Position numbers and translations under genes: made by a program. From a virus (taxonomy: Duplodnaviria > Caudoviricetes): a stretch of 64,000 nucleotides of DNA. The stretch lies in the IMG/VR virus record IMGVR_UViG_3300035180_001680; one strand, written 5' to 3'. Within the stretch, counting starts at the first letter, position 1; the number at the start of each line of letters is the position of its first letter. The notes under the pieces were generated by a model that saw nothing but the letters and a program-made list of their open reading frames with translations, was not told the origin of the DNA and did not search any database. This document shows, one piece after another, positions 1 to 64,000 of the stretch.

Positions 1-3000
1 TTTGATGGTTCTACGTGGAATTTGGTGAACACGTCTGACACCACATCATTCATATTGAAATCTGGCGGAACAATGACTGGTTATCTTGTGTTGAATGATG
101 ACCCAACAACGAATCTACAAGCAGCAACTAAACACTATGTTGATAACTCTGTTGCATCGTATGCACCATTGACAGGAACAGGGACTTCAGGAACTTGGGG
201 TATTAGTATTACAGGAAATGCAGCTACTGTCACTACTAACGCCAATTTAACAGGAGTAGTTACATCAGTAGGAAACGCAACGTCTATCGGTGCTGGTGCA
301 ATTTCAAATACAATGTTAGCAAATTCTGCGGTTGCAAATTTGAGTGGTACTAATACAGGTGACCAAACAATTTCTATTTCAGGTGACGTTACAGCTTCTG
401 GGAGTACTGGAGTCTTAACAGCAACAGTAACAAAAATAAATGGGACGGATTTATCTGGATTGACAACCGGATTATTAAAAAATACTACAGGAACTGGTGT
501 TCCGTCTATTGCAGTTGCTGGGACAGATTATTTATTACCAACGGGGAGTGCTGCATCATTAACAAACTTCCCAACATTAAACCAAAATACAACTGGAAAT
601 GCCGCCACAGCTTCTGCTGTTCCATTCAGTGGAATAACAAGCAAACCCACAACATTATCGGGTTACGGAATAACGGATGGACAGCCTCTAGACGGAGACT
701 TAACTTCAATTGCTGGACTTGCTGGAACAAGTGGTCTTTTAAAGAAAACTGCCGCAAATACATGGGCGCTTGACACAAACACATATTTAACTTCCTCAAC
801 GGGTGTAACGTCAGTTGCAGGAACGGCTGGTAATATTACAGCAAGTGCATCTACAGGAGCCGTTACACTCAACCTTGCAACTATTACAGATTCTGGTCTT
901 GGTTCTTTCAAGAAGATAAACACAGATGGGTTTGGACGAGTAACAGGAACAACAACAGTAACTTCTTCTGATATAACAACAACTCTTGGATATACTCCTG
1001 CGAATAAAGTTGGAGATTCTATCACAGGTAATTTTGTTTTTGATGGAGTTCATACGGTAACAGGGCTTCCTTCTCCTACAGGTGGAACAGATGCTGCAAA
1101 TAAAAATTACGTTGATGCGGCAACTAACGGTCTCACATGGAAATCTGCTGTTCGAGTAGCATCGACTACAAATATAAACCTTACCACAGGAGGACTCATT
1201 GCGGTAGATGGTGTTACAACCGTTGCAGGTGACAGAGTTCTCGTTAAAGATCAAACATTACCAAAAGAAAACGGAATTTATATCGCTGGAACGGGTGCAT
1301 GGACACGTGCTTCAGATATGAATTTAGCCAGTGAATTTGATGGTTCTGCAGTCTTTGTAAAAGAAGGAACATTATATCAAAGTTCTGGTTGGACAGAAAC
1401 AGCAACTGTGGTAACTGTAGGAACTGATACAGTTACATTTTCAGAGTTTACTGGTGGGGCTTTGTATACTTGGGGAGTAGGTTTAGCAAATACAGGAAAT
1501 ACAGTTAATATTCAATTGGGTGCAGGTATTGCTGAACTCCCAACAGACGAGGTTGGTATTGACGTATATTCTGGTGGCGGATTAATGCTAACAGTTGATG
1601 GAACAACATCTTCTACATCAACAGCAGCCCAAGTTTCATTAACTAAAGTTGGAACTTCTGGCACATACACGAGTGTTTCGACAGATTCATACGGTCGTGT
1701 TACAAGTGGAAGTAATCCAGCTACTGTTAATTCATTTAATACGAGAACTGGTTCTGTAACATTAACGAGTGGTGATGTTACATCTGCTCTGGGATCTACA
1801 ACGGCTAATTATTTCCTTGCAACACCAAACGGTTCGACAGGAACTCCATCATTACGTGCAATAGTTGCAGCAGATATTCCAACATTAAACCAAAACACAA
1901 CTGGAAATGCGGGAACAGCAACAATATTGCAAACTGGAAGAACGATTGCTCTTTCAGGTGCAGCTACAGGAACAGCTACTTCTTTTGATGGTAGTGCAAA
2001 CATCACCATCCCAGTCACCTCACTGAATGCAGCAAACTTATCTGGGACTATTCCTTCCGCAGTATTGGGAGCAAGTACAACTTATGTTGGAACAACAGCT
2101 GTTGCATTAAACAGAGCAAGTGCAGCTTTGGCATTAACTGGCATCACTGGAGTTTCGAGTACAGGCGCTTTGACGTTAAGTTCTACCACCACAAACGCTG
2201 TTACATTGGATTCTGGAACAACAGGTGCTGTTAATATTGGTAATAACGCAAACGCCAAAACCATCACTGTTGGTAACGTGACTGGTGCAACTGGTGTTGT
2301 TGTGAATAGTGGTACAGCTGGTGTGCTGTTCAATCAAGTACCAACTGGAACATTCGCTATAACGGCCACTGCTGCACCAACTACAGACATGACGCAGGTT
2401 ACTGCTGCGGGAGTGGTAACTGCAGGTGTAAATGCATTGTCAGTGACGTATTCGGGTGGTGCTGCAGCAGTTGAGGCAAGTGCTGCGCGGCTCAACCTGA
2501 CACCAGGCACAACATCCGGTGGTACTTGGTCAGCAATGAGGGTAACACCCTCGAGTGCTGCTGCTGCTGCTGGTGTTACAATGAACGGCGTGAAGTTTGA
2601 TTCAGTAACTGCCGGCGCAGGTACTGACAACATGATTTATGCGGGTACCGGGTGGGACAACATCATAAGTTATAACGGTACAAGTGTTGTGAACGGGTCC
2701 GGACAGCTGAATGCGGCCCAATTAACAGGTACTGTTCCTAGTGCTACTATTAGTGGGGCATACTCTGGCATTACTACTCTGGGTATTTCAGGACAATTAA
2801 CAAGTACCTTAGCAACCGGTACAGCTCCGTTCGCCGTGAGTAGCACAACCCCTGTAGACAACCTAAGTATAGGTGGTAATGCGGCAACGGCCTCGACAGC
2901 GAATGCGCTCAACACCGGCAACAACTACCAAATGAATAGTTTGGGTGTTGGAACAGCAGGTTCAGGCACGGCTGGTGAGATTCGTGCTACTAATAATGTG

Positions 3001-3327
3001 ACAGCTTATTATTCCTCGGATTCTCGTTTAAAGGAAAACATAAAACCAATCGAAAATGCTCTTGCTAAGGTCAAGTTAATTAACGGTGTTACGTATGATT
3101 GGACAGAAGATTTCATCGAGTCTCATGGAGGTGAAGACGGTTACTTTATTCGTAAACACGACGTTGGCGTAATCGCACAGGAAGTTGAGGCTGTGATGCC
3201 AGAAATTGTGGTCGATCGGGATGATGGTTACAAAGCGGTTAAATACGAGCGTATGGTTGCACTTCTCATTGAAGCGGTTAAAGAATTATCTGCTGAAATT
3301 GAAGTGTTAAAAGCAAAAGTCAATTAG
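1..3327 (+). CDS. Long tail fiber protein with C-terminal intramolecular chaperone (peptidase S74-like); 5'-truncated by the window
   Basis: Frame is open from base 1 (FDGSTWNLVN). Thr/Gly/Ala-rich, with DPTTNLQAATKHYVD and DAANKNYVD repeats. C-terminal SDSRLKENIKPI...GVIAQEV...VKYERMVALLIEAVKEL chaperone signature. Confidence 0.9.
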   Translation, partial: FDGSTWNLVNTSDTTSFILKSGGTMTGYLVLNDDPTTNLQAATKHYVDNSVASYAPLTGTGTSGTWGISITGNAATVTTNANLTGVVTSVGNATSIGAGAISNTMLANSAVANLSGTNTGDQTISISGDVTASGSTGVLTATVTKINGTDLSGLTTGLLKNTTGTGVPSIAVAGTDYLLPTGSAASLTNFPTLNQNTTGNAATASAVPFSGITSKPTTLSGYGITDGQPLDGDLTSIAGLAGTSGLLKKTAANTWALDTNTYLTSSTGVTSVAGTAGNITASASTGAVTLNLATITDSGLGSFKKINTDGFGRVTGTTTVTSSDITTTLGYTPANKVGDSITGNFVFDGVHTVTGLPSPTGGTDAANKNYVDAATNGLTWKSAVRVASTTNINLTTGGLIAVDGVTTVAGDRVLVKDQTLPKENGIYIAGTGAWTRASDMNLASEFDGSAVFVKEGTLYQSSGWTETATVVTVGTDTVTFSEFTGGALYTWGVGLANTGNTVNIQLGAGIAELPTDEVGIDVYSGGGLMLTVDGTTSSTSTAAQVSLTKVGTSGTYTSVSTDSYGRVTSGSNPATVNSFNTRTGSVTLTSGDVTSALGSTTANYFLATPNGSTGTPSLRAIVAADIPTLNQNTTGNAGTATILQTGRTIALSGAATGTATSFDGSANITIPVTSLNAANLSGTIPSAVLGASTTYVGTTAVALNRASAALALTGITGVSSTGALTLSSTTTNAVTLDSGTTGAVNIGNNANAKTITVGNVTGATGVVVNSGTAGVLFNQVPTGTFAITATAAPTTDMTQVTAAGVVTAGVNALSVTYSGGAAAVEASAARLNLTPGTTSGGTWSAMRVTPSSAAAAAGVTMNGVKFDSVTAGAGTDNMIYAGTGWDNIISYNGTSVVNGSGQLNAAQLTGTVPSATISGAYSGITTLGISGQLTSTLATGTAPFAVSSTTPVDNLSIGGNAATASTANALNTGNNYQMNSLGVGTAGSGTAGEIRATNNVTAYYSSDSRLKENIKPIENALAKVKLINGVTYDWTEDFIESHGGEDGYFIRKHDVGVIAQEVEAVMPEIVVDRDDGYKAVKYERMVALLIEAVKELSAEIEVLKAKVN

Positions 3328-3339
3328 GAGGATACAACG

Positions 3340-3858
3340 ATGGCAATTTATGCAAAGGTCGAAAATGGTGTAGCAACCGAATATCCCATATTTGAAGGAC
3401 AACTTGAACCGTTATTTGTGGACTTAAAATTTCCTTTGGATGATCCAAAAAACATAACAATTAACAATGGGACATTATGTCCTGCTGGTTATGTGGTTGT
3501 TCAGGTAAATCCTGTTGTAAATCCAGACCCGACAACGATCTATACGATGGGATTGCCTACTCTTGATCCAGTAGATGGAATATGGAAAGAGGCTTGGATT
3601 GCAACTCCCATGACAGCAGACCAAATCACTGCTGCCAAAACAGGAATTGCTTCACGGGTTCGTACAAAGCGTAACAAATTGTTAGCAGCTTCAGATGTAT
3701 ATGTTACATCTGACCGTTGGGCTATTATGTCATCTACCGACCAACAAATGTGGGCAACATTCCGACAAGCTTTACGTGACATACCAACACAAACCGATTT
3801 CCCTATTAGTGTAACATGGCCAATAGAACCTTCGGTATTCCAGGTCAACTCCTTCTAA
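3340..3858 (+). CDS. Tail fiber assembly chaperone-like protein
   Basis: RTKRNKLLAASD...WATFRQALRDIP...VTWP motif; directly follows the fiber gene. Confidence 0.8.
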   Translation: MAIYAKVENGVATEYPIFEGQLEPLFVDLKFPLDDPKNITINNGTLCPAGYVVVQVNPVVNPDPTTIYTMGLPTLDPVDGIWKEAWIATPMTADQITAAKTGIASRVRTKRNKLLAASDVYVTSDRWAIMSSTDQQMWATFRQALRDIPTQTDFPISVTWPIEPSVFQVNSF

Positions 3859-3871
3859 TAAGAGAGATGCT

Positions 3872-5395
3872 ATGACACTACAAACATCAGGTGCAATATC
3901 ACTAAGTGATATTCAAACAGAATTCGGGGGAGCTAATCCTATTGGACTGAATGAGTATTACGCTGGTGGTGGCTTAGTTCCATCGGGTACGACTGGAACT
4001 AATGGTGCAGTTCCTTCTAGTGGAGAAATTAACTTCTGGAACTTCTATGGGACGGCAGCAGCAGCAGCTGCTGCCACATATTGGATGTCTATGCTAACTA
4101 TTAACTCTGTTCAAACGGAAGACAACTATGGACAATCTATTGCCGTTGATGGGCATGGAAATGTATACATAACTGGATATGAAACAACACAGACTGCAGG
4201 TTATAACGATATCTTCATAGCTAAATACAATACAAGTGGGGTTATTCAGTGGCAAAGAAGATTAGGTGGAACGGACTATGATTATGGACAAGCTATTGCT
4301 GTTGATGGGTCTGGAAATGTCTATATTGCTGGATATGAAGCTTCACAGACTGCAGGTAATTACGATATCTTCATAGCTAAATACAGTACAAGTGGGGTTA
4401 TTCAGTGGCAAAGAAGATTAGGTGGAACGAGTACTGATGGTGGAGCTGGCATTGCTGTTGATGGGTCTGGAAATGTCTATATTGCTGGATATGAATATTC
4501 ACAGACTGCAGGTAATTACGATGTGTTTATAGCTAAATACAATACAAGTGGGGTTATTCAGTGGCAAAGAAGCTTAGGTGGAACGAGTACTGATTATGGA
4601 CAAGCTATTGCCGTTGATGGGTCTGGTAATGTCTATGTAACTGGATATGAAGTACAGACTGCAGGTAATTACGATGTGTTTATAGCTAAATACAATACAA
4701 GTGGGGTTATTCAGTGGCAAAGAAGATTAGGTGGAACGGGTGCTGATTATGGCACGAGCATTGCTGTTGATGGGTCTGGTAATGTCTATGTAACTGGATA
4801 TGAAACAACACAGACTGCAGGTAGTAACGATGTGTTTATAGCTAAATACAATACAAGTGGGGTTATTCAGTGGCAAAGAAGATTAGGTGGAACGAATAAT
4901 GACCGAGGATCGGGCATTGCCGTTGATGGATCTGGAAATGTCTATGTAACTGGATATGAATATTCACAGTCTGGTGGTGTTAATTACGATATCTTCGTAG
5001 CAAAGTATAACACAAGTGGGGTTATTCAGTGGCAAAGAAGAGTCTATAGTAGTACACATGACTTGTACGGTACGTCAATCGTAGTTAATGGAACCACATT
5101 TAGTGTGTGCGGCTACTATCAAAGTTCTCCTACACATGCATATGTGGCTGTTGGTTCAAATTCATTCATTGCAAGTCTACCGATAGATGGAACAAAAACA
5201 GGATCTAGTGTTACGTTTTCACAAGTATATGCAACACCAGTATTACAATATGCAGCTACTACATTAACGGATGCAGCTACTACATTAACGGATGCAGCTA
5301 CTACCTTAACGGATGCAGCTACTACCTTAACGGATGCAGCTACTACCTTAACGGATGCAGCTACTACCTACACTGCAGAAACACATACGATTTAA
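3872..5395 (+). CDS. Virion/tail-associated beta-propeller (SBBP-repeat) protein
   Basis: N-terminal MTLQTSGAISLSDIQTEFGG tail module; six IAVDGSGNVYxxG...IAKYNTSG.IQWQR repeats. Confidence 0.8.
   Translation: MTLQTSGAISLSDIQTEFGGANPIGLNEYYAGGGLVPSGTTGTNGAVPSSGEINFWNFYGTAAAAAAATYWMSMLTINSVQTEDNYGQSIAVDGHGNVYITGYETTQTAGYNDIFIAKYNTSGVIQWQRRLGGTDYDYGQAIAVDGSGNVYIAGYEASQTAGNYDIFIAKYSTSGVIQWQRRLGGTSTDGGAGIAVDGSGNVYIAGYEYSQTAGNYDVFIAKYNTSGVIQWQRSLGGTSTDYGQAIAVDGSGNVYVTGYEVQTAGNYDVFIAKYNTSGVIQWQRRLGGTGADYGTSIAVDGSGNVYVTGYETTQTAGSNDVFIAKYNTSGVIQWQRRLGGTNNDRGSGIAVDGSGNVYVTGYEYSQSGGVNYDIFVAKYNTSGVIQWQRRVYSSTHDLYGTSIVVNGTTFSVCGYYQSSPTHAYVAVGSNSFIASLPIDGTKTGSSVTFSQVYATPVLQYAATTLTDAATTLTDAATTLTDAATTLTDAATTLTDAATTYTAETHTI
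4127..5042 (+). repeat. Six near-identical ~156-bp coding repeats (one 153 bp)
   Basis: attgc(c/t)gttgat recurs at 4139, 4295, 4451, 4607, 4760 and 4916. Confidence 0.9.
5250..5369 (+). repeat. 21-bp tandem repeat, about 5.7 copies (encodes LTDAATT)
   Basis: Unit tgcagctactac(a/c)ttaacgga repeated head-to-tail. Confidence 0.95.
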
Positions 5396-5397
5396 TT

Positions 5398-5982
5398 ATG
5401 GAAACAGTTATACACGAAATACCTTGGAGGCATGCACTAACAGACAGCTTTTTAAGCAATAGTGAATATGATGTTGTTGTGGATTACGTAAAAACACTGC
5501 TATCTTTTTTGCCGGTGACTGAAGGATATAAAGAATTTTTAGATGACAGTTGTAATACCGAAATTAGCAATATCCTGTGTCCGAAAGTATATCAACTTAG
5601 AGATACCTTATTTGATACACTAAATTTCGGCGGGAAAGTTCTCCCTCAAGTTCAATACTCTAATTGTGAGTTGGTAATATCACCAGCGGGATACCGGTAT
5701 GGAACTATTCACGAAGAAGGGAAACGAAAATTGATGACTTCCGTATTGTATTTGTATCCTCAGGAAGGTGATGGTACAGAGATTTATAAAACTAACAACA
5801 AGGATTCATATTTTACAACAATTCCATGGAAACCAGACAGACTGTTGTCTTTTGTTGGTCAAAGGAATCCAGTGTACCAACGGACATGGCACGACTACGG
5901 TAATTCTAAATCATTTCATAGAGTTACTATCAATATGATATTGAGTGAAAATAATCATGGGAATAAAAGGACAAGGCAATGA
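5398..5982 (+). CDS. 2OG-Fe(II) oxygenase-like protein
   Basis: IHEEGKRKLMTSVLYLYP..GDGTEIY...WHDY...RVTIN resembles phage 2OG-Fe dioxygenases (HxE variant of HxD, distal His and Arg present). Confidence 0.65.
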   Translation: METVIHEIPWRHALTDSFLSNSEYDVVVDYVKTLLSFLPVTEGYKEFLDDSCNTEISNILCPKVYQLRDTLFDTLNFGGKVLPQVQYSNCELVISPAGYRYGTIHEEGKRKLMTSVLYLYPQEGDGTEIYKTNNKDSYFTTIPWKPDRLLSFVGQRNPVYQRTWHDYGNSKSFHRVTINMILSENNHGNKRTRQ

Positions 5983-6577
5983 CACTGCAGGCACCAAGTG
6001 CAGAAACCAACATGATTCTATGATGGAAGGTAACGTTCTAGGGTCAGGACCCTCCCGTAAATCATATATCCCAAACGATCTACCCTCTATTGGTTGTAAT
6101 TTTCCCTGGACACGCGTAAACTGGACAATAATATTTGATGAGCCGGTTATTGATAAGTTAGTGGAACAACCTAACTTGATTTCAATAGAAACAAAACTAA
6201 TTCTTCATTCGAGACTTGTTCCTCATCTAACAGTCAACCATTACACAAGTATGCTTCGACCAAGAATTGACTCTATATTCAGTTTTACAAGAATTGAAGA
6301 GAAACAGTATTACATTAGTTCTGGTCATTACGCAGCATTATGGATGATTAACAAAGGATTTAACAAACTTAATCTATATGGAATGGATAATTACTTCGGT
6401 GATTTAGTGTGTGGAGATAACTATACACACATTCAAGGAACACAACACTACCTACCTAATACGGTTAAGGATAAATACTCCGAACAACAGATATTAGCAA
6501 GAGGTCATCATTGGAAAGACGGATGGGACTTGATCCAAAAACAACATTCACACGTAGAGTTTAATTTTGTTAGATAA
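5945..6577 (+). CDS. MAF/GT29-like (sialyltransferase-fold) protein; true start may be downstream
   Basis: VLGSGPS, IGCN, SSGHYAA, GFNKLNLYGMD motifs. Confidence 0.5.
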   Translation: MKIIMGIKGQGNDTAGTKCRNQHDSMMEGNVLGSGPSRKSYIPNDLPSIGCNFPWTRVNWTIIFDEPVIDKLVEQPNLISIETKLILHSRLVPHLTVNHYTSMLRPRIDSIFSFTRIEEKQYYISSGHYAALWMINKGFNKLNLYGMDNYFGDLVCGDNYTHIQGTQHYLPNTVKDKYSEQQILARGHHWKDGWDLIQKQHSHVEFNFVR

Positions 6578-7271
6578 TCCTAAAACAATTATCGTGTCAT
6601 ATCCAAATGCAGGAAGAACTTGGCTCAAGCAAATGACGGATATGCTAGATACGGGTATTATGTATTCTCACCAAGGATCCCAACACCGTAACCAACTAAC
6701 TGCCAGCGAAATTATTCAGTTTCTTCAACAATACCCCGATCGATTTGTAGATAGCAAAATCATACTTCTACACCGTGATATTAAAGACCATCTGGTATCA
6801 AATTATTTTCAAACAATATATCGTGTTGGTATCAAACTTGCTTTGTCCGAATTTCTCCGTCATCCTTCTCACGGCGTTGAGAAATTAGTCCGTTTTAATT
6901 TGTTTTGGAAACAGTTTTCAGGAGCCGAAAAGATTGGAACGGTAAAGTATGATACAATGCGGTTGAATCCTTCAGAATACTTAGTTCAACTTATCCACTT
7001 TTTTGATATACCTATTGATGAAACTAGGATTCCTGAGGTAGTTGACTATTGTTCGTTTGAAAGAATGAAAGATAGAGAAACAAAGAGAGAAGGTTGGCAG
7101 TACTACTATCAGTACACTACACTTGATAATCCGGAATCATTCAAGTGTCGCAGGGGTAAAGTTGGAGGATACGTCGATTATTTATCACCAGAAGATATAC
7201 AATACTGTGATGCTATCACAGAACAATACAATTATACTGGACTGATGAATGACGATACCATTGGTAATTGA
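6567..7271 (+). CDS. Sulfotransferase domain protein
   Basis: PAPS-binding-like IVSYPNAGRTWL; HRDIKD..VS; SFERMK; RRGKVGGY. Confidence 0.85.
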   Translation: MLDNPKTIIVSYPNAGRTWLKQMTDMLDTGIMYSHQGSQHRNQLTASEIIQFLQQYPDRFVDSKIILLHRDIKDHLVSNYFQTIYRVGIKLALSEFLRHPSHGVEKLVRFNLFWKQFSGAEKIGTVKYDTMRLNPSEYLVQLIHFFDIPIDETRIPEVVDYCSFERMKDRETKREGWQYYYQYTTLDNPESFKCRRGKVGGYVDYLSPEDIQYCDAITEQYNYTGLMNDDTIGN

Positions 7272-8196
7272 AAGGGCAGTTGTTGAAATTAATGGCGGAT
7301 GTAACTATAAATGTCAGATGTGTCCTCAATCAATCGGACGAGAAAAACAATTCCTCAAAACGATCCCACTTACTGAGTTTGAGAGGGTCGTTGCAGAGTT
7401 GTCACAATATGGTCTCAAACTTGTCAATCTTGAAGGCTCAGGTGAACCAACACTACAAAATAACCTTGATGAATATATCAAGGTAGTTACAAAATACGGG
7501 GCTAAACCATTTATATACACTAATGGGTTCCGGATGAAAGGTGATTTGATGAAACGGTGTGTTGATGCCGGACTCGCATTTTGTCGGTTCTCTGTTATTG
7601 GATACAGTAGAGAGAAATACCGTGAATGGATGAAGGCAGATAACTTTGAAATAATCGTTGAGAACGCTGGGGCAATGAATGAATATGCTCAGGGTTCTAC
7701 AACAGTCGCTTCATATCATCTCATCCTAGGGTCCGATACCGATTATGAAATTGACCAATATGTAACAAACTTCATAACTCCTGCACGGACCCAGGCAGAG
7801 ATATGGAAAATGCACAATTGGTCTGGAGTCTATGACAATCCAACTAAGCGTATGGGCAACAGAAAAACTTGTGGCAGGCCCTTTGCTCCTGAAATAACAA
7901 TCCGTGCCGGCGGCCCTAATAAACTATCAGTTGCACCATGTTGCCAGACACTCGGTCAAGACACCATCGCGGTTCTTGGAAATCTAACAACTCAAACTGT
8001 TGAACAAATATGGAATGGTCAACCATACGAACAACTTAGACAAGCACATAGTGAAAAAATGTTTGATAGTATTCCCTATTGCAGTAAGTGTGACTTTCTG
8101 TATGATGACCAATCTGTTCTCGTTTATTCAAACACAAATACTAAATTATTCACTATGAACGGAACCACATTCTCTCTTGATGACTTCAGAAACTAA
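7249..8196 (+). CDS. Radical SAM protein with SPASM/twitch domain
   Basis: CNYKCQMC (CxxxCxxC), GSGEP, C-terminal CGRP...PCC...CSKC. Confidence 0.9.
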   Translation: MTIPLVIERAVVEINGGCNYKCQMCPQSIGREKQFLKTIPLTEFERVVAELSQYGLKLVNLEGSGEPTLQNNLDEYIKVVTKYGAKPFIYTNGFRMKGDLMKRCVDAGLAFCRFSVIGYSREKYREWMKADNFEIIVENAGAMNEYAQGSTTVASYHLILGSDTDYEIDQYVTNFITPARTQAEIWKMHNWSGVYDNPTKRMGNRKTCGRPFAPEITIRAGGPNKLSVAPCCQTLGQDTIAVLGNLTTQTVEQIWNGQPYEQLRQAHSEKMFDSIPYCSKCDFLYDDQSVLVYSNTNTKLFTMNGTTFSLDDFRN

Positions 8197-8228
8197 AAGA
8201 TTTGGTGTATTCCTTAAACTCTTCTTGT

Positions 8229-9251
8229 TCACCCAACAAAGTGTTCGACGATAAACCAATGGTCTTCAAACATGTTTTCACCCTGCAATGCTCCCAAGGG
8301 AACCCACATTGCTTTTTCAGCGTCATCATCACCCTTAACCTTTGGTAGTGGACCTGGTGGTAATTCTATGAAAAAAGCATGAGAAATAGTTCTACCTCGC
8401 AAACTTCGGTTAGGGTCATCAAACACTTTCATACCTTTAATGTTTCCCCGAAGTACAGGTATTGGAACTTTAATTTTTGTTTCTTCACGTAGTTCTCTCA
8501 ACATTGCATCTTCTAAACGTTCGTTTTGGTTAATGAACCCACCCGGAAGTGCCAACAAACCTTTTCCTGGAGATGAACGACGTTTAATCAACAAAACGTG
8601 TCCTGACTGAACAACGACAGCATCTGTGGTAACGAATGTCGGAGGATATGGAGCTGGTAACCAAGCTTTGTGATATTTTTTGATATATTCGTAGTCTTCC
8701 GAAAGTATAGTAAATTCAGGTGTTGACTTAAATAATTCAAGTTTTGCATAAACTGGCTCGGGAACGAGTGCTTGAAGGAATTTAAGATTTTTGCCCTCAA
8801 AGTAAAGTTCACGAAGATCAGTTGCATTAACATCTTCGTTTAATTCATGTTCCACTGGACTCCACTGTGGGAACATCTTAAGGTAATACGAACTTTCGTC
8901 TTTATCATATCCGATGATTGCAATCTTTGGACGGTCTAACCAAAACTCTCCAAGCATAGCCTCACTAACAGCTTCTTGGACTGCAGTAGTCCACTTTTGG
9001 TCGCTTGGTTGGTCGTTGACTTTGGTAATTTTGATTCGGTCTAAATTTCCACCAAAATCCTGACTTATAATCATTGCTGCACGCTCTGAAGCAGTCCAAG
9101 GATTTTTTGGAGTTCGAGACGAATTTGCGCTACCAATAATAACAATTAGTTTGGTAGCAATTGACAAAGCTGTTTCAAATACTTGTTTGTGTCCAATGTG
9201 GAATGGTTGAAACCGTCCAATAAACACAGCATAATCGTACTGTTTTTGCAT
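8229..9251 (-). CDS. nadM: Bifunctional NMN adenylyltransferase / ADP-ribose pyrophosphatase (NadM-Nudix)
   Basis: FIGRFQPFHIGH, GSAN...KNPW, NATDLR, Nudix box ALPGGF...LRELREET. Start set at the ATG after the AAAGGAG RBS. Confidence 0.95.
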   Translation of the reverse strand: MQKQYDYAVFIGRFQPFHIGHKQVFETALSIATKLIVIIGSANSSRTPKNPWTASERAAMIISQDFGGNLDRIKITKVNDQPSDQKWTTAVQEAVSEAMLGEFWLDRPKIAIIGYDKDESSYYLKMFPQWSPVEHELNEDVNATDLRELYFEGKNLKFLQALVPEPVYAKLELFKSTPEFTILSEDYEYIKKYHKAWLPAPYPPTFVTTDAVVVQSGHVLLIKRRSSPGKGLLALPGGFINQNERLEDAMLRELREETKIKVPIPVLRGNIKGMKVFDDPNRSLRGRTISHAFFIELPPGPLPKVKGDDDAEKAMWVPLGALQGENMFEDHWFIVEHFVG

Positions 9252-9301
9252 AGAAAACTCCTTTCTATATGTTGAGCATCTCTGTCTTTCAGAGATGTTT
9301 A

Positions 9302-9309
9302 TATTTATA
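9302..9309 (-). promoter_or_regulatory. T4-like late promoter TATAAATA upstream of nadM
   Basis: Exact TATAAATA on the minus strand about 50 nt upstream of the start; function inferred. Confidence 0.45.
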
Positions 9310-9374
9310 CAACAGTTTACTGTTGACGTCAACTAATTTTACTATATACTAAAGATTAATTTAAAGAAGACGAT

Positions 9375-9911
9375 ATGTTATCGTATAAAGAGAATAAAAA
9401 ACTTACTGTTATAAATTTGTTTGGGGGTCCTTGTACAGGGAAGAGTGCAACTGCAATGTCTCTTTCAGCAAAGATGAAAATTGAAGGTTATTTGGTTGAT
9501 TATGTCCCGGAAGTCGCAAAAGACATGACTTGGGAACGAAGACATCATATGTTAACAGAGCAAGATTACATTTTTGCAAAACAACACACACGAATTCGTC
9601 GGTTGGTTGGACAGGTGGACTACGCTGTGTGTGATAGTCCTATTATACTTGGCTTAATGTATGCTCCAGATGATTTTCCAGCATCATTCAAACCATTTGT
9701 GTTAGATACATTTAGTTCATATAATAATATTAATATCTTATTACGTAGAACAGTTCAATATGATCCAGTTGGAAGGAATCAAACTTTAGAAGAAGCAGTT
9801 GAGATAGATAGAGATGTTGAGCATTTTTTACTCATTAATAACATACCTTTTTCTGTTTTGGATGTAGACGAACAGATAATTAATAACATTGAATCACTTT
9901 TGTTTGAATAA
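9375..9911 (+). CDS. NadR-like AAA/P-loop kinase (AAA_28-like)
   Basis: INLFGGPCTGKS, YVPEVAK, CDSPIIL, YDPVGRNQT motifs. Confidence 0.75.
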   Translation: MLSYKENKKLTVINLFGGPCTGKSATAMSLSAKMKIEGYLVDYVPEVAKDMTWERRHHMLTEQDYIFAKQHTRIRRLVGQVDYAVCDSPIILGLMYAPDDFPASFKPFVLDTFSSYNNINILLRRTVQYDPVGRNQTLEEAVEIDRDVEHFLLINNIPFSVLDVDEQIINNIESLLFE

Positions 9912-9936
9912 ATACTCCATAACCTGGAGAATAAAA

Positions 9937-10341
9937 ATGACATTTACCAAAGAAAACTTTTCTGCACAACATATATATCACCCTGGAAATAATCCTTTGT
10001 GGTGGCCGATATGGGCGATATTTGGAAATGATAATGATGGGTGGTATGGTGATTCAGATTGGAATCCAACAAGAAATACATCTTTTATGACAGCAGTTAA
10101 ATGGTGGTTTAGAAATCCTTTTCATAACTTGGTGTTTGCAGTTGTCGGCTGGTGTTGGGTTGATAGAACGTGGTATAAATGGACAGTTGGAAATTGGACC
10201 TTTGCATTAACTAAGTATGGAAAGTTGCCTCCTATCTTTCCATTCGTTGGTTATGAAAAATTGGGATTTATTAAGGGATATATTGGTTGGCGGGGTGGAG
10301 CCTTTGGGTTAAAGCTTCGAAAGAATTCCGGACAGACGTAA
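9937..10341 (+). CDS. Hypothetical Trp-rich protein
   Basis: ORF with GGAGA RBS. Confidence 0.6.
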   Translation: MTFTKENFSAQHIYHPGNNPLWWPIWAIFGNDNDGWYGDSDWNPTRNTSFMTAVKWWFRNPFHNLVFAVVGWCWVDRTWYKWTVGNWTFALTKYGKLPPIFPFVGYEKLGFIKGYIGWRGGAFGLKLRKNSGQT

Positions 10342-10366
10342 AATAAGGGCTCGAAAGCCCTTATTT
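10341..10366. terminator. Bidirectional intrinsic terminator
   Basis: aaataagggc-tcgaaa-gcccttattt between convergent genes. Confidence 0.85.
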
Positions 10367-10372
10367 AACTAA

Positions 10373-10558
10373 TTACAATATTTCAACAGTTGCTCCTGAA
10401 AGTTTTCCAATTGATTGTGGTTCTGCAGAATCTGTCATATTAGTTTCAACATCAAAGGTTACCCTAAGGGCGGTATGTCCTTGGTGAACTCTAATATAAT
10501 CCGCAATTGCTCTACTAATTTGTTGAGTTGATAATTTTATTAATTTGTCTTCATTCAT
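10373..10558 (-). CDS. Hypothetical protein
   Basis: Short ORF translationally coupled to the upstream gene. Confidence 0.55.
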   Translation of the reverse strand: MNEDKLIKLSTQQISRAIADYIRVHQGHTALRVTFDVETNMTDSAEPQSIGKLSGATVEIL

Positions 10559-10825
10559 TTATGTTCTCCATGATTTCCCAATTAGTTGCTAATATATCAA
10601 TTTGAGTTATCGTCCAAGTACTAATAGTTCCAGATGGTGTCCGTACGTCAATGTGCGGAAGATAATCAATTGTTGTTCCTTCTGGGTAAATTCCTAACAA
10701 AGGTGGGCGGTTTACTTGAAAAGTGCTTCCATACACCAAGAATATAAACATTCCAGTTCCCCTCCAAACCTCTCTTCTTGCTTTTTTCCATCTTTAATTT
10801 CTAAAAGTATCTGACTAAAATCCAC
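10551..10825 (-). pseudogene. tad2: DUF2829 / Tad2-family anti-defence sponge, split by a -1 frameshift at GGA AAA AAG
   Basis: 10551-10751 encodes MFIFLVYGSTFQVNRPPLLGIYPEG...HID...WTITQIDILATNW. The upstream frame from GTG 10825 (GAGGAG RBS) gives MDFSQILLEIKDGKK; adding one base restores ARREVWRGTG-MF. Confidence 0.75.
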
Positions 10826-10902
10826 ATTTCACTCCTCAATTGTTTATTTAATACAGAAGATTATATTGTATAATATAATTAAACATAGTTCAAGAGGAAT
10901 AG

Positions 10903-11136
10903 ATGAAATATTATGCGGGGATAGGGTCAAGAGAAACACCAACTCAAATGCTTAAAGATATGACAACGTTTGCTACATTACTCCGTTTAGGGGGATACAC
11001 ATTAAGGAGTGGTGCCGCACCAGGTGCAGATGCAGCAACAGGTGTAGCACCAAACGAATACCGTTCGGGTATAGAGGGAACGCATTGTGTTTTGGATATT
11101 ACTCGAGAAGGTGAAGAGTATATTGTCCATTTTTAG
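10903..11136 (+). pseudogene. Truncated SLOG/DprA-like phage protein
   Basis: MKYYAGIGSRETP...YTLRSGAAPGADAA is a typical N-terminus; similarity stops abruptly after it. Confidence 0.55.
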
Positions 11137-11284
11137 TTCAAAGTATGGAATGCAAACCGACGTGTTTGGGCGCCCAGGTTCGAAGTTCAAACTTGGACCT
11201 CAAAATATTACCAGAGGTCACGCAGTTATGGTATTTGATTGGCAGAAGAGGCCGGGGGTTGTTTAAAATTATTTAACCTTCTGT

Positions 11285-11312
11285 TGACTTTAGACTAAAT
11301 AATAGTATGATA
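11285..11312 (+). promoter_or_regulatory. Sigma70-like early promoter
   Basis: TTGACT-16 nt-TATGAT. Confidence 0.55.
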
Positions 11313-11369
11313 AATTATCAAGTGAAGCGACAGACGTTTCATTATCAATAACCAGATAAGGAGCTTATC

Positions 11370-11627
11370 ATGGAAAAACAAAATAAAGTTACACCTCAGT
11401 TTGTTGAATTTCTTAGACGCACAGTAGAACAAAAGCGTTTAGACGCTGGTTATAGTGGTTCATGGGGTGACAATGGAGCTAGTGATTTAGAAGTTCAAAT
11501 CGAAATCTATTTTCATGGAATGGTAAATAGTTTCCCGCATCAATGGGACGACTACTATAAAGCATACATGAAAGAAACAGACCCAGAATATGAGAAATAT
11601 TTGGAATTGAAAGAAAGATTTGAGTAG
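11370..11627 (+). CDS. Hypothetical protein
   Basis: ORF with AAGGAG RBS. Confidence 0.7.
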   Translation: MEKQNKVTPQFVEFLRRTVEQKRLDAGYSGSWGDNGASDLEVQIEIYFHGMVNSFPHQWDDYYKAYMKETDPEYEKYLELKERFE

Positions 11628-11709
11628 TTGATTTTTTGAAGTAACTGCAGTAACGTAATAAAAATTGATTCGATAGACGAATCAATCAATCTTTGATAAG
11701 GAGTTTATC

Positions 11710-13170
11710 ATGTTGGAACTTGTAAAACCATTTAATTTCATTCTTGCTGTCGATTCGTATAAAGCTGGTCACTATCTTGAACTTCCTCCGGAAACTGAAT
11801 ACACTTATTCAGCAATTGTTCCACGTAAATCAAGTAGTTACGCTACAGAAATTGTTGCGATGGGTCAAACATTCGTAGCTAACATTCTGGCTAAGGTTCG
11901 CATTACGATGGATATGATCGATGAAGCAGAAATTGAAATCACTGAACAGGGGTATCGTTTTAACCGTCGGGATTGGGAGATGATTGTTCAAGAGTTTGAC
12001 GGTCGCCTTCCAATTGCAATGTATGCAGTTGAGGAAGGGCGAGTAGTTAAACCTCAAACTCCTGTAATGGGGTTGGTTAACACCCATCCACGGTTTGCTT
12101 GGCTTCCTGCTTATGTTGAAAGTTGGGTTCAAGGAACCGTGTGGAAGATGTCCACTGTTGCATCGATCTGCCGCCGTGCACGACAAATTTTTAAAGATCG
12201 TATGGAACGAACAGGTTCCAATATGGCGATGTTAGATTACAAACTTCACAATTTCGGTGACCGAGCAGCTGGTTCTCCAGAAGAAGCTGTGGTTATTGCT
12301 GGTATTGCACATGCTACATCTTTTAGTGGTAGTGACAGTCTACGAACCAATAGTTATATTAAAAAACTATATCGTACATCAAAGGCGTATTTGTCTTCTG
12401 TTGAAGCGTTTGAACACAGTACAATTTGTGCAAACTCTAATGCAGAAACAAAAGATGACTTCGGGGCTGCAGTTGTAGCTGTGGAACGCTTGAAAGATGT
12501 GGTCAATACTGCCAAAAACGGAATTGGTATTCCTGTGGTAAGTGTGGTCATTGACACATACGATGATGAACGGTTTGTTGGTGAGTACCTTGGAACAATT
12601 CTCAAAGACGAGATTGTCAATAGTGGTGGAATGATGGTTGTGCGTCCTGACAGTGGAGATCCAACCGTCCAACCCGGAATCATCGGAAATATATTGGCAG
12701 AAAAATTTGGTTATACTGTAAACGAGGCTGGATACAAAGTTCTTTCTCCGACAGTTGGTGTTCTTCAAGGTGATGGTATTCGAATCAGTACTCTAGAGAG
12801 TGTGATCGACGGATGGATCGCCGCTGGTTTCAGTGTTGATAACTTTCTCACTGGAATGGGAAGTGGAACCACGAACGACTGCCAACGCGATGACTTCAGT
12901 TGGAGTATGAAGGCTATTGCAAATCAGGTGAATGGAACTTGGCATCGATTACTCAAAGATCCGAAAACTGACTCTGGTAAAAAATCTCTTTCGGGTTTGA
13001 TTCGTTGTCGTGAAAACGAGAAGGGTGAATTGGAAGTGTTTGATGCTCTAATCGAAGGTATTCACAGGTTTGAACATTCAGAGCCAGGTTGGAGACTTTG
13101 GTCGAGGGACGGATATCAGACGTTCAGTCAAAGTTTTGATGAGGTCCGAGCACGTGCTCAGGTTGATTAA
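11710..13170 (+). CDS. nadV: Nicotinamide phosphoribosyltransferase (NadV/Nampt)
   Basis: LAVDSYKAGHY, LHNFGDR, AFEHST, VIDTYD, VVRPDSGDP, LQGDGI, GMGSG, KDPKTDSGKKSLSG. Confidence 0.93.
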   Translation: MLELVKPFNFILAVDSYKAGHYLELPPETEYTYSAIVPRKSSSYATEIVAMGQTFVANILAKVRITMDMIDEAEIEITEQGYRFNRRDWEMIVQEFDGRLPIAMYAVEEGRVVKPQTPVMGLVNTHPRFAWLPAYVESWVQGTVWKMSTVASICRRARQIFKDRMERTGSNMAMLDYKLHNFGDRAAGSPEEAVVIAGIAHATSFSGSDSLRTNSYIKKLYRTSKAYLSSVEAFEHSTICANSNAETKDDFGAAVVAVERLKDVVNTAKNGIGIPVVSVVIDTYDDERFVGEYLGTILKDEIVNSGGMMVVRPDSGDPTVQPGIIGNILAEKFGYTVNEAGYKVLSPTVGVLQGDGIRISTLESVIDGWIAAGFSVDNFLTGMGSGTTNDCQRDDFSWSMKAIANQVNGTWHRLLKDPKTDSGKKSLSGLIRCRENEKGELEVFDALIEGIHRFEHSEPGWRLWSRDGYQTFSQSFDEVRARAQVD

Positions 13171-13204
13171 ACAAAAGTAATTTTAACATTTAGGAGTGAA
13201 AATC

Positions 13205-13882
13205 ATGATGAAAAATATGTTCAATAGCAATAAGTTGATGGATCGTTTCTTTAAGAGAGTTGATAATGTAGTTTGGGATTTGATGTCCGGAAAAGTGGGC
13301 ATTCAAACTGCTGACGGTATCGTCACTGTTGACGGCGAAGGTGATGATGCGCAACCGGTACTGAATTTGTTTGATCAGTTCGGTGTGCCAGTTCCCGCAT
13401 TTGCACAAAACACACCGATTGACTCGGTTAATGTTGGGGACCTGATTTATAGTGCAAAAGGAACCACAGGTTGGGTCGTTGAAAAGCTGCCAAAAGGTTT
13501 CAAAATTCTCAAGGCTGATGGCACTCGTACGTCGTTTATCCCGCCGAAGGTTGCAATGTTGGGATTCGATTCAGGTGTGATGGTTCTTCGTAGTCTGATG
13601 AATATGCTGCCTGGTGGTAACACTGGACTGCAAGGTATGCAAAGCATGTTGCTTCCCATGATGATGATGGGTGGGGATGGTATGGACATGGAAAGCATGA
13701 TGCCGATGATCTTGATGTCGCAAATGGGCGCTGGTGTGACGGCTGCTGATGGAACTACCGCTCCTGCAATGGGTGGAATGGGACAAATGTTGCCAATGAT
13801 GATGATGATGGGTATGATGAGCAAGAACAAGGATGGAAGTGGGAAAAACCCGATGAGCAACTTTTTTGACCGTGACAAGTAA
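13205..13882 (+). CDS. Hypothetical protein with Met/Gly-rich C-terminus
   Basis: ORF with GGAG RBS; MMMM runs; locally higher GC. Confidence 0.75.
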   Translation: MMKNMFNSNKLMDRFFKRVDNVVWDLMSGKVGIQTADGIVTVDGEGDDAQPVLNLFDQFGVPVPAFAQNTPIDSVNVGDLIYSAKGTTGWVVEKLPKGFKILKADGTRTSFIPPKVAMLGFDSGVMVLRSLMNMLPGGNTGLQGMQSMLLPMMMMGGDGMDMESMMPMILMSQMGAGVTAADGTTAPAMGGMGQMLPMMMMMGMMSKNKDGSGKNPMSNFFDRDK

Positions 13883-13893
13883 GGAGAACGACT

Positions 13894-14781
13894 ATGGGAC
13901 GCGGACGATGGGATGAAGATAGTAGGACCGCATACAGGTCTTTTGCAGATACTGCATCTGCAACAAAAAATGTGAGGGATGTATACACGAGCCGATCAAT
14001 CAACAAAGATCTTGATCCTAAGGGTGTGTTGGTTCGCGAAAGTTGTGATAGTGAAGAAAACCCGAAATCCAGGCCAATCATCATCGGTTTGGATGTGACC
14101 GGATCGATGGGTGTAATTGCTCACGAGATGGCGAAAGAGGGTCTTGGAACTTTGATTGAAGGGATCATTGACACGAAACCTGTTGAAGATCCACACATCA
14201 TGTTTATGGCAATTGGTGACGAAATCTATGACTCGTCTCCTCTTCAAGTATCACAGTTTGAGCCCGATATTCGTATCGTGCAGCAACTGAAGGACATCTT
14301 CGTTGAAGGTGGCGGTGGTGGAAATGATGTCGAAGGTTACCACCTCCCTTGGTACTTCGCGGCAACCCGCACGAAGATCGACAGCTTTGACAAGCGTGGT
14401 GAGAAGGGGTACCTGTTCACGATCGGTGATGAGAATCCTCCGAAGCAACTGGAAAAGCGAAACATTGAACGAATCTTCGGTATGACTGAACAAGCCGACA
14501 TCAGTTCGGAAGATCTGTTGGCTCGTGCTGAAGAAAAGTACTTCGTGTTTCACATCATTGTGGAACAAGGAAACTTTGCCAAGCGTGCCCTGCCTGCAGT
14601 GAAGGCTGCTTGGGGTAAGTTGCTCGGAAAGCGCGCCATTTGTCTTTCTGATTACAACCACCTTTCCCAAGTGATTCTGTCTGCAATGCAAGTATCCGAG
14701 GGGGCAGATCCTGAAGAAGTTGTGGCGTCGTGGCAAGATGCTGGTGTTCGTAAAACTGTGAAACACGCGTTGTTTGATTGA
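13894..14781 (+). CDS. vWA-domain protein
   Basis: MIDAS-like GLDVTGSMG, MAIGD, GGGGGN..E.Y, YLFTIGDE. Confidence 0.85.
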   Translation: MGRGRWDEDSRTAYRSFADTASATKNVRDVYTSRSINKDLDPKGVLVRESCDSEENPKSRPIIIGLDVTGSMGVIAHEMAKEGLGTLIEGIIDTKPVEDPHIMFMAIGDEIYDSSPLQVSQFEPDIRIVQQLKDIFVEGGGGGNDVEGYHLPWYFAATRTKIDSFDKRGEKGYLFTIGDENPPKQLEKRNIERIFGMTEQADISSEDLLARAEEKYFVFHIIVEQGNFAKRALPAVKAAWGKLLGKRAICLSDYNHLSQVILSAMQVSEGADPEEVVASWQDAGVRKTVKHALFD

Positions 14782-14803
14782 TTGTTTCATTTATGGTAGT
14801 GAT

Positions 14804-14830
14804 CAAGAAAGCCGCTTAGCGGCTTTCTTG
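14804..14830. terminator. Intrinsic terminator (perfect inverted repeat)
   Basis: caagaaagccgc-tta-gcggctttcttg. Confidence 0.85.
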
Positions 14831-14896
14831 TTGACTCTATGTATAGTTCACTGTAGGATTCCCACATCTGTAACAAATCCAAAGAGAGTTTAACAC

Positions 14897-17419
14897 ATGA
14901 AAGCACAGATAGTAATTGGGGCAAATTTCGGAGACGAAGGGAAAGGTGGCACAGTTGATTATCTTGCTTCCCAAGTTGATAATACGATTGTTGTTCGGTT
15001 TAATGGAGGCTCTCAGGCAGGACATTGTCAAACTGGAGATACTTTAATCACAACTCAGTTTGGACTTAAATATATTAAAGATGTTGTGGGAAATATTACT
15101 AACAGCGATGTAAGTTTTCCGCTAATTAATATGAACGGAGATATTGAACACACGAGTTGGCTGTTCACCGAACACTCAAAACAAGTAAACCGAATAACCC
15201 TTCAAAATGGAGTAGTACTTAAAGGGACTCATGCACACAAATACTATGTTTGGAATGGGAATACTGCTCAACTTGAGTGGGTTAAAATAGGAGATTTAAA
15301 CCCAAATGTCCACCAATTTATAGTTCCAAGATATTTCGACCAATATTTGGGTGTTATTCCTAACATTCAGTACGTTCAATCAGAAACTGATCATGTTCAC
15401 AATAAACGAAAGATTGATGTTGATATTATCGATCTTGAATTTTTAGCTTTTTTAACTGGAATTATTAATGGAGATGGACATTATGCTTCTCATGGAAGCC
15501 GAATTTCGATCCAATGTCACATTTCTCAACAGGACACAATTGATTATGTTGTTTCTGCGTTGACACTCATGAACATTCCTGTAAAAACACAGTCCCATCA
15601 TTCGAGTGACCAATGTATTACTATTGCGTTTGAGAGTAGTGACCTTATTAACATTTTACGAGACCAATTGGGGGTTGCAATTACAACTGGTGTTAACAAG
15701 TGTACCCCAAAGTTTGTATTACAGGGTACCAGAGGTATAATTCGTAGTTATATACGAGGTTTGTTTGACGCAGACGGAACTATTAAATTTCATAAACAAA
15801 AAACAACCACATATGGTCAAATTGGGTTTTCTAACATATCTTGGGAACTGGTGTCAGAGGTCCAACAATTGCTGTATTTATTTGGAATTCACTCAAAAGT
15901 TATAACAAATAAATTAAATAAAAAGCGGTCAAATTGTCAACGATCGTATGATTTAATTATTGCATCATATGATGCTATTGAATTGTTTGCACAAAACATA
16001 GGATTCCAGTCTGATATTAAAAACAATAAAGTGGTTGAGTTGTTGGCGTATAAACAAAACGCAAATAGTAATTGTAACACCAAAGGATATGTACTTAAAG
16101 TCCCCCCAAATATCAAAAAGGCAATATATAAACAACTAAATTGTGTATGTCATGATAGTGAAGGAATCCGAACTGGGTTTGTGGTCAACGAAAAGATTGA
16201 AAATTTTGAAAATATTGTAAACGTAGCAACGAACTATCATATAATCAATATTGAATCTGTTGACATGAATTTTAGTATCGAACAGGTATATGATGTTACG
16301 ATGCCTATAACACATAGTTATATTGCCAATGGATGTATATCTCATAACACAGTAGAAACTCCCGAAGGCCTTCGTCATGTGTTCCATCATTTTGGATCAG
16401 GGACATTAATTGGAAAACCGACATATCTGTCAAGGTTTTTTGTCGTGGACCCAGTTGCTTTCTATTCTGAGCATAATTCTTTTAATCATAAGGGAATCAA
16501 GCCAAAAGTATTTGTTGATGTGAATGCCTATCTTGTAACTCCATTTGATGTAGCAATCAATCAAACTGTTGAACGCGCTCGTGGAGAACGTAAACATGGA
16601 AGTTGTGGGTTTGGAATCAATGAAACTGTTGAGCGCAATACGACTCGAGCATTTCCTGGGTTTGGTACAACTGTTGCTGATATTCTTAATCCAGACGAAC
16701 TTCGTAAGAAATTAAAACAAATTCGAGATGATTATACACAAAGCCGCCTTGAACAACTTGGGGTTGCATGTGGTGCTCTTGATGAGTTTTATATGTTTGT
16801 TGAAGCAATCGAATGGTTCATTGATCGGTGTATGTATATGCTGGAAAACATAACCACAGTTACCAACCCGGAGTTCCTACACAACTACGATACGGTTGTT
16901 TTTGAAGGTGCGCAGGGATTGTTGCTTGATGAATTTCACCACTGGTTTCCTCATGTAACTCGGTCAAGGACAGGTGTGTTCAACGCTTGTGAAATTTTGA
17001 AAGAGATTGGAGTTCATGAAGCCGAAGTGTTCTATATCACTCGGTCGTACCTGACAAGACACGGAGCAGGGCCCTTGCCGTTTGAAGTAGATGGACCAAT
17101 CTATGAAGGAATTATTGATAATACGAACGTTCCCAATGAACACCAAGGAACGTTGCGGTATGCACCACTGAACTTTGATTTGTTGGAAGAAAGTATCATC
17201 AATGATTTGGAAACAGTGGCAGGTGTTAGATTGAGTCCGAAACTTGTTGTTACGTGCATGAACCAACTTCCTGAAAAAGTTAAGTATGTAGAAGACGGTG
17301 AAGTGGTCACTGGATGTAAATTTGATTTGATTTACAACCTTTCGTCTTTTGGTAAAAAATTTGATTCGGTGCTGTTGTCGTATAGTCCAACCAGGAATTT
17401 AATGTCCAGATTGGTGTAA
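14897..17419 (+). CDS. purA: Adenylosuccinate synthetase-like protein containing an intein
   Basis: GANFGDEGKG, RFNGGSQAGH|T, FEGAQGLLLD, VTRSRTG, TRSYLTRHGAGP. Confidence 0.85.
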   Translation: MKAQIVIGANFGDEGKGGTVDYLASQVDNTIVVRFNGGSQAGHCQTGDTLITTQFGLKYIKDVVGNITNSDVSFPLINMNGDIEHTSWLFTEHSKQVNRITLQNGVVLKGTHAHKYYVWNGNTAQLEWVKIGDLNPNVHQFIVPRYFDQYLGVIPNIQYVQSETDHVHNKRKIDVDIIDLEFLAFLTGIINGDGHYASHGSRISIQCHISQQDTIDYVVSALTLMNIPVKTQSHHSSDQCITIAFESSDLINILRDQLGVAITTGVNKCTPKFVLQGTRGIIRSYIRGLFDADGTIKFHKQKTTTYGQIGFSNISWELVSEVQQLLYLFGIHSKVITNKLNKKRSNCQRSYDLIIASYDAIELFAQNIGFQSDIKNNKVVELLAYKQNANSNCNTKGYVLKVPPNIKKAIYKQLNCVCHDSEGIRTGFVVNEKIENFENIVNVATNYHIINIESVDMNFSIEQVYDVTMPITHSYIANGCISHNTVETPEGLRHVFHHFGSGTLIGKPTYLSRFFVVDPVAFYSEHNSFNHKGIKPKVFVDVNAYLVTPFDVAINQTVERARGERKHGSCGFGINETVERNTTRAFPGFGTTVADILNPDELRKKLKQIRDDYTQSRLEQLGVACGALDEFYMFVEAIEWFIDRCMYMLENITTVTNPEFLHNYDTVVFEGAQGLLLDEFHHWFPHVTRSRTGVFNACEILKEIGVHEAEVFYITRSYLTRHGAGPLPFEVDGPIYEGIIDNTNVPNEHQGTLRYAPLNFDLLEESIINDLETVAGVRLSPKLVVTCMNQLPEKVKYVEDGEVVTGCKFDLIYNLSSFGKKFDSVLLSYSPTRNLMSRLV
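15026..16348 (+). mobile_element. Intein (441 aa) with LAGLIDADG homing endonuclease
   Basis: Starts CQTGDTLI, ends YIANGCISHN followed by Thr; LTGIINGDG and IRGLFDADG motifs. Confidence 0.93.
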
Positions 17420-17421
17420 TC

Positions 17422-17742
17422 ATGAGCAACGTATTGAAATTTCCAACACCAGCGGATATTGTGACCCAACGTCGGGAAGATGTAAAGACGTTATGTGGAT
17501 ACATTGAGCAATATGCATCCACAATTGACTCCAGTGAAGCCTTCAGAATTTCTACTACTGTAGTAGATGAACTGGAAGATCGATATAACAAAATAAGGGG
17601 TTGGGAGAACATGACTCTTAGTGAGTCAATTGAGTTGCTTCTTGAATTTCATAAAGAGCTGAAGACAAAAATGCTAATCGATTTGCTGACGTTGGAAGTA
17701 TTGAAGAGCAATGTTCAACGCGTCGTTGCTTCTAAAGAATAG
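17422..17742 (+). CDS. Hypothetical protein
   Basis: ORF immediately after purA. Confidence 0.65.
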   Translation: MSNVLKFPTPADIVTQRREDVKTLCGYIEQYASTIDSSEAFRISTTVVDELEDRYNKIRGWENMTLSESIELLLEFHKELKTKMLIDLLTLEVLKSNVQRVVASKE

Positions 17743-17802
17743 TGTAAAAATACTACATCATCTTCTGAGCTTAAATACCCTTTTACCCACTAAAATTGCA
17801 TG

Positions 17803-17831
17803 TTGACATAGATATTTTAATAATATATACT
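17803..17831 (+). promoter_or_regulatory. Strong sigma70-like promoter upstream of the riboswitch
   Basis: TTGACA-17 nt-TATACT. Confidence 0.8.
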
Positions 17832-17883
17832 TGTGTCAGATGTTAGAAATTTAGTTCTGACATTGAACTAAAAAGAAAAAGAA

Positions 17884-17975
17884 AGTTCTTGTAAAGGGCA
17901 AACCAATTCGAAAGATTGGGACGCAAAGTAACCCGGCCTAAAGAGAAATCCATGGCAGCGGAACTACCTGGAATC
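17884..17975 (+). ncRNA. c-di-GMP-I (GEMM) riboswitch aptamer
   Basis: AGGGCAAACCAATTCGAAAGATTGGGACGCAAAG..CCGGCCTAAA..ATGGCAGCGG..CTACC closely matches the Vibrio Vc2 aptamer from memory; GAAA tetraloop and receptor present; G at the position-20 equivalent. Confidence 0.92.
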
Positions 17976-18014
17976 TTCTTAGATGTAACACTAATCTAAT
18001 TGGAGATCCAAAAA

Positions 18015-18773
18015 ATGAAAAAAACCCTTATTGCTCTTGCTCTTGCTTCAATCTCTACTGCTGCCTTTGCTACTGGTTCCGACGCTACTGTTTATGCAAA
18101 TAGTCAAACGTCTACCTATGCCCAAGCTGGTAATGGTGGTACTTCCCATTCAACTGCTGGCAACTTTGCAGTTGGCGCTGGCGACACCGATTCTAATGTT
18201 CGTCGTGGGATGTTGTCCGTTACCGTTCCCAACTGTAACGTTCCAACCACAGCTACTGTGTTTGGTGATGTCACTACAGTAACTGGTGAAGCATCCACTA
18301 TGGGTGGCTCGTTTGCTAAGAACGTTTCTACAGGAAACGGTACTGGTGAAGCCCACGCACTTGGTGTAGCTGTTTCCGACGTAGCTAAAACACGTAATGG
18401 TGTTGGTGGAACTGCAAGCGCGTTGACCAAAACTTGGGCAAATGCCGGAACTGATCAAAGTCACTCGTCTTTTGCTTCACAAAGCGCCAACTTCGAAGCA
18501 CAGGGTGCAACTGGTTTGTTGATTGTTACCCACGACGAGACCGCCAGCATCCATCACCACACCGTCACTATTCCTCACGTTGACTACGTTGGAGTTGGTG
18601 CTGCATCCACTGGTACCTCTGACGTTCCTGCTGCACATCAGGTGTATAGCTTGAGCAACGGTGGTTGCCACGGTGGTTGCCAAACTGGTCCAGGTAATGA
18701 TGATGCTGGTAGCTACACCAATGCGAACGCAACTACACTGACTAACGTTACCTACGGCAACATTCCTCAGTAA
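18015..18773 (+). CDS. Secreted Ala/Gly/Thr/Ser-rich protein
   Basis: Signal peptide MKKTLIALALASISTAAFA; GGAG RBS; low-complexity mature region. Confidence 0.8.
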   Translation: MKKTLIALALASISTAAFATGSDATVYANSQTSTYAQAGNGGTSHSTAGNFAVGAGDTDSNVRRGMLSVTVPNCNVPTTATVFGDVTTVTGEASTMGGSFAKNVSTGNGTGEAHALGVAVSDVAKTRNGVGGTASALTKTWANAGTDQSHSSFASQSANFEAQGATGLLIVTHDETASIHHHTVTIPHVDYVGVGAASTGTSDVPAAHQVYSLSNGGCHGGCQTGPGNDDAGSYTNANATTLTNVTYGNIPQ

Positions 18774-18791
18774 TAGTTAAGTTGACTGAAT

Positions 18792-18818
18792 TACTATGCG
18801 TGGTAACCACGCATAGTA
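18792..18818. repeat. Perfect 27-bp inverted repeat between operon genes 1 and 2
   Basis: tactatgcgtggt-a-accacgcatagta; no U-tract. Confidence 0.8.
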
Positions 18819-18847
18819 CAACAATTCCATCAAAAAGGAAAAAGTAA

Positions 18848-19405
18848 ATGAAAAAAATTGCTCTTATTATCGTGTTGACAATGTCGATGCCGGTGTTTGC
18901 TGCTGGTACAAGTTCGAGTTCTACGTCTGATTCGTATGCGTCGAGTGATGGTAACTCCCAAACCATTATCTACAACAACCCGGCCATTCCAACTACAACC
19001 ACACAGAATGTTAACTACTCTGGTGGAACAACATCTGATGTGAACACAACAGTCAACGGTACCACGACTCAGAACATTGTCCAGTCAGGAACAACCGGTC
19101 AAAACGTGAACTACAGTGGAACACAGACCATTAAAAACGTGCCTTCTGTTGGCGGTCCTGCTCTAACAAGCTCGAACGACACTTGTATGGGTTCTACTTC
19201 TGGTGGTATCGGTGTTGCTGGCTTCGGTTTCAGTCTCGGTTCTACGTGGACTGACAAGAACTGCAAAATGTTGAAGAACTCTCGTGAACTTTGGAACATG
19301 GGTATGCGTGCTGCTTCTATGGCTCGCATGTGCATGGACAGTGAGAATCGCGAGGCGTTGGAACTGACTGGTTTTACTTGCCCTACCAAAAAAGAAGACA
19401 AGTAA
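18848..19405 (+). CDS. Secreted protein with Cys-containing C-terminal domain
   Basis: Signal peptide MKKIALIIVLTMSMPVFA; Thr/Ser/Asn-rich linker; DTCMGSTSGG...FSLG...NC..LK..REL..MG...MC. Confidence 0.8.
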   Translation: MKKIALIIVLTMSMPVFAAGTSSSSTSDSYASSDGNSQTIIYNNPAIPTTTTQNVNYSGGTTSDVNTTVNGTTTQNIVQSGTTGQNVNYSGTQTIKNVPSVGGPALTSSNDTCMGSTSGGIGVAGFGFSLGSTWTDKNCKMLKNSRELWNMGMRAASMARMCMDSENREALELTGFTCPTKKEDK

Positions 19406-19432
19406 TCCATAACCCAACGAAAGGAGAGTAAC

Positions 19433-19873
19433 ATGAAAGTTTTAATTACGACACTACTTGCAGCGGCTTCGTTCTCTGCCCTGGCAGGAGATTTGGTAAT
19501 AGAACGTACGCCTCTTGGTTCCGGAACTCCAGGTCTTGAAGGTAGAGAAGCAACATATCTCATGCCAGATGGAATGCTGTTTGCTCCTCAATATCTTCCT
19601 AGCTTTCCAACAGCTGCGGTCATCTGGCCGAGGGTTGTTGAAGTTCAGTGTGAGTTGAAAGATAAAGTCACAGTTTGTGACGGATACCAATGGACGCCTA
19701 AATTGGGACGTGGTGAATATATTTTCATCGTTCCAGTTAACAAACCAGTTCCTCCTGCTCCGATTATCGTAACAAACACGATAGAACGAGTGGTGACAGT
19801 TCCGCTACCTGCTCAACCAGTAGTGGCACCTGAGACGCTGCCTCCAGCGCCCGACAAGAAAATTGGTGGTTAA
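19433..19873 (+). CDS. Secreted protein with Pro-rich C-terminus
   Basis: Signal peptide MKVLITTLLAAASFSALA; two Cys; GGAGAG RBS. Confidence 0.8.
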   Translation: MKVLITTLLAAASFSALAGDLVIERTPLGSGTPGLEGREATYLMPDGMLFAPQYLPSFPTAAVIWPRVVEVQCELKDKVTVCDGYQWTPKLGRGEYIFIVPVNKPVPPAPIIVTNTIERVVTVPLPAQPVVAPETLPPAPDKKIGG

Positions 19874-19875
19874 TG

Positions 19876-19903
19876 AAAATGGGGACTTCGGTCCCCATTT
19901 TTT
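19876..19903 (+). terminator. Intrinsic terminator closing the riboswitch operon
   Basis: aaaatggggac-ttcg-gtccccattttt. Confidence 0.9.
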
Positions 19904-19929
19904 ATTCTAATACTATAAACTATACACAT

Positions 19930-20286
19930 ATGATTACTGTAAGCATTTTAGTGGCAACAATTTGTTTCTCTGTTAACAACATAGAGGAATGCCACCCTAT
20001 ATTAATTGGTAAAAATACTCCAATCGGAACGTTTCCAATCACACATATGACTACAAAGAAACCAGGGTATGGTGGAGATATTTTAGTATTCAAAGAAACA
20101 TCAACCACCCTTTATGCTATTCATCGTCTCTGGAAATTTAACCCTAAGCAAAAACGTGAGCAACGTTTAGCAACAGCTACCCCAAAAGATAATATAATCA
20201 CAAGTGGTTGTATTAACGTTGAGTCTAAAGTGTACGAACGATTAACAGCGTGTTGTTCAAAAGAACCACTTGAAATCAAGAAGTAA
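19930..20286 (+). CDS. L,D-transpeptidase-like (YkuD-fold) protein
   Basis: PGYGGDIL.F, YAIHRLW, IITSGCINV (catalytic His and Cys equivalents). Confidence 0.7.
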   Translation: MITVSILVATICFSVNNIEECHPILIGKNTPIGTFPITHMTTKKPGYGGDILVFKETSTTLYAIHRLWKFNPKQKREQRLATATPKDNIITSGCINVESKVYERLTACCSKEPLEIKK

Positions 20287-20316
20287 ATCGTGTATAATAT
20301 CCCCATGGAGGACTTT

Positions 20317-20709
20317 ATGAAATCGATTTTGTTTGCTTTACCCCTGTTTGTTTTTGGTTGTAGCTCGTCGCCCCCACCAAAACCTGAAAATACTGAATGT
20401 ATCCAAGTTGCAAAGTACGCTCGAACAGTTGCTACACTTCGTGATATGAATGTTTCTGAATCAGACATTGATTCATTTTCGCAAGTTCCTATTGCACTCA
20501 CATTTCCGTATCGAAAGGTGAGAAGTGAAGTATATGCTACAAAAACTGAAACCCCTGCGGATGCGTTTACTAAGTTTTATCACAGATGTGATGAGGCTGG
20601 ATATTCAACACTTTTACAAGCACTCCAAGAAGATGAACGAAGAAGAATTGCAGAAGAGAAGAAAAAAAGCAGCGGAGGAAGAAGCAACACGTCAACAACG
20701 AATTATTAA
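20317..20709 (+). CDS. Lipoprotein (paralog of 22597)
   Basis: Lipobox VFGC; CIQVAKYARTV.TL...LTFPY..VR..VY...TP..AFT motif shared with 22597. Confidence 0.75.
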   Translation: MKSILFALPLFVFGCSSSPPPKPENTECIQVAKYARTVATLRDMNVSESDIDSFSQVPIALTFPYRKVRSEVYATKTETPADAFTKFYHRCDEAGYSTLLQALQEDERRRIAEEKKKSSGGRSNTSTTNY

Positions 20710-20756
20710 TGAGATGGTTGAAAAAATGAATAAGGCCAACCCATATATTACTCAAC

Positions 20757-21415
20757 GATGAAATTAGCCGCTGCCTATGGGGCACACAATCGGAATTAAC
20801 ACCGGCAGGTTAGGGTTTTTGAATGATTTCTCTTCTGTTCGTGAATTTTTAGTGAACAGTTTAGAAAAACTATTCACTAAACCACTTGTTGATGTGGATG
20901 AACGATTGCTTCTTTCTGTTTCTATCGAGACCAAGACTGAAATTGACTATAATATTGCCGTATCTGTCAATGAGTTTTCGATCGCTCATCTCGAGTCAGA
21001 TACAATTCTGAGTTTTGATATGTTCATTGATGATCGTTTTGCCGGAAGTCACCGAGCGAACAGTGTGATCGTAGCGACCCCAACTGGATCTACGGCATAC
21101 TCTTTGTCTGCTGGAGGGGCGATACTACATCCGTATATGGATGCAATCGAAATCGTTCCTGTTGCTTCTCTGCGAATGGCTTCTCGGCCGATTGCCGTTA
21201 GTGGAAAATCTGTTGTCAGAATCGTTGCTAATAGTAACGAACGGCAAGGTCCCATCATCATTCGATCTGATGGACAAAAAGTGCTGACCTGGAATAATAG
21301 TCGTGAAGCAATCGAAATTGTTGTAAAATGTACTGAAAATAAAGCGAAAATGCTTCACTCGAACGATTGGAACTTTTTCGATGTTCTGTCTACAAAAATG
21401 GGTTGGTTGACTTAG
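20757..21415 (+). pseudogene. nadK: NAD kinase copy 1, N-terminally truncated and frameshifted
   Basis: GINTGRLGFL, VNE, TPTGSTAYSLSAGG, DGQ present; GGDG motif absent; upstream KLAAAYGA is out of frame. Confidence 0.7.
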
Positions 21416-21423
21416 GAGGTCAT

Positions 21424-21555
21424 GTGAGAATCGTTGGACGTATGATATTGGGTTCATTAATAACAATGGGGGTTTCCTTTTTCTTTTGGTCCCAGTTTGG
21501 TATATTGATCACTATTCTGTGGTCAGGGTCAGCATTCTACCTTGGTGAACTTTAG
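21424..21555 (+). CDS. Small membrane protein
   Basis: GGAGG RBS; hydrophobic 43 aa. Confidence 0.5.
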   Translation: MRIVGRMILGSLITMGVSFFFWSQFGILITILWSGSAFYLGEL

Positions 21556-21574
21556 ATGGCAGTATGGATAAGGA

Positions 21575-21997
21575 GTGGTGTTTATGAAGTTCCATAAAGA
21601 AGTGGTTGAGTTGGGGTTTGAGTTTTCACATCCTTCATCTCTTATGGTAATTCTTCACGTTGAAAAAGATGTACCAAAGTTCAACGTGTTTGAATGTTTG
21701 TACAATAAATTGAAATCACTATTTGTCAAACGGTCGCGTGTTGCATTGTTTGCACGATGCACTCCAAGTATTTTTCGTGCTTCGTTGTCAGAAAGAATTG
21801 GTTTTCAACCAATTGCTTTGGCAGATAGGGTTTGGGATCTGACACACAAATATAAGATAAAAGATAGATACTCTCCTGAGTCTAAATTGACTCAAGATGA
21901 AATGGTACTGTTTGACAATTGTCCAGTTTGGACAAAAGATCAACTAAAAAAGTGGATGAAAATAGACACCGGAATCGGTGACGATGTTGTAATATAA
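21575..21997 (+). CDS. Hypothetical protein
   Basis: ORF with AAGGAG RBS. Confidence 0.65.
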   Translation: MVFMKFHKEVVELGFEFSHPSSLMVILHVEKDVPKFNVFECLYNKLKSLFVKRSRVALFARCTPSIFRASLSERIGFQPIALADRVWDLTHKYKIKDRYSPESKLTQDEMVLFDNCPVWTKDQLKKWMKIDTGIGDDVVI

Positions 21998-22008
21998 AAG
22001 GAAAAATA

Positions 22009-22179
22009 ATGATAGCTCAATTTGCAGAACTCACAAGGGCATACCTTGAACCTCACCGACATTACCATACCCTTGATCACATTATTCGTATGTTGAATAC
22101 AATTCGTGATCATAAGCTGGATGCAACCAAGGGATTGTTTGGACATCTTCTGAGCACGCATATCAAGCTGCGAAGCTGA
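22009..22179 (+). pseudogene. HD-domain phosphohydrolase N-terminal fragment
   Basis: AYLEPHRHYHTLDHI motif, then truncation. Confidence 0.6.
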
Positions 22180-22454
22180 AAGATAAAGACAAGATGTTGA
22201 AGTTTTCGAAACTTTCAACACCAAAAGATCCGGGTTACGGTGGAGACGTTTTGCAGTTTTACGAGGATTCAAAAAAAGTATACGCAATTCATCGACTTTG
22301 GCTTTTGAGACCATCTGAACATCGTGCTGCTCGTATATTATCAGAGAATCCCAAACAACACATGATAACACATGGTTGTATTAATGTGGAACCTGAAGTT
22401 TATGATAAGTTGGTAAATTGTTGTTTAACTGATAAATTGGAAATAAGAAAATGA
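22131..22454 (+). pseudogene. Chimera: NADAR N-terminal fragment fused in frame to L,D-transpeptidase C-terminal half
   Basis: GIVWTSSEHAYQAAK...STPKD joined at 22230 to PGYGGDVL..YAIHRLW..ITHGCINV. Confidence 0.65.
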
Positions 22455-22597
22455 AGATTCTAGTATTTTTTGGGGAATTTGTAACTGTGGCACTAGTTGG
22501 TATAGTAATTGGTATAGCAATTGGTATAGCAATTGGTATAGTAATCGGGACCGGTTTAATCCATTATGCTAAACAGATATATAAGTTCATTTTCTAA
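22451..22597 (+). CDS. Small membrane protein with glycine-zipper repeat
   Basis: MKILVFFGEFVTVALVGIVIGIAIGIAIGIVIGTGL...; 12-bp tandem DNA repeat; coupled start and stop. Confidence 0.55.
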   Translation: MKILVFFGEFVTVALVGIVIGIAIGIAIGIVIGTGLIHYAKQIYKFIF

Positions 22598-23055
22598 TGA
22601 AGAAATTTATAGCAGTATGTTTTGTATTAACTCTTTCAGCTTGTAGTGAAATCCCAACACAGCAACCGGTAGTTGATACACAGTGCCAAGTTGTAGCTTC
22701 ATATGCAAGAACAGTTGATACGTTAAAAAGAATGAATGTGGGAATAGAAGACTTAGACCAATATTCTGTTAAATCGAGTGTGTTAACTTTTCCTTATAAA
22801 GCAGTAAGACTTAATGTTTATTCTAATAATTACAAAACACCAACGGAAGCGTTTACTGTATTATATACTAAGTGTTTGGATGGGGGATACAACAATCTAT
22901 TAGTTACTTTAAGAGAGGTCAGCAAACAACAAATTATCGTTGAACAAACAAACAGTGAGAAACTTGAAGATTTAGCACCCAGTTGGAACCAACAGTTGTC
23001 TCCTTTTGCTGGTCAACTTAAAATGTCAACCAAATTAAGATACGCCCCTCAATAA
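22597..23055 (+). CDS. Lipoprotein (paralog of 20317)
   Basis: Lipobox LSAC; CQVVASYARTVDTL motif. Confidence 0.75.
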   Translation: MKKFIAVCFVLTLSACSEIPTQQPVVDTQCQVVASYARTVDTLKRMNVGIEDLDQYSVKSSVLTFPYKAVRLNVYSNNYKTPTEAFTVLYTKCLDGGYNNLLVTLREVSKQQIIVEQTNSEKLEDLAPSWNQQLSPFAGQLKMSTKLRYAPQ

Positions 23056-23085
23056 AATAAAACCCCTTTTCGGGGTTTTATTTTT
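23054..23085 (+). terminator. Intrinsic terminator
   Basis: aaaataaaacccc-ttttc-ggggttttatttt. Confidence 0.8.
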
Positions 23086-23184
23086 GGGGCGTTCCGTTCC
23101 CCGAACTACACAACGGTCCTAAGTGTTGTGTTTATTAAATATTTATAGTATTATGTCAAATATTAAAATCGGTTGGAGATTTAC

Positions 23185-24015
23185 ATGAAGTTTGATCGAG
23201 TGGTTATTATCCAAAAACTGGATAATAAAGAAGATGTTATTGTAAAACACATTGTATCGTCTATGATTCATTTAGTTGAAAAATACAATATTCCTGTTGT
23301 GTTAGATTCAAATTCTACTTATAATTCAAACACATTGTTTATAGCAGTAGGTGGGGATGGAACAATGCTATACACCCTAAAAAAAGCAGCTGCTGTTGGG
23401 GCTCTTGCTATTGGTGTAAATGCTGGGAAAGTTGGTTTTTTGACAGATGTTTTTCGTGAACAATTATTTACAACACTGGCTCCATTATTGTCTGATCAAT
23501 CATACGTTCCACCAATTCTTCTACGAATGATGTTAAAAACTTCTGTTTGTGGGTCTGAATTTATTTCGATGAATGAATTAACAATTGCCCATTCAGAGTC
23601 AGATACTATTTTAAACTTTGGGTTATTTATAGATGGTGAATTTGCTGGAAGTCACCGTGCAAACAGTGTGGTAATATCTACACCAACGGGTTCAACAGCA
23701 TATGCATTATCAGCAGGTGGCGCAATTTTACATCCTTCTATGGAAGCTATTGAAATTGTCCCAGTTGCCTCTTTGAAAATGGCTTCCCGACCTATTGTTG
23801 TGAGTGGACACTCCACGATTCGAATTGAAGCAAAATACTCACAAGGGTTACCGGTTGTGATTCGTTCCGACGGACAAAAAGCCTTTGTCCAATCGAGTGA
23901 TACAAAAGAAGTAGAGATTACAGTTAAACAATCAGATCAAAAGGCTAAAGCTATTTTAAGTAAAGATTGGAACTTTTTTGATGTGTTGTCGACGAAAATG
24001 GGTTGGTTATCTTAA
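23185..24015 (+). CDS. nadK: NAD kinase (intact copy)
   Basis: GGDGTML, GVNAGKVGFL, MNE, TPTGSTAYALSAGG, DGQ. Confidence 0.92.
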   Translation: MKFDRVVIIQKLDNKEDVIVKHIVSSMIHLVEKYNIPVVLDSNSTYNSNTLFIAVGGDGTMLYTLKKAAAVGALAIGVNAGKVGFLTDVFREQLFTTLAPLLSDQSYVPPILLRMMLKTSVCGSEFISMNELTIAHSESDTILNFGLFIDGEFAGSHRANSVVISTPTGSTAYALSAGGAILHPSMEAIEIVPVASLKMASRPIVVSGHSTIRIEAKYSQGLPVVIRSDGQKAFVQSSDTKEVEITVKQSDQKAKAILSKDWNFFDVLSTKMGWLS

Positions 24016-24027
24016 AAAGGGAATTTC

Positions 24028-24114
24028 ATGAATATTAATATTGCTAAAATAACAAAGGCTTATATGGAGCCACATCGTTACTACCACACATTACCATATT
24101 ATAGATATGTTTGA
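24028..24114 (+). pseudogene. Second HD-domain N-terminal fragment
   Basis: AYMEPHRYYHTL followed by a frameshift and stop. Confidence 0.55.
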
Positions 24115-24120
24115 TGCTGC

Positions 24121-24372
24121 TTGACGATTCCATTTGCAGTTAAATTTGATATTATGTTTGAGATTGTAAAAGCAAAATTTTTTCAGAATAAAGATTTAGC
24201 TGAACGATTAATAGCTACTGGTGATGCTTATCTGGAAGAAACAAATACTTGGCATGATACAGTTTGGGGAGTGTGTAATGGTATTGGAACAAACTGGCTT
24301 GGACAAATATTATCTCTAGTTCGACTAGATTTAATACATAAAAAGTTTATTGAGGAGACTATAGATGGATAA
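24121..24372 (+). pseudogene. NADAR (YbiA-like) C-terminal half
   Basis: KFDIMFEIVKAKFFQN..L..RLIATG..YLEETNTWHDTVWGVCNG.GTNWLG.IL. Confidence 0.7.
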
Positions 24373-24571
24373 ATTTGATTTAGAGCAAGCAATATTAATG
24401 GCGTGGCACACCAGTGATGACCTTCGGTTGGTGATCGAATATATTACTGAACAGAACCTTTCAACAGATCAAATTTTAAATATGTTGATAGGATTAGCGG
24501 GACTTCATGACCTTCGTTGTGAAAAAACGGTTAATGTATTTGAACGACTGATTAATGAAAGAAAAATTTAA
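24365..24571 (+). CDS. Hypothetical protein
   Basis: Coupled ORF. Confidence 0.65.
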   Translation: MDKFDLEQAILMAWHTSDDLRLVIEYITEQNLSTDQILNMLIGLAGLHDLRCEKTVNVFERLINERKI

Positions 24572-25314
24572 TGATATCCCATCCAACGTTTAATAGAGGT
24601 AACATCTATTTATCTGGTGCTATGGAGTTTGCTAGCGATGGACAATTTGGGAAACTGTGGAGGGAACAGTGTTCCGTTGAACTAAAAAAGATGGGATACT
24701 ATCCTTTGGATATCACAGCGCTTGATGTTGCGTATTCTGAACAACATGGTGATATTTTTCGAGTCATCGATAAAACTGATCCGTTGCAACGAAAAATGCA
24801 TATTAGAAAACACTTTGTCTACACCGACTTACAGTTAATCGAAAAGGATTCAGATGCATTAATTGTTCTTCTCGATGAAGGGGTTCAAAAAGGAGCAGGG
24901 ACAATTTCAGAGTGTCAATTTGCATACACAAAAGATATTCCCATCTTTGTCGTTAATGCTCTCCCACAAAGTGAACGGGTTAGTGGGTGGTTGTTTGCGC
25001 TATCAACCAAAATATTTGATTCATTTGATGAACTGTATGTTTATTTGAATGCTCTTCCAAGAGAAATTTTAAAACGAGACATTTTTGGCAATCATCATGG
25101 AAGTGATCATTATTTGTGTTCTTTGTGTGGTGACTCATTTAAGAAAAATAAAACACACTATGTATCAAAGGTTTCCCCTCTTTATTGTAAGAGCTGTGTC
25201 GATCTGGTGAAAGAAACACACGAGATGCATAAAGATCGTTATGAATTCATGGTTGAGTGTTTGAGTTCCGAAGCCACCACAGACGACCCTCCACTCAGAA
25301 CGAGTGCTGTTTGA
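24571..25314 (+). CDS. Nucleoside 2-deoxyribosyltransferase-like protein with C-terminal Zn ribbon
   Basis: IYLSGAM, DLQLIEKDSDAL, GAGTISECQFA; CSLC...CKSC. Confidence 0.7.
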   Translation: MISHPTFNRGNIYLSGAMEFASDGQFGKLWREQCSVELKKMGYYPLDITALDVAYSEQHGDIFRVIDKTDPLQRKMHIRKHFVYTDLQLIEKDSDALIVLLDEGVQKGAGTISECQFAYTKDIPIFVVNALPQSERVSGWLFALSTKIFDSFDELYVYLNALPREILKRDIFGNHHGSDHYLCSLCGDSFKKNKTHYVSKVSPLYCKSCVDLVKETHEMHKDRYEFMVECLSSEATTDDPPLRTSAV

Positions 25315-25454
25315 TTGCAAAATATAGTGAAAAAGTTTCCTTTGGTGGAAATAGATATACCACCTTGTCCCAGGTGTGGAAGATGTATTGGTAGTGGAGT
25401 AAGTAAGTTGTGTAGTGATAAAAGTTGTCCCAACAAACATTAAAAGGAAATAAA

Positions 25455-25739
25455 ATGCCATATGTGAAACAAGTCATTCGTGAAGAATTGGATGAACCAA
25501 TTTCTGAATTGTCAGAAGCTATTCTTCGTTTATACAAAAACGAAGGTCGAGATCGTGACGGAATGTTGAACTATACCATCACCAAAATGTTGTTACAAAC
25601 ATATCCAAGTGTTTCATATAAAATTTACAATGAAATCATAGGGTTATTGGAGTGCTGTAAACTTGAGTTCTATCGTAAGCAAGTAGCTGATTATGAAGAT
25701 GAAAAAGAAGCTGAAAACGGAAAAGTAACAAAGGATTGA
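25455..25739 (+). CDS. Conserved phage hypothetical protein
   Basis: MPYVKQ..R...GMLNYTIT...IGLLECCKLEFYR...YED.K..ENG. Confidence 0.7.
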   Translation: MPYVKQVIREELDEPISELSEAILRLYKNEGRDRDGMLNYTITKMLLQTYPSVSYKIYNEIIGLLECCKLEFYRKQVADYEDEKEAENGKVTKD

Positions 25740-25740
25740 T

Positions 25741-26049
25741 ATGAACTATTGGGAAGACCGAATCTCCAATCAAACGTTCGATGGTGATCAAAAATATAGA
25801 GTGTTTGTAGTTCATAATTTTTATAATGGGCACTGTTATGACTACTCTGGACGCACGTGTGTAGTTTATGGTCGTAGTCCGGAAGACGCTCTTGCGCGTG
25901 CCCGGTGGGATAAAGAACTGATTGAGGGAGATTTCAGAAAACGGAGAGTTTGCTCTACCCCTTTTAGTAAAGGTCGATTGTTGATTAAAAAATCAGACAA
26001 ATATCATTTAAAGGATCGTGATATACATTCTCCACTTTTGATAGGATAA
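25741..26049 (+). CDS. Hypothetical protein
   Basis: Coupled ORF. Confidence 0.6.
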   Translation: MNYWEDRISNQTFDGDQKYRVFVVHNFYNGHCYDYSGRTCVVYGRSPEDALARARWDKELIEGDFRKRRVCSTPFSKGRLLIKKSDKYHLKDRDIHSPLLIG

Positions 26050-26052
26050 CAA

Positions 26053-26517
26053 ATGAAACATTTAAAGAAAGATTTAACCACCGTTGAATGTGGGTTAATT
26101 ATACATGGGGTAAATTGTAGGGGATCATTTGGGTCAGGAATTGCAGGTGCAATCCGTCGTAAGTGGCCTTCTGTATACCAATCATATATGAATGCATACC
26201 ACAATTCCAGAGAGAATAACACACAGTTACTTGGTGATGTTGATTTTGCTCTTGTTCACGACGAACCTCTATTATATGTTGCAAATTTGTTTAGTCAAGA
26301 ATATTATGGAAATGACGGGAAGACATACGCGAATCCAATGGCAATTAAACTTGGTCTAACGAAATGTTTTATGTTCGCTGACAAAAACGACCTTACAATA
26401 TACTCTGGAAAGGTTGGATGTGGATTGGGCGGGTTACGTTGGGCAAATGACGTTGAACCGATTTTTGAACAATTGGAAACCCAGTTTTCTAAATCAGTAT
26501 ATATTTGTGATATCTAA
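26053..26517 (+). CDS. Macro-domain (ADP-ribose processing) protein
   Basis: IIHGVNCRGSFGSGIAGAIRRKWP, VANLFSQ, VGCGLGG..W. Confidence 0.88.
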   Translation: MKHLKKDLTTVECGLIIHGVNCRGSFGSGIAGAIRRKWPSVYQSYMNAYHNSRENNTQLLGDVDFALVHDEPLLYVANLFSQEYYGNDGKTYANPMAIKLGLTKCFMFADKNDLTIYSGKVGCGLGGLRWANDVEPIFEQLETQFSKSVYICDI

Positions 26518-26524
26518 GAAAATT

Positions 26525-26956
26525 ATGAATACCGAACTTAATATTGAAAGATTGCATCATGTAACTGAATGTCTTCAGATGGGAATTAGATTACCAAGAC
26601 AGAGTGGAAAAACACTATCGATGATATATCAACTTATTGGTTCTGTTGAAGTCGCACAACCAAATTCTACATTCGTAGTTATCGCTCATAATTCCCACTG
26701 GCGAAAACAATTAATTCTTCAAGTACTAGATGAAATTGAACACAATTCATCTATTGGAATGCAGCTTGTGAAACAAACTGAATTTCTAACAGTAAACGGA
26801 ATTCACGTTATGTTTATATTACCAGAAGATGTTAAGTATCGTGGGTTATGTGGAATTAATGTCACAAATTATTTTATTGACGACGAAGAACAGTTTTATG
26901 AGATTTACAAATACGACGCAGATGAGATAATCAGTCATTTACAAACAAGATTATAA
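26525..26956 (+). CDS. Small P-loop protein (terminase-ATPase-like motifs)
   Basis: LPRQSGKT Walker A; YFIDD Walker-B-like. Confidence 0.5.
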   Translation: MNTELNIERLHHVTECLQMGIRLPRQSGKTLSMIYQLIGSVEVAQPNSTFVVIAHNSHWRKQLILQVLDEIEHNSSIGMQLVKQTEFLTVNGIHVMFILPEDVKYRGLCGINVTNYFIDDEEQFYEIYKYDADEIISHLQTRL

Positions 26957-26965
26957 GGAGAAAAC

Positions 26966-27154
26966 ATGCTTACAGATTCAACCCCAACTAAGACAATCAT
27001 TTTTGTTAAATCATCTAAAGGAACATTTGGTCCCTACCCATCACGAATGTTTGCTGAACAAATGGTTATGAATGGACAAATTCCAAAAAACCCAAATGAA
27101 CTTCCACAGATTGTGGAGAGATATGAAGACGGAAAAGAACTTCTCCTTGGATAA
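26966..27154 (+). CDS. Hypothetical protein
   Basis: AAGGAG RBS. Confidence 0.6.
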   Translation: MLTDSTPTKTIIFVKSSKGTFGPYPSRMFAEQMVMNGQIPKNPNELPQIVERYEDGKELLLG

Positions 27155-27210
27155 TTTTAAAATAATTGGTGAATGTAGTAAATATCTTTTATCGTTGGTT
27201 GGGGTTAAAA

Positions 27211-27366
27211 TATGGATAAAACAGAACTGTTAATTTCAGTGATTGATAAAGCAAGCGAATTATATGATATTCTTACAGATTCCGATTTATTGGACCCTGT
27301 TGAAACTGAAGGTGCATTGGAGCTCCTTCAACAATTCCGAGAAGAATTAGAAATATTAGTTGATTA
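27211..27366 (+). CDS. Small acidic hypothetical protein
   Basis: MDKTELLISVIDKASELY... 51-aa ORF read by eye. Confidence 0.5.
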
Positions 27367-27412
27367 AAAAATGATGTTCAGTTATACTTTCTGGTAATAA
27401 TCTGGGAACAAG

Positions 27413-28510
27413 ATGTCACTGAACAAAAAAGTTAAACCCGAAAAGACGTTTCGGGTTTTAGTTGAACACGGCCCAACTCAATCCGAATCAACGATTTATA
27501 TAGTCAAAGCAAGGAGCGTTCAAGAAGCTAGTGCTCATGCTTTGGAAATACATATAAACGATAATCCCTCTCATCACCCTGTAGCACCACTTTCCACTAT
27601 AACTGTCTTCAAAGAAGGTGGTAACGCTTTACGTAATTCTAAAGTCACCAGAATTCCAAAAGAAGAAGTTTCTTCAACGGTAAAATATGTCAGTACCCTC
27701 TCTGGTGTTCCACTCGAAGATTTACATATTCTTGGTTCAACAGGGAAAAATAAAACAAGTGGAGACATGGATTTGGGTATTGATGTAAACAAATATGATC
27801 CGGAACAGCTTCACCAACTAATGGTTGATAAGCTTGGGACAGACTACGCTACCTACAATAAAGGGAACAAAATAGGGAGTTATGCAGTTCCTATTGGAGG
27901 GAATATTCAGAAAGGTCTTGTTCAAGTTGATTTTATGTATGTTCAAAACACCGAATGGGCGAAGTTTTCATATTTTTCTGCCGGGGAACAAAAATCAAAA
28001 TTTAAAGGTGTTGTGAGAACTATATTACTTCGTTCTATCGCTTCTGCTTTATACGAAGAAGGTGTCGATATGCTCATATATGATGCTCAAACAAATGACC
28101 TTATAATCCGTATCGGTCGTTCAATGGATATGACTTGTGGTCTCCGTAGAATTTTTCAACTTCGGCCAAAGAAGAAACGTGGTGAAGGTTATTTGGTTTC
28201 AATGAAAACAGTAACACTTGAAGAATTAGAAGCAACATACCCAGGTTTAAATTTTGATAAAATTAAAAAATTTGAAACTGTTGATACACCTGATGATGCG
28301 TTAAAGATAATGTTTGGTTTTCCTGTAAAAACGTCTCAAGTTGAAACTGCTGAACAGATTATTCAATTGATTGAACAAATGCCCATAAATAAACAAATGA
28401 TTATAAAGCAAAAATCAAAAGAACATCTAATGGATTCTGGTAAATTTACAGAAGATCAAGTGAGTGATTTGTTTAAAGGAAGACAAGATGAAAATAAAGG
28501 ACTTGTTTGA
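27413..28510 (+). CDS. Pol-beta-superfamily nucleotidyltransferase-like protein
   Basis: LGSTGK..TSGDMDLGID (GS...DxD) and VQVDFM third acidic residue. Confidence 0.7.
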   Translation: MSLNKKVKPEKTFRVLVEHGPTQSESTIYIVKARSVQEASAHALEIHINDNPSHHPVAPLSTITVFKEGGNALRNSKVTRIPKEEVSSTVKYVSTLSGVPLEDLHILGSTGKNKTSGDMDLGIDVNKYDPEQLHQLMVDKLGTDYATYNKGNKIGSYAVPIGGNIQKGLVQVDFMYVQNTEWAKFSYFSAGEQKSKFKGVVRTILLRSIASALYEEGVDMLIYDAQTNDLIIRIGRSMDMTCGLRRIFQLRPKKKRGEGYLVSMKTVTLEELEATYPGLNFDKIKKFETVDTPDDALKIMFGFPVKTSQVETAEQIIQLIEQMPINKQMIIKQKSKEHLMDSGKFTEDQVSDLFKGRQDENKGLV

Positions 28511-29096
28511 ATTAACTGGAGCAGATTCATATCGTAGAGTTGTTTCTATAGAAAAGTCACATTCAGGTAAAGATACCAAAGAAACAAAAGTGTTAGGCAA
28601 AGGTTCTCAAGGTATTGCCGTTGAACGAACCAAAAAAACCAATATGGTAACAAAAGTTTTTGGAATAAATTCTGAATACGATGGGTTCTTGAGTTTTGTT
28701 AGATTGGCTCAAAGAAGGCGCAATATTCATTTTCCTCGGTTCGAAAATCTACGAATATATGATAAGCCTTTTATAAGTAGTGATGTAACCTTTAAAAAAA
28801 CAGCTGCTGTTGATATGGAAAAGCTTGTTCCATTAGATAATGAAAAAGTCAAAGATGCTGTTGAAGCAAAATTGAAAAGTTATGGTGTATTACTTAAAGA
28901 TGACAAGTTGGGGCGTGGGTTTAGTTTAGATAGAATAAATGCTGATGCAATTAAAGATGCGCACTTCAAACACGCAGTTCAACTAGTTAGAGAACTTTCA
29001 AATTTTACTGATATGGGTTCACGGAATATAATGGTGAGAGTTACTTCAACAGGACCACAGATAGTATTAATGGACCCAATATATAATCCACTGTAA
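28488..29096 (+). CDS. Protein kinase-like protein with putative capsid-targeting leader
   Basis: VLGKGSQGIA Gly loop, VTKVF Lys, DMGSRNIM catalytic loop, VLMDP; N-terminus MKIKDLFE. Confidence 0.7.
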   Translation: MKIKDLFELTGADSYRRVVSIEKSHSGKDTKETKVLGKGSQGIAVERTKKTNMVTKVFGINSEYDGFLSFVRLAQRRRNIHFPRFENLRIYDKPFISSDVTFKKTAAVDMEKLVPLDNEKVKDAVEAKLKSYGVLLKDDKLGRGFSLDRINADAIKDAHFKHAVQLVRELSNFTDMGSRNIMVRVTSTGPQIVLMDPIYNPL

Positions 29097-29105
29097 GGAA
29101 CAATT

Positions 29106-29522
29106 ATGAAACTTCGTGACTTAACAGAGATGGCTGCTGTATCTTTTACCAAGGTTCGTTCAATTTTTAAAAGTAACTTTGCAAAACGAAAATTAGAACT
29201 TGGACTTCCAACTCACTCACATGAGAGGGCGGTTGATGGTGAACGTGGAGATAGTATAGCAGAAGAAGATTTGATTCAAGCTCTCCAAAAATTCTTAAAA
29301 AAATTTGATGCACATTCTGGAGACGTTGAGAAAGTGTTTAAGCAAGCTGAACAAGACGAATCGGTCGAAGTGACGTTTCGATATGCGATTGATGATACAT
29401 TTGTTAATTTTCCCACTGTAATCAAGCATTTAGGGAACGGTCGTTATAAATTTATAATCAAAACACTTATGGTTAAAAAGAATTTTAAAACACATGAAAA
29501 TGATATTGTAATAAATCTTTGA
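29106..29522 (+). CDS. Hypothetical, putative virion-packaged protein
   Basis: N-terminus MKLRDLTE. Confidence 0.6.
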   Translation: MKLRDLTEMAAVSFTKVRSIFKSNFAKRKLELGLPTHSHERAVDGERGDSIAEEDLIQALQKFLKKFDAHSGDVEKVFKQAEQDESVEVTFRYAIDDTFVNFPTVIKHLGNGRYKFIIKTLMVKKNFKTHENDIVINL

Positions 29523-29528
29523 TATTAG

Positions 29529-29536
29529 TATAAATA
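29529..29536 (+). promoter_or_regulatory. T4-like late promoter TATAAATA
   Basis: Exact motif upstream of a GGAG RBS. Confidence 0.6.
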
Positions 29537-29561
29537 CTTCTAAATTCAGCGGAGTATTATT

Positions 29562-29930
29562 GTGCCTCAAGCATATGTAAACAAATTAGCTAAAAAACAT
29601 GGGATGGGTGTATCTACAGCAGAACGTAGATGGAATCGCGCAAAAGATGCAGCTAAAAGTGAAGGTCGTGGTGAAGACTATGCTTATATTACAGGGATAT
29701 TTAAAAAAATGATGAATGAAGGATATAACAGTAAGCGGGAACACGAATATAATATGGATGCAGATCAACGTGAAATGGATAGTCGAGATGCACAAGAAGA
29801 AGATATGAGTGACGCATATATTGACCCAAAGACTTACGAAATCAAGTCTAAGAAAAAAGTTAAAAAACCAGTCGTTGGAGAAAAATTTACCTTTAAAGAT
29901 TTTCTTATGTTAGAACAAGGAGTTAAATGA
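29562..29930 (+). CDS. Hypothetical protein, probably virion-associated
   Basis: Late promoter; GTG start; C-terminal FTFKDFLMLE. Confidence 0.6.
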   Translation: MPQAYVNKLAKKHGMGVSTAERRWNRAKDAAKSEGRGEDYAYITGIFKKMMNEGYNSKREHEYNMDADQREMDSRDAQEEDMSDAYIDPKTYEIKSKKKVKKPVVGEKFTFKDFLMLEQGVK

Positions 29931-30199
29931 TGTCTACAGTAACATATAAATATGATCCTGGAACAACTGTTAGTGTGTTAATTCCTGGAAGTTGTCCATC
30001 AACTTATACTGCTGAAATGGCAGTTGTTAATCGTGTTGATATCGTCGTTTCTCCTGTGGCACCAACGTTATCAATTAGTTATGTTGTTACACTATCATCC
30101 ACAAATGTTGTTAAGACTATTAATGAAGTGGATACGTTTGTAGATAAACCAACTGCTGTCCTTGAAGCTGTTTCTCGTTATCAATCTACATTTAATTAA
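29927..30199 (+). CDS. Hypothetical protein
   Basis: Coupled ORF. Confidence 0.6.
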   Translation: MMSTVTYKYDPGTTVSVLIPGSCPSTYTAEMAVVNRVDIVVSPVAPTLSISYVVTLSSTNVVKTINEVDTFVDKPTAVLEAVSRYQSTFN

Positions 30200-30210
30200 G
30201 GAATTGGGAA

Positions 30211-30360
30211 ATGAAATTATTAAAAGAACTTTCTAACTTGTATGAAAAAAGCGAAAAAGCCAGTGTGAACAAAAATGTGGCAGCTAAAGTATATCATAGA
30301 GATTATGTGAAAACCAAAACACGAAAGTATCGTAAATATAAACCCGAAGAAAACAAATAG
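30211..30360 (+). CDS. Small basic protein with MKLLKEL leader
   Basis: MKLLKELSNLYE...AKVYHRDYVKTKTRKYRKY; followed by a terminator. Confidence 0.6.
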   Translation: MKLLKELSNLYEKSEKASVNKNVAAKVYHRDYVKTKTRKYRKYKPEENK

Positions 30361-30377
30361 ATCGAAATAACGAAAAT

Positions 30378-30403
30378 AAAAAGGGCACTCTGTTGCCCTT
30401 TTT
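30378..30403 (+). terminator. Intrinsic terminator
   Basis: aaaagggca-ctctgt-tgcccttttt. Confidence 0.75.
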
Positions 30404-30442
30404 GTGTTTATGATGTATATTCTTTAAAAGAGTAAGAAATAT

Positions 30443-30664
30443 ATGTGGAAGATACTTCGAGGGACATTTGAGTATGATTTGTTTTTGAAACATATTCAAC
30501 AAACAGAACAAATAGCATCATGTTGTATTTTTAATTCACCCAAGGATTATCCCTGTCTCGTAAAACAGACATATATAGAAGAAGCAGTTGTAGGAATAAC
30601 GTTTGTGTACGTAACAGACGCGAAAGCGTTTATCAATATAGTTAACAATGGAGGTGTATTATGA
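30443..30664 (+). CDS. Hypothetical protein
   Basis: ORF track. Confidence 0.5.
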   Translation: MWKILRGTFEYDLFLKHIQQTEQIASCCIFNSPKDYPCLVKQTYIEEAVVGITFVYVTDAKAFINIVNNGGVL

Positions 30665-30750
30665 TGTAGATTTGCAAAACTGGGCCACCATAAGAGTTGG
30701 TTGTAATTTATTGTACAATACAAAAACAACTTTTAACCTTATGGAGAATT

Positions 30751-31161
30751 ATGATGAAATCAATTTTTGAAACAAAAGAGCAGTACCTTCAATTTAAAGC
30801 TGTTTGGAAACAGGCAGCAAACACAAAAAAATTAACAGCTTTTCACTTCGCATTTTATTGTGCAGTTATGGGGAAAGATCCGTTTAAAGCATTCACTCCC
30901 GTTACAAACTTAAACAAATTAAAAAACAATTGTGGTAATTTTTCTTATTTTAATGTTGCAGATGTCTATTATTCCGTAGTATCTATGGCAAAAATTGCAA
31001 CACAAGAAAAAGTGTCTCACACTTTTACGCGTAATATTCAACCACTTTTTGGTGATATAATTACAGTAGAAATGGTAGCTTCTTTATTACCTCGTTTGGA
31101 AGAAACGTTTAATGATATGATGAAACTTCACCCATACTATAATAAAGGACTTGTAATATGA
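30751..31161 (+). CDS. Hypothetical protein
   Basis: GGAGA RBS. Confidence 0.65.
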   Translation: MMKSIFETKEQYLQFKAVWKQAANTKKLTAFHFAFYCAVMGKDPFKAFTPVTNLNKLKNNCGNFSYFNVADVYYSVVSMAKIATQEKVSHTFTRNIQPLFGDIITVEMVASLLPRLEETFNDMMKLHPYYNKGLVI

Positions 31162-31496
31162 TAGAACCAAAAATTACAGAACAACAGATTCATCGCGCCG
31201 TTCGTAATATTTTGTTTAATGAACTTGGACTATCTCGTGAAGGAATTGAACAGATAGTTCGTGATGAAGTTGAAAAAATAACTGAACGAACATTAGAACA
31301 CCACCTCCTTGGAGGTGGGTGGTTCTCTCAAAGAGTGTTATATTTCGTTACAAATATACTCAAAAATGGATATAGAAAATCTGAGTATCACCAAAGTAAT
31401 ATTTCATTTGAAGATTATATTATGCAAGAGGTTAAAGCTCAAGTTAAAGAACGAGTATTAAACAATTTTAAATTTAAAATTGTATTGGAGGATTAA
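31158..31496 (+). CDS. Hypothetical protein
   Basis: Coupled ORF. Confidence 0.65.
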   Translation: MIEPKITEQQIHRAVRNILFNELGLSREGIEQIVRDEVEKITERTLEHHLLGGGWFSQRVLYFVTNILKNGYRKSEYHQSNISFEDYIMQEVKAQVKERVLNNFKFKIVLED

Positions 31497-31497
31497 A

Positions 31498-31956
31498 ATG
31501 ATTAATTATACTTTAATTGGATATTTACCCAGTGCAGAAGGAAGTTGGTCTCGGTGTGGTTATTATGAACAAGATGAACAAGAATCCAATCTTGAAATTT
31601 ATTATTTTCAAGATTCACATGAGGTCGTAAAGAAGTGGGGTGAAATGATGTATGCTTGGGAAAGTGCAAGAAGTTATCCTGAATTTACTCTTCTGTGTAA
31701 TGGTTTGGATATGTCTGAAGCTGAATATGGTTCAACAGTGGAAAAAGAGTGGGATAAGATTTCGGCTGATGCACAAGAAGAGTGTTCGCGACTTCGTAAA
31801 GAAAAATTGGATAAAGATTCAAAAGTTCTTGAAGAGAAACGTTTAAAAGAAGAAGCAGAACAAGCAGTTCGAGATGAACAAAACCGGTTGGCAAAAGAAA
31901 AAAGAGAACGCGCAGAATTTGAAAGATTACAACAAAAATATGGATATGGGATATAA
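31498..31956 (+). CDS. Hypothetical protein with charged coiled-coil C-terminus
   Basis: GGAGGA RBS. Confidence 0.65.
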   Translation: MINYTLIGYLPSAEGSWSRCGYYEQDEQESNLEIYYFQDSHEVVKKWGEMMYAWESARSYPEFTLLCNGLDMSEAEYGSTVEKEWDKISADAQEECSRLRKEKLDKDSKVLEEKRLKEEAEQAVRDEQNRLAKEKRERAEFERLQQKYGYGI

Positions 31957-32092
31957 TAATGAAAACAGAATATACACAAAATCAACACCCAATTGAGTTA
32001 TTAAAGAACTCAATCTGTGCTTTGTTTGGGTAAATTCTGTACTTAAACGAAATCATAAATAGTTTATTATATCACTTGTATTCATATATATG

Positions 32093-32255
32093 TATGTTAA
32101 TTCATTCGAAGCATTTGGATATTTTGCTTGTTAAGTTGGAGACGCAAGCAGAGAAACAATTCAGCGTTATATTGAAACTCAAGGTGGTCGTCCACAACTA
32201 ATTCATCCCAGATGTTGAAGCATCTGGGGTTTTCTTAGTTGAGAGATTGATAAAT
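32093..32255 (+). mobile_element. Internally deleted IS200-like remnant (MITE-like)
   Basis: tnpA start (atgttaattcattc) joined to ~140 bp nearly identical to the tnpA 3' end and terminal hairpin at 61417-61556 (reverse strand); TCA changed to TAA. Confidence 0.88.
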
Positions 32256-32278
32256 ACATAAAATACTCGGTGTATTAT

Positions 32279-32428
32279 ATGGAAATAAAAGAAAAAAAGT
32301 TAACACAGATAGTCATTACACAACAAAAATATATAAAAGACTTGGAAAGAAGACTTCGTATTGAACGTAGGAAGTCTTCTTCTCTTGAATTAAAAGTATC
32401 ACAAATAACTAGAAAAAAGGAGTCCTAA
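32279..32428 (+). CDS. Small basic coiled-coil protein
   Basis: 49-aa ORF read by eye. Confidence 0.45.
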   Translation: MEIKEKKLTQIVITQQKYIKDLERRLRIERRKSSSLELKVSQITRKKES

Positions 32429-32429
32429 C

Positions 32430-32885
32430 ATGAGTGGAACGTTAATAATGAAAATGGTGTTTAAATTTGTTGCTGATTATTGGCAAATAATTGTATTGGC
32501 TTTACTTGTTATATTCCTCTTTTTCTATTGGCATAACAGAACAAAGTTAATCGAGGACCAACAATCACAAATTTCAACTTTAACAACGGATCTTGCTACG
32601 GAAAAAACAAACTGTAAAAGAGACAAACAGTTATTAGTTGAACAAATAACACAACAAAATGTTGCTATTCAGGCATTCCAAAATCAGGTAAACAATAACC
32701 AACATAAACTTGATCAAGTAAACAGTGATATCATTAGAATGCGTAAGGCGTATGGTAAAGAAATGGATAGCATATTCGCTGAAACTACTCCAAAAGATTG
32801 TTCTGCAGCAATTAAATATTTGATTGACGCAGCAGGAAGTTTCGATGAAAGTAAATCATATAAACCTGTGGGAGAGAAAAAATGA
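32430..32885 (+). CDS. Putative i-spanin (Rz-like)
   Basis: N-terminal TM, periplasmic coiled coil and C-terminal Cys; overlaps a lipoprotein gene. Confidence 0.6.
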   Translation: MSGTLIMKMVFKFVADYWQIIVLALLVIFLFFYWHNRTKLIEDQQSQISTLTTDLATEKTNCKRDKQLLVEQITQQNVAIQAFQNQVNNNQHKLDQVNSDIIRMRKAYGKEMDSIFAETTPKDCSAAIKYLIDAAGSFDESKSYKPVGEKK

Positions 32886-33268
32886 GATATTTTTTATTTG
32901 TTTTTACATTATTTATTTTGGTGGGATGTGGTAACAATCCTCAAAAACCCGATCCAACAATTCAAAACGTTTCAGTAGATAAGCCCATTTTATATTGTCC
33001 AAATCCACCAGATGTTTCTTTGGGTCGGTTAGTGACGTCTGATTTAAGTCCAGCAGATATAAGTGAACCAGGTAAAGTTGCTAAATATTATAAAGCTGTT
33101 GTGATTCAATTGCTCGGTGAAATTCATTCGAGAGATGTAATAATTCAAGCTTATAAGGATTTACAACATGTACAAAATGTAAATCCAGCATTAAAACCAA
33201 CAGACATAAATGCTTTATTTAATGAAAGTATAAAAAACGAAATTGATAGTACCAAGAAAAGTAATTAG
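32882..33268 (+). CDS. Putative o-spanin (Rz1-like lipoprotein)
   Basis: Lipobox LVGC; Pro-rich; adjacent to the i-spanin candidate. Confidence 0.6.
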   Translation: MRYFLFVFTLFILVGCGNNPQKPDPTIQNVSVDKPILYCPNPPDVSLGRLVTSDLSPADISEPGKVAKYYKAVVIQLLGEIHSRDVIIQAYKDLQHVQNVNPALKPTDINALFNESIKNEIDSTKKSN

Positions 33269-33291
33269 TTTTATATGAGGAACGGTTTAAT

Positions 33292-33837
33292 ATGAATTTT
33301 ATTGATTTTATTTCAGAAGGTGTGGCAAAAACATTCGATGATTTTGACACATGGTCGAAAGCTGTTCGGTCACTTGGAGCCAAGAGTTTGGTTTTGTCTG
33401 CTAATAAACGAAAACGTATCGCAATAAGCGATATTACTATTCCATTATTGAAAAAGTTCGGAGAGTGGGATGAAAAACATGAAGAAGGTGTTACGTTTTC
33501 AATCCGTTTACCTGTGAGACGAGAAGAACTTTCAGTTAGTTCTGTTGTTCCTTTAAAAGAAAGTGATGACGTTGAAGATCAAATTCCATATGGGAAAAAT
33601 GAAGAAATTCGAAAACTAATTAAGAAGGGAGCTATGGACCCTGATCATGAATGGAAAGATGCACTCGATTTGGTCCACAGAGCATATGAAGTTGCTGATG
33701 TTGAACGTCCTGTCCCCTCTATGAGAGATGCTTGGGAGCAGTATGAAGCCAATTTACTATATTCAGTTCAGATGTTACAGAAAGCAACTGATAAAGGAAT
33801 TCGAAGCGATAGTTGGAAATCAATATTCGACTCATAA
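33292..33837 (+). CDS. Putative internal virion protein
   Basis: N-terminus MNFIDFISE; internal LKES site. Confidence 0.6.
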   Translation: MNFIDFISEGVAKTFDDFDTWSKAVRSLGAKSLVLSANKRKRIAISDITIPLLKKFGEWDEKHEEGVTFSIRLPVRREELSVSSVVPLKESDDVEDQIPYGKNEEIRKLIKKGAMDPDHEWKDALDLVHRAYEVADVERPVPSMRDAWEQYEANLLYSVQMLQKATDKGIRSDSWKSIFDS

Positions 33838-33863
33838 ATAAATTAACAAACTCGGAGTAAAAT

Positions 33864-35396
33864 ATGTCTCTTATTAATGACCTTTCAAAATTGGCTGGTG
33901 TTCAAATCAAAAAAACAACAAAATTAAAAACGGAATCTGTGGAACCTGATAAAGATTTCTCTCCAGAAGAGATGAAGTTTGTCCGTCACGCTGTTGTTCA
34001 AACGTTAAAATATCTTGAGAGAGAAGCTCGAAATGCACAACGACCTTCTTTAACAAAACTATACAAACAAGATGCTGATGACTATGATCATATTCTTGAA
34101 TTGGTTATGCAAGGCCACAGGGATGCTGCAAAAAGAGCATGGGCTAATTTAGATACAGGCTCGAAAGATCATATATTTGATGTAGTAAAAGATTCTGAAG
34201 CTCGAACTGTTGTTGCAAAATACCTTGGTGCGAAGTTGTTACACGAGAGTGAACAATTTTTGAAAGAATCAGAAAACAAAGAATTTTGTGTTGTTCTTGA
34301 TGCTACAGAAAATTCTACGTTCGGGGACGTATATGCTGAAGTTACGGCATCCCAACTTAAAAATATTATTATTGGTACACCTAAAGATAAGTTGGGGGAG
34401 ATTTCTATTTTTCCAATATCCCAGAAAAAACAAGCCCAGGATTTAGCACAAAATCGTCTTCATGATTCAAAACTTGCTCCTGAAGATGAAGAAGAATATG
34501 ATAATGCCCAACACACTAAAAAGGAATCGTTAGATTTGGAAACGTTAAATCAGCTTAATGAGATATCCAAAAAGACGTTAAGTTCATATATCAAAAAAGC
34601 TGTTGATGATGTTTCGTATAATTCATTTACAGCAGGTGAAATGAGTCCCAGAAACCCTGCTAGACCAAAGGTTGATAAAAAAGCGTTTAAACGTCAAGCA
34701 GGAATTGAAAAGGCTGTCGATAAGTTAACCAAGGAATCTGTGAATCCAACGAATCATATGGGAGAAAGAACTTTTCAAACATTTGCTGGATGGAAAAAAG
34801 CTTGTAAACAAGTTAATTCGGAAGTTTGGTTTGACGGTGACGCAGACATAGCTCAAGCTATGGTTGGACCAAAACCATACAAGAGAGGTGAAACAAAATC
34901 GATTGGAGAGTGGGATGGAGCAGAAGGTTCAATTTACAATTTAAACGAAAATGATGAACCAAAAGTTTCTCAACTTGATGATGAACAAGGGGACTTGGAA
35001 AAACAAGCCGAAACAAAACCAGAAACCGAAAAAGTGCCTTCTGAAGTCACAAAAGATTTAGGTGAAAAGATTAAAGAAATTAAATTTAAAATTGAACACC
35101 TTTCACATATAGACCCAACATATCAGTCACAGGGATATTGGGTTCAGTTTGTTATTGAACTTGAAAAAATTATGGACATGTTAAAGTTAGGAACAGATGA
35201 AGCATTTAAAGAGGTAGCGACAAAACTTCAGTCCTATGAAAATGTTGCTCTTGCAGAAATACCTGATAGTTTGTGGAAGTTCTTGTCTGTTGATATGTAT
35301 AAATCTCCTGAACAGAGAAAATCTGTTCCACTTACAAAGATATTCCGTGAAGTTAAGTATGGTAAGGATAACAATTATGTTAAAACAAGCACTTAA
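33864..35396 (+). CDS. Putative internal virion protein with multiple xxE|S-type cleavage-like sites
   Basis: TAAATA upstream; LKTES, LHES, LKES, LNEIS, TKES, LNEN motifs. Confidence 0.6.
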   Translation: MSLINDLSKLAGVQIKKTTKLKTESVEPDKDFSPEEMKFVRHAVVQTLKYLEREARNAQRPSLTKLYKQDADDYDHILELVMQGHRDAAKRAWANLDTGSKDHIFDVVKDSEARTVVAKYLGAKLLHESEQFLKESENKEFCVVLDATENSTFGDVYAEVTASQLKNIIIGTPKDKLGEISIFPISQKKQAQDLAQNRLHDSKLAPEDEEEYDNAQHTKKESLDLETLNQLNEISKKTLSSYIKKAVDDVSYNSFTAGEMSPRNPARPKVDKKAFKRQAGIEKAVDKLTKESVNPTNHMGERTFQTFAGWKKACKQVNSEVWFDGDADIAQAMVGPKPYKRGETKSIGEWDGAEGSIYNLNENDEPKVSQLDDEQGDLEKQAETKPETEKVPSEVTKDLGEKIKEIKFKIEHLSHIDPTYQSQGYWVQFVIELEKIMDMLKLGTDEAFKEVATKLQSYENVALAEIPDSLWKFLSVDMYKSPEQRKSVPLTKIFREVKYGKDNNYVKTST

Positions 35397-35676
35397 AATT
35401 GTAGAAGGTAAATATCTTGTTGAGACAGAAGAAGAAGAAAAATACGAAGAACAGAAAAAAGTTTATGGAAAAACCTTTGTTTTGGAAGGCTTTAAAGTTG
35501 ATGATATCGTTATTCCAAATGTTGGACCTCATAAAGGAATTAAACATAATGTTGTGGACGTCTTCGAAGATGGTTCATTAACAATTGAACCTGTTGGACT
35601 TTTGAAGAAAAATGTTCGGTATGTAAATGGTATTGTGGTAGCTGCACCAGAACAAGTTAGAAAAATTGATGAATAA
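35377..35676 (+). CDS. Hypothetical protein; frame stays open past the TAA to 35847
   Basis: 56 further sense codons follow the stop. Confidence 0.55.
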   Translation: MLKQALKIVEGKYLVETEEEEKYEEQKKVYGKTFVLEGFKVDDIVIPNVGPHKGIKHNVVDVFEDGSLTIEPVGLLKKNVRYVNGIVVAAPEQVRKIDE

Positions 35677-35880
35677 TCTAAAGATGCGTTTGTTTTTACA
35701 GTAAAAGATGGTAGTAAAGTAGTTGGAACATTAACTCTTTCAGGAATAGAAGCATCATATTACAACATCGATGGAAACCTTGGTGCTCGAGGGTGGGAAG
35801 TTCAACTCAAATCTCTTCCAGCTAAACTGAAAAAATCTATAAAATAAATACGTTGACATTTTGTGCTTTGTTGGGGTATT

Positions 35881-36288
35881 GTGAAAATAACACTTACAAA
35901 CTACCTCCTTAAAGAAATGTATATAGCACTCGTGTTGGATGAACGATCCAGGAAAATGTTGAAGGTTGACTTTCCGCCAAAATATGGTGACTTTATAGGT
36001 CATCACATAACACTTGATTTTGGTGTTCCAAAAAACACTCCTTTGCCAAAACATCAACATAAGACAGAAGTTGTTGGATATGCTGATGATGACAAAGGCA
36101 TAGAAGCGTTGGTGGTTTCTGTTAATGGGAAAGTACAAAGACCAGATGGTAGTTTATATCATATTACTTGGTCGTTAGATCGTTCCAAGGGGTATAAACC
36201 TGTGGATTCAAATAAATTGTTGACAAATGGGTACAGAACACTGGATAATCCCGTATTGTTGAAATCAAAAGTTGAATTACTTAGGTAA
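35881..36288 (+). CDS. 2H phosphoesterase-like protein
   Basis: GHHITLDFG and LYHITWS (two HxT motifs); start is GTG 35881 or ATG 35917. Confidence 0.75.
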   Translation: MKITLTNYLLKEMYIALVLDERSRKMLKVDFPPKYGDFIGHHITLDFGVPKNTPLPKHQHKTEVVGYADDDKGIEALVVSVNGKVQRPDGSLYHITWSLDRSKGYKPVDSNKLLTNGYRTLDNPVLLKSKVELLR

Positions 36289-36454
36289 GTAGACCTTTCT
36301 CCACCTGTACCCAGCATACGGTTTTTCTGCTTTTGTTATAAAAATAATGTTTCATCTTCTGTGTTGATTTTTTGCTTTGTTCGGTTAGAATAAACATTCA
36401 TTAAATCCTTTACAATTTTAAGTATTTGCAAATCAAATAGAAAGGCGTCCATAT

Positions 36455-36946
36455 ATGTTACTAAAAGAATTTTCACAACAAAAACGACAAGTTAAAATCT
36501 GGTGTGATTTGGATGGTTGCCTTTGCGCTTTTGACGCAGGTGTAAAGAAACTCACCGGAAAACTGCCCTCTGAACTTGCAAAGAAAGATATGTGGGAAGC
36601 GATTTACAGCATTCCTGACTTCTTTTCTACGCTTGATTGGGAACCTGATGGTAAAGCACTTTGGAATGCAATCAAGACGTATCATCCGACTATTCTTACT
36701 GGCCTACCAACAAGCAGGAACGGGAAAATGCAAAAAGAAGAATGGTGTAAAATCCATCTCGGTGAAAACGTTCCTGTAATCGTGTGTCCATCAAAAGATA
36801 AACACCTCTATGCAAAAGATGGATTTATTTTAATAGACGACCGGAATGATAATATAGAAGCTTGGAAACATGCTGGTGGTATTGGAATTCTTCATCGAAC
36901 CACCAAACACACTTTGGATGAGTTGGAGGATATTTTAAACAAATAG
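36455..36946 (+). CDS. HAD-family 5'(3')-deoxyribonucleotidase-like protein
   Basis: CDLDGCL, ILTG, K..W, LIDDR..N. Confidence 0.8.
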   Translation: MLLKEFSQQKRQVKIWCDLDGCLCAFDAGVKKLTGKLPSELAKKDMWEAIYSIPDFFSTLDWEPDGKALWNAIKTYHPTILTGLPTSRNGKMQKEEWCKIHLGENVPVIVCPSKDKHLYAKDGFILIDDRNDNIEAWKHAGGIGILHRTTKHTLDELEDILNK

Positions 36947-37038
36947 TGTTTTCTTTTTGATCATAAATAAATGAAACTGATATTATAATACCGGAATTAT
37001 CAGTTTCATTTTTTGTGAACCGGCACAGAGGAAAAACA

Positions 37039-38451
37039 ATGTCAACATATACACTTTATTGGGCAGATAGTTCCAAACCCCCCATCGTCATTCCTGATCA
37101 AACAATCGATTTGTCTTCCACCAGTTTTAAATTATATGGTCGTGGTGCGAGAAGTTATGGTGAAGGAACTCAAGAAAATTTACTTCGATTACTAGAAAAT
37201 TTTGCTTATAATATACCTCCTTTACATCCAACAGCCGGACAAATGTGGTTTAACACTGTTGATGGAACATACACAAGAGGTCTAAAAGTTTGGGATGACC
37301 AAATTGGTCCAACGGGTGATTGGACTACTCCTTCAAATTTAGACATGTCAGCCATTCAATCTCTAATAAATGCGAAAGTGTCTAAAGCTGGCGATACAAT
37401 GACTGGTTTTTTGACATTAAATGCAGATCCTGTTTCAAACCTTCAAGCAGCAACAAAACAATATGTTGATACAAAACAACCAGCTTTGGGGTTTACTCCT
37501 GTAAATAAAGCTGGCGATACAATGACTGGTTTGCTTACATTGTCGGGTGATCCAACAACGAATCTTCAAGCTGCTACGAAACAATATGTAGATTCATCAA
37601 ATTATGTTTTACCAATATCAACCGGTTCTGTGTTGGGGGGAGTTAAAGTTGGTTCTAATATTACGGAATCTGGTGATGGGACAATTTCGTTAACTCCGAC
37701 TAATGTTATTTCAGCTTTAGGATTTACTCCTGGACCTGTATATACATACACTCTACCGATCGCTTCTAGTTCTGTATTAGGCGGAATTAAGGTTGGAACG
37801 GGTTTATCGATTGACCCTTCAGGAATTTTAAGCATAACACCACCAACAACAACAACACAAGATTTCCTAGATACCTATACACTGATTTATAATTTTAACA
37901 CAGCTAACCCTGCAATTGTTGCTCCCGTTCCCATTATCTTACCAAATACCCCACGTGCAAATGGTATATATACAACAGTTACCTTATACGGAACCACATA
38001 CACGTATTATTTGTTATTCTACGATTCTTTTATCTCTAGAGGGAACTATGGTGCTAATCTAATGTATGGCGTGACACAGACCACGACTGGGTCTTTTGAT
38101 ATTCAGACTATTTCAACCACTTGGTATAATGCAGGACCTGCTCAAATAGTTTTAGTAAATTATAGCAGTAGTAAAACGTTAACGATCCAATTAGATGTTA
38201 CGTTTATAACTAATACTGATGATACAGCAATAATGGATGTATATGCTGGTTCAACATTAATTGATCAGATTGTATCAGGTGGAGCGGGCCAAACTTGGAG
38301 AGTATTCTCAAGAACATACACCCAAACACTTCCACCAAGTTCGAAACAAACATTCAGTGTGTCAGCTACCGTTAGTGGTGGTAGTGACTATAGCGGAGCA
38401 GACCTCGTAGGTATTCCACTTTTAAAAGCATCCTACGTTTCGTTAATATAA
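37039..38451 (+). CDS. Tail/baseplate-associated fiber-like structural protein
   Basis: LYGRG...YGE..QENLLRLLENFA...P..GQMWF module; KAGDTMTG...NLQAATKQYVD repeats; LGGVKVG repeats. Confidence 0.8.
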   Translation: MSTYTLYWADSSKPPIVIPDQTIDLSSTSFKLYGRGARSYGEGTQENLLRLLENFAYNIPPLHPTAGQMWFNTVDGTYTRGLKVWDDQIGPTGDWTTPSNLDMSAIQSLINAKVSKAGDTMTGFLTLNADPVSNLQAATKQYVDTKQPALGFTPVNKAGDTMTGLLTLSGDPTTNLQAATKQYVDSSNYVLPISTGSVLGGVKVGSNITESGDGTISLTPTNVISALGFTPGPVYTYTLPIASSSVLGGIKVGTGLSIDPSGILSITPPTTTTQDFLDTYTLIYNFNTANPAIVAPVPIILPNTPRANGIYTTVTLYGTTYTYYLLFYDSFISRGNYGANLMYGVTQTTTGSFDIQTISTTWYNAGPAQIVLVNYSSSKTLTIQLDVTFITNTDDTAIMDVYAGSTLIDQIVSGGAGQTWRVFSRTYTQTLPPSSKQTFSVSATVSGGSDYSGADLVGIPLLKASYVSLI

Positions 38452-38461
38452 GGGAGATAAA

Positions 38462-38794
38462 ATGAATTTATTTGCAAACATTAGAGATTCAGTGGTAGTT
38501 GGATTAATAAAGACCAACGATGATACTTGGTATGACGCTATTTTGGTAACCGAAGGAACAGATGTGAAAGAGGGATATTTGTATCAAAATGGAACGTTCA
38601 TAGCACCCCTTAAAACACAAGCGTCTAATGCACTCGCTGCATCAGACCTCGTGGTTATTAGGTGTTATTCATCATCTATTCCCGTACCTTCTGAATGGAA
38701 TACATATAGAAATAGTTTACGAGGAATAGTAAACGGAACAGATACAACGAGTACAGTTCTTCCAACTCGACCTTCTTATCCACCAGGAACATAA
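38462..38794 (+). CDS. Tail fiber assembly-like protein
   Basis: LAASD...W.TYR..LR...LP..P motif. Confidence 0.65.
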   Translation: MNLFANIRDSVVVGLIKTNDDTWYDAILVTEGTDVKEGYLYQNGTFIAPLKTQASNALAASDLVVIRCYSSSIPVPSEWNTYRNSLRGIVNGTDTTSTVLPTRPSYPPGT

Positions 38795-38797
38795 TAT

Positions 38798-39127
38798 ATG
38801 AATTATAAACTTTATATTGATGATATTCGAACACCTAACGACAAAAATGATTGGGTAATCGCTCGTTCGTCTGAAAAAGCTATAAGTTTAATAAAGAACT
38901 TGGGGTTCCCATCAATAATAAGTTTTGATCATGATTTGGGTGAAGATGATACTGCGATGAAAGTAGCAAAGTGGATTGTAAACACAGATTTAGATAAAGA
39001 AGAACAAGGGAAACGAGACTGGATTCCTTCTAATTTTAAATTTTTTGTCCACTCAGCAAACCCAACCGGAAAAGCAAACATCGAGGGGTTATTAAATTCA
39101 TATTTAAAACACAAGAGAGGTAATTGA
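38798..39127 (+). CDS. Cyclic-phosphate processing receiver-domain protein
   Basis: KLYIDDIRTP, W.IARS, ISFDHDLG, VHSANP.G..NI. Confidence 0.8.
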   Translation: MNYKLYIDDIRTPNDKNDWVIARSSEKAISLIKNLGFPSIISFDHDLGEDDTAMKVAKWIVNTDLDKEEQGKRDWIPSNFKFFVHSANPTGKANIEGLLNSYLKHKRGN

Positions 39128-39135
39128 AATAATAT

Positions 39136-39164
39136 AAAAAGGGGAAATAAATAATCCCCTTTTT
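39136..39164 (+). terminator. Intrinsic terminator
   Basis: aaaaagggga...tcccctttt. Confidence 0.65.
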
Positions 39165-39245
39165 ATTTTGTTTACTTTAACACAATTATCTAATATAATC
39201 GTAATCAGAAATACAAAATAACACATCACGCAGGAGATCGTTCGA

Positions 39246-41168
39246 ATGGAAAATATCTTTGACTTGTATCGCTCACAATATAAAGAACACTCAACTGAAA
39301 CTATGAGTATTCAAGAGTATCTTGAATTATGCAAAAAAGAGCCGTTAACATATGCTACAGCTGGAGAGCGTATGTTACAAGCAATAGGGGAACCAAAAAT
39401 GGTAAACACGAAAGACGATCCCCGCCTTAGCCGTATTTTTATGAATCGTGTCATTAAAGTTTATCCTGCTTTTGAAGATTTTTATGGTATTGAAGATTCT
39501 GTTGAGCAGATAGTTTCATTTTTTACACACGCTGCTCAAGGTCTAGAAGAGAAGAAACAAATCCTCTATCTGCTTGGTCCTGTCGGAAGTTCCAAGTCTA
39601 GTATTGCAGAACGTTTGAAAGAATTAATGGAAAAAATTCCATTTTATGCGATTGAAGGTTCTCCAATCTTTGAATCACCTCTTGGATTATTCAACGTTAC
39701 AGAACACGGAAAGTTTTTAGAAGATAATTATGGTATTGATCGCCGTTATCTTGGACACATTATGTCTCCTTGGGCCGCAAAACGCTTACGTGAATTTGAT
39801 GGAGATATTTCCAAATTCCGAGTTGTTAAACGTTGGCCTTCTCGTCTTAACCAAGTTGCAATTACAAAAACAGAACCTGGTGATGAAAACAACCAAGATA
39901 TTTCGTCTCTCGTTGGTAAAGTAGATATTCGAAAATTGGAAGAATACTCTCAAGATGATCCAGATGCATACAGTTATAGTGGTGGTCTGTGTTTAGCCAA
40001 TCAGGGGATTCTTGAATTCGTTGAAATGTTCAAAGCACCAATCAAAATTTTACATCCTCTGTTAACAGCGACACAAGAAGGCAATTATAATGGTGTTGAG
40101 GGTGCAGCTATTCCATTTAGTGGTGTAATTCTTGCACATAGTAACGAAAGTGAATGGACTGCTTTCCGAAACAATAAAACGAATGAAGCATTTTTGGATC
40201 GTGTTTATATTGTTAAAGTTCCATATTGCTTGCGTGTATCAGATGAAACCCAAATTTACCGCAAGCTTCTTCGAGGTAGTGCTTTGTATGCATCACCATG
40301 TGCGCCTGGAACACTGGAAATGATGGCTCGTTTCGCTGTATTGACACGATTGAAAGAACCTGGTAATTCTGCTTTGTATTCAAAGATGCGTGTATATGAT
40401 GGAGAAAATCTGAAAGATAGTGATCCTAAGGCGAAACCCATTCAAGAGTATCACGACGAAGCAGGTGTAGATGAGGGCATGAGTGGATTATCAACTCGAT
40501 TTGCATATAAGATCCTTTCGAGGGTGTTCAATTATGATTCTCAAGAAGTTGCTGCGAATCCAGTTCATTTAATGTATGTTCTCGAAAAACAGATCGAACA
40601 AGAACAATTTCCACCAGACACAGAAGAAAGATATATTGATTTCATTAAAAGTGTTCTGGCTCCAAAATATGCAGAATATTTGGACAAAGAAATACGGACT
40701 GCATACTTTGAAAATGCAGATGAATATGGTCAAAATCTATTCGAGCGGTACTTGACATATGCGGATGCTTGGATTCAAGATGTTGATTTTCGAGATCCTG
40801 ATACAGGTGAAATGTACGAACGGAGTGCTTTGAATTCAGAATTGGAAAAAGTTGAGAAACCAAGCGGAATCGCCAATCCAAAAGATTTTCGCAGTGAAGT
40901 TGTCAGTTACGTTCTTCGTCAACGAGCTGCTAATGGTGGAAAGACTCCTGACTGGAAATCATATGAGAAGATTAAAGATGTAATCGAAAAACGAATCTTC
41001 GCTTCAACAGAAGAATTATTGCCCGTAATAACCTTTACTTCAAAGGGAAGTTCTGAAGATCAGAAAAAACATAATGGGTTTGTTCAGCGTATGGTTGAAA
41101 AAGGATACACTGAAAAACAAGTAAGATTATTGGTGGAGTGGTTCCTTAGATGGCGCAAAAATAATTAA
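39246..41168 (+). CDS. prkA: PrkA/YeaG family AAA+ / serine kinase
   Basis: LGPVGSSKSS, EPGDENNQDISSLVGKVDIRKL, EFVEMFKAPIK.LHPLL.ATQEG. Confidence 0.95.
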   Translation: MENIFDLYRSQYKEHSTETMSIQEYLELCKKEPLTYATAGERMLQAIGEPKMVNTKDDPRLSRIFMNRVIKVYPAFEDFYGIEDSVEQIVSFFTHAAQGLEEKKQILYLLGPVGSSKSSIAERLKELMEKIPFYAIEGSPIFESPLGLFNVTEHGKFLEDNYGIDRRYLGHIMSPWAAKRLREFDGDISKFRVVKRWPSRLNQVAITKTEPGDENNQDISSLVGKVDIRKLEEYSQDDPDAYSYSGGLCLANQGILEFVEMFKAPIKILHPLLTATQEGNYNGVEGAAIPFSGVILAHSNESEWTAFRNNKTNEAFLDRVYIVKVPYCLRVSDETQIYRKLLRGSALYASPCAPGTLEMMARFAVLTRLKEPGNSALYSKMRVYDGENLKDSDPKAKPIQEYHDEAGVDEGMSGLSTRFAYKILSRVFNYDSQEVAANPVHLMYVLEKQIEQEQFPPDTEERYIDFIKSVLAPKYAEYLDKEIRTAYFENADEYGQNLFERYLTYADAWIQDVDFRDPDTGEMYERSALNSELEKVEKPSGIANPKDFRSEVVSYVLRQRAANGGKTPDWKSYEKIKDVIEKRIFASTEELLPVITFTSKGSSEDQKKHNGFVQRMVEKGYTEKQVRLLVEWFLRWRKNN

Positions 41169-41390
41169 TCTTTATAATCGAGGAGTTAGAGAGGAACCAT
41201 TGGTTCCTCTCTATTGTTCATACTTACACTTCTTTTTGTTATTTTCTGTCGCTGTTAATATTTGCAGATTCGATAAACAACGTAAACCACACACAGTATC
41301 ACTGTTCACACTTCATACTTCAAAAGTAACATCTGTTGTAAGGGGGCAATTTTTGATATATAATAGAAACTATTATTCACGGAGTACAGA

Positions 41391-42710
41391 ATGAGTTTTC
41401 AAATTTTGGACCGAAGAAAGAATGGTAAAAATAAAAGCTCTGCAAATCGTCAGCGTTTTATCCGGCGAGTAAAAAGTAGAGTTCGGGAAGCTGTTAAGAA
41501 ATCTATCACATCGGGAAACATTCGTGATATTATTTCACCTGGCGACCAGAATGTTAATATCCCAACAAAAGATATTAATGAACCTCATTTTACTCATTCG
41601 TCTGATTCAGGTGAACTTGAACGTATCTTACCTGGAAATAAAAAATATGTTCCAGGAGACAGAATCCCAAAACCACCTCCTCAAGATGGTAAGGGTGGGA
41701 ATGGTTCCGGTGGAGGTGGTGAACAGAACGATGACTTTGAGTTCGCTATTACTCACGACGAATACATGGATGTGTTCTTTGAAGATTTGGAGCTTCCCGA
41801 TTTAGTTAAAAAGGGGCTTGCTCAAACAGAAGAAATAAAGGTAAAACGAGCTGGGTTTGCTGTTGATGGTAATCCAAGTAAATTAAACTACGTACGTTCT
41901 CTTCGACAGTCAGTTGGACGGCGGGCTGCTTTACGTACTCCAAAAAAACGAAAACTACGAGAGCTAGAAACAGAACTTTCGGAACTTTATGAATTCATTG
42001 AAAATAATAAAGATGAAAATGGAAATCTAATAACGGAGTGTGAAGAACAACAACTTCGGATTATTCAACTTGAACATGAAATAGCTGTTCTTAAAAAGAA
42101 AATTAAGGCTGTTCCATTTATTGATTCAATTGATTTGCGTTATAACAGATTTGAGATAGTTCGAACCCCAATTACTCAAGCTGTGATGTTTTGTGTCATG
42201 GACGTATCTGGTAGTATGGGTGAATATGAAAAAGATTTAGCAAAACGATTTTTCATGTTATTGTATTTATTTCTACACCGAAATTACAAATATGTGGATG
42301 TCGTATTTGTTAAACATCACACAGCAGCTTTTGAAGTAGACGAAGAAAACTTCTTTTATTCTCGTGAATCAGGCGGAACCATGGTTTCTTCCGCAACAAC
42401 TCTCGTGAAAAACATAATTGAAGAACGATATGATCCATCGAAATGGAACATTTATGTGTGCCAAGCAAGTGATGGAGATAACGATGTGGATGATTGTCAA
42501 CAGGTTGTCGAAACGCTTATTAAAGATATTCTTCCTATGTCACAATATTATGCTTACGTCCAAGTTAATAATCCTGATAACATCATGTCGCAGGTATACC
42601 AACATTACTTATTGGGGAAACATGAGAATTTTGCAATGGCTATAATTGAAGAACCAAGTGATATATATCCTGTTTTCCACAACCTATTCGAAAAGGACAC
42701 ATCCAAATGA
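41391..42710 (+). CDS. yeaH: YeaH/YhbH (DUF444) vWA-like protein
   Basis: DRRKNGKNKS..NRQRF, AVMFCVMDVSGSM, ESGGT.VSS, QASDGDN. Confidence 0.93.
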   Translation: MSFQILDRRKNGKNKSSANRQRFIRRVKSRVREAVKKSITSGNIRDIISPGDQNVNIPTKDINEPHFTHSSDSGELERILPGNKKYVPGDRIPKPPPQDGKGGNGSGGGGEQNDDFEFAITHDEYMDVFFEDLELPDLVKKGLAQTEEIKVKRAGFAVDGNPSKLNYVRSLRQSVGRRAALRTPKKRKLRELETELSELYEFIENNKDENGNLITECEEQQLRIIQLEHEIAVLKKKIKAVPFIDSIDLRYNRFEIVRTPITQAVMFCVMDVSGSMGEYEKDLAKRFFMLLYLFLHRNYKYVDVVFVKHHTAAFEVDEENFFYSRESGGTMVSSATTLVKNIIEERYDPSKWNIYVCQASDGDNDVDDCQQVVETLIKDILPMSQYYAYVQVNNPDNIMSQVYQHYLLGKHENFAMAIIEEPSDIYPVFHNLFEKDTSK

Positions 42711-44965
42711 GTGAACCAATTACCACGTCAAGTGATTGGAATTTTGAATTAATTGAAAAGTTTTATAAAGAAATAGAAACCATTGCTGTAGAAGAACTGG
42801 GTTTGGACGTATATCCAAACCAAATTGAAGTGATTTCTGCAGAGCAGATGTTGGACGCATATTGTATAACTCCTGACCACAAATTGTTAAAACAAGATTT
42901 GAGTTGGATTGAGGCAGGTAATATTAAGGTTGGTGATGTGGTGTTAGGATTTGACGAACATGGACCTCATCGTAGATATCGTTCTGCGATCGTTCAAGGT
43001 GCAGAACGAGTTACAAAACCGGTATATTGTGTTACTTTATCATCTGGAAAGCAATTTAAAGTAACAGGTAATCACTTGTGGCTTGTTCGACAGCAAAAGG
43101 GAGCAACATCTGTGCTTCAGTGGAGAGCAACAACACAACTACGAACAACAAAAGATACAAGATTTTCCGCATCTCGTATACCTAAATTAATGGATGTGTG
43201 GTCTGAAATAAACACCAAAGACGCTGGCTGGCTGGCTGGTATGTATGACGGTGAAGGAAATATTATTCGTGGATCAGTACAGGCGTTGTGTATTTCCCAG
43301 AATGAAGGTCCGACCTTAAACAAAATCAAACAAATAATTGGCGAATTGGGATATACGTTCTATCAAGCTGATAAAAAGTCAGGACGGGGGATTTGTAAGA
43401 CAATTGGATTAACTGGTTCTTCCAGTGCAGATCAACTTCGTTTCTTAGGAGAAATTCGTCCTGAACGAATTATTTCAAAGATATCTTTTGACCAACTAGG
43501 TTTAATGAAGACGTCCAATTACGAAGAGGTGGAATCAGTACAATTAATTGGTGACCTTGAAATTGTAAAGATTACAACATCAACCGGCACCTTCGTTTGT
43601 GATGGTTATCCAATGCACAATTCAAGTGTTGGGATGCCAATTATGTACAACCACTGGTCGTTTGGTAAAGACTTCATCACAAACAATAATGGCTACAAAC
43701 AAGGTCAAATGGGTCTTGCATATGAAATTGTATTGAATACTAATCCATGCCTTGTGTATTTAATGGAAGAGAATACCATGATGATGCAAGCATTGGTTAT
43801 AGCTCATGCTGCTTTTGGACACAATGCTTTTTTTAAGAATAACTATTTGTTTAAAGAATGGACGCAAGCCGACACAATCGTTGATTATCTGGTATTCGCG
43901 AAGCATTATATTTCCGAGTGTGAGGAGAAATATGGTGTTCAACAAGTTGAGAGTTTGTTGGATGCTTGCCACGCTCTCCAAAATTATGGTGTGGACAAAT
44001 ACCACCGTTCTGGAAAATTGTCTGTTGAAAAAGAACGAGCAAAACAGAATGAACGAGCGATTTATGTTCAAAGTCAACTAAACGATTTGTGGAGAACAAT
44101 TTCAGGTTCCCAAGATGTTGTTGTGGACAAGGGAACGAATGATGTGTTCCCTGCTGAACCACAGGAAAATATATTATATTTCTTGGAGAAACATTCCCCG
44201 AACCTTGAAACATGGCAACGAGAGATTATTCGTATTGTTCGTAAGATCGCTCAATATTTCCACCCTCAGAGAGCCACAAAAGTAATGAATGAGGGTTTTG
44301 CGACCTTTATCCATTACACAATCATGCAACGGTTGAGAGAAAAAGGATTAATTACGGATGGGTTTATGATGGAATTTCTTCGGGATCATACTAACGTTGT
44401 AATGCAACCATCATTTGAGTCAAAATATTTTAGTGGACTAAATCCATATGCACTCGGATTTGCAATGTTTCAGGACATTCGACGTATTTGTGAGAATCCT
44501 ACTGAAGAAGACAAACGTTGGTTCCCTGAATGGGCTGGGGATCCTGACTGGATAAGCGTTGTCAAGCATGCCGTTGTGAATTTTAAAGATGACGGTTTCA
44601 TTTTACAGTTCTTGTCTCCGACAGTAATGCGCAACATGAAGATGTTTTCTTTGAAAGATTCTCGCAATGAACATAACTATGAAGTAACAGCAATTCATAA
44701 TGATGAAGGATTTAAACATATTCGTAGAGTTCTTTCCGAACAACACAACCCATCTTTGTTAATCCCAGATATTCAAGTTGTAAGGGTTGACAAGTGGGGA
44801 ACACGAAAATTATTACTTCAACACAATATCGTTGATGGGAAGTTATTGGATGCGAAACAAGCTGATAGAGTAGTATCATTAATACATACTCTTTGGAAAT
44901 ACGATGTGGTATTATGCTCTGTTGATGATAGAGGACAGGTAAAAGCTACACATTATTCCTTATAA
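42707..44965 (+). CDS. spoVR: SpoVR/YcgB family protein containing an intein
   Basis: YPNQIEVI.AEQMLDAY|SSVGMP..Y.HWSFGK, IAHAAFGHNAFFKNN, MNEGFA. Confidence 0.93.
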   Translation: MSEPITTSSDWNFELIEKFYKEIETIAVEELGLDVYPNQIEVISAEQMLDAYCITPDHKLLKQDLSWIEAGNIKVGDVVLGFDEHGPHRRYRSAIVQGAERVTKPVYCVTLSSGKQFKVTGNHLWLVRQQKGATSVLQWRATTQLRTTKDTRFSASRIPKLMDVWSEINTKDAGWLAGMYDGEGNIIRGSVQALCISQNEGPTLNKIKQIIGELGYTFYQADKKSGRGICKTIGLTGSSSADQLRFLGEIRPERIISKISFDQLGLMKTSNYEEVESVQLIGDLEIVKITTSTGTFVCDGYPMHNSSVGMPIMYNHWSFGKDFITNNNGYKQGQMGLAYEIVLNTNPCLVYLMEENTMMMQALVIAHAAFGHNAFFKNNYLFKEWTQADTIVDYLVFAKHYISECEEKYGVQQVESLLDACHALQNYGVDKYHRSGKLSVEKERAKQNERAIYVQSQLNDLWRTISGSQDVVVDKGTNDVFPAEPQENILYFLEKHSPNLETWQREIIRIVRKIAQYFHPQRATKVMNEGFATFIHYTIMQRLREKGLITDGFMMEFLRDHTNVVMQPSFESKYFSGLNPYALGFAMFQDIRRICENPTEEDKRWFPEWAGDPDWISVVKHAVVNFKDDGFILQFLSPTVMRNMKMFSLKDSRNEHNYEVTAIHNDEGFKHIRRVLSEQHNPSLLIPDIQVVRVDKWGTRKLLLQHNIVDGKLLDAKQADRVVSLIHTLWKYDVVLCSVDDRGQVKATHYSL
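42863..43621 (+). mobile_element. Intein (253 aa) with partial LAGLIDADG domain
   Basis: Starts CITPDH, ends FVCDGYPMHN followed by Ser; WLAGMYDGEG motif. Confidence 0.92.
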
Positions 44966-44966
44966 G

Positions 44967-44974
44967 TATAAATA
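44967..44974 (+). promoter_or_regulatory. T4-like late promoter TATAAATA
   Basis: Exact motif before an AAGGAG RBS. Confidence 0.6.
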
Positions 44975-45006
44975 TCTATTATACTTGGTCATGAAGGAGA
45001 TTTTAA

Positions 45007-45600
45007 ATGGGATTAATTAGAGAAATCAATACTGCGTTGGAAGATCACATTAAAGCTGAAGAAGAATTCTTTGGTGCTTTATATGAAAAAATAGAAACAG
45101 TTTTAGAAAAGGAATATCATTCTGAATTGTTTGAGAGTGCAGAACAATTTTTGAATCAAATGGCTGACATTATTAAAACAGGAAAGGATTTAGACCCTGA
45201 TCAAGCTGGCGCGATGGGTGCAAAACTTGCTGCTCTTCAGTTGTTGGCAAATCCTGGAACTCGAAGTTCAGCGTTATCTGTTATTGCTGGTGCAGATGCA
45301 GCTAAAAAGTTATCCATAATCATGAAACAAGCTTCTGGATCAGATCAACCCGTGGGTCAAGTGGATAAGGTTTTGATTGCATTAGCAAATAAAGTTGGAA
45401 AATCTGGTGTAACCCAGAATACCCAAATGCTGACGGGATTGGGTAATATGGACGAGAAAGCAAGAGCGACAAAGGCCAATCAATTGATAGGCCTTGCAAA
45501 TACGTTCAAACAACTGGATGCACAAATTCAACAAGCTCCTGCTCAACCATCTCGAGCTCCAACCGGAAACACACCACCAGCCGCCCAGGCTGGAGTTTAA
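45007..45600 (+). CDS. Hypothetical, probably virion protein
   Basis: Late promoter; Ala-rich helical sequence. Confidence 0.65.
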   Translation: MGLIREINTALEDHIKAEEEFFGALYEKIETVLEKEYHSELFESAEQFLNQMADIIKTGKDLDPDQAGAMGAKLAALQLLANPGTRSSALSVIAGADAAKKLSIIMKQASGSDQPVGQVDKVLIALANKVGKSGVTQNTQMLTGLGNMDEKARATKANQLIGLANTFKQLDAQIQQAPAQPSRAPTGNTPPAAQAGV

Positions 45601-45885
45601 TGTTGACTTTTCTCCCCTTTTAGTGTATAGTGCAGTTTGCTATCACTTCAAGGGAAGAAAAATGAAATTATTTGAACTGTTTTGTGTTATTCAGTCTTTT
45701 AAAGATAAGTTAAATGCTTGGAACCTGTATGTGTGTTATTATATTGGAGTTGCGTTGAGTAGTATTCGACACGATCCTCCAGTCGATTTATTTACGGAAC
45801 TGTAACTCCATAAATTTACACATCTAATTTTTTTGAAAAAAGACAATAAATACATTTAACAGGAGACACATAAAGACTCAAATTA

Positions 45886-46443
45886 ATGTTAAGTAAACTC
45901 AATAATGAACAAAACACAAAAGACTCGATTATCGAGAACATGACAGTATTGTGTTCAGATGTGTTGAGTGACTCTTCATTATTGGAGTCTAAAAACAATC
46001 TTAATGGTGTGATTAAGAAGGTTTTAGTTACAAACAAAGACATATCACCACATCTTGCAAATACACTTGCAAAGACTATACTATTTTCAAAGATGATGGA
46101 AGAGATAGTGGAACGTAAAAAACGTTACAAAAAATACTCTCTCCTACAAAAAGTTTATGATCATATAACTGACAAAACCGCACAAAAACTATCTTCCGCT
46201 TCTGAAGATGGTGGTGTGGATGTTAGTATCATCGATCTTACTACTGAAGTTATTAAATCGTTAAGAGGAAAAGCTGAATCTGTTGATGATGTTCAACAGA
46301 CATTTAATGCAATCGTAGATCGTTTAACCAAAACATCCTCTAACCGAAATCAGCTCGACATAATGAAACTTGCTTCTAAAATTGTTCAAAGTAATCAGAA
46401 TACAGAAAAACGAAAAGAAATAATCAATCAATTTATTGAATAA
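45886..46443 (+). CDS. Hypothetical protein
   Basis: ORF track; GGAGA upstream. Confidence 0.65.
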   Translation: MLSKLNNEQNTKDSIIENMTVLCSDVLSDSSLLESKNNLNGVIKKVLVTNKDISPHLANTLAKTILFSKMMEEIVERKKRYKKYSLLQKVYDHITDKTAQKLSSASEDGGVDVSIIDLTTEVIKSLRGKAESVDDVQQTFNAIVDRLTKTSSNRNQLDIMKLASKIVQSNQNTEKRKEIINQFIE

Positions 46444-46521
46444 CAATCTTTTATGAAAGGAGGAAATGCCTTACCACAATCTTAATCGTTTGAATTTTAC
46501 AATAACAATAAGGAGAGGTCT

Positions 46522-47289
46522 ATGTCCGCAAAAAGAAATCGTCGTCAAAGTAACAGATCATCAGAACTTATATTAATAAACAATAACATAAAAGCAGTTG
46601 AAGAAGGTCCAGTCAGGAAACATTGGACCAAGCATGATATCAAAACAATTCGTCCTTTAACAGCTAATCAACATAACATGTTCAGTCAATATTTTCAAGG
46701 GGATAACCTTGTTGCTTATGGTTCTGCTGGAACCGGAAAAACATTTCTTGCACTTTACCTTGCTTTGTGTGATGTTTTAGATGGAAATAAACCTCAAGAT
46801 CACGTTATTATTGTTCGTTCGGCTGTAACAACCAGAGAGTTAGGTTTCATGCCAGGAACACTTGAAGAGAAAGTCTCGTTATTTGAAAACCCATACCGAG
46901 ATATACTCAATGAGCTGTTCGGACGGTTTGGCACTTATGATAACATGAAGGAAGCGAATTTAATACGCTTTGTAACTACATCATACGTTCGTGGTGTAAC
47001 ATGGGATAATGCCCTTGTTGTTATTGATGAGGGGCAGAATATGACCAGTCATGAAATTCATAGTATAATGACGAGAATTGGAAACAACTCTCGAGTTATC
47101 TTTACAGGAGATTTAGCTCAAAACGATCTCACAAACGGGAAGAGGGCCGAAAGTTCTGGAATGAAGCGCATGTTAAAGATTGCTGAAAAAATGAAAGAAT
47201 TCTCTTCTGTATATTTCACGGTTGATGATATCGTGAGAAGTGAGTTTGTTAAGTCTTGGATTATTGCAAGTGAATCTGTAGAAGAATAA
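46522..47289 (+). CDS. phoH: PhoH-like ATPase
   Basis: GSAGTGKTFLA, RELGFMPG.L.EK, RGVTWDNA.VVIDEGQN, GD..QND, DDIVRS. Confidence 0.93.
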   Translation: MSAKRNRRQSNRSSELILINNNIKAVEEGPVRKHWTKHDIKTIRPLTANQHNMFSQYFQGDNLVAYGSAGTGKTFLALYLALCDVLDGNKPQDHVIIVRSAVTTRELGFMPGTLEEKVSLFENPYRDILNELFGRFGTYDNMKEANLIRFVTTSYVRGVTWDNALVVIDEGQNMTSHEIHSIMTRIGNNSRVIFTGDLAQNDLTNGKRAESSGMKRMLKIAEKMKEFSSVYFTVDDIVRSEFVKSWIIASESVEE

Positions 47290-47298
47290 ATCTATATC

Positions 47299-47327
47299 AA
47301 ACAAAGGGAGATTATCTCCCTTTGTTT
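47299..47327. terminator. Bidirectional terminator
   Basis: aaacaaagggaga-tta-tctccctttgttt between convergent genes. Confidence 0.85.
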
Positions 47328-48522
47328 ATCTTATAGAAAATGAGTGAACATATTGGACAGCAAACATATTCCAATTTGGTTTATCGGCTGGATAGGGGAA
47401 CCAACCCGTTCCATACCCTTGATGATATTCAACTTTAAGTTCATTGTTTTGATCGTAGTGATATACACCCCCAACAACGACTTCTCTTCCTTCTCTGGCC
47501 CACGTTGCAACAGCAGATGGAGATGGAGCATTTTTGTTTGTGTGTTCAAATTTTGAATAACCCGCAAATCCTGTAAAGTCTGAAGATAGCTGTTTTTCAA
47601 CTCTAACAAAATATCCAACAGGTTCTGTCGGAAAATTGTGTTTAACATATTCTCCCATTATGGTCCAATCACCATCTGTATATCTAATTCCCAGTGTACT
47701 GTATTTGTGAAAAAACGAATAATTTTTTGGAAGATATGGATTACCATTACAACTTCTGTGTTTCAAAGGATCACACCCTGGAATAGTATAGTTCTGATTA
47801 TATTCTCCATTAAGTTCCGTTTGGTTGTATTGTATAGTCCAATTAAGGTTTTCAAATTTTATTGTATTCGAGAGAACGGGACTTGTTAAAGCAAACGAAT
47901 CACCTTCAAATAATTGATCATGAAAATATCCATAAAAAGCAGGAGCTTGATCTTGGTTTTTCATTACTCCGTTCCCATAAGAAGAAGTAAAAGAAACACT
48001 TCCTATTCCCTTGATTTCTTTAGTAATATCAAGCTGAATTCCATCTACAGATTGTGCACAATAATTTGACGCTGGCCAATAAGTAGAAAAAGGAAGATAT
48101 ATAGTTGTTCTAGAATGTGGGTTATTTCTTTGGTTTTCTAACAAACCAATATCATATTTAACTCGACCTACTCCAATTGTTCCAACTGTATCACAACAAA
48201 TAGATGTTGAATATGACAGTGTAGCATAATCTATATCAGCTTCATAATCCTTTCGGATACCCTTTGTTATGTCAATTGCTGCTACAAACCCAACATTTTC
48301 TGTGATATCATAAGTAGTGTTTAATATTAATTGATTATCCAATGAAGTTCCAGATCTGGTATTATAAGCACTATTGTTGGTATTCAATATTGTAGATGCG
48401 AATGTCCCGAATAAGTGAAAGTTTGAAGTATCATTTCCATATGAATATACTGGCACACTTAAAAATAAAGTAACAATAATTAATTTAATTGACTGCAATA
48501 CGCCTGATTCCACGATGTCCAT
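47326..48522 (-). CDS. Outer-membrane beta-barrel (porin-like) protein
   Basis: Signal-peptide-like N-terminus; IDYATLSY, GRVK, DGIQL, alternating aromatic strands, C-terminal QYVHSF. Confidence 0.7.
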   Translation of the reverse strand: MDIVESGVLQSIKLIIVTLFLSVPVYSYGNDTSNFHLFGTFASTILNTNNSAYNTRSGTSLDNQLILNTTYDITENVGFVAAIDITKGIRKDYEADIDYATLSYSTSICCDTVGTIGVGRVKYDIGLLENQRNNPHSRTTIYLPFSTYWPASNYCAQSVDGIQLDITKEIKGIGSVSFTSSYGNGVMKNQDQAPAFYGYFHDQLFEGDSFALTSPVLSNTIKFENLNWTIQYNQTELNGEYNQNYTIPGCDPLKHRSCNGNPYLPKNYSFFHKYSTLGIRYTDGDWTIMGEYVKHNFPTEPVGYFVRVEKQLSSDFTGFAGYSKFEHTNKNAPSPSAVATWAREGREVVVGGVYHYDQNNELKVEYHQGYGTGWFPYPADKPNWNMFAVQYVHSFSIR

Positions 48523-48964
48523 CTCCCACTACAATATACGATTTTACAAATCCAATTCTACCAGGTTTGGTAGAGATTTCGTGGATCATCTGTTCTTCTG
48601 AACCAACGACTGTTGGTGGAACACCTCTTCCGTTGTTTATTTTGCTGTCGATCGCTTCCTCGAATCTATAAATATTTATCCCGAAATATTCTCTAACAAA
48701 CGTTTTCATTATTGGAGTATCTTGAGTATACAACACTACAATTATTTTATTTCCATTACTCCATCTTGTAGTCGTTAATGTGAATATTGCCCACAAATCT
48801 GTTACAGATATCGTATTTTCGGGGACATCAATGCTTGTAATGGGAACGGTAAAATTATTTGATGCAGAGAGGATTGTCGGAAACAAAAACATCAACAACA
48901 GTAAACCCAATGATCGTAACGAATTAATGTGATTTCTGCCATAGTGATTGAATTGTGTCTTCAT
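48485..48964 (-). CDS. Small periplasmic binding protein-like (phosphate-ABC SBP-like) protein
   Basis: W.NG..I.V....F...GRG.PP.VV.SEEQM...I...PG.IGFV pattern; signal peptide. Confidence 0.65.
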   Translation of the reverse strand: MKTQFNHYGRNHINSLRSLGLLLLMFLFPTILSASNNFTVPITSIDVPENTISVTDLWAIFTLTTTRWSNGNKIIVVLYTQDTPIMKTFVREYFGINIYRFEEAIDSKINNGRGVPPTVVGSEEQMIHEISTKPGRIGFVKSYIVVGDGHRGIRRIAVN

Positions 48965-49205
48965 CTTCTATAATCCTCATCTGTAATTTGTCTACTTTAT
49001 CTGATACACTATCAATTTGTTTTTGCATTTTTTCAGAATTCTGTGTTTGATATACCAATTCTTTTTCAGCAACAGTCAACCGAGTTCCAAATACTCCCCA
49101 TGCCATAGTCATGGCAACTACTATTGAGACAAAGGTGACTATATCTTTTAACGTAATAACATTAGAGTATTTAAGAAGTTCTCCTTCCCTTGCTTCAGCC
49201 ATCAC
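48924..49205 (-). CDS. Small membrane protein with coiled coil
   Basis: Single TM followed by heptad repeats. Confidence 0.6.
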   Translation of the reverse strand: MMAEAREGELLKYSNVITLKDIVTFVSIVVAMTMAWGVFGTRLTVAEKELVYQTQNSEKMQKQIDSVSDKVDKLQMRIIEDEDTIQSLWQKSH

Positions 49206-49236
49206 ACACCATCCTATACTTTCATTCGTGTCATAC

Positions 49237-49266
49237 TATTTATAATTTTTGTGTATTTTATAAATA
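49237..49266. promoter_or_regulatory. Back-to-back divergent TATAAATA late promoters
   Basis: TATAAATA on minus (49237-49244) and plus (49259-49266). Confidence 0.6.
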
Positions 49267-49304
49267 CATTTAATTACAATTTATCTCATTGCAGAAGACA
49301 TTAT

Positions 49305-50039
49305 ATGAATAGTACTAAAGATCATAGCAAAATATACTTCTGGTTAATAGTTTTAACCGTTAATATTACCGTTGGAACTTTAATTGGTTTGTTTAGATTG
49401 TCAATGTCCAACATTCACCCAGAACCAGCGTTTGTTGTATTGTCTAAACAAATTGTTGATTCACAGTCATATTTTGATAAAAAAATTAATTATACTAACG
49501 CTCGAGTAGATCAACTTCAAACAAAAGCTGATCTAATGGGACAAAGAGTCGATCAACAATCTAGTGAGATAGAAAACAGAAATAGATTCTCACAAAAAAA
49601 AATGTCACAGGACAATAAAATGACTATAGAACAAATAATGGTTTGGTTTGTAACAAATATACCATCATTGTATATATTTTCAACGTCAATATTCATTTGT
49701 TGGGGAATTTTTATTATTCTTTCCCTAAAAAAAATTATGGATTTAGTAAAAAAAGAAGAACAGGATAATTTTAATGATGCACCAGACTTTTTTCATCCAA
49801 ATTTAATACTTCGTAAATGCGATAGAATCCATATGGGAATTACTTCAAGTGTTCTAATCTTCAATGTTTTGGGAATGATTATTGTTCCAACAGTATCTTT
49901 TTGTGTCGATCTTTTGTTTGTTTCCAATGTTTGGGTCTTCGTTTATTACATGTTCATTACTACCACAAGTTTAAAACAATTTCCCAAAATTTGGAATTCA
50001 AATCACATTCGGGAACTTGATAAAAAAGTTATTATTTAA
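49305..50039 (+). CDS. Multi-pass membrane protein
   Basis: About four hydrophobic segments plus a coiled coil. Confidence 0.6.
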   Translation: MNSTKDHSKIYFWLIVLTVNITVGTLIGLFRLSMSNIHPEPAFVVLSKQIVDSQSYFDKKINYTNARVDQLQTKADLMGQRVDQQSSEIENRNRFSQKKMSQDNKMTIEQIMVWFVTNIPSLYIFSTSIFICWGIFIILSLKKIMDLVKKEEQDNFNDAPDFFHPNLILRKCDRIHMGITSSVLIFNVLGMIIVPTVSFCVDLLFVSNVWVFVYYMFITTTSLKQFPKIWNSNHIRELDKKVII

Positions 50040-50242
50040 TGTCTACTGAATCTAGTAAAACATACATATTTGAAAACGTGGAAGTTGCACCAACTGGACG
50101 TATTGCAACCAGAAAGATTATTTTATCTTCAAAAACTCATGTAGAATCTTTAATAGAAATTAAACCTATTGATTCAACAGGACCAACATGGAAAAAGTGG
50201 GTTAGGCAAGACGATTTATATGAGGTTGGTTTCGTTGACTAG
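50039..50242 (+). CDS. Hypothetical protein
   Basis: Coupled ORF. Confidence 0.65.
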   Translation: MSTESSKTYIFENVEVAPTGRIATRKIILSSKTHVESLIEIKPIDSTGPTWKKWVRQDDLYEVGFVD

Positions 50243-50298
50243 TCAGTTTAAACTATGTTATAATATTCCTATTATAATAACAATAATAAGGAGTTTGT

Positions 50299-52062
50299 AT
50301 GACAGAAGTTTCAACAAGCAAACAATTCCACGATGTACAATATCTCACTCTTTTACGAGACATTTTAGATAATGGACGCGCTTGTGTAGATAGAACTGGA
50401 ACTGGAACTGTTAAAGTATTCAGTCGACAAATGAGGTTCGATCTCTCTGATGGGACTATCCCCCTCTTAACAACAAAGAAAATGCATCTTCCAGCGGTAC
50501 TTCATGAAATTTTGTGGTATTTAAGTGGAAATAGCAACATCAAATATCTTCAAGATAATGGAATTCGAATTTGGAATGAATGGTGCACTCCTGAAGGACA
50601 TCTGAATAAGGTGTATGGATACCAGTGGAGACACTGGGAAAAGGATGATTGGTTATCATCTGTTGTTGAAATTAAAAAGCGTTCTGGAGGAATCAATGAA
50701 CCGTTCATTCCCCCTGTGAATGAAAAATTGAACCCTGAAACAACAGACGACGATTTCGTTGGGAAAAAATTACAAACACGGTTTGGTGATTGGTTTACAG
50801 TAGTCAATAAAGAGTGCAAACCAGGTGATAAGAACAGTACGTATGTGATTCAATTTGAACAAACGTCTACTATTAAGAGAGTGTTACGTCCAGTATTACG
50901 AACAAAACAAATAAACATCCGAGATCCATATAGAATTAGTGTTTATAATGAGGGATGTTTGGGGGAATATAGAGAATATACACCGATTCGAAACCAAGCA
51001 TATAATCTTTGGTATAACATGATGAGACGTTGCTTTGATCCGTCTCATCCAGAATATTATTTGTACGGCCACAGGGGTGTTTTTGTTGATAAATCCTGGA
51101 GATGTTTTTCAAACTTTCTTCGGGACATTCATGACTTACCTTATTTTTCAAAGTGGGCAGCAAATCCATCAGCATACGATCTCGATAAAGATTATTTTGG
51201 TTCTTCTTCATACAGTAAATTCACCTGTATATTTCTCCCTAAAAAATATAATCAGGTTCTTCCAAAACTTGATGGTTGCAAATATATTGCAACAAACAAA
51301 CAGACTGGTGATTGTTATGATTTTACTGTTCCAAGGTGGTTCGCAAAACAGGTTGGAATTAAGCACAGTCAGATAATTTCGACTGCATTAAACAATTCTC
51401 CCAATTCTCAAACTCGTGATTGGAAGTTTGAACGGATTGAACCTCGTGAAGGATATGTATTTAGACATCAGTTGTATGTCGATCAAATCGCTGATGTTGT
51501 TCGTAAACTGAAAACTAACCCCGACGATCGCCGAATTATGGTTAGTGCTTGGAACGTTGGAGAGATTGATCAAATGAGACTTCCGCCGTGCCACTTCACG
51601 TTTCAATTCTTTTCAACTGAAATGACACAACCCGAACGACTCAAATGGTTTCAATTTGCTTTCGGGGAATACAATCTTGACGGTATGTCTTGGAACATGG
51701 TTAACGACATGCTTAATAATCACAATGTGCCAACTCGTTCTCTAAGTTGTGTGATGCACCAACGCAGTTGTGATACATTCCTGGGTGTTCCTTTTAATAT
51801 CGTTCAGTATAGTATTATAACAAGAATGTTGTGTGAAGTTGTTGAAATGGCTCCAGGTGAATTTATTTGGGACGGGGGAGATGTTCATATCTACAACAAC
51901 CACATTGAGCAGGTTAAAGAACAACTTACCAGAACTCCTCGTGCTTCCCCAACTCTTGAGTTCGCTCGTGCTGTTGACAATATTGACGATTTCAGATACG
52001 ATGACTTCGTGATAAATGATTATGACCCCCTCCCAGCTATCAAAGCAAAGGTGAGTGTATGA
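50299..52062 (+). CDS. thyA: Thymidylate synthase with an in-frame HNH-like insertion
   Basis: DRTGTGT, PLLTTKK, YGYQWR, DQI, DRRIMVSAWN, LPPCH, QRSCD.FLGVPFN, GDVHIY.NH. Confidence 0.93.
   Translation: MTEVSTSKQFHDVQYLTLLRDILDNGRACVDRTGTGTVKVFSRQMRFDLSDGTIPLLTTKKMHLPAVLHEILWYLSGNSNIKYLQDNGIRIWNEWCTPEGHLNKVYGYQWRHWEKDDWLSSVVEIKKRSGGINEPFIPPVNEKLNPETTDDDFVGKKLQTRFGDWFTVVNKECKPGDKNSTYVIQFEQTSTIKRVLRPVLRTKQINIRDPYRISVYNEGCLGEYREYTPIRNQAYNLWYNMMRRCFDPSHPEYYLYGHRGVFVDKSWRCFSNFLRDIHDLPYFSKWAANPSAYDLDKDYFGSSSYSKFTCIFLPKKYNQVLPKLDGCKYIATNKQTGDCYDFTVPRWFAKQVGIKHSQIISTALNNSPNSQTRDWKFERIEPREGYVFRHQLYVDQIADVVRKLKTNPDDRRIMVSAWNVGEIDQMRLPPCHFTFQFFSTEMTQPERLKWFQFAFGEYNLDGMSWNMVNDMLNNHNVPTRSLSCVMHQRSCDTFLGVPFNIVQYSIITRMLCEVVEMAPGEFIWDGGDVHIYNNHIEQVKEQLTRTPRASPTLEFARAVDNIDDFRYDDFVINDYDPLPAIKAKVSV
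50650..51470 (+). mobile_element. Homing-endonuclease-like (HNH/His-Me finger) domain inserted in frame in thyA; boundaries approximate
   Basis: YNLWYNMMRRC...YYLYG.RGV.V...W..F.NF...LDKD...YS..TC.F.P..YN between YQWRHW and VDQI; no intein termini. Confidence 0.7.
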
Positions 52063-52191
52063 TGAACGTTATTAAGTATGAAGAACAATGGGCGATTGAT
52101 AAACGGCTTGGAATCTTGGATTAGTAAGGACGTGGTTTATCTGATGAAGATCGTCAACGTTTTAAAAACCATTATAGAAAGAGGTAATTAA

Positions 52192-52692
52192 ATGAGATTT
52201 TATAGTTTTACAAACTGGATGCTTCGGCCGATTCAACAAGGAATTCAACCTGGCCACGCTGCCGTTGAGTTGTTTGTTAAATATCACCACTCTTCCGTAG
52301 TAAAAATTCTTTATGATTGGGCTGAAAACTACAAAACATTCATGTGTATGAACGGTGGAAATAACGCTGACCTGCTTGAATTGTGGTCTTTTGTTGATGA
52401 TATTAACAACCCTTATCCATACGCAGCATTTTATGAAGACGAACAGTCATTGAATGGAACAATGACGAGTATTGGAATTGTGCTTCCTGAAAAGATTTAC
52501 GCAACTGCTGAATTTGAACGCAAATCTCAAAGTTCTAATTTTATCAACCTTCCAGAAACAGTAGATTCGTGGTCGTGGCATTCTTGGGTTGCTACAATCA
52601 TTGATTCTAAAGGAAATTGGAAGGAATACATATTTTCTGATTGGGAAAAAGAGTTGATTGAACGGTTAAACAAAACTGGGCTTGCTACATGA
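52192..52692 (+). CDS. Hypothetical, PTH2 (peptidyl-tRNA hydrolase)-like protein
   Basis: IQQGIQPGHAAVEL, KTFMCMNGG, FYEDE.SLNG..TSIGIV. Confidence 0.45.
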   Translation: MRFYSFTNWMLRPIQQGIQPGHAAVELFVKYHHSSVVKILYDWAENYKTFMCMNGGNNADLLELWSFVDDINNPYPYAAFYEDEQSLNGTMTSIGIVLPEKIYATAEFERKSQSSNFINLPETVDSWSWHSWVATIIDSKGNWKEYIFSDWEKELIERLNKTGLAT

Positions 52693-52925
52693 ACATGAAA
52701 GTATTAACTCCAGAAACTCCGTTGGAACAATGTTCGTGGGATGAAACGTTTTCAATTTTTCTTGGTGGATCCATAGAAGTGGATAAAGTTGATAAGTGGT
52801 ATGAACGTGTAATCAATACATGTGGGACGGACAATATAGTATTCCTTAACCCCCGAAGGAATAATGATGAAGTCAAGGGGTGGGTTAAAAAAATGGAACA
52901 CCTTTGTGGATTGGAATCAAAATGA
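52689..52925 (+). pseudogene. Truncated nucleoside deoxyribosyltransferase-like protein
   Basis: SIFLGGSIE...W...VFLNPRR then early end. Confidence 0.5.
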
Positions 52926-53728
52926 GCAAAACTGATAGTTTAGGAGATAGAATGAAGGGATATGAATCAATCCCAAAACTTTTTCTCATGAAACGAACCC
53001 CTATTATTATTCGTCTGGATGGTAGAGCATTTCATTCATTTACAAAACGAAAAACTATTAAGGAAACTTTGATTGATGATCCATTTAGTGATTTAATGAA
53101 TCACTGTATGGTTGAAACAACAAGAGCTTTATGTAATCAAATTCAAGGTGCAAAAGTTGGATATACACAATCCGACGAAATTTCTTTGTTGTTAACTGAT
53201 TGGGAAACTACTGAAACCCAACAGTGGTTTGACGGGAATATTCAGAAAATCGTTTCTTTGTCTGCGTCTATTGCCACACTCGCATTTAACAAAGTTTACG
53301 CTGAATATGAAACAATTGAAGACTATTCCAAACTTCCAATGTTTGATTCTCGGGTGTTTAATCTTCCGAAGGAAGAAGTCGTTAATTACTTTTTGTGGAG
53401 ACAACAAGACGCTTCCAGAAACAGCGTTAACATGCTCGCTCAATATCACTTTTCCCACAGAGAACTCCAGGGAAAAAAGAACAATGAAATGCAAGATAAG
53501 TTAATATTGGAAAAAGGTGTTAACTGGAATGATATTGAGACTTGGAAAAAACGTGGAACCTGTGTAGTTAAAACACCCGTTTCAGTTGTTGTTACTCCTC
53601 GGAAAGTTTTTGGTAAAGAAGAGAATGAAACGATTACGAATACCGTAAGTCGTGCTAGGTGGATTCCAGATTACGAAATCCCCATTTTTTCACAAGATCG
53701 TGATTACATCAATCAATATTTAAAATAA
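52922..53728 (+). CDS. thg1: tRNA(His) guanylyltransferase Thg1-like 3'-5' polymerase
   Basis: LGDRMKGYE, IRLDGRAFHSFT, YTQSDEISL, FDSRVF, YF.WRQQD..RN, KRG. Confidence 0.92.
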   Translation: MSKTDSLGDRMKGYESIPKLFLMKRTPIIIRLDGRAFHSFTKRKTIKETLIDDPFSDLMNHCMVETTRALCNQIQGAKVGYTQSDEISLLLTDWETTETQQWFDGNIQKIVSLSASIATLAFNKVYAEYETIEDYSKLPMFDSRVFNLPKEEVVNYFLWRQQDASRNSVNMLAQYHFSHRELQGKKNNEMQDKLILEKGVNWNDIETWKKRGTCVVKTPVSVVVTPRKVFGKEENETITNTVSRARWIPDYEIPIFSQDRDYINQYLK

Positions 53729-53739
53729 AGGAGAACATT

Positions 53740-54009
53740 ATGGTTGGAGGGAATGGTTTTGGTTCATTTATTGACAGTATGGCTAATGAGACTTTGTTTG
53801 CTCGACGGTTTTTTTATAATGATATTGAATACAATCTAATACACAAACTCGATATAAAAGTTCCTGATGACACAGTAGAAAAAAGTAAGTTACTAAATTG
53901 GGTATTAGCTTGTAAAGTGTTAGATGGTGTTCCAGGAAATGTTGTAATAGTCCCATGCGATATTGATAAGATTTGGGAACAGGTTAACGAAGAAGCAAAA
54001 CGTGGTTAA
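53740..54009 (+). CDS. Hypothetical protein
   Basis: AAGGAG RBS. Confidence 0.6.
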   Translation: MVGGNGFGSFIDSMANETLFARRFFYNDIEYNLIHKLDIKVPDDTVEKSKLLNWVLACKVLDGVPGNVVIVPCDIDKIWEQVNEEAKRG

Positions 54010-54499
54010 TAAAATAACCAAAGAACAACAGCTGGTATTGGATTCGATTACCAACCTCCCACCACGAGATTTCGTTAAATGTGACTTTTCATCTAAAATT
54101 AAAACACTTTTGAATGAGAAGGTTAAGGCGTGGTTTAATAGTGACGATTATCGCATTGAACAAGCCAAACAAAACCTGGCAAATTAACTCAGAAATGAGT
54201 TAAAAGCAAAGAAATATGAACAACAATATTTGTGGGCAGCGGAAAACGTGAAGCCTGGGATGATTGTTAAGATGAACGGAACACGAGATGGCCATGGATT
54301 ACGAAAAGTGGTGTCAGTGGAAAACGGACAAATAATTGGACGAAAACTTGAACCTTGTTATAGAAACAATCCAACAATTTACCCTAATCAAGAAATTGTT
54401 CTGTTGGGGACAAAATGTTGGAAAGTTATTCATGACGTAACAACTCATGGAGCAGATAAGTTTAATAAAGTAATTGATTACAAGTTGCCTTCAGAATAA
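54002..54499 (+). pseudogene. Hypothetical gene interrupted by an in-frame TAA at 54185
   Basis: ORFs 53963-54187 and 54230-54499 share a frame with only one stop between them. Confidence 0.55.
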
Positions 54500-54541
54500 A
54501 TTTGGGGTATTATTACCACACTTACTCACTAGGATAATTAA

Positions 54542-56521
54542 ATGTCAACAAAATTAGGACTTACCCAAGCTAAAATATTTGCTCGAGATGTGTTTGAGTT
54601 GGATTATGATATTGAGGATGCTGAAGGAGAAGACATTATAAATGCACTAACATGTGCAGATGACCTGTATTTTAACGATCAAGAAAGTTTCCTCACTGAT
54701 GAACAATACGATACACTGAAACGTATTGCTGAAAGACTCAATTCTTCGGATGAGTATTTCGTTGGAATTGGTAGTAAAGTTCGCGGTGGAAAAATTAAAC
54801 TGCCGTACAAAATGGGTAGTTTGACTCAATCTTATGAAGGTGATGTTGAAAAATGGGTTGATAAATATAAACTACACACAGAGAAAATTATAATCAGTGA
54901 CAAATTGGATGGTGTAAGTGCTCTTGTTTTGTACAACCACAAACAGTTTCAAATTGCATATTCACGTGGAGATGGTTTTGAGGGAGCAGATATTTCTCGA
55001 CATCTCCGTAAGTTTACTTCTGTTCCCAACACTGTGAGCAGTTCAAACATCATTGCTGTTCGTGGTGAAATAATCATTTCCGAAGAAAATTTCAAAAAAG
55101 TTTGTGATTTGCGTATTAAATCACGAAGTGGTGAACCCTACAAGAACGCCCGAAATGCTGTTGCTGGTATGATGAATTCGTCTACCAACCCTGAATCGTT
55201 GTACCAGTATCTTGATTTCATTGCATATGAACTCGTTGATCCAGCATTCATGTCAAAAGATGAACAACTTGAACTTCTAAAGCGGAATGGTTTTAGTACT
55301 GTCAAAGCGAAAATATATGATGGTGGGCGTTTAAATGATAATTCTTTAATCGATATCCTTACAGATCGGCGTGAGCATACACAATATGATATTGATGGGA
55401 TTGTTCTTGAAATTAATGATGCAGACCTTCGTAAAAAGATTAATCCTTCCAAAGAAACTCTGAATCCCGAATATGCTCGGAAGTACAAGATTGCTTCAGA
55501 AGATAATATGGCGATCGTGAATGTCGTTAATGTTCATTGGAACGTCAGCAAAACTGGTTACTTGAAGCCTCGAGTTGAAATTGAACCTGTTGATTTGATG
55601 GGAGTAACGATTACATTCGCCACTGGTTTTAATACAAAGTTTATTTTTGAGAATCGGATTGGTCCGGGTGCGAAGGTCCGTATTACGAGAGCTGGAGACG
55701 TTATACCTTTTATAACAGAAGTAATCGAACCTTCTCACAATGAGAAATATAATGACTGGTTTAACGCAAAATTGTCTACCTTCGGTGAGTGGCAATGGAC
55801 AGAAACATCTGTAGATACATACTTGATTAGTGACCATCCAGACATCGCTCTCGAGCGTGCAAAGGATTTCTTTATGACGATTGATGCTCCTATTCTTCGA
55901 GAAGGCAACATCGTTAAGTTATTCGAAGCTGGATTTGATACTCCTGTGAAGATTATCAAGGCATCCAGAGTGGAGATGATTTCAATTCTCGGAGAAAATG
56001 GAAAGAAGGCGTATGATGGTCTTCGTGAAAAACTTAATAATATTCCAGAATATGTGCTGATGGCTGCATCAGGAGAGTTTGGACGAGGTGTTGGAGTTCG
56101 AAAACTGAAAAAACTATATGAAGCTGCAAAGGGTTCGACGCTGATGTTTTGGGATAAGAAATTTGTGTGTAGTGTTGAAGGTTTTGATGAAAAGACTGCA
56201 AACCGAATTCTAGCTGGTAGAGTTCCTTGGGAACATTTTTGTTATGATGTTCTTGATTGTGTTACTCTAAAACCATATGAGGAGAAACAATCAGTGGAAG
56301 GAAATTTATCGGGACAAATTTTTGTCTTTACGGGTTTCCGAGATAAGGTGCTCCAACAAAAAATAGAAGATGTGGGAGGTTCCGTCGCTGATTCTTATAG
56401 TAAAAAAGTAACTTGTGTCGTAGCAAAAGATCCTTCTGAAAATAGTGGGAAACTACAAAAAGCTCATAAAGATGGCATCAAAGTTATTGGCATAAACGAA
56501 GCATGGGAGATGGTGGAATAA
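54542..56521 (+). CDS. ligA: NAD-dependent DNA ligase
   Basis: SDKLDGVS, VRGE, NARNAVAG, IDGIV, TG.LKP, RAGDVIP, C-terminal BRCT (FVFTGFR). Confidence 0.95.
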   Translation: MSTKLGLTQAKIFARDVFELDYDIEDAEGEDIINALTCADDLYFNDQESFLTDEQYDTLKRIAERLNSSDEYFVGIGSKVRGGKIKLPYKMGSLTQSYEGDVEKWVDKYKLHTEKIIISDKLDGVSALVLYNHKQFQIAYSRGDGFEGADISRHLRKFTSVPNTVSSSNIIAVRGEIIISEENFKKVCDLRIKSRSGEPYKNARNAVAGMMNSSTNPESLYQYLDFIAYELVDPAFMSKDEQLELLKRNGFSTVKAKIYDGGRLNDNSLIDILTDRREHTQYDIDGIVLEINDADLRKKINPSKETLNPEYARKYKIASEDNMAIVNVVNVHWNVSKTGYLKPRVEIEPVDLMGVTITFATGFNTKFIFENRIGPGAKVRITRAGDVIPFITEVIEPSHNEKYNDWFNAKLSTFGEWQWTETSVDTYLISDHPDIALERAKDFFMTIDAPILREGNIVKLFEAGFDTPVKIIKASRVEMISILGENGKKAYDGLREKLNNIPEYVLMAASGEFGRGVGVRKLKKLYEAAKGSTLMFWDKKFVCSVEGFDEKTANRILAGRVPWEHFCYDVLDCVTLKPYEEKQSVEGNLSGQIFVFTGFRDKVLQQKIEDVGGSVADSYSKKVTCVVAKDPSENSGKLQKAHKDGIKVIGINEAWEMVE

Positions 56522-56572
56522 TATGAAGGGTACAAAAACTATACCAGAGCGATATGCGTTGATAAAAAAGAT

Positions 56573-56806
56573 TTGGATAGAGATTATAAAAACCCAAAAA
56601 TCCTTCAACAAGAATGTTGTCTTCATGTTAATCTGCGGGGAGAATACATGAAGCCAGTATTCAGAGATGATTCTTATTGGGTGGATTTTGTGTGTCCTGA
56701 TTGTGGTAAACGGTGGACAGAAGATCAAGCAGATGTGAGGTTTGATCAAGCCGAACGAACAACTGTAACCAAAGAAGGATTCAGTTTTATTAAGGTGAAA
56801 AGATGA
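56573..56806 (+). CDS. Hypothetical protein (CPDC Zn-ribbon-like)
   Basis: ORF track. Confidence 0.5.
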   Translation: MDRDYKNPKILQQECCLHVNLRGEYMKPVFRDDSYWVDFVCPDCGKRWTEDQADVRFDQAERTTVTKEGFSFIKVKR

Positions 56807-57003
56807 TTAAAAAACCTGGGCAACGACCAACAAGAAGCCAGAAACTTTTGTTAGCTCAACTCGTTGAACAAAAGACCAACGAAGAGATTGTTGTTCATCA
56901 CATAAGCGAGGATACTTGGTTTCGTTTACAACTTGAAATTGAACGGCGGTATTATTTGGATTCAAATATGATTTCGGTTGAATTTGAACGAGTATTCTTG
57001 TAA
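56803..57003 (+). CDS. Hypothetical protein
   Basis: Coupled ORF. Confidence 0.5.
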   Translation: MIKKPGQRPTRSQKLLLAQLVEQKTNEEIVVHHISEDTWFRLQLEIERRYYLDSNMISVEFERVFL

Positions 57004-57034
57004 AATACAAATATCTAATAAAAAGGAGGATAAA

Positions 57035-58033
57035 ATGTCACATATTGATGATATGGAAGAGTTTAATGAAAGAGTTGCGGAACGTGCCCGAGTTAAATTA
57101 CAAAAGTTGAGAGGTACCGAGATTGTTTCTGATTATCCGAGTCCGGTTCCAAAAACAACGGAAGAGGCAAAGGTAAGCGCACAGATGTGGGCTGTATATG
57201 GTGGAGACAGGTTTAGTCCTTGTGAGTATTCTGAAAAAATTCTCCCCCCTGGACAATATACAGTCGAACATTCGGATTCAATTGGAACTCATTTTCACGC
57301 TGTAACTACAAATCTGGATGGTTTATTGGAACTTCCTGATTCAGCGGCGGAAGCAGTCATCAAAGAGGTTAAATCTTTTTGGAATAAGGAGCAACATTTC
57401 CGAAAATTTGGATTTATGTGGAAACGTGGAATTATGCTGTGGGGACCTCCAGGTAGTGGAAAAACAGTATGTGTTCAACAAATATCTCAATTCGTTGTAA
57501 AATCAGGTGGTGTTGCATTATACATTAATACTCCATCCTATGATGTTAAAGGTCTTCGATTACTGCGTCAAATTGAACCTAATCGTCCACTTGTGATTAT
57601 ACTTGAAGATATTGATTCAATTATTGATGCACACGGAGAGAGTTCGTTGTTAGCTCTACTGGATGGTGAACTTCAAATTGATAATGTGTTGTTTATCGCA
57701 ACTACGAACTACCCAGAACGTTTAGATAAGCGGTTTATCAATCGTCCAAGTCGGTTTGATTTGGTTAAGAAAATTGGAATGCCATCAAATGAAGCCCGAG
57801 AAGCATATTTTCGGGCTAAAAATTCAAGACTTTCACACAATCCTGAAGAATTACGTACGTGGGTGGGTGACACAAAAGGTTTTTCCATTGCCCACATGAA
57901 AGAGTTGATTGTTTCTGTTGAAGTGTTTGAAGTAAGGTATGAAGAAGCATTAGCTCGTCTAAAAAAGATGATGGATGTAAAAGTATCATCAGATAATAAC
58001 GATGAATCAAGTTTTGGTTTTATGAACAGGTAA
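57035..58033 (+). CDS. AAA+ ATPase
   Basis: GPPGSGKT, ILEDID, ATTNYPERLD...RPSRFD. Confidence 0.92.
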   Translation: MSHIDDMEEFNERVAERARVKLQKLRGTEIVSDYPSPVPKTTEEAKVSAQMWAVYGGDRFSPCEYSEKILPPGQYTVEHSDSIGTHFHAVTTNLDGLLELPDSAAEAVIKEVKSFWNKEQHFRKFGFMWKRGIMLWGPPGSGKTVCVQQISQFVVKSGGVALYINTPSYDVKGLRLLRQIEPNRPLVIILEDIDSIIDAHGESSLLALLDGELQIDNVLFIATTNYPERLDKRFINRPSRFDLVKKIGMPSNEAREAYFRAKNSRLSHNPEELRTWVGDTKGFSIAHMKELIVSVEVFEVRYEEALARLKKMMDVKVSSDNNDESSFGFMNR

Positions 58034-58036
58034 AAT

Positions 58037-58283
58037 ATGAAAACAGTAGAAAATCCAATATGTGATGCGTGTGGAATAGTTATAACAGACCCGTCTAACG
58101 GTTTTATTATAATGGGAACACGTATACTGCCACAGCACTTCCGGACCGAAGAGAATTAATCGGTAACGCTTTTCCAGGTCCAAACGAGGACGGAATGGTT
58201 TTGTTCAAGAACGTTGTTTTTGTAAGAGTTGCTTTTTCAAAGCACTTGACACAGTATGTTCTAATCCACGTAGTTTAAGGTAA
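58037..58283 (+). pseudogene. Zn-ribbon hypothetical gene broken by two frameshifts
   Basis: CDAC..IIMG, then NTY..LIGNAFP, then FCKSC, in successive frames. Confidence 0.45.
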
Positions 58284-58332
58284 CTCATAGTTTTTAATAT
58301 CTAAATAGTTAGATATTTTGGAGAAAATAAAA

Positions 58333-59388
58333 ATGAAAAAAATAATAGAAAAAGTTTATGATTGGAAAGAAGCACGAGCTTGGAAAAAATACAAAAAAGA
58401 ATTTCTATCAAATAAAACAACACAAGAGGTGATTATATACGAAACGTTATTAGATAACGAACGAAAACATCTTATTCAGCACGACACGTGCAACGATAAT
58501 ACAAAACATAAAGGATTTTGGTGTAGCACCTTTTGTTTTACAAAACCACCATTCTTAAAAAAACATATGTTTATTTTGAGTGTGGTAAAACAAGTGCTGG
58601 ATAAGATGGCGTTGAAAGAGTTAGTTGGTGTTCAACCTATACAAGATCCAGTTAGTCGTGTGTATAATTTACAATTTTCTGAACTAGACCCAAAACCAAA
58701 CAGGAAGACTATTCAAGTTGTTTCAAGTGTGGTTGAAGCCCATACTCGTAAATTACACACATCGTGGGCAGTGGAAGCAAAACAAGATTTACATTCTCTA
58801 TCCAATGTAAACGCTGAACAGGAAATAACTCGTCTGTTAGCAGATGAACTTGTTTATGAACTTACAACAGACGTCTTGGACACCATATCTTCAATTGCAG
58901 AAAGTTCGAAAATAACATTAAATCAAACAAAATCTGTTGAGTTTAATCAAAACGAGATTATTTCGAATATTACTAGACTTGCAAATTCAATTGCCGATGA
59001 CACCAGACGCGGAACTGGTAATTGGGTGGTATTAGACTATGATACGTATAATTTGTTGGCGTCTACCAAACATCCATCATGTAAATTTAAACGTATTAGC
59101 AAATCATCAGCAGCACTTACTTTCGTTGGTACTTTAAATGAAACCATAAAAGTGTACGTTGTTACCAAATTAACAAATGCTTCTGTGTTGGTTGGATACA
59201 AAGGCACGGGGGAAGTGGATGCGGGATTTATTTGGTCACCTTACACAATGATTATGTTAGCTGGTCTAACAATAGATTCTGATACATTCATTCCACGCCA
59301 GACGTTGTTGTATCGGGGTGGACAACATATAGTAGATGGAGAATTCACAAAAGGACAAAACTATTACAGGACTTTGACAATTGAGTAA
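58333..59388 (+). CDS. T4 gp23/gp24-like capsid protein paralog
   Basis: LVGVQPI..P, TRKL.TSW.VEAKQDL, TRRGTGNWVV, VGYKG..E.DAGFIWSPY. Confidence 0.8.
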   Translation: MKKIIEKVYDWKEARAWKKYKKEFLSNKTTQEVIIYETLLDNERKHLIQHDTCNDNTKHKGFWCSTFCFTKPPFLKKHMFILSVVKQVLDKMALKELVGVQPIQDPVSRVYNLQFSELDPKPNRKTIQVVSSVVEAHTRKLHTSWAVEAKQDLHSLSNVNAEQEITRLLADELVYELTTDVLDTISSIAESSKITLNQTKSVEFNQNEIISNITRLANSIADDTRRGTGNWVVLDYDTYNLLASTKHPSCKFKRISKSSAALTFVGTLNETIKVYVVTKLTNASVLVGYKGTGEVDAGFIWSPYTMIMLAGLTIDSDTFIPRQTLLYRGGQHIVDGEFTKGQNYYRTLTIE

Positions 59389-59418
59389 ATACAAAGACCA
59401 GAGAATTGGATTTAATAT

Positions 59419-59940
59419 ATGAGACTAATTAATTTGTTTGAAAGAAAAAGAAAACAACAAAAAGGAACTTATGCTGGAGTCAATTATTCACCTGAAACGA
59501 TTGAACACATTCAAACTTTTTTAAAGAAATACAAGGTTCCAAACCCCGTTGCTCCTGAAAAGATTCATACCACTGTATTATATAGTCGGAAATTTCTTCC
59601 TGACTTTGAACCACGAGGGATGTTGGAAGAACCAATGGAAGCCAAGTCCATGGGTTATCATGTGTGGAAAACTTCTCCAACAAATAAGACAACAGAGCCT
59701 TGGAATTGTTTGGTTATGAAAATTAATTGTCCAGAACTAAAAGATCTTCATGAAAAATATATGAAAGAACATGAAGCTACGTACGATTATGATAAATATG
59801 ACCCCCACATTACTTTGTCATATAATATTGGTAATTTTAATATTGACAATCTTCCAAAGTTTGATTTTCCTTTAGAAATTGTTGAAGAATATTCGGAAGA
59901 TTTAAATTTAGATTGGGCGGAAACTCACGGAACAAAATAA
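59419..59940 (+). CDS. acb1: Acb1 / T4 gp57B-like 2H phosphodiesterase (anti-CBASS)
   Basis: GTYAGV..S..T, VPNPV..EKIHTTVLYSRK, YDYD.YDPHITLSY. Confidence 0.8.
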   Translation: MRLINLFERKRKQQKGTYAGVNYSPETIEHIQTFLKKYKVPNPVAPEKIHTTVLYSRKFLPDFEPRGMLEEPMEAKSMGYHVWKTSPTNKTTEPWNCLVMKINCPELKDLHEKYMKEHEATYDYDKYDPHITLSYNIGNFNIDNLPKFDFPLEIVEEYSEDLNLDWAETHGTK

Positions 59941-60085
59941 TAGAAGTCAAAAGGGCTTGGTACATAATAAGATCGAGTTGTTTCATTAAAAAGATGTTGT
60001 CTAATATAGACAAAAGCGATGAAGATTCCGCAAGAAAATCATTACACCAATATGTTAAATATAAGACACTGGAATACTTACTGAA

Positions 60086-60616
60086 ATGACAACACCAATT
60101 ATTTTTCTTGACTTCGATGGACCGTTGTTCTCAACACGAGCAATGTTGTTCCCGGAAAATAAACTTCATGCAAAAATGCCTGAACATTTAAAAGACGTTT
60201 TACATCCATTCATCTCATATTGGAGAATGGACCCTATCGCTGTTACAATGTTAAATCAAGCGATTGAAATTACTAATGCGGAAGTTGTTATATCATCAAC
60301 GTGGCGTGAGTTACACACAAAAGAAGAGATTTTGGCTTTATTTGATGTGAACGGTCTCAAAGTTGTATTACACGATCATTGGTGTACTCCCAGGAACACT
60401 GAATCAGGATCACATTTGACGAAATACCATCCACACAGATCCAGATTTGAAGAAATTCAAGATTGGCTTAATGAACATCCAGAAATTGTTAAATGGGTTT
60501 CGATTGATGACGACACATCTATCAAACAGTTCCCTCAAAAACATAGAGTTTTAGTTGACGACAATAATGGAATAATGTATAATGATTACATTCGAATTTT
60601 GGAGACATTAAAATGA
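60086..60616 (+). CDS. HAD-family (Swiss-Army-knife RNA-repair-like) phosphatase
   Basis: IIFLDFDGPL, VVISSTWR, R.EEIQDWL, VSIDDD. Confidence 0.8.
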   Translation: MTTPIIFLDFDGPLFSTRAMLFPENKLHAKMPEHLKDVLHPFISYWRMDPIAVTMLNQAIEITNAEVVISSTWRELHTKEEILALFDVNGLKVVLHDHWCTPRNTESGSHLTKYHPHRSRFEEIQDWLNEHPEIVKWVSIDDDTSIKQFPQKHRVLVDDNNGIMYNDYIRILETLK

Positions 60617-60821
60617 GTAAGTTTATCGAATTAACTGAAAGTGAAAGATTGATCGATTTGAGTCGAGCAATTACCTGTGGACCAAATAATGTGGTTAAGG
60701 ATGAATTGGAATGAGGTATGAACTTGGTTCCCACTGGTCTCCAAATAACATTTCATTATATATTACCAGAAAAGATTTTAAAAGATTTTAACAGTTTGGT
60801 AGAAGAGGTATCTCGCTTAAA

Positions 60822-61373
60822 ATGAAAATACTTGGACAGGATATGTTTCTTAATATAATCGTTGCAATTGACAAAAATGGGGTGTTTGGAAATGACAGAG
60901 ATATCCCATGGAAAGACCAACCATTTGCAAAAGACGACTTTAAGCATTTTAAAAAAGTCACCGACAATTCCATCTGTATTATGGGATATAGAACATACGA
61001 AGAAATTCTGAAGATGAAGATATCTCGAGGTGGTGATCCAACAACACCTTTACTTTCTGGAAGAGATTCCTATGTTCTTACATCAAAGACTGAAGGACTC
61101 CCTTCTGATGATTCTGTTAAGTTTGTTCCATTCATTAGAAGTGTTATCGAAGAACTACCGAATGAAGAAACTCGAAGTGTGTTTATTTTGGGTGGAGAAA
61201 AGGTGTTTTTGGAAGCTTTGGCGTGGACAAACACAATTTATTTAACAGTTGTTAAAGGAACATATCCAGGTAACAAATATTTTCCAATTAAATATATGGA
61301 TAAACACTTTAAAATTGAGAGTGGTGAAGAAACAGATGATTTAACCTTCTTGGTTTTAAAAAGGTTTAATTAA
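60822..61373 (+). CDS. folA: Dihydrofolate reductase
   Basis: IVAIDKNGVFG...IPW...DDFKHFK, IMGYRTY, GRDSYVLT, ILGGEKVF. Confidence 0.92.
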   Translation: MKILGQDMFLNIIVAIDKNGVFGNDRDIPWKDQPFAKDDFKHFKKVTDNSICIMGYRTYEEILKMKISRGGDPTTPLLSGRDSYVLTSKTEGLPSDDSVKFVPFIRSVIEELPNEETRSVFILGGEKVFLEALAWTNTIYLTVVKGTYPGNKYFPIKYMDKHFKIESGEETDDLTFLVLKRFN

Positions 61374-61430
61374 ACTGTTGACGAAAACGTATCATGTTGT
61401 ATAATTACTTTAGTGATTTATCAATCTCTC

Positions 61431-61474
61431 AACTAATTCATCCTAGATGCTTCAACATCTGGGATGAATTAGTT
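61431..61474. repeat. IS200 terminal hairpin
   Basis: aactaattcatcctagatgc-ttcaa-catctgggatgaattagtt imperfect palindrome. Confidence 0.75.
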
Positions 61475-61874
61475 GTGGACGACCACCTTGAGTTTCAATA
61501 TAACGCTGAATTGTTTCTCTACTTGCGTCTCCAACTGAACAAGCAAAATATCCATCTGACCAAAACATCTTCTTTTTCCAGAATTGATGTTCTAACTCTG
61601 AATACCTGTCCCAAATATGAAACACGGTGTAAGATTTTAACTGTTTGACAATATTCTGAACAGTTTCTCCAGGAGTGAAGCCAATCATCATATGGACGTG
61701 ATCCTGATCTACCTCGATAGTTTTGATTTCATAAGATTTGGATTGATCAGACCTCGATAATAATAACTGTTTAATTTCGTCGCCAAACTTAATTAAAAGT
61801 TTCTTACGATATTTACAGACAAAAATTATGTGAACTGATAGATTAAAATTACAATACTTTGAATGAATTAACAT
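61452..61874 (-). mobile_element. tnpA: IS200/IS605-family Y1 (HUH) transposase; no tnpB adjacent
   Basis: HIIFVCKYRK, DHVH, FWSDGYFACSVG, YIETQ. Confidence 0.93.
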
Positions 61875-61906
61875 AAATAGATATTAATACATACGAGGCC
61901 AAACAA

Positions 61907-62095
61907 ATGAAAAATCTGCCGGAAGTCCAGTGTAAGCCCGAGCCAACTTTACTAGACCGGTTGGAATCTCCTCACGAATGGGGATACCGCGATACTAATG
62001 ACGACTCCCATCCCTTCATTTGCGACAACACTCCTTGTGTAGCTGCTGTGAGAGGTAGTCTTAGTTTAGCTAGATATGGTTTAGCAGCTACTTAA
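61907..62095 (+). CDS. Hypothetical protein or fragment
   Basis: ORF track only. Confidence 0.35.
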   Translation: MKNLPEVQCKPEPTLLDRLESPHEWGYRDTNDDSHPFICDNTPCVAAVRGSLSLARYGLAAT

Positions 62096-62126
62096 AAATT
62101 TAAAAATTGATAATGATAATAAAATC

Positions 62127-62441
62127 ATGAAACCTTACTTTGTAGTTAGACCAAATATATATGACTTTAGACTAATTGTTAATATAGGTCCTTACGCTGG
62201 TTTAGTTCTAGATTTCTGGAATGTATCTATTGTATCAGTTGATGGTAATCATGAATTACTTTTTGAATACAAGATAATTAAACCAGCAAATGATGATAGT
62301 ATTGATAGCTTAACAGGAAAATATGGACTTGATCCTTCTACAGATATAGATTTCAAAGAATATCTATTACATATCATCATTGAATCTATTAAAGATTTCA
62401 ATGGTGGTAAAGAATTACCTTACCCTAATACAAATTTATAA
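62127..62441 (+). CDS. Hypothetical protein
   Basis: ORF track. Confidence 0.6.
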   Translation: MKPYFVVRPNIYDFRLIVNIGPYAGLVLDFWNVSIVSVDGNHELLFEYKIIKPANDDSIDSLTGKYGLDPSTDIDFKEYLLHIIIESIKDFNGGKELPYPNTNL

Positions 62442-62450
62442 GGAATACAG

Positions 62451-62924
62451 ATGTCTAACTACACAATTACTTCTATTAAAGATGGCGTTATCGTTTTAAA
62501 TATTAATGGCAATAACATTAATTTTCCTCTACCTATTGTAAATGGCTTATACCCTGAAGGTATTGCATTAACCACATTATTGGATAGCTACTATGATAAC
62601 TACATTGCAGCACAGACTCCAGTTATAGCCACTAACGAAGCTGCATTACAGTCTTTAATCACGCCTCCTACTGTTAATGATATGGAACTGGCAATTAGAC
62701 GTGCTAGAAATCGTCTATTAGCACTCACAGACAAAACACAATTGCCTGACTCGCCTGCAGCTCCTATTTCTACTAATTGGGCTACATATCGTGAAGCATT
62801 ACGAAATCTACCAACACAATCTGGATTCCCAACTACTGTAGTTTGGCCAATACCTCCCTCAGTAATAACCAATCCATTCGGTGTAGCTATCACTAATGCT
62901 GATGGATCGCCAGTTACACAATAA
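62451..62924 (+). CDS. Tail fiber assembly chaperone-like protein
   Basis: RRARNRLLALTD..QLPD...WATYREALRNLP.Q.GFP..V.WP. Confidence 0.8.
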   Translation: MSNYTITSIKDGVIVLNINGNNINFPLPIVNGLYPEGIALTTLLDSYYDNYIAAQTPVIATNEAALQSLITPPTVNDMELAIRRARNRLLALTDKTQLPDSPAAPISTNWATYREALRNLPTQSGFPTTVVWPIPPSVITNPFGVAITNADGSPVTQ

Positions 62925-62935
62925 GAGGTTTCATT

Positions 62936-63820
62936 ATGACATTACCAGCTAGTGGTGCTATAGATTTAGGAGAAGTAGACGTAGAATTAGGTTATTCAGC
63001 GTCAGCTACTATTTCATTAAACGATGCAGCAGTACGTAGTTTATTCGGTATTTCAAGTGGTTCAATATCACTAGCAAATGGATATGGTAAATCACATAGC
63101 AATAGTAATGTGGTTAATATTACCATAGCTAGTAATGTTAAGAATTATAATATCTTTGCTAATAGAGGTAGTAACTATAGAGCTGGTATTTCCACTATTA
63201 ATTTAACAATCAATAGCGGTATAGTGGTTGGGTCTACTAGCGCATCTACCTATTCATTGGATACTGGTAGTGGTTGGACTATTGGCGATACCATTTCTAT
63301 TGTAAATAATGGATACATAGCTGGTGCTGGTGGTGATGGTGGTAAAGGTGCGTCGGCCAGCCTCGGTAATGGTGCTCCTGGTATAGCCGGTGGACCCGGC
63401 ATAAACCTCCAGTGGCCTGTATCCATCACTAACGCTAATGGATATATTTATAGTGGCGGAGGAGGTGGTGGAGGTGGTGGAGGCTCTAACGGTGGTGGCG
63501 GTGGTGGAGGTGCTGGATCTATCGCTGGTGTAGGTGGACATGGCCCCAATTACGGTGTTAATGGTGGTTTGGTTAATGGCGGTAACGGTGGGGGTGCGAA
63601 AAACCCCGGTGGCGGTGGGCTTGGACAAAATGGAGCTGGTGGGGGTATTTTTTATAGTGGTGGTGGAGGTGGTGGAGGTGGTGCTAGTGGTGGACATGGT
63701 GGCAATGCTAATTTTGCTCAAGGTGGAACTGGTGGAGGCCATGGCCTCGCTATCCATACTAATGGTAAAGCAATTACTTGGGTATCTGGTAATACCCGAG
63801 TCTATGGTGGCATCACCTAA
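62936..63820 (+). CDS. Glycine-rich tail/receptor-binding protein
   Basis: MTLPASGAIDLGEVDVELG N-terminal module; INNGYIAGAGG.GG and poly-Gly repeats. Confidence 0.8.
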   Translation: MTLPASGAIDLGEVDVELGYSASATISLNDAAVRSLFGISSGSISLANGYGKSHSNSNVVNITIASNVKNYNIFANRGSNYRAGISTINLTINSGIVVGSTSASTYSLDTGSGWTIGDTISIVNNGYIAGAGGDGGKGASASLGNGAPGIAGGPGINLQWPVSITNANGYIYSGGGGGGGGGGSNGGGGGGGAGSIAGVGGHGPNYGVNGGLVNGGNGGGAKNPGGGGLGQNGAGGGIFYSGGGGGGGGASGGHGGNANFAQGGTGGGHGLAIHTNGKAITWVSGNTRVYGGIT

Positions 63821-63838
63821 CTTTATAAGATGATTCAT

Positions 63839-64000
63839 TATGACATTACCAGCTAGTGGTGCTATAGATTTAGGAGAAGTAGACGTAGAATTAGGTTATT
63901 CAGCGTCAGCTACTATTTCATTAAACGATGCAGCAGTACGTAGTTTATTCGGTATTTCAAGTGGTTCAATATCACTAGCAAATGGATATGGTAAATCACA
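63839..64000 (+). CDS. Second tail gene with identical N-terminus; 3'-truncated by the window
   Basis: 63834-64000 is identical to 62931-63097. Confidence 0.75.

Follow-up and report, generated by a model that had tools for sequence, protein, structure and literature searches.

The c-di-GMP-I riboswitches Vc2 (tfoY) and Vc1 (gbpA) of Vibrio cholerae possess the three-helix junction of Rfam family RF01051 together with a GAAA tetraloop, a receptor-like motif and the residues G20, A47 and C92, and both lack a terminator, so that regulation has to act on translation initiation or on a later step. The GEMM-Ib riboswitches of Geobacter, which recognise 3'3'-cGAMP, adopt the same fold and belong to the same Rfam clan but carry A at position 20. 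Phages rarely make use of riboswitches (PMC5473149), and, according to the same survey of 2017, the only phage-borne c-di-GMP-I cases in print are Cdi1_4 and Cdi1_5, which reside in two phiCD119-like prophages of Clostridioides difficile (Sudarsan 2008, via PMC5473149 and PMC3649979). As far as they are described in these sources, the latter two belong to temperate Firmicute prophages and lie within the lysis module.

The window, by which we mean the whole stretch of 64,000 nucleotides that was analysed, harbours a leader which agrees with Vc2 and Vc1 in all of the features just mentioned and which shares with Cdi1_4 and Cdi1_5, to the extent that the cited sources describe them, the placement of a c-di-GMP-I aptamer on a phage genome. 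Aptamer class and platform type are both already known; a full-text literature search yielded no report of a c-di-GMP-I riboswitch in a jumbo or huge phage. From the identity of the aptamer, mutually exclusive pairings, conservation and covariation we predict that the leader functions as a translational ON switch responding to c-di-GMP, a reading which is the best supported of those considered and to which, taken as a whole, we assign a probability of roughly two in three. The coordinates of the features on which it rests are compiled in Table 1.

Table 1. Features of the riboswitch leader and of the operon downstream of it (positions refer to the whole window).
Feature	Position	Strand	Evidence or remark
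Sigma-70-type promoter TTGACA-17-TATACT	17803..17831	+	11/12 consensus positions
5'-terminal stem-loop of the leader, 10 bp, loop 17849-17854	17839..17864	+	minimum-free-energy fold
A/G-rich spacer	17865..17884	+	G17881, A17882 and A17883 at its 3' end can pair with the anti-SD, extending P1
P1 5' strand GUUCUUG	17885..17891	+	register as P1 annotated in the Rfam c-di-GMP-I-GGC model
c-di-GMP-I (GEMM-I) aptamer, RF01051	17887..17971	+	64.2 bits (gathering score 35)
Shared switching strand	17968..17978	+	P1 3' strand CUGGAAU (17968-17974), then anti-SD CUUC (17975-17978)
SD-sequestering hairpin	17969..18010	+	-12.5 kcal/mol, z -2.8; 3/200 shuffles fold as well
Shine-Dalgarno (SD) GGAG	18002..18005	+	9 nt before the ATG; within the 3' arm of the hairpin
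Gene 1, 252-aa exported G/A/S/T-rich protein, signal peptide ending AFA	18015..18773	+	ATG at 18015
Intergenic hairpin, 12 bp, without U tract	18792..18818	+	56-nt stretch folds at -19.7 kcal/mol, z -4.8
Gene 2, 185-aa exported protein, conserved four-Cys C-terminal domain	18848..19405	+	phrog_20531
Gene 3, 146-aa exported protein, two invariant Cys	19433..19873	+	sequence comparison
Intrinsic terminator closing the operon	19875..19907	+	-18 kcal/mol, z -5.1, then U run

That the locus is phage-encoded, as the first-pass annotation had held, is corroborated by the long-tail-fibre and virion PHROG families of the window and by the 338,129-bp phage contig on which the gene 2 product sits. Further PHROG families comprise NAD-dependent ligase and thymidylate synthase, and the window additionally encodes NAMPT and an adenylosuccinate synthetase. 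An intein with a LAGLIDADG endonuclease domain splits the gene of the latter (14897-17419), and the thymidylate synthase gene (50299-52062) contains an HNH endonuclease-like insert. A PrkA/YeaG-like kinase of the window finds its closest relative, with 68% identity, in an Enterobacter phage, followed by uncultured phages of 630-640 kb and a Ralstonia phage of 344 kb. The sequencing runs which contain the stretch are sediment and microbial-mat metagenomes, with no RNA run among them. Neither DNA nor protein of the locus is matched in INPHARED, a collection which may leave out records close to the window, and the 106-aa protein encoded upstream has no match among the viral contigs. Exact-pattern scans for the aptamer of this lineage in metagenome contigs and in genome contigs returned nothing.

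The aptamer aligns to RF01051 over the full length of the model (positions 1-87 of 87; E = 2.9e-10 for the whole window), which is the sole Rfam family matched in the 64 kb, and thereby bears out the near-canonical GEMM aptamer that had been recognised from the letters alone. The comparison of the c-di-GMP-I model with its relatives, proposed in the first-pass annotation, places RF01051 above its cut-off, with two models of the same clan scoring lower and being suppressed. The RNA consists of the junction pairs, of P1a capped by the GAAA tetraloop (17910-17913) and of P1b bearing the receptor-like motif CCUAAA/CAUGG, the two halves of which agree with the Rfam consensus columns CUAA and uAuG; a GNRA tetraloop on P1a and a tetraloop receptor in P1b, i.e. 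the hallmarks of a type 1 GEMM RNA, are hence both present. In the Rfam alignment G17897, which precedes the first junction pair, is equivalent to G20 of Vc2, in agreement with the earlier assignment of G to this position, while A17925, following GACGC, is equivalent to A47 and C17967, the second base after P1b, to C92. The Vc2 numbers were placed on the columns of the model according to the known structure of Vc2, and the mapping additionally makes use of the GGC variant model, in which the base that follows GACGC is a different one. The signatures of the variants c-di-GMP-I-GGC and c-di-GMP-I-UAU (RF03167 and its sister model of the clan), namely G at position 47 and U/U at positions 20 and 92, respectively, are absent from the window, where position 47 is A and positions 20/92 are G/C, and RF01051 gives the highest score. 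The A at position 20 by which GEMM-Ib is defined is likewise absent. At the level of sequence, membership of the c-di-GMP-I class is confirmed, and the predicted contact set is of the canonical c-di-GMP type, not of the A20 cGAMP type.

Near-identical leaders are present in three metagenomic contigs (G001/L017, L060 and L063), and three further, diverged phage lineages carry the leader as well, with 77% identity in the one measured. The aptamers of these lineages score 57.5 bits (L034-36), 77.0 bits (L146/147) and 55.5 bits (L148/149) against RF01051. In every case the leader precedes the same module of exported proteins, to which gene 2 belongs. L146/147 and L148/149 were reached via close homologues of gene 2, and in them the site is flanked by NAMPT and the gene 2 homologue, which is also the arrangement of the window. 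The consensus promoter described in the first pass was found to be near-consensus, and transcription is likely to start near 17838; the other three lineages possess a -35/-10 pair with a spacer of 17 nt at the same place (TTGACT/TACAAT, TTGACA/TATTGT and TTGACA/TAGTAT). The 5' stem-loop recurs in the other lineages, too, in L035 according to its fold and in L146 and L148 as read from the sequences, and the sole variant inside it is that of L060, which concerns two bases both located in the loop. The untranslated leader comprises 177 nt, and a terminator scan of it detected no terminator-like site between aptamer and start codon.

The register of P1 follows the GGC model, which leaves six bases unpaired on the 5' side, ahead of the junction pair, and two on the 3' side, behind P1b. 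In this register the 5' strand of P1 pairs with CUGGAAU, leaving one U.U mismatch. The pairing can be continued by G17881-C17978, A17882-U17977 and A17883-U17976, by which the anti-SD is captured through the purine tract 17881-17883. Alternatively, the same strand forms the 5' arm of the hairpin which holds the GGAG in its 3' arm. Both this hairpin and the overlap of its left arm with the 3' strand of P1 had been claimed before and are found as described. As P1 with its extension (partner strand 17881-17891) and the masking hairpin (partner strand 18002-18010) both draw on strand 17968-17978, the two pairings are mutually exclusive; P1 proper competes with only the bottom 5 bp of the hairpin stem. 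A helix which masks the SD and excludes P1, in a leader lacking an intrinsic terminator, is the arrangement expected of a platform of the translational ON type. P1 is weak, containing G.U pairs besides the U.U mismatch, and its duplex amounts to only -6.3 to -7.6 kcal/mol. The duplex between shared strand and purine tract attains -7.6 kcal/mol in the window, a value reached by 35 of 2000 shuffled sequences; in L035 the native value is reached by 136 of 2000. The complementarity of purine tract and shared strand thus beats shuffled sequences only marginally.

According to the mechanism we propose, the transcript would be made by host RNA polymerase (sigma-70 type). Without ligand, the shared strand would form the hairpin arm, GGAG would be masked and gene 1 poorly translated. 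Binding of c-di-GMP at the three-helix junction, contacted by G17897, A17925 and C17967, would stabilise P1, which together with its extension would withdraw the shared strand and free the ribosome-binding site. A high level of c-di-GMP in the host would then turn on translation of the three exported proteins (18015-19873), and coupling, mRNA stability or Rho polarity would presumably extend the control to genes 2 and 3. From aptamer and platform we infer both the binding of the ligand and this direction of regulation in vivo; the phage would in this way read the biofilm or sessility state of its host.

The ON reading advanced in the first-pass annotation gains support from computation, since P1 lowers the calculated cost of opening the ribosome-binding site, as well as from the comparison of the four lineages. 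In the window, opening of nucleotides 18000-18027 costs 8.4-9.7 kcal/mol without P1 and 4.1 kcal/mol once aptamer and P1 are imposed; the corresponding decrease is from about 11 to 5.6 kcal/mol in L035 and from 8.7-9.3 to 2.1 kcal/mol in L148. In L146, where P1 is poor in this register and position 20 is C, the cost falls only from 8.7 to 6.7 kcal/mol. Imposing P1 on the ensemble has a price of about 8 kcal/mol, which is within reach of tight c-di-GMP binding as known for Vc2. The doubt which we retain about the proposed mechanism stems in part from the weakness of P1 and from the SD staying partly paired after formation of P1, its first two G remaining engaged in a small local hairpin of the forced-P1 ensemble. 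This pairing, along with the residual opening cost, would suit an RNA that binds c-di-GMP and exerts its effect by some other route than unmasking, be it mRNA decay, Rho-dependent termination or an OFF response in which the ribosome is hindered. Both ON and OFF switches exist among c-di-GMP-I riboswitches, and the length of the leader as well as the strong non-terminator hairpin following gene 1 leave room for decay or for Rho. We yet consider such an output unlikely: as P1 and hairpin compete for one strand, a stabilised P1 can only weaken the hairpin, the leader is devoid of a terminator, and the computed ensembles contain no ligand-free structure which frees the SD, its unpaired probability in the partition function without P1 being 0.00-0.03. 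For the last reason an OFF switch was rejected as the main model.

The translational ON switch is further backed by the pattern of sequence change. In L060 the aptamer is identical at all 85 positions although the flanking genes share no more than 72-78% DNA identity; differences in its leader are confined to the -35 box, to the loops of the 5' hairpin and of the masking hairpin, and to three spacers, namely that of the promoter, the A-rich one and the one between SD and ATG. Across four sequencing runs only two variants fall within aptamer and platform, namely 17991 C>T, which is located in a loop, and 17935 G>A, the dominant allele in one run, which converts a conserved G-C pair of P1b to an A.C mismatch. 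Among the four lineages compensatory changes, as expected of an RF01051 RNA, are seen in P1a (A-U/G-C/U-A and U-A/C-G), in P1b (U-A/C-G and mismatch/U-A/C-G) and in the second junction pair (C-G to U-A). The shared strand shows changes of the same kind. Position 17969, a U in the window which faces U in P1 (U.U) and A in the hairpin (U-A), is replaced in L035 by G, giving G.U and G-C, respectively, and G17970, which forms G.U in P1 and G-C in the hairpin, is replaced by U, giving U-A in both. Two bases of this strand hence appear to covary with both of their partners, as expected of a switching strand, a finding supported by few lineages (four). The masking hairpin is predicted in all other lineages as well (L035, -12.0 kcal/mol; L146, -11.3 kcal/mol; L148, -10.1 kcal/mol). 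In each of the four its 5' arm starts 1-6 nt after the C92 equivalent, with the 3' strand of P1 beginning at +1, its apical stem is self-complementary though of unrelated sequence, and a CU-rich anti-SD is paired to GGAG, with a purine tract complementary to this anti-SD lying upstream. To judge from these predicted folds, it is the architecture of the expression platform and not its sequence that has been conserved.

The residues at the contact positions bear on the identity of the ligand. As phages encounter CBASS signals and the specificity of GEMM-I RNAs shifts with a single exchange at position 20, exemplified by GEMM-Ib, the natural ligand might be another cyclic dinucleotide such as 3'3'-cGAMP and the phage would sense an immune signal; the sister lineage L146 indeed bears C instead of G at this position, the other five of the six aligned relatives having G. 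We regard this as very unlikely for the element in the window since G20, A47 and C92 are all retained there, in three other sequences of its lineage, in L035 and in L148, since the A20 that defines recognition of cGAMP is absent, and since the variant models of the clan score below RF01051. The aptamer of L146 (1376-1458; also present in L147) combines a high score of 77 bits against RF01051 with C at the position-20 equivalent and a weak P1. This lineage may have retuned the phage sensor in its affinity or specificity.

To delimit the distribution of the aptamer, 43 viral loci with the gene 2 module were scanned with Rfam and 80 bacterial or MAG loci with a covariance model of our own. Among the viral loci it was found in L017 and L034-36, most related phage loci being without it, and none of the 80 bacterial or MAG loci contains it according to the covariance model, which recovered the positive controls. 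Most of these 80 loci belong to Comamonadaceae (Comamonas, Variovorax, Polaromonas) and to Oxalobacteraceae, Noviherbaspirillum for example, and some of them are probably binned phage contigs. The survey of related jumbo phages which had been suggested in the first pass thus reveals the aptamer in several lineages and its absence from five related large phages, as RF01051 has no match anywhere in their records, which are 71-100% complete (CheckV). Because the aptamer is absent from the bacterial loci and from many phage loci, the pairing of c-di-GMP sensor and gene 2 module is, as far as sequence comparison can tell, phage-specific and limited to some lineages. That the aptamer is a non-functional passenger copied along with host DNA, the hairpin acting as a constitutive translational damper, is the least probable reading of all, for although gene 2 and gene 3 homologues in bacterial chromosomes suggest that the module was acquired from hosts and most related phage loci lack the aptamer, it does not travel with the host cassette in any of the 80 loci, is invariant where its flanks have diverged in L060, and stays intact by compensatory changes in lineages whose proteins are only 41-68% identical.

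Two side observations concern other RNAs of large phages. An unrelated large phage (G008, a viral contig of 234 kb; loci L014/L144/L150) carries a GEMM aptamer ahead of a gene for a signal-peptide protein. This aptamer reaches 75.1 bits with RF01051; its best Rfam match is RF03167 (66.3 bits), yet its position 47 is A. A pistol ribozyme (65.3 bits) is situated 1.4 kb upstream of it and an HD-GYP-type (HD_5) gene about 14 kb upstream. A related viral contig (L039:5074-5371) encodes a permuted tmRNA (75.1 bits).

The operon which the ON switch would control encodes three proteins each of which displays, by eye, a Sec-type signal peptide. None of them has a match in Pfam or NCBIfam, gene 1 has none among the PHROGs either, and only gene 2 falls into a PHROG family, the role of which is uncharacterised. 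The terminator closing the operon was missed by the terminator scan and confirmed by folding. The intergenic hairpin following gene 1 could be an element of mRNA processing or stabilisation or else mark a recombination boundary. Gene 2 has 961 relatives at E <= 0.001 among 1166 candidates, none of them informatively named. On phage contigs of up to 385 kb gene 3 comes after gene 2 with hardly an exception, and the two genes beyond it are often there as well; the order gene 2-gene 3 is seen in 42 of 43 viral and 68 of 80 bacterial loci. Past the terminator (19930-20709) two further genes encode a 118-aa protein (phrog_38499) and a 130-aa protein which is lipoprotein-like by eye; of the 43 viral loci, 31 have the former and 11 the latter in synteny with genes 2 and 3. 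The SGCINV motif of the 118-aa protein recalls L,D-transpeptidases by eye, without a match in Pfam. The structure model of gene 2 is poor (pLDDT 55); that of gene 3, though usable (pLDDT 72), matched only an uncharacterised homologue and, compared with the PDB, nothing. For gene 1 the ESM Atlas offered DUF6322 and HfaD as leads. Because their scores of 0.80-0.86 are at chance level by the calibration of the tool, we refrain from assigning this protein a function as amyloid, curli-like factor or holdfast. The export signals suggest that genes 1-3 may play a role in the envelope or the matrix.

A homologous arrangement is encountered in an ordinary chromosomal setting in Comamonas testosteroni (L102:3139-4950), where a gene for a low-complexity secreted protein is followed by homologues of genes 2 and 3. 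Such gene 2-gene 3 pairs (L064-L143) exist in several copies per Comamonas genome, and chromosomes of Variovorax, Polaromonas, Noviherbaspirillum and others carry them, too. Genes 2 and 3 are an uncharacterised exported cassette common to phages and Burkholderiales. In close relatives the sequence of gene 1 becomes unrelated from just after the conserved signal-peptide codons, and in co-occurring strains (L017, L060, L063) identity is lost at 18056 and 18090 and returns within gene 2 at 19027 and 19115, the part in between being unrelated. A gene 2 homologue with a low-complexity N-terminal region follows the leader directly in L063, L035, L146 and L148; a separate gene 1 is absent from L063, the gene 2 homologue of which is longer. 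By this pattern of breaks gene 1 behaves as a cassette which is swappable between strains. Tentatively, and with more doubt than confidence, we suggest that early-type promoter, c-di-GMP ON riboswitch and first signal-peptide codons together form a kind of conserved socket into which a family of jumbo phages recombines different genes for exported cargo, so that a strain-specific set of surface or periplasmic proteins would be deployed only while the host is in its biofilm state with high c-di-GMP. If this is true, the exported set might exclude superinfecting phages or remodel the matrix.

If the sensor is indeed kept by selection across giant-phage lineages, these viruses would read the decision of their host between sessile and motile life and adjust their programme of exported proteins to it. 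The 215-nt leader would offer a simple and testable entry point into the adaptation of lytic phages to biofilm hosts, and it would provide a handle on a large uncharacterised exported family, the 961 relatives of gene 2, of which Comamonadaceae and Oxalobacteraceae also have multiple copies in their chromosomes.

Set against the systems described so far, the element of the window differs from Vc2 and Vc1 in that it is encoded by a jumbo phage, in that a separate SD-masking hairpin uses the 3' strand of P1 as its 5' arm, in that a purine tract captures the anti-SD, and in that it precedes exported proteins of uncharacterised role. From the GEMM-Ib riboswitches of Geobacter it is set apart by the G at position 20. 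Unlike Cdi1_4 and Cdi1_5, it belongs to a phage of virulent type with a genome of about 338 kb, is preceded by a sigma-70-type promoter, operates by what we predict to be a translational platform and recurs in several diverged lineages.

Follow-up and report, generated by a model that had tools for sequence, protein, structure and literature searches.

Positions 18,015 to 19,903 of the window, the whole 64-kb stretch of viral DNA that was analysed, are read, with moderate confidence, as the regulated leading section of a mobile cassette of envelope genes, four to five in number, that is common to giant phages and Burkholderiales. With the same moderate confidence, the locus represents a phage envelope cassette under a c-di-GMP sensor RNA, carried by an uncultured giant phage; the cassette itself is widespread and uncharacterised, and giant phages have it in common with bacteria of soil and water. 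Published accounts of phages that read c-di-GMP through a riboswitch are limited to Clostridioides difficile prophages (PMC3649979; PMC10333796), and here a giant phage appears to do so with the riboswitch coupled to envelope genes. The domain encoded by the second gene defines a large unnamed protein family. The cassette is shared by phages and culturable bacteria, among them Comamonas testosteroni and Variovorax, and its function is consequently directly open to genetics. The reading that we favour, and rate slightly short of an even chance, is an envelope or surface module that is tethered to peptidoglycan and has a variable subunit made in abundance, its translation being on at high c-di-GMP. 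If true, the tether would be a new class of protein-peptidoglycan attachment and a new phage route to remodelling of the host surface.

Positions 17803-19903 contained a promoter-like site, a c-di-GMP-I aptamer, three genes with Sec signal peptides and a canonical terminator, as read from the letters and from Rfam. These and all other features described here were on the plus strand. The promoter-like site (17803-17831) was of the sigma-70 type (TTGACA-17-TATACT, 11/12 matches), with one change in the relative G001. It was followed by gene 1 (18015-18773, 252 aa), gene 2 (18848-19405, 185 aa) and gene 3 (19433-19873, 146 aa). The signal peptides of genes 1, 2 and 3, read from sequence, had a Lys in the n-region, a hydrophobic core and a small-x-small cleavage site (AFA/T, VFA/A and ALA/G, respectively), and homologues of the exported genes retained them. 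The intrinsic terminator (19879-19903; 8-bp GC-rich stem, UUCG loop, U6 run; -18.9 kcal/mol) was read from the letters and was missed by a simple terminator scanner. Beyond it were gene 4 (19930-20286), which was predicted to encode a bare YkuD-type L,D-transpeptidase domain and was a cassette member outside the riboswitch unit here, and gene 5 (20317-20709), which encoded a lipoprotein. A second pair of gene 4-like (22194-22454, N-terminally short) and gene 5-like (22597-23055) genes occupied 22194-23055. The first-pass annotation had described a riboswitch, three Sec-exported products and a strong terminator, and all of these elements were found in the letters, by Rfam or by folding. Its count of exactly three genes was right for the riboswitch transcription unit in this phage, but not for the conserved cassette of four to five genes. 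Its outline of the products was also borne out: a low-complexity gene 1, a gene 2 with a linker and a Cys-containing domain with a hairpin, and a Cys-paired gene 3 with a Pro-rich tail.

The locus DNA had zero matches among 50,697 phage records, and tblastn searches of the same kind of records with genes 1 and 3 found no match. Searches of Pfam, NCBIfam and PHROGs with genes 1-3 returned nothing except a weak match of gene 2 to the unnamed phrog_20531; genes 2, 3 and 5 had no Pfam or NCBIfam match. Neither the cassette nor phage YkuD genes like gene 4 turned up in the literature searches. The earlier remark that no described system with this layout was recognised agreed with the searches, in which none matched. 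No integrase or other lysogeny gene was noticed within the 64-kb window.

Gene order was highly consistent among relatives. Among 55 Burkholderiales loci, gene 2 lay directly 5' of gene 3 wherever the sequence spanned both positions, and the same was true of 30/30 viral loci. Gene 4 came next in 25/30 viral loci, and overall a YkuD gene was located 3' of the gene 2-gene 3 pair in most phages and some bacteria. In most loci gene 4 began 2-60 nt after gene 3. Gene 5 followed gene 4 in the phage cassettes (synteny in L070, L075, L083, L099, and L080), while bacterial cassettes contained gene 4 without gene 5. Other phage contigs encoded gene sets of 244/174/121/114 aa and 251/160/140/114 aa. The Comamonas cassette was chromosomal, beside a divergent LuxR-type (LuxR/GerE) response regulator, and the cassette was stably chromosomal in approximately 35 Variovorax genomes.

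The c-di-GMP-I (GEMM-I) aptamer matched Rfam model RF01051 at 17887-17971 over the full model (positions 1-87), scoring 64.2 bits (gathering score 35; E 2.9e-10). Aptamer homologues were found in relatives G001 (58.2 bits), L070 (59.2 bits) and L075-L077 (57.5 bits), in each case immediately 5' of the cassette. In the Rfam alignment the window aptamer had a G directly 5' of GGCAAAC, as in Vc2; this is the position that we take to govern ligand choice between c-di-GMP and 3',3'-cGAMP. A purine-rich 5' strand (17880-17890) is proposed, from complementarity, to pair with 17970-17980 as a P1 helix (duplex -7.6 kcal/mol). In the minimum free energy fold, 17970-18009 formed a Shine-Dalgarno (SD)-sequestering hairpin (arm-arm duplex -13.9 kcal/mol), of which the left arm (17970-17984) comprised both the anti-SD and the P1 3' strand, and the right arm (17994-18009) held GGAG at 18002-18005. 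The GAAGA(A)/UCUUC complementarity of P1 was also present in L070 and L075, together with equivalent hairpins of different sequence. In three divergent leaders, then, the logic of an SD hairpin and a competing P1 was retained while the sequence was altered. The expression platform looks translational, having an SD hairpin and no terminator, and ligand-activated. Because the 3' flank of the aptamer serves as both P1 strand and anti-SD, high c-di-GMP would stabilise P1 and free the ribosome-binding site of gene 1, and we infer that high c-di-GMP turns translation on.

The aptamer class and its place in the leader of exported or adhesive protein genes resemble Vc1 and Vc2 of Vibrio cholerae. Phage carriage has a precedent in the PhiCD119-type C. 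difficile prophages, which carry lysis-module riboswitches (PMC3649979; PMC10333796). Unlike those temperate clostridial phages, the phage here is uncultured, approximately 338 kb in size and has a Gram-negative-type host. It further differs from Vc1, Vc2 and PhiCD119 in its apparently translational, ligand-activated platform and in controlling an uncharacterised cassette. Riboswitch control applied to the operon in the window, where the aptamer leads the three genes, but was not a property of the cassette: the riboswitch was found in only about three lineages, and scans of 12 bacterial loci and of most phage loci did not show it. That most cassettes lack it counts against the favoured reading. 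The neighbourhood suggested as a search target in bacteria, with the same trio behind a GEMM motif, was not seen, all 12 of the bacterial loci checked being without a riboswitch.

Gene 1 encoded an exported protein rich in G/S/T/A/N, the sequence of which reads as short strands with Gly-rich turns between them. Four homologues aligned with the window's own sequence at 47-55% identity. Gene 1 had no Pfam match up to E 1 and no NCBIfam or PHROG match, and ten further proteins, either from gene 1 itself or from its positional equivalents elsewhere, had zero Pfam matches up to E 10. Its Atlas model (pTM 0.68) had neighbours at a TM of only ~0.35, several of which were outer-membrane barrels. Gene 1 was not read as a barrel because the terminal aromatic residue of barrels was mostly missing from it and its positional equivalents, and this candidate was rejected. 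Comparison with the bacterial 'gene 1' proteins gave an hhalign E of 0.0022 at 13% probability for Oxalobacteraceae, and a Variovorax match confined to the signal peptide; this weak homology counts against the favoured reading.

Mature gene 1 and the gene 2 linker together formed a hypervariable block of ~1 kb (18057-19114), in which alternative alleles were found between conserved flanks. Between G001 and the window the flanks were 89% and 97% identical and the middle was unalignable. Contigs from run X1 joined 18056 to 19027 with 985 other letters between, and contigs from run X2 joined 18090 to 19115, in both cases beside the window's allele; alternative alleles of the block therefore coexisted within single metagenomes. 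A diversity-generating retroelement was dropped as the source of this variability, as the 64-kb window contained no template repeat of that type and no repeat family involving 18015-19405.

A perfect 12-bp intercistronic stem-loop without a U-tract was located 3' of gene 1 (18792-18818). Strong stem-loops of unrelated sequence were found between genes 1 and 2 in 12/15 phage and bacterial loci. Additionally, three paralogues of gene 1 stood in tandem in Comamonas aquatilis (L008), and some phages had the gene 2 domain fused to a low-complexity region resembling gene 1, an arrangement that fits a free subunit and an anchored copy. We propose that gene 1 is an abundant, variable subunit. The first-pass annotation had suggested a possible subunit of an amyloid-like or fimbrial polymer; the stem-loop, the tandem paralogues and the fusions agree with an abundant structural subunit, while the amyloid or fimbrial part was without homology.

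Gene 2 was predicted to consist of a disordered T/S/N/Q linker leading into a beta-hairpin (residues 114-135; pLDDT 76-85) and three helices (residues 137-173; pLDDT >90), with Lys as the last residue. The linker contained Q/N-containing imperfect repeats as read from the sequence, and the domain had four invariant Cys. Reading the sequence against the model, the hairpin was amphipathic, with I/V/F/F/L/W on one face and G/S/T on the other. The domain was approximately 70% or more identical across hundreds of contigs and was present in 1934 representative clusters at E <= 0.001 (640 at E <= 1e-10). It was found alone in small Pelagibacter, Achromobacter, and Ralstonia phages. The family profile had no match among PDB sequences, the model had none by Foldseek against PDB and VIA-align wide (best Z 3.0), and the Atlas shape search returned only unnamed or mis-named Pseudomonadota clusters. 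Judging by its residue pattern, the hairpin domain may lie in or on the outer membrane. A Porin_7 match of one gene 2 homologue was set aside, being sub-threshold and in the signal and low-complexity part.

The gene 3 product combined a small beta domain, in which a single Cys pair was invariant, with a Pro-rich tail of 49 aa that finished in KKIGG. For its model, Foldseek against PDB and VIA-align wide gave no Z >= 2, and the Atlas shape search gave TM values below 0.32. We propose that genes 2 and 3 act as one unit. A long Pro/Ala-rich spacer was borne by one or the other: gene 2 had 95-185 additional residues where the gene 3 tail was 7-13, and only 6-54 additional residues where gene 3 had a tail. 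The complex prediction for the gene 2 domain and gene 3 scored 0.00 and was uninformative either way.

The tail of gene 3 was also associated with gene 4. In bacterial loci where the tail was 34-36 aa, Pro-rich and ended in KK-x-x-(E/G/Q), gene 4 lay within 60 nt wherever there was room, while gene 4 was missing from all of the bacterial loci (>40) in which gene 3 ended in a stub of 7-13 aa. This co-occurrence tracked clades, Variovorax and Comamonas differing from Oxalobacteraceae, Polaromonas, and phages, and thus represents few independent events. Five viral loci (L086, L090, L095, L098, and L100) kept a 45-88-aa tail and had no gene 4 match; four of these tails ended with a Cys near the terminal Lys and the fifth ended in AKKAKK. 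The clade pattern and these five loci both weigh against the favoured reading.

Within the gene 4 family (alignment A4), H65 and G93-C94 were invariant and correspond to the catalytic His and Cys of the H...GC motif. Six of seven members matched PF03734; searched by itself, the window's own full-length copy gave no match. The best match (E 3.9e-5) scored 24.7 bits against a cut-off of 23.4 and covered positions 4-139 of the 146 in the profile. The language-model neighbours of gene 4 were YkuD and Tlde1 clusters, the Tlde1-domain ones mostly viral, and its PHROG match was phrog_38499. Gene 4 had no signal peptide and no lipobox, and the YkuD profile began at residue 3; this lack of an export signal counts against a peptidoglycan tether. 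Since the terminator separates gene 3 from gene 4, the enzyme in the window is not under the riboswitch, which counts against the tether as well. Gene 5 (alignment A8) had a lipobox Cys and two further conserved Cys.

In Escherichia coli, Braun lipoprotein (Lpp) is served by the L,D-transpeptidases ErfK/YbiS/YcfS and has a terminal lysine. The cassette is similar in that a dedicated YkuD-domain enzyme and a small exported protein with a lysine-bearing tail co-occurred in bacterial loci. Unlike Lpp, gene 3 encodes neither a lipoprotein nor a coiled coil, and its lysines are subterminal; unlike ErfK/YbiS/YcfS, gene 4 has no signal peptide. By sequence, the gene 3 C-terminus KKIGG and the gene 2 C-terminal K would be the counterparts of the Lpp C-terminal lysine that is joined to meso-DAP. 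The gene 3 lysines lie 4-5 residues from the C-terminus, counting against a tether of the Lpp type.

In the favoured reading, a rise in c-di-GMP would stabilise P1, free the ribosome-binding site of gene 1 and turn translation on. Gene 1 would then be made in excess, with the stem-loop protecting its message or causing partial termination, and would act as an exposed, variable structural subunit. Gene 2 would be the anchor, with a disulfide-stapled amphipathic hairpin domain in or on the outer membrane and a linker of gene 1-like composition that is exchanged along with gene 1. Gene 3 would pair with gene 2, the Pro-rich spacer being able to span the periplasm, and the YkuD enzyme would couple the lysine-bearing end of gene 3 to peptidoglycan, as happens with Lpp. 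In this way the phage would give sessile hosts with high c-di-GMP a coated or stiffened envelope during a long infection, the likeliest purpose being to mask receptors from competing phages or to hold the cell in the matrix. A fuller form of this proposal, which we regard as rather unlikely in all its parts, is that genes 1-4 build a new envelope or surface structure from a hypervariable subunit, an oligomeric outer-membrane hairpin anchor, a Pro-rich strut and a dedicated L,D-transpeptidase, lacking a signal peptide, that fixes the strut to peptidoglycan. Burkholderiales would use this structure for their own ends, and giant phages would have captured it, in one clade placing it under a c-di-GMP riboswitch to re-dress biofilm hosts.

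A quite unlikely alternative is superinfection exclusion or receptor masking by separate periplasmic and outer-membrane proteins, involving neither a polymer nor a covalent tether. Gene 1 and the gene 2 linker would obstruct the receptor-binding proteins of competing phages or act as decoys for them, and the conserved gene 2 domain would bind a conserved component of the host envelope. The export signals on all products fit this, as does the occurrence of the gene 2 domain alone in small phages; a conserved domain beside a hypervariable block that is polymorphic within samples is typical of an arms race, and expression at high c-di-GMP, hence in a dense, phage-rich biofilm, would be sensible. 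Known exclusion proteins, however, are each encoded by one small gene, whereas four to five genes, including one for a peptidoglycan enzyme, make up this cassette, which is stably chromosomal in Variovorax and has its own regulator in Comamonas. The tandem gene 1 paralogues and the stem-loop 3' of gene 1 likewise point to a bulk structural product. We judge improbable the amyloid-like or fimbrial polymer of the first-pass annotation, in which gene 1 would supply the subunit, gene 2 the nucleator and gene 3 the chaperone. Curli (csgBAC/csgDEFG) and the Caulobacter holdfast-anchor Hfa proteins are comparable in that they too come from small operons encoding exported strand-turn-strand proteins of low complexity, one partner being anchored; the strands and Gly-rich turns of gene 1 and the Q/N repeats of the gene 2 linker suit such a polymer, the fusions of low-complexity region and gene 2 domain resemble an anchored nucleator, and the divergent LuxR/GerE-type regulator in Comamonas recalls csgD. 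The ten gene 1 relatives or equivalents were also without a named family, so that no competing claim arises from them. Yet no sequence or fold homology to CsgA/B/C/E/F/G or HfaA/B/D was found; the one weak gene 1 language-model neighbour that carries HfaD scored 0.80, which is chance level. Curlin repeats (Pfam Curlin_rpt) were absent from gene 1 (to E 1) and the ten relatives (to E 10), as were usher and PapD-type families, and no Fap match was found. Nor did the cassette encode anything homologous to a known secretion pore for amyloids or fimbriae: genes 2, 3 and 5 had no match to a CsgG-type lipoprotein channel with CsgE/F, and the only lipoprotein, gene 5, was missing from bacterial cassettes. 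Among the matches listed for the gene 3 model in fold searches there was no chaperone, including none of the PapD-like type, although that fold itself is not thereby excluded. The fold search that had been suggested (Foldseek/PDB), run with the gene 2 and gene 3 models, matched nothing, and with the Pfam null for gene 1 and its relatives and no PDB sequence match, the subunit, nucleator and chaperone roles were left without homology support. A polymer of this kind also gives no role to the YkuD gene, which curli and Hfa lack, or to the gene 3 tail.

Alternatively, gene 4 could be a Tlde1-like L,D-carboxypeptidase or exchange enzyme in a peptidoglycan-remodelling or effector-immunity module, released at lysis or from the virion, with gene 5 as its periplasmic inhibitor and genes 1-3 functionally separate. 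A YkuD-like domain of ~115 aa without a signal peptide, followed by a small periplasm-directed protein, is shared with the type VI L,D-transpeptidase effector-immunity pairs Tlde1/Tldi1, and the mostly viral Tlde1-domain neighbours of gene 4, the duplication of the gene 4-gene 5 pair in the window and the terminator between genes 1-3 and gene 4 here agree with it. We nevertheless find this distinctly improbable: there was no type VI context and no Pfam Tlde1 match, bacterial cassettes carry gene 4 without gene 5, and the enzyme is tied to genes 2-3, following gene 3 by 2-60 nt in most loci and tracking the gene 3 tail exactly in bacterial loci. That the products are ordinary virion structural or assembly proteins that chance to follow a riboswitch is scarcely credible, even with tail-fibre-like genes elsewhere in the window and the many unassigned structural genes of jumbo phages. 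Each of the three products begins with a cleavable Sec signal peptide, bacterial chromosomes carry homologous cassettes at sites outside prophages, and no PHROG structural category was assigned. The analysis bore out neither of two outcomes that the first-pass annotation had named as refuting it, namely virion components and characterised enzymes.

One Variovorax cassette was chromosomal and beside a Tad locus. Accessory genes of a Tad/Flp pilus were considered and dropped, since tad/cpa linkage was found in only 4/55 bacterial loci (L020, L026, L029, and L054).

The stretch, part of a ~338-kb contig of an uncultured phage, was contained in public runs from sediment and microbial-mat metagenomes. 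A c-di-GMP-I aptamer at 17887-17971 matched the Rfam model end to end (64.2 bits; threshold 35), and a near-consensus sigma-70-type promoter lay 56 nt upstream of it. Three ORFs followed (gene 1, 18015-18773; gene 2, 18848-19405; gene 3, 19433-19873), each starting with a textbook Sec signal peptide, and the unit ended in a terminator at 19879-19903 consisting of a GC-rich hairpin and a U6 run (fold -18.9 kcal/mol). The first-pass annotation, which had described a c-di-GMP riboswitch operon of secreted proteins, was right in its coordinates and in how it characterised the proteins.

Directly 3' of the aptamer, a hairpin pairing 17970-17984 with 17994-18009 buried the Shine-Dalgarno (SD) motif GGAG (18002-18005); its arm-arm duplex had a computed energy of -13.9 kcal/mol. 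The same pyrimidine run could alternatively pair with a purine run 5' of the aptamer (17880-17890; computed energy -7.6 kcal/mol), where the P1 helix of the c-di-GMP-I class forms. The leaders of two other phage loci, L070 and L075, differed in sequence and kept both competing helices, GAAGA(A)/UCUUC and anti-SD/SD. From this recurrence we infer that the leader would act as a translational switch turned on by c-di-GMP.

Gene 3 had 32 homologues. Pattern scanning, limited to a single genome for each species, located gene 3 in 55 Burkholderiales loci (~35 in Variovorax, ~10 in Comamonas, the rest in Polaromonas and Oxalobacteraceae, the latter including Noviherbaspirillum, Actimicrobium, Herminiimonas and others), and gene 3 was likewise present in 30 viral contigs from IMG/VR, which reached 385 kb. 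Gene 2 was immediately upstream of gene 3 in every bacterial or viral locus covering both positions, and was nearly always preceded by a 220-280-aa exported protein consisting of 60-73% G/S/T/A/N; in some phages this G/S/T/A/N-rich region and the gene 2 domain instead made up a single fusion protein of 378-468 aa. Downstream of gene 3, a 114-120-aa homologue of window gene 4 (19930-20286) occurred in 25 of the 30 viral loci and likewise in the Oxalobacteraceae and Polaromonas loci. The next gene in phage cassettes often encoded a lipoprotein homologous to window gene 5 (20317-20709). Since relatives carry genes 4 and 5 after gene 3, the window terminator splits a conserved cassette in two. Genes 4 and 5 were also present as a second copy (22194-23055). 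An NAD-kinase-like gene lay at 20777-21415, and a 53-nt repeat (21362-21414 and 23962-24014; 85% identical) marked a second copy 2.6 kb downstream, with the duplicate YkuD-like and lipoprotein pair between them; the arrangement as a whole suggests segmental duplication.

The C-terminal ~90 residues of gene 2 were exceptionally well conserved, with identities of roughly 70% and upward across hundreds of metagenomic proteins. An exhaustive HMMER search found 1934 representative clusters at E <= 0.001, of which 640 reached E <= 1e-10. Four Cys were invariant. AlphaFold2 modeled the domain as a 10+10-residue hairpin (mean pLDDT 76-85) and three helices (>90). Read against the model, the sequence placed I, V, F, F, L and W on one hairpin face versus G/S/T on the other, a pattern that, as modeled, is that of a membrane-inserting or oligomerising hairpin. 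Gene 2 had no match in Pfam, PDB sequences or fold searches. Gene 3, which consists of a small beta domain, with a single Cys pair that never varied, followed by a conserved tail, had no match in fold searches. Gene 1 had only four homologues (47-55% identity), and its links to the bacterial equivalents were weak or compositional. Gene 4 is, by sequence, a minimal YkuD domain: six of seven family members matched PF03734, the best spanning profile positions 4-139 of 146, His65 and Gly93-Cys94 were invariant, and its language-model neighbours were YkuD and Tlde1 clusters. No signal peptide was found in gene 4.

Among bacterial loci, a Pro-rich gene 3 tail of 34-36 aa ending KK-x-x-(E/G/Q), its lysines subterminal, was present exactly where gene 4 was present; in all >40 bacterial loci lacking gene 4 the tail was only 7-13 residues. 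Tail and gene 4 were both present in most viral loci. Five viral loci with no gene 4 match kept a long tail, four with a different ending and one ending AKKAKK. The co-occurrence followed clades. Where the tail was absent, gene 2 carried a Pro/Ala-rich extension of 95-185 aa (Variovorax) or an extension of 51-61 aa (Comamonas), compared with 6-54 aa where the tail was present. The spacer thus moves from one protein to the other, which is what joint action as one unit would predict. Between genes 1 and 2, a strong stem-loop of 8-14 bp, unrelated in sequence among loci, was found in 12 of the 15 loci compared, which included phage and bacterial ones, and Comamonas aquatilis (L008 2829-5160) carried three tandem, nearly identical gene 1-like paralogues upstream of gene 2. 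Both features are characteristic of a main structural subunit that is produced in larger amounts than its accessory proteins.

The nearest relative, G001, shared 89% identity over a first segment (promoter, riboswitch, signal peptide) and 97% over a second that starts at the gene 2 domain; the intervening ~1 kb was not alignable, with gene 1 at 30% identity. Metagenome contigs aligned to the locus revealed coexisting alleles. In run X1, probably the source run, a minor contig (depth 10; main form ~48) linked 18056 to 19027 via 985 other letters. In run X2, a form skipping 18090-19115 was dominant (depth ~154-200) and the window's own allele was present at depth ~6 with zero differences. A repeat search for the variable block in the 64-kb window found no diversity-generating retroelement template repeat. 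With alleles coexisting and no such template, the block looks like a recombining, diversifying cassette between signal peptide and anchor domain, which fits an exposed product.

In Comamonas testosteroni an AlpA-like gene and a divergent response-regulator/GerE gene lay ahead of the trio, and the whole unit was present twice, one copy among integrases and IS elements. Noviherbaspirillum carried phage-type replication genes followed by the four-gene form. In one Variovorax species group the cassette adjoined a Tad locus, a linkage seen in only 4 of the 55 loci. These contexts indicate that the cassette is a mobile and not a virion module. Flanks of many viral loci (L078-L093) held ClpX-like and ribosomal protein S21-like genes before the cassette and, after it, a gene for a caspase-like (GINY...GC) protein whose C-terminus carries a membrane helix; Pfam calls in locus L004 were ClpX, S21, HSP20 and ClpS. 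Just downstream of the cassette were a permuted tmRNA on a 141-kb viral contig (L102 4989-5286; 75 bits) and, in a Variovorax locus, a C4 antisense RNA (P1/P7-type) match (L029 6733-6821).

Aptamers of the c-di-GMP-I class preceded the cassette in the window, G001, L070 (before gene 1) and L075-L077 (immediately ahead of a long gene 2; no terminator precedes gene 4). None was found in viral loci L069 and L071, 24 other scanned viral loci or 12 bacterial loci. The closest relatives of window gene 3 were the riboswitch-bearing copies, so the riboswitch was likely acquired once, in one phage clade. Two cassette-carrying Oxalobacteraceae genomes used this riboswitch class elsewhere, before other exported proteins and a pilin cluster: two copies preceded tandem 543- and 556-aa exported proteins in Actimicrobium (L104 165-4233), and one preceded a type IV pilin-like cluster in Noviherbaspirillum (L106). 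None was found in Variovorax, Comamonas or Polaromonas. Published phage c-di-GMP riboswitches are those of PhiCD119-type prophages (PMC3649979, PMC10333796). The aptamer adds a member to a known riboswitch class, and the whole is a variation on a known kind of system, an operon in which a riboswitch gates genes for exported surface proteins. The cassette itself, which has neither a name nor an assigned family or structure, may be a new envelope system; it occurs widely, tractable bacteria included.

The best-supported account of the cassette is an envelope module. Gene 1 would be a variable, abundant exported subunit, gene 2 a conserved hairpin anchor whose linker co-varies with that subunit, and gene 3 a partner contributing a lysine-ended strut about as long as the periplasm is wide. 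By analogy with Lpp and ErfK/YbiS/YcfS, gene 4 would most plausibly be a dedicated YkuD enzyme fixing this end to peptidoglycan. In the window's phage clade the exported part would be translated at high c-di-GMP. Weak points of this account are the absent export signal of gene 4, the subterminal position of the gene 3 lysines and the clade-bound co-occurrence.

The chief alternative is that the products mask receptors or exclude superinfecting phages with no polymer involved. The amyloid or fimbrial subunit/nucleator/chaperone set proposed in the first-pass annotation is compatible with several features, but no homology supports it and it offers no explanation of gene 4. Genes 4 and 5 could possibly form an effector-immunity pair, a reading that does not account for the association of gene 4 with the tail of gene 3.

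Other features were seen outside the cassette. An 840-aa PurA-like (adenylosuccinate synthetase) ORF at 14897-17419 contained a large insertion that resembles an intein: it has a LAGLIDADG-type motif (GLFDADG) and ends in HN, with T as the next residue. Three large ORFs at 39246-44965 resembled, at the DNA level, the YeaG (PrkA-type kinase) regions found in huge uncultured phages, in Ralstonia phage RsoM2USA and in an Enterobacter phage. Long tandem repeats of 156-nt and 21-nt units (4033-5390) lay within a 507-aa ORF near tail-fibre-like genes.
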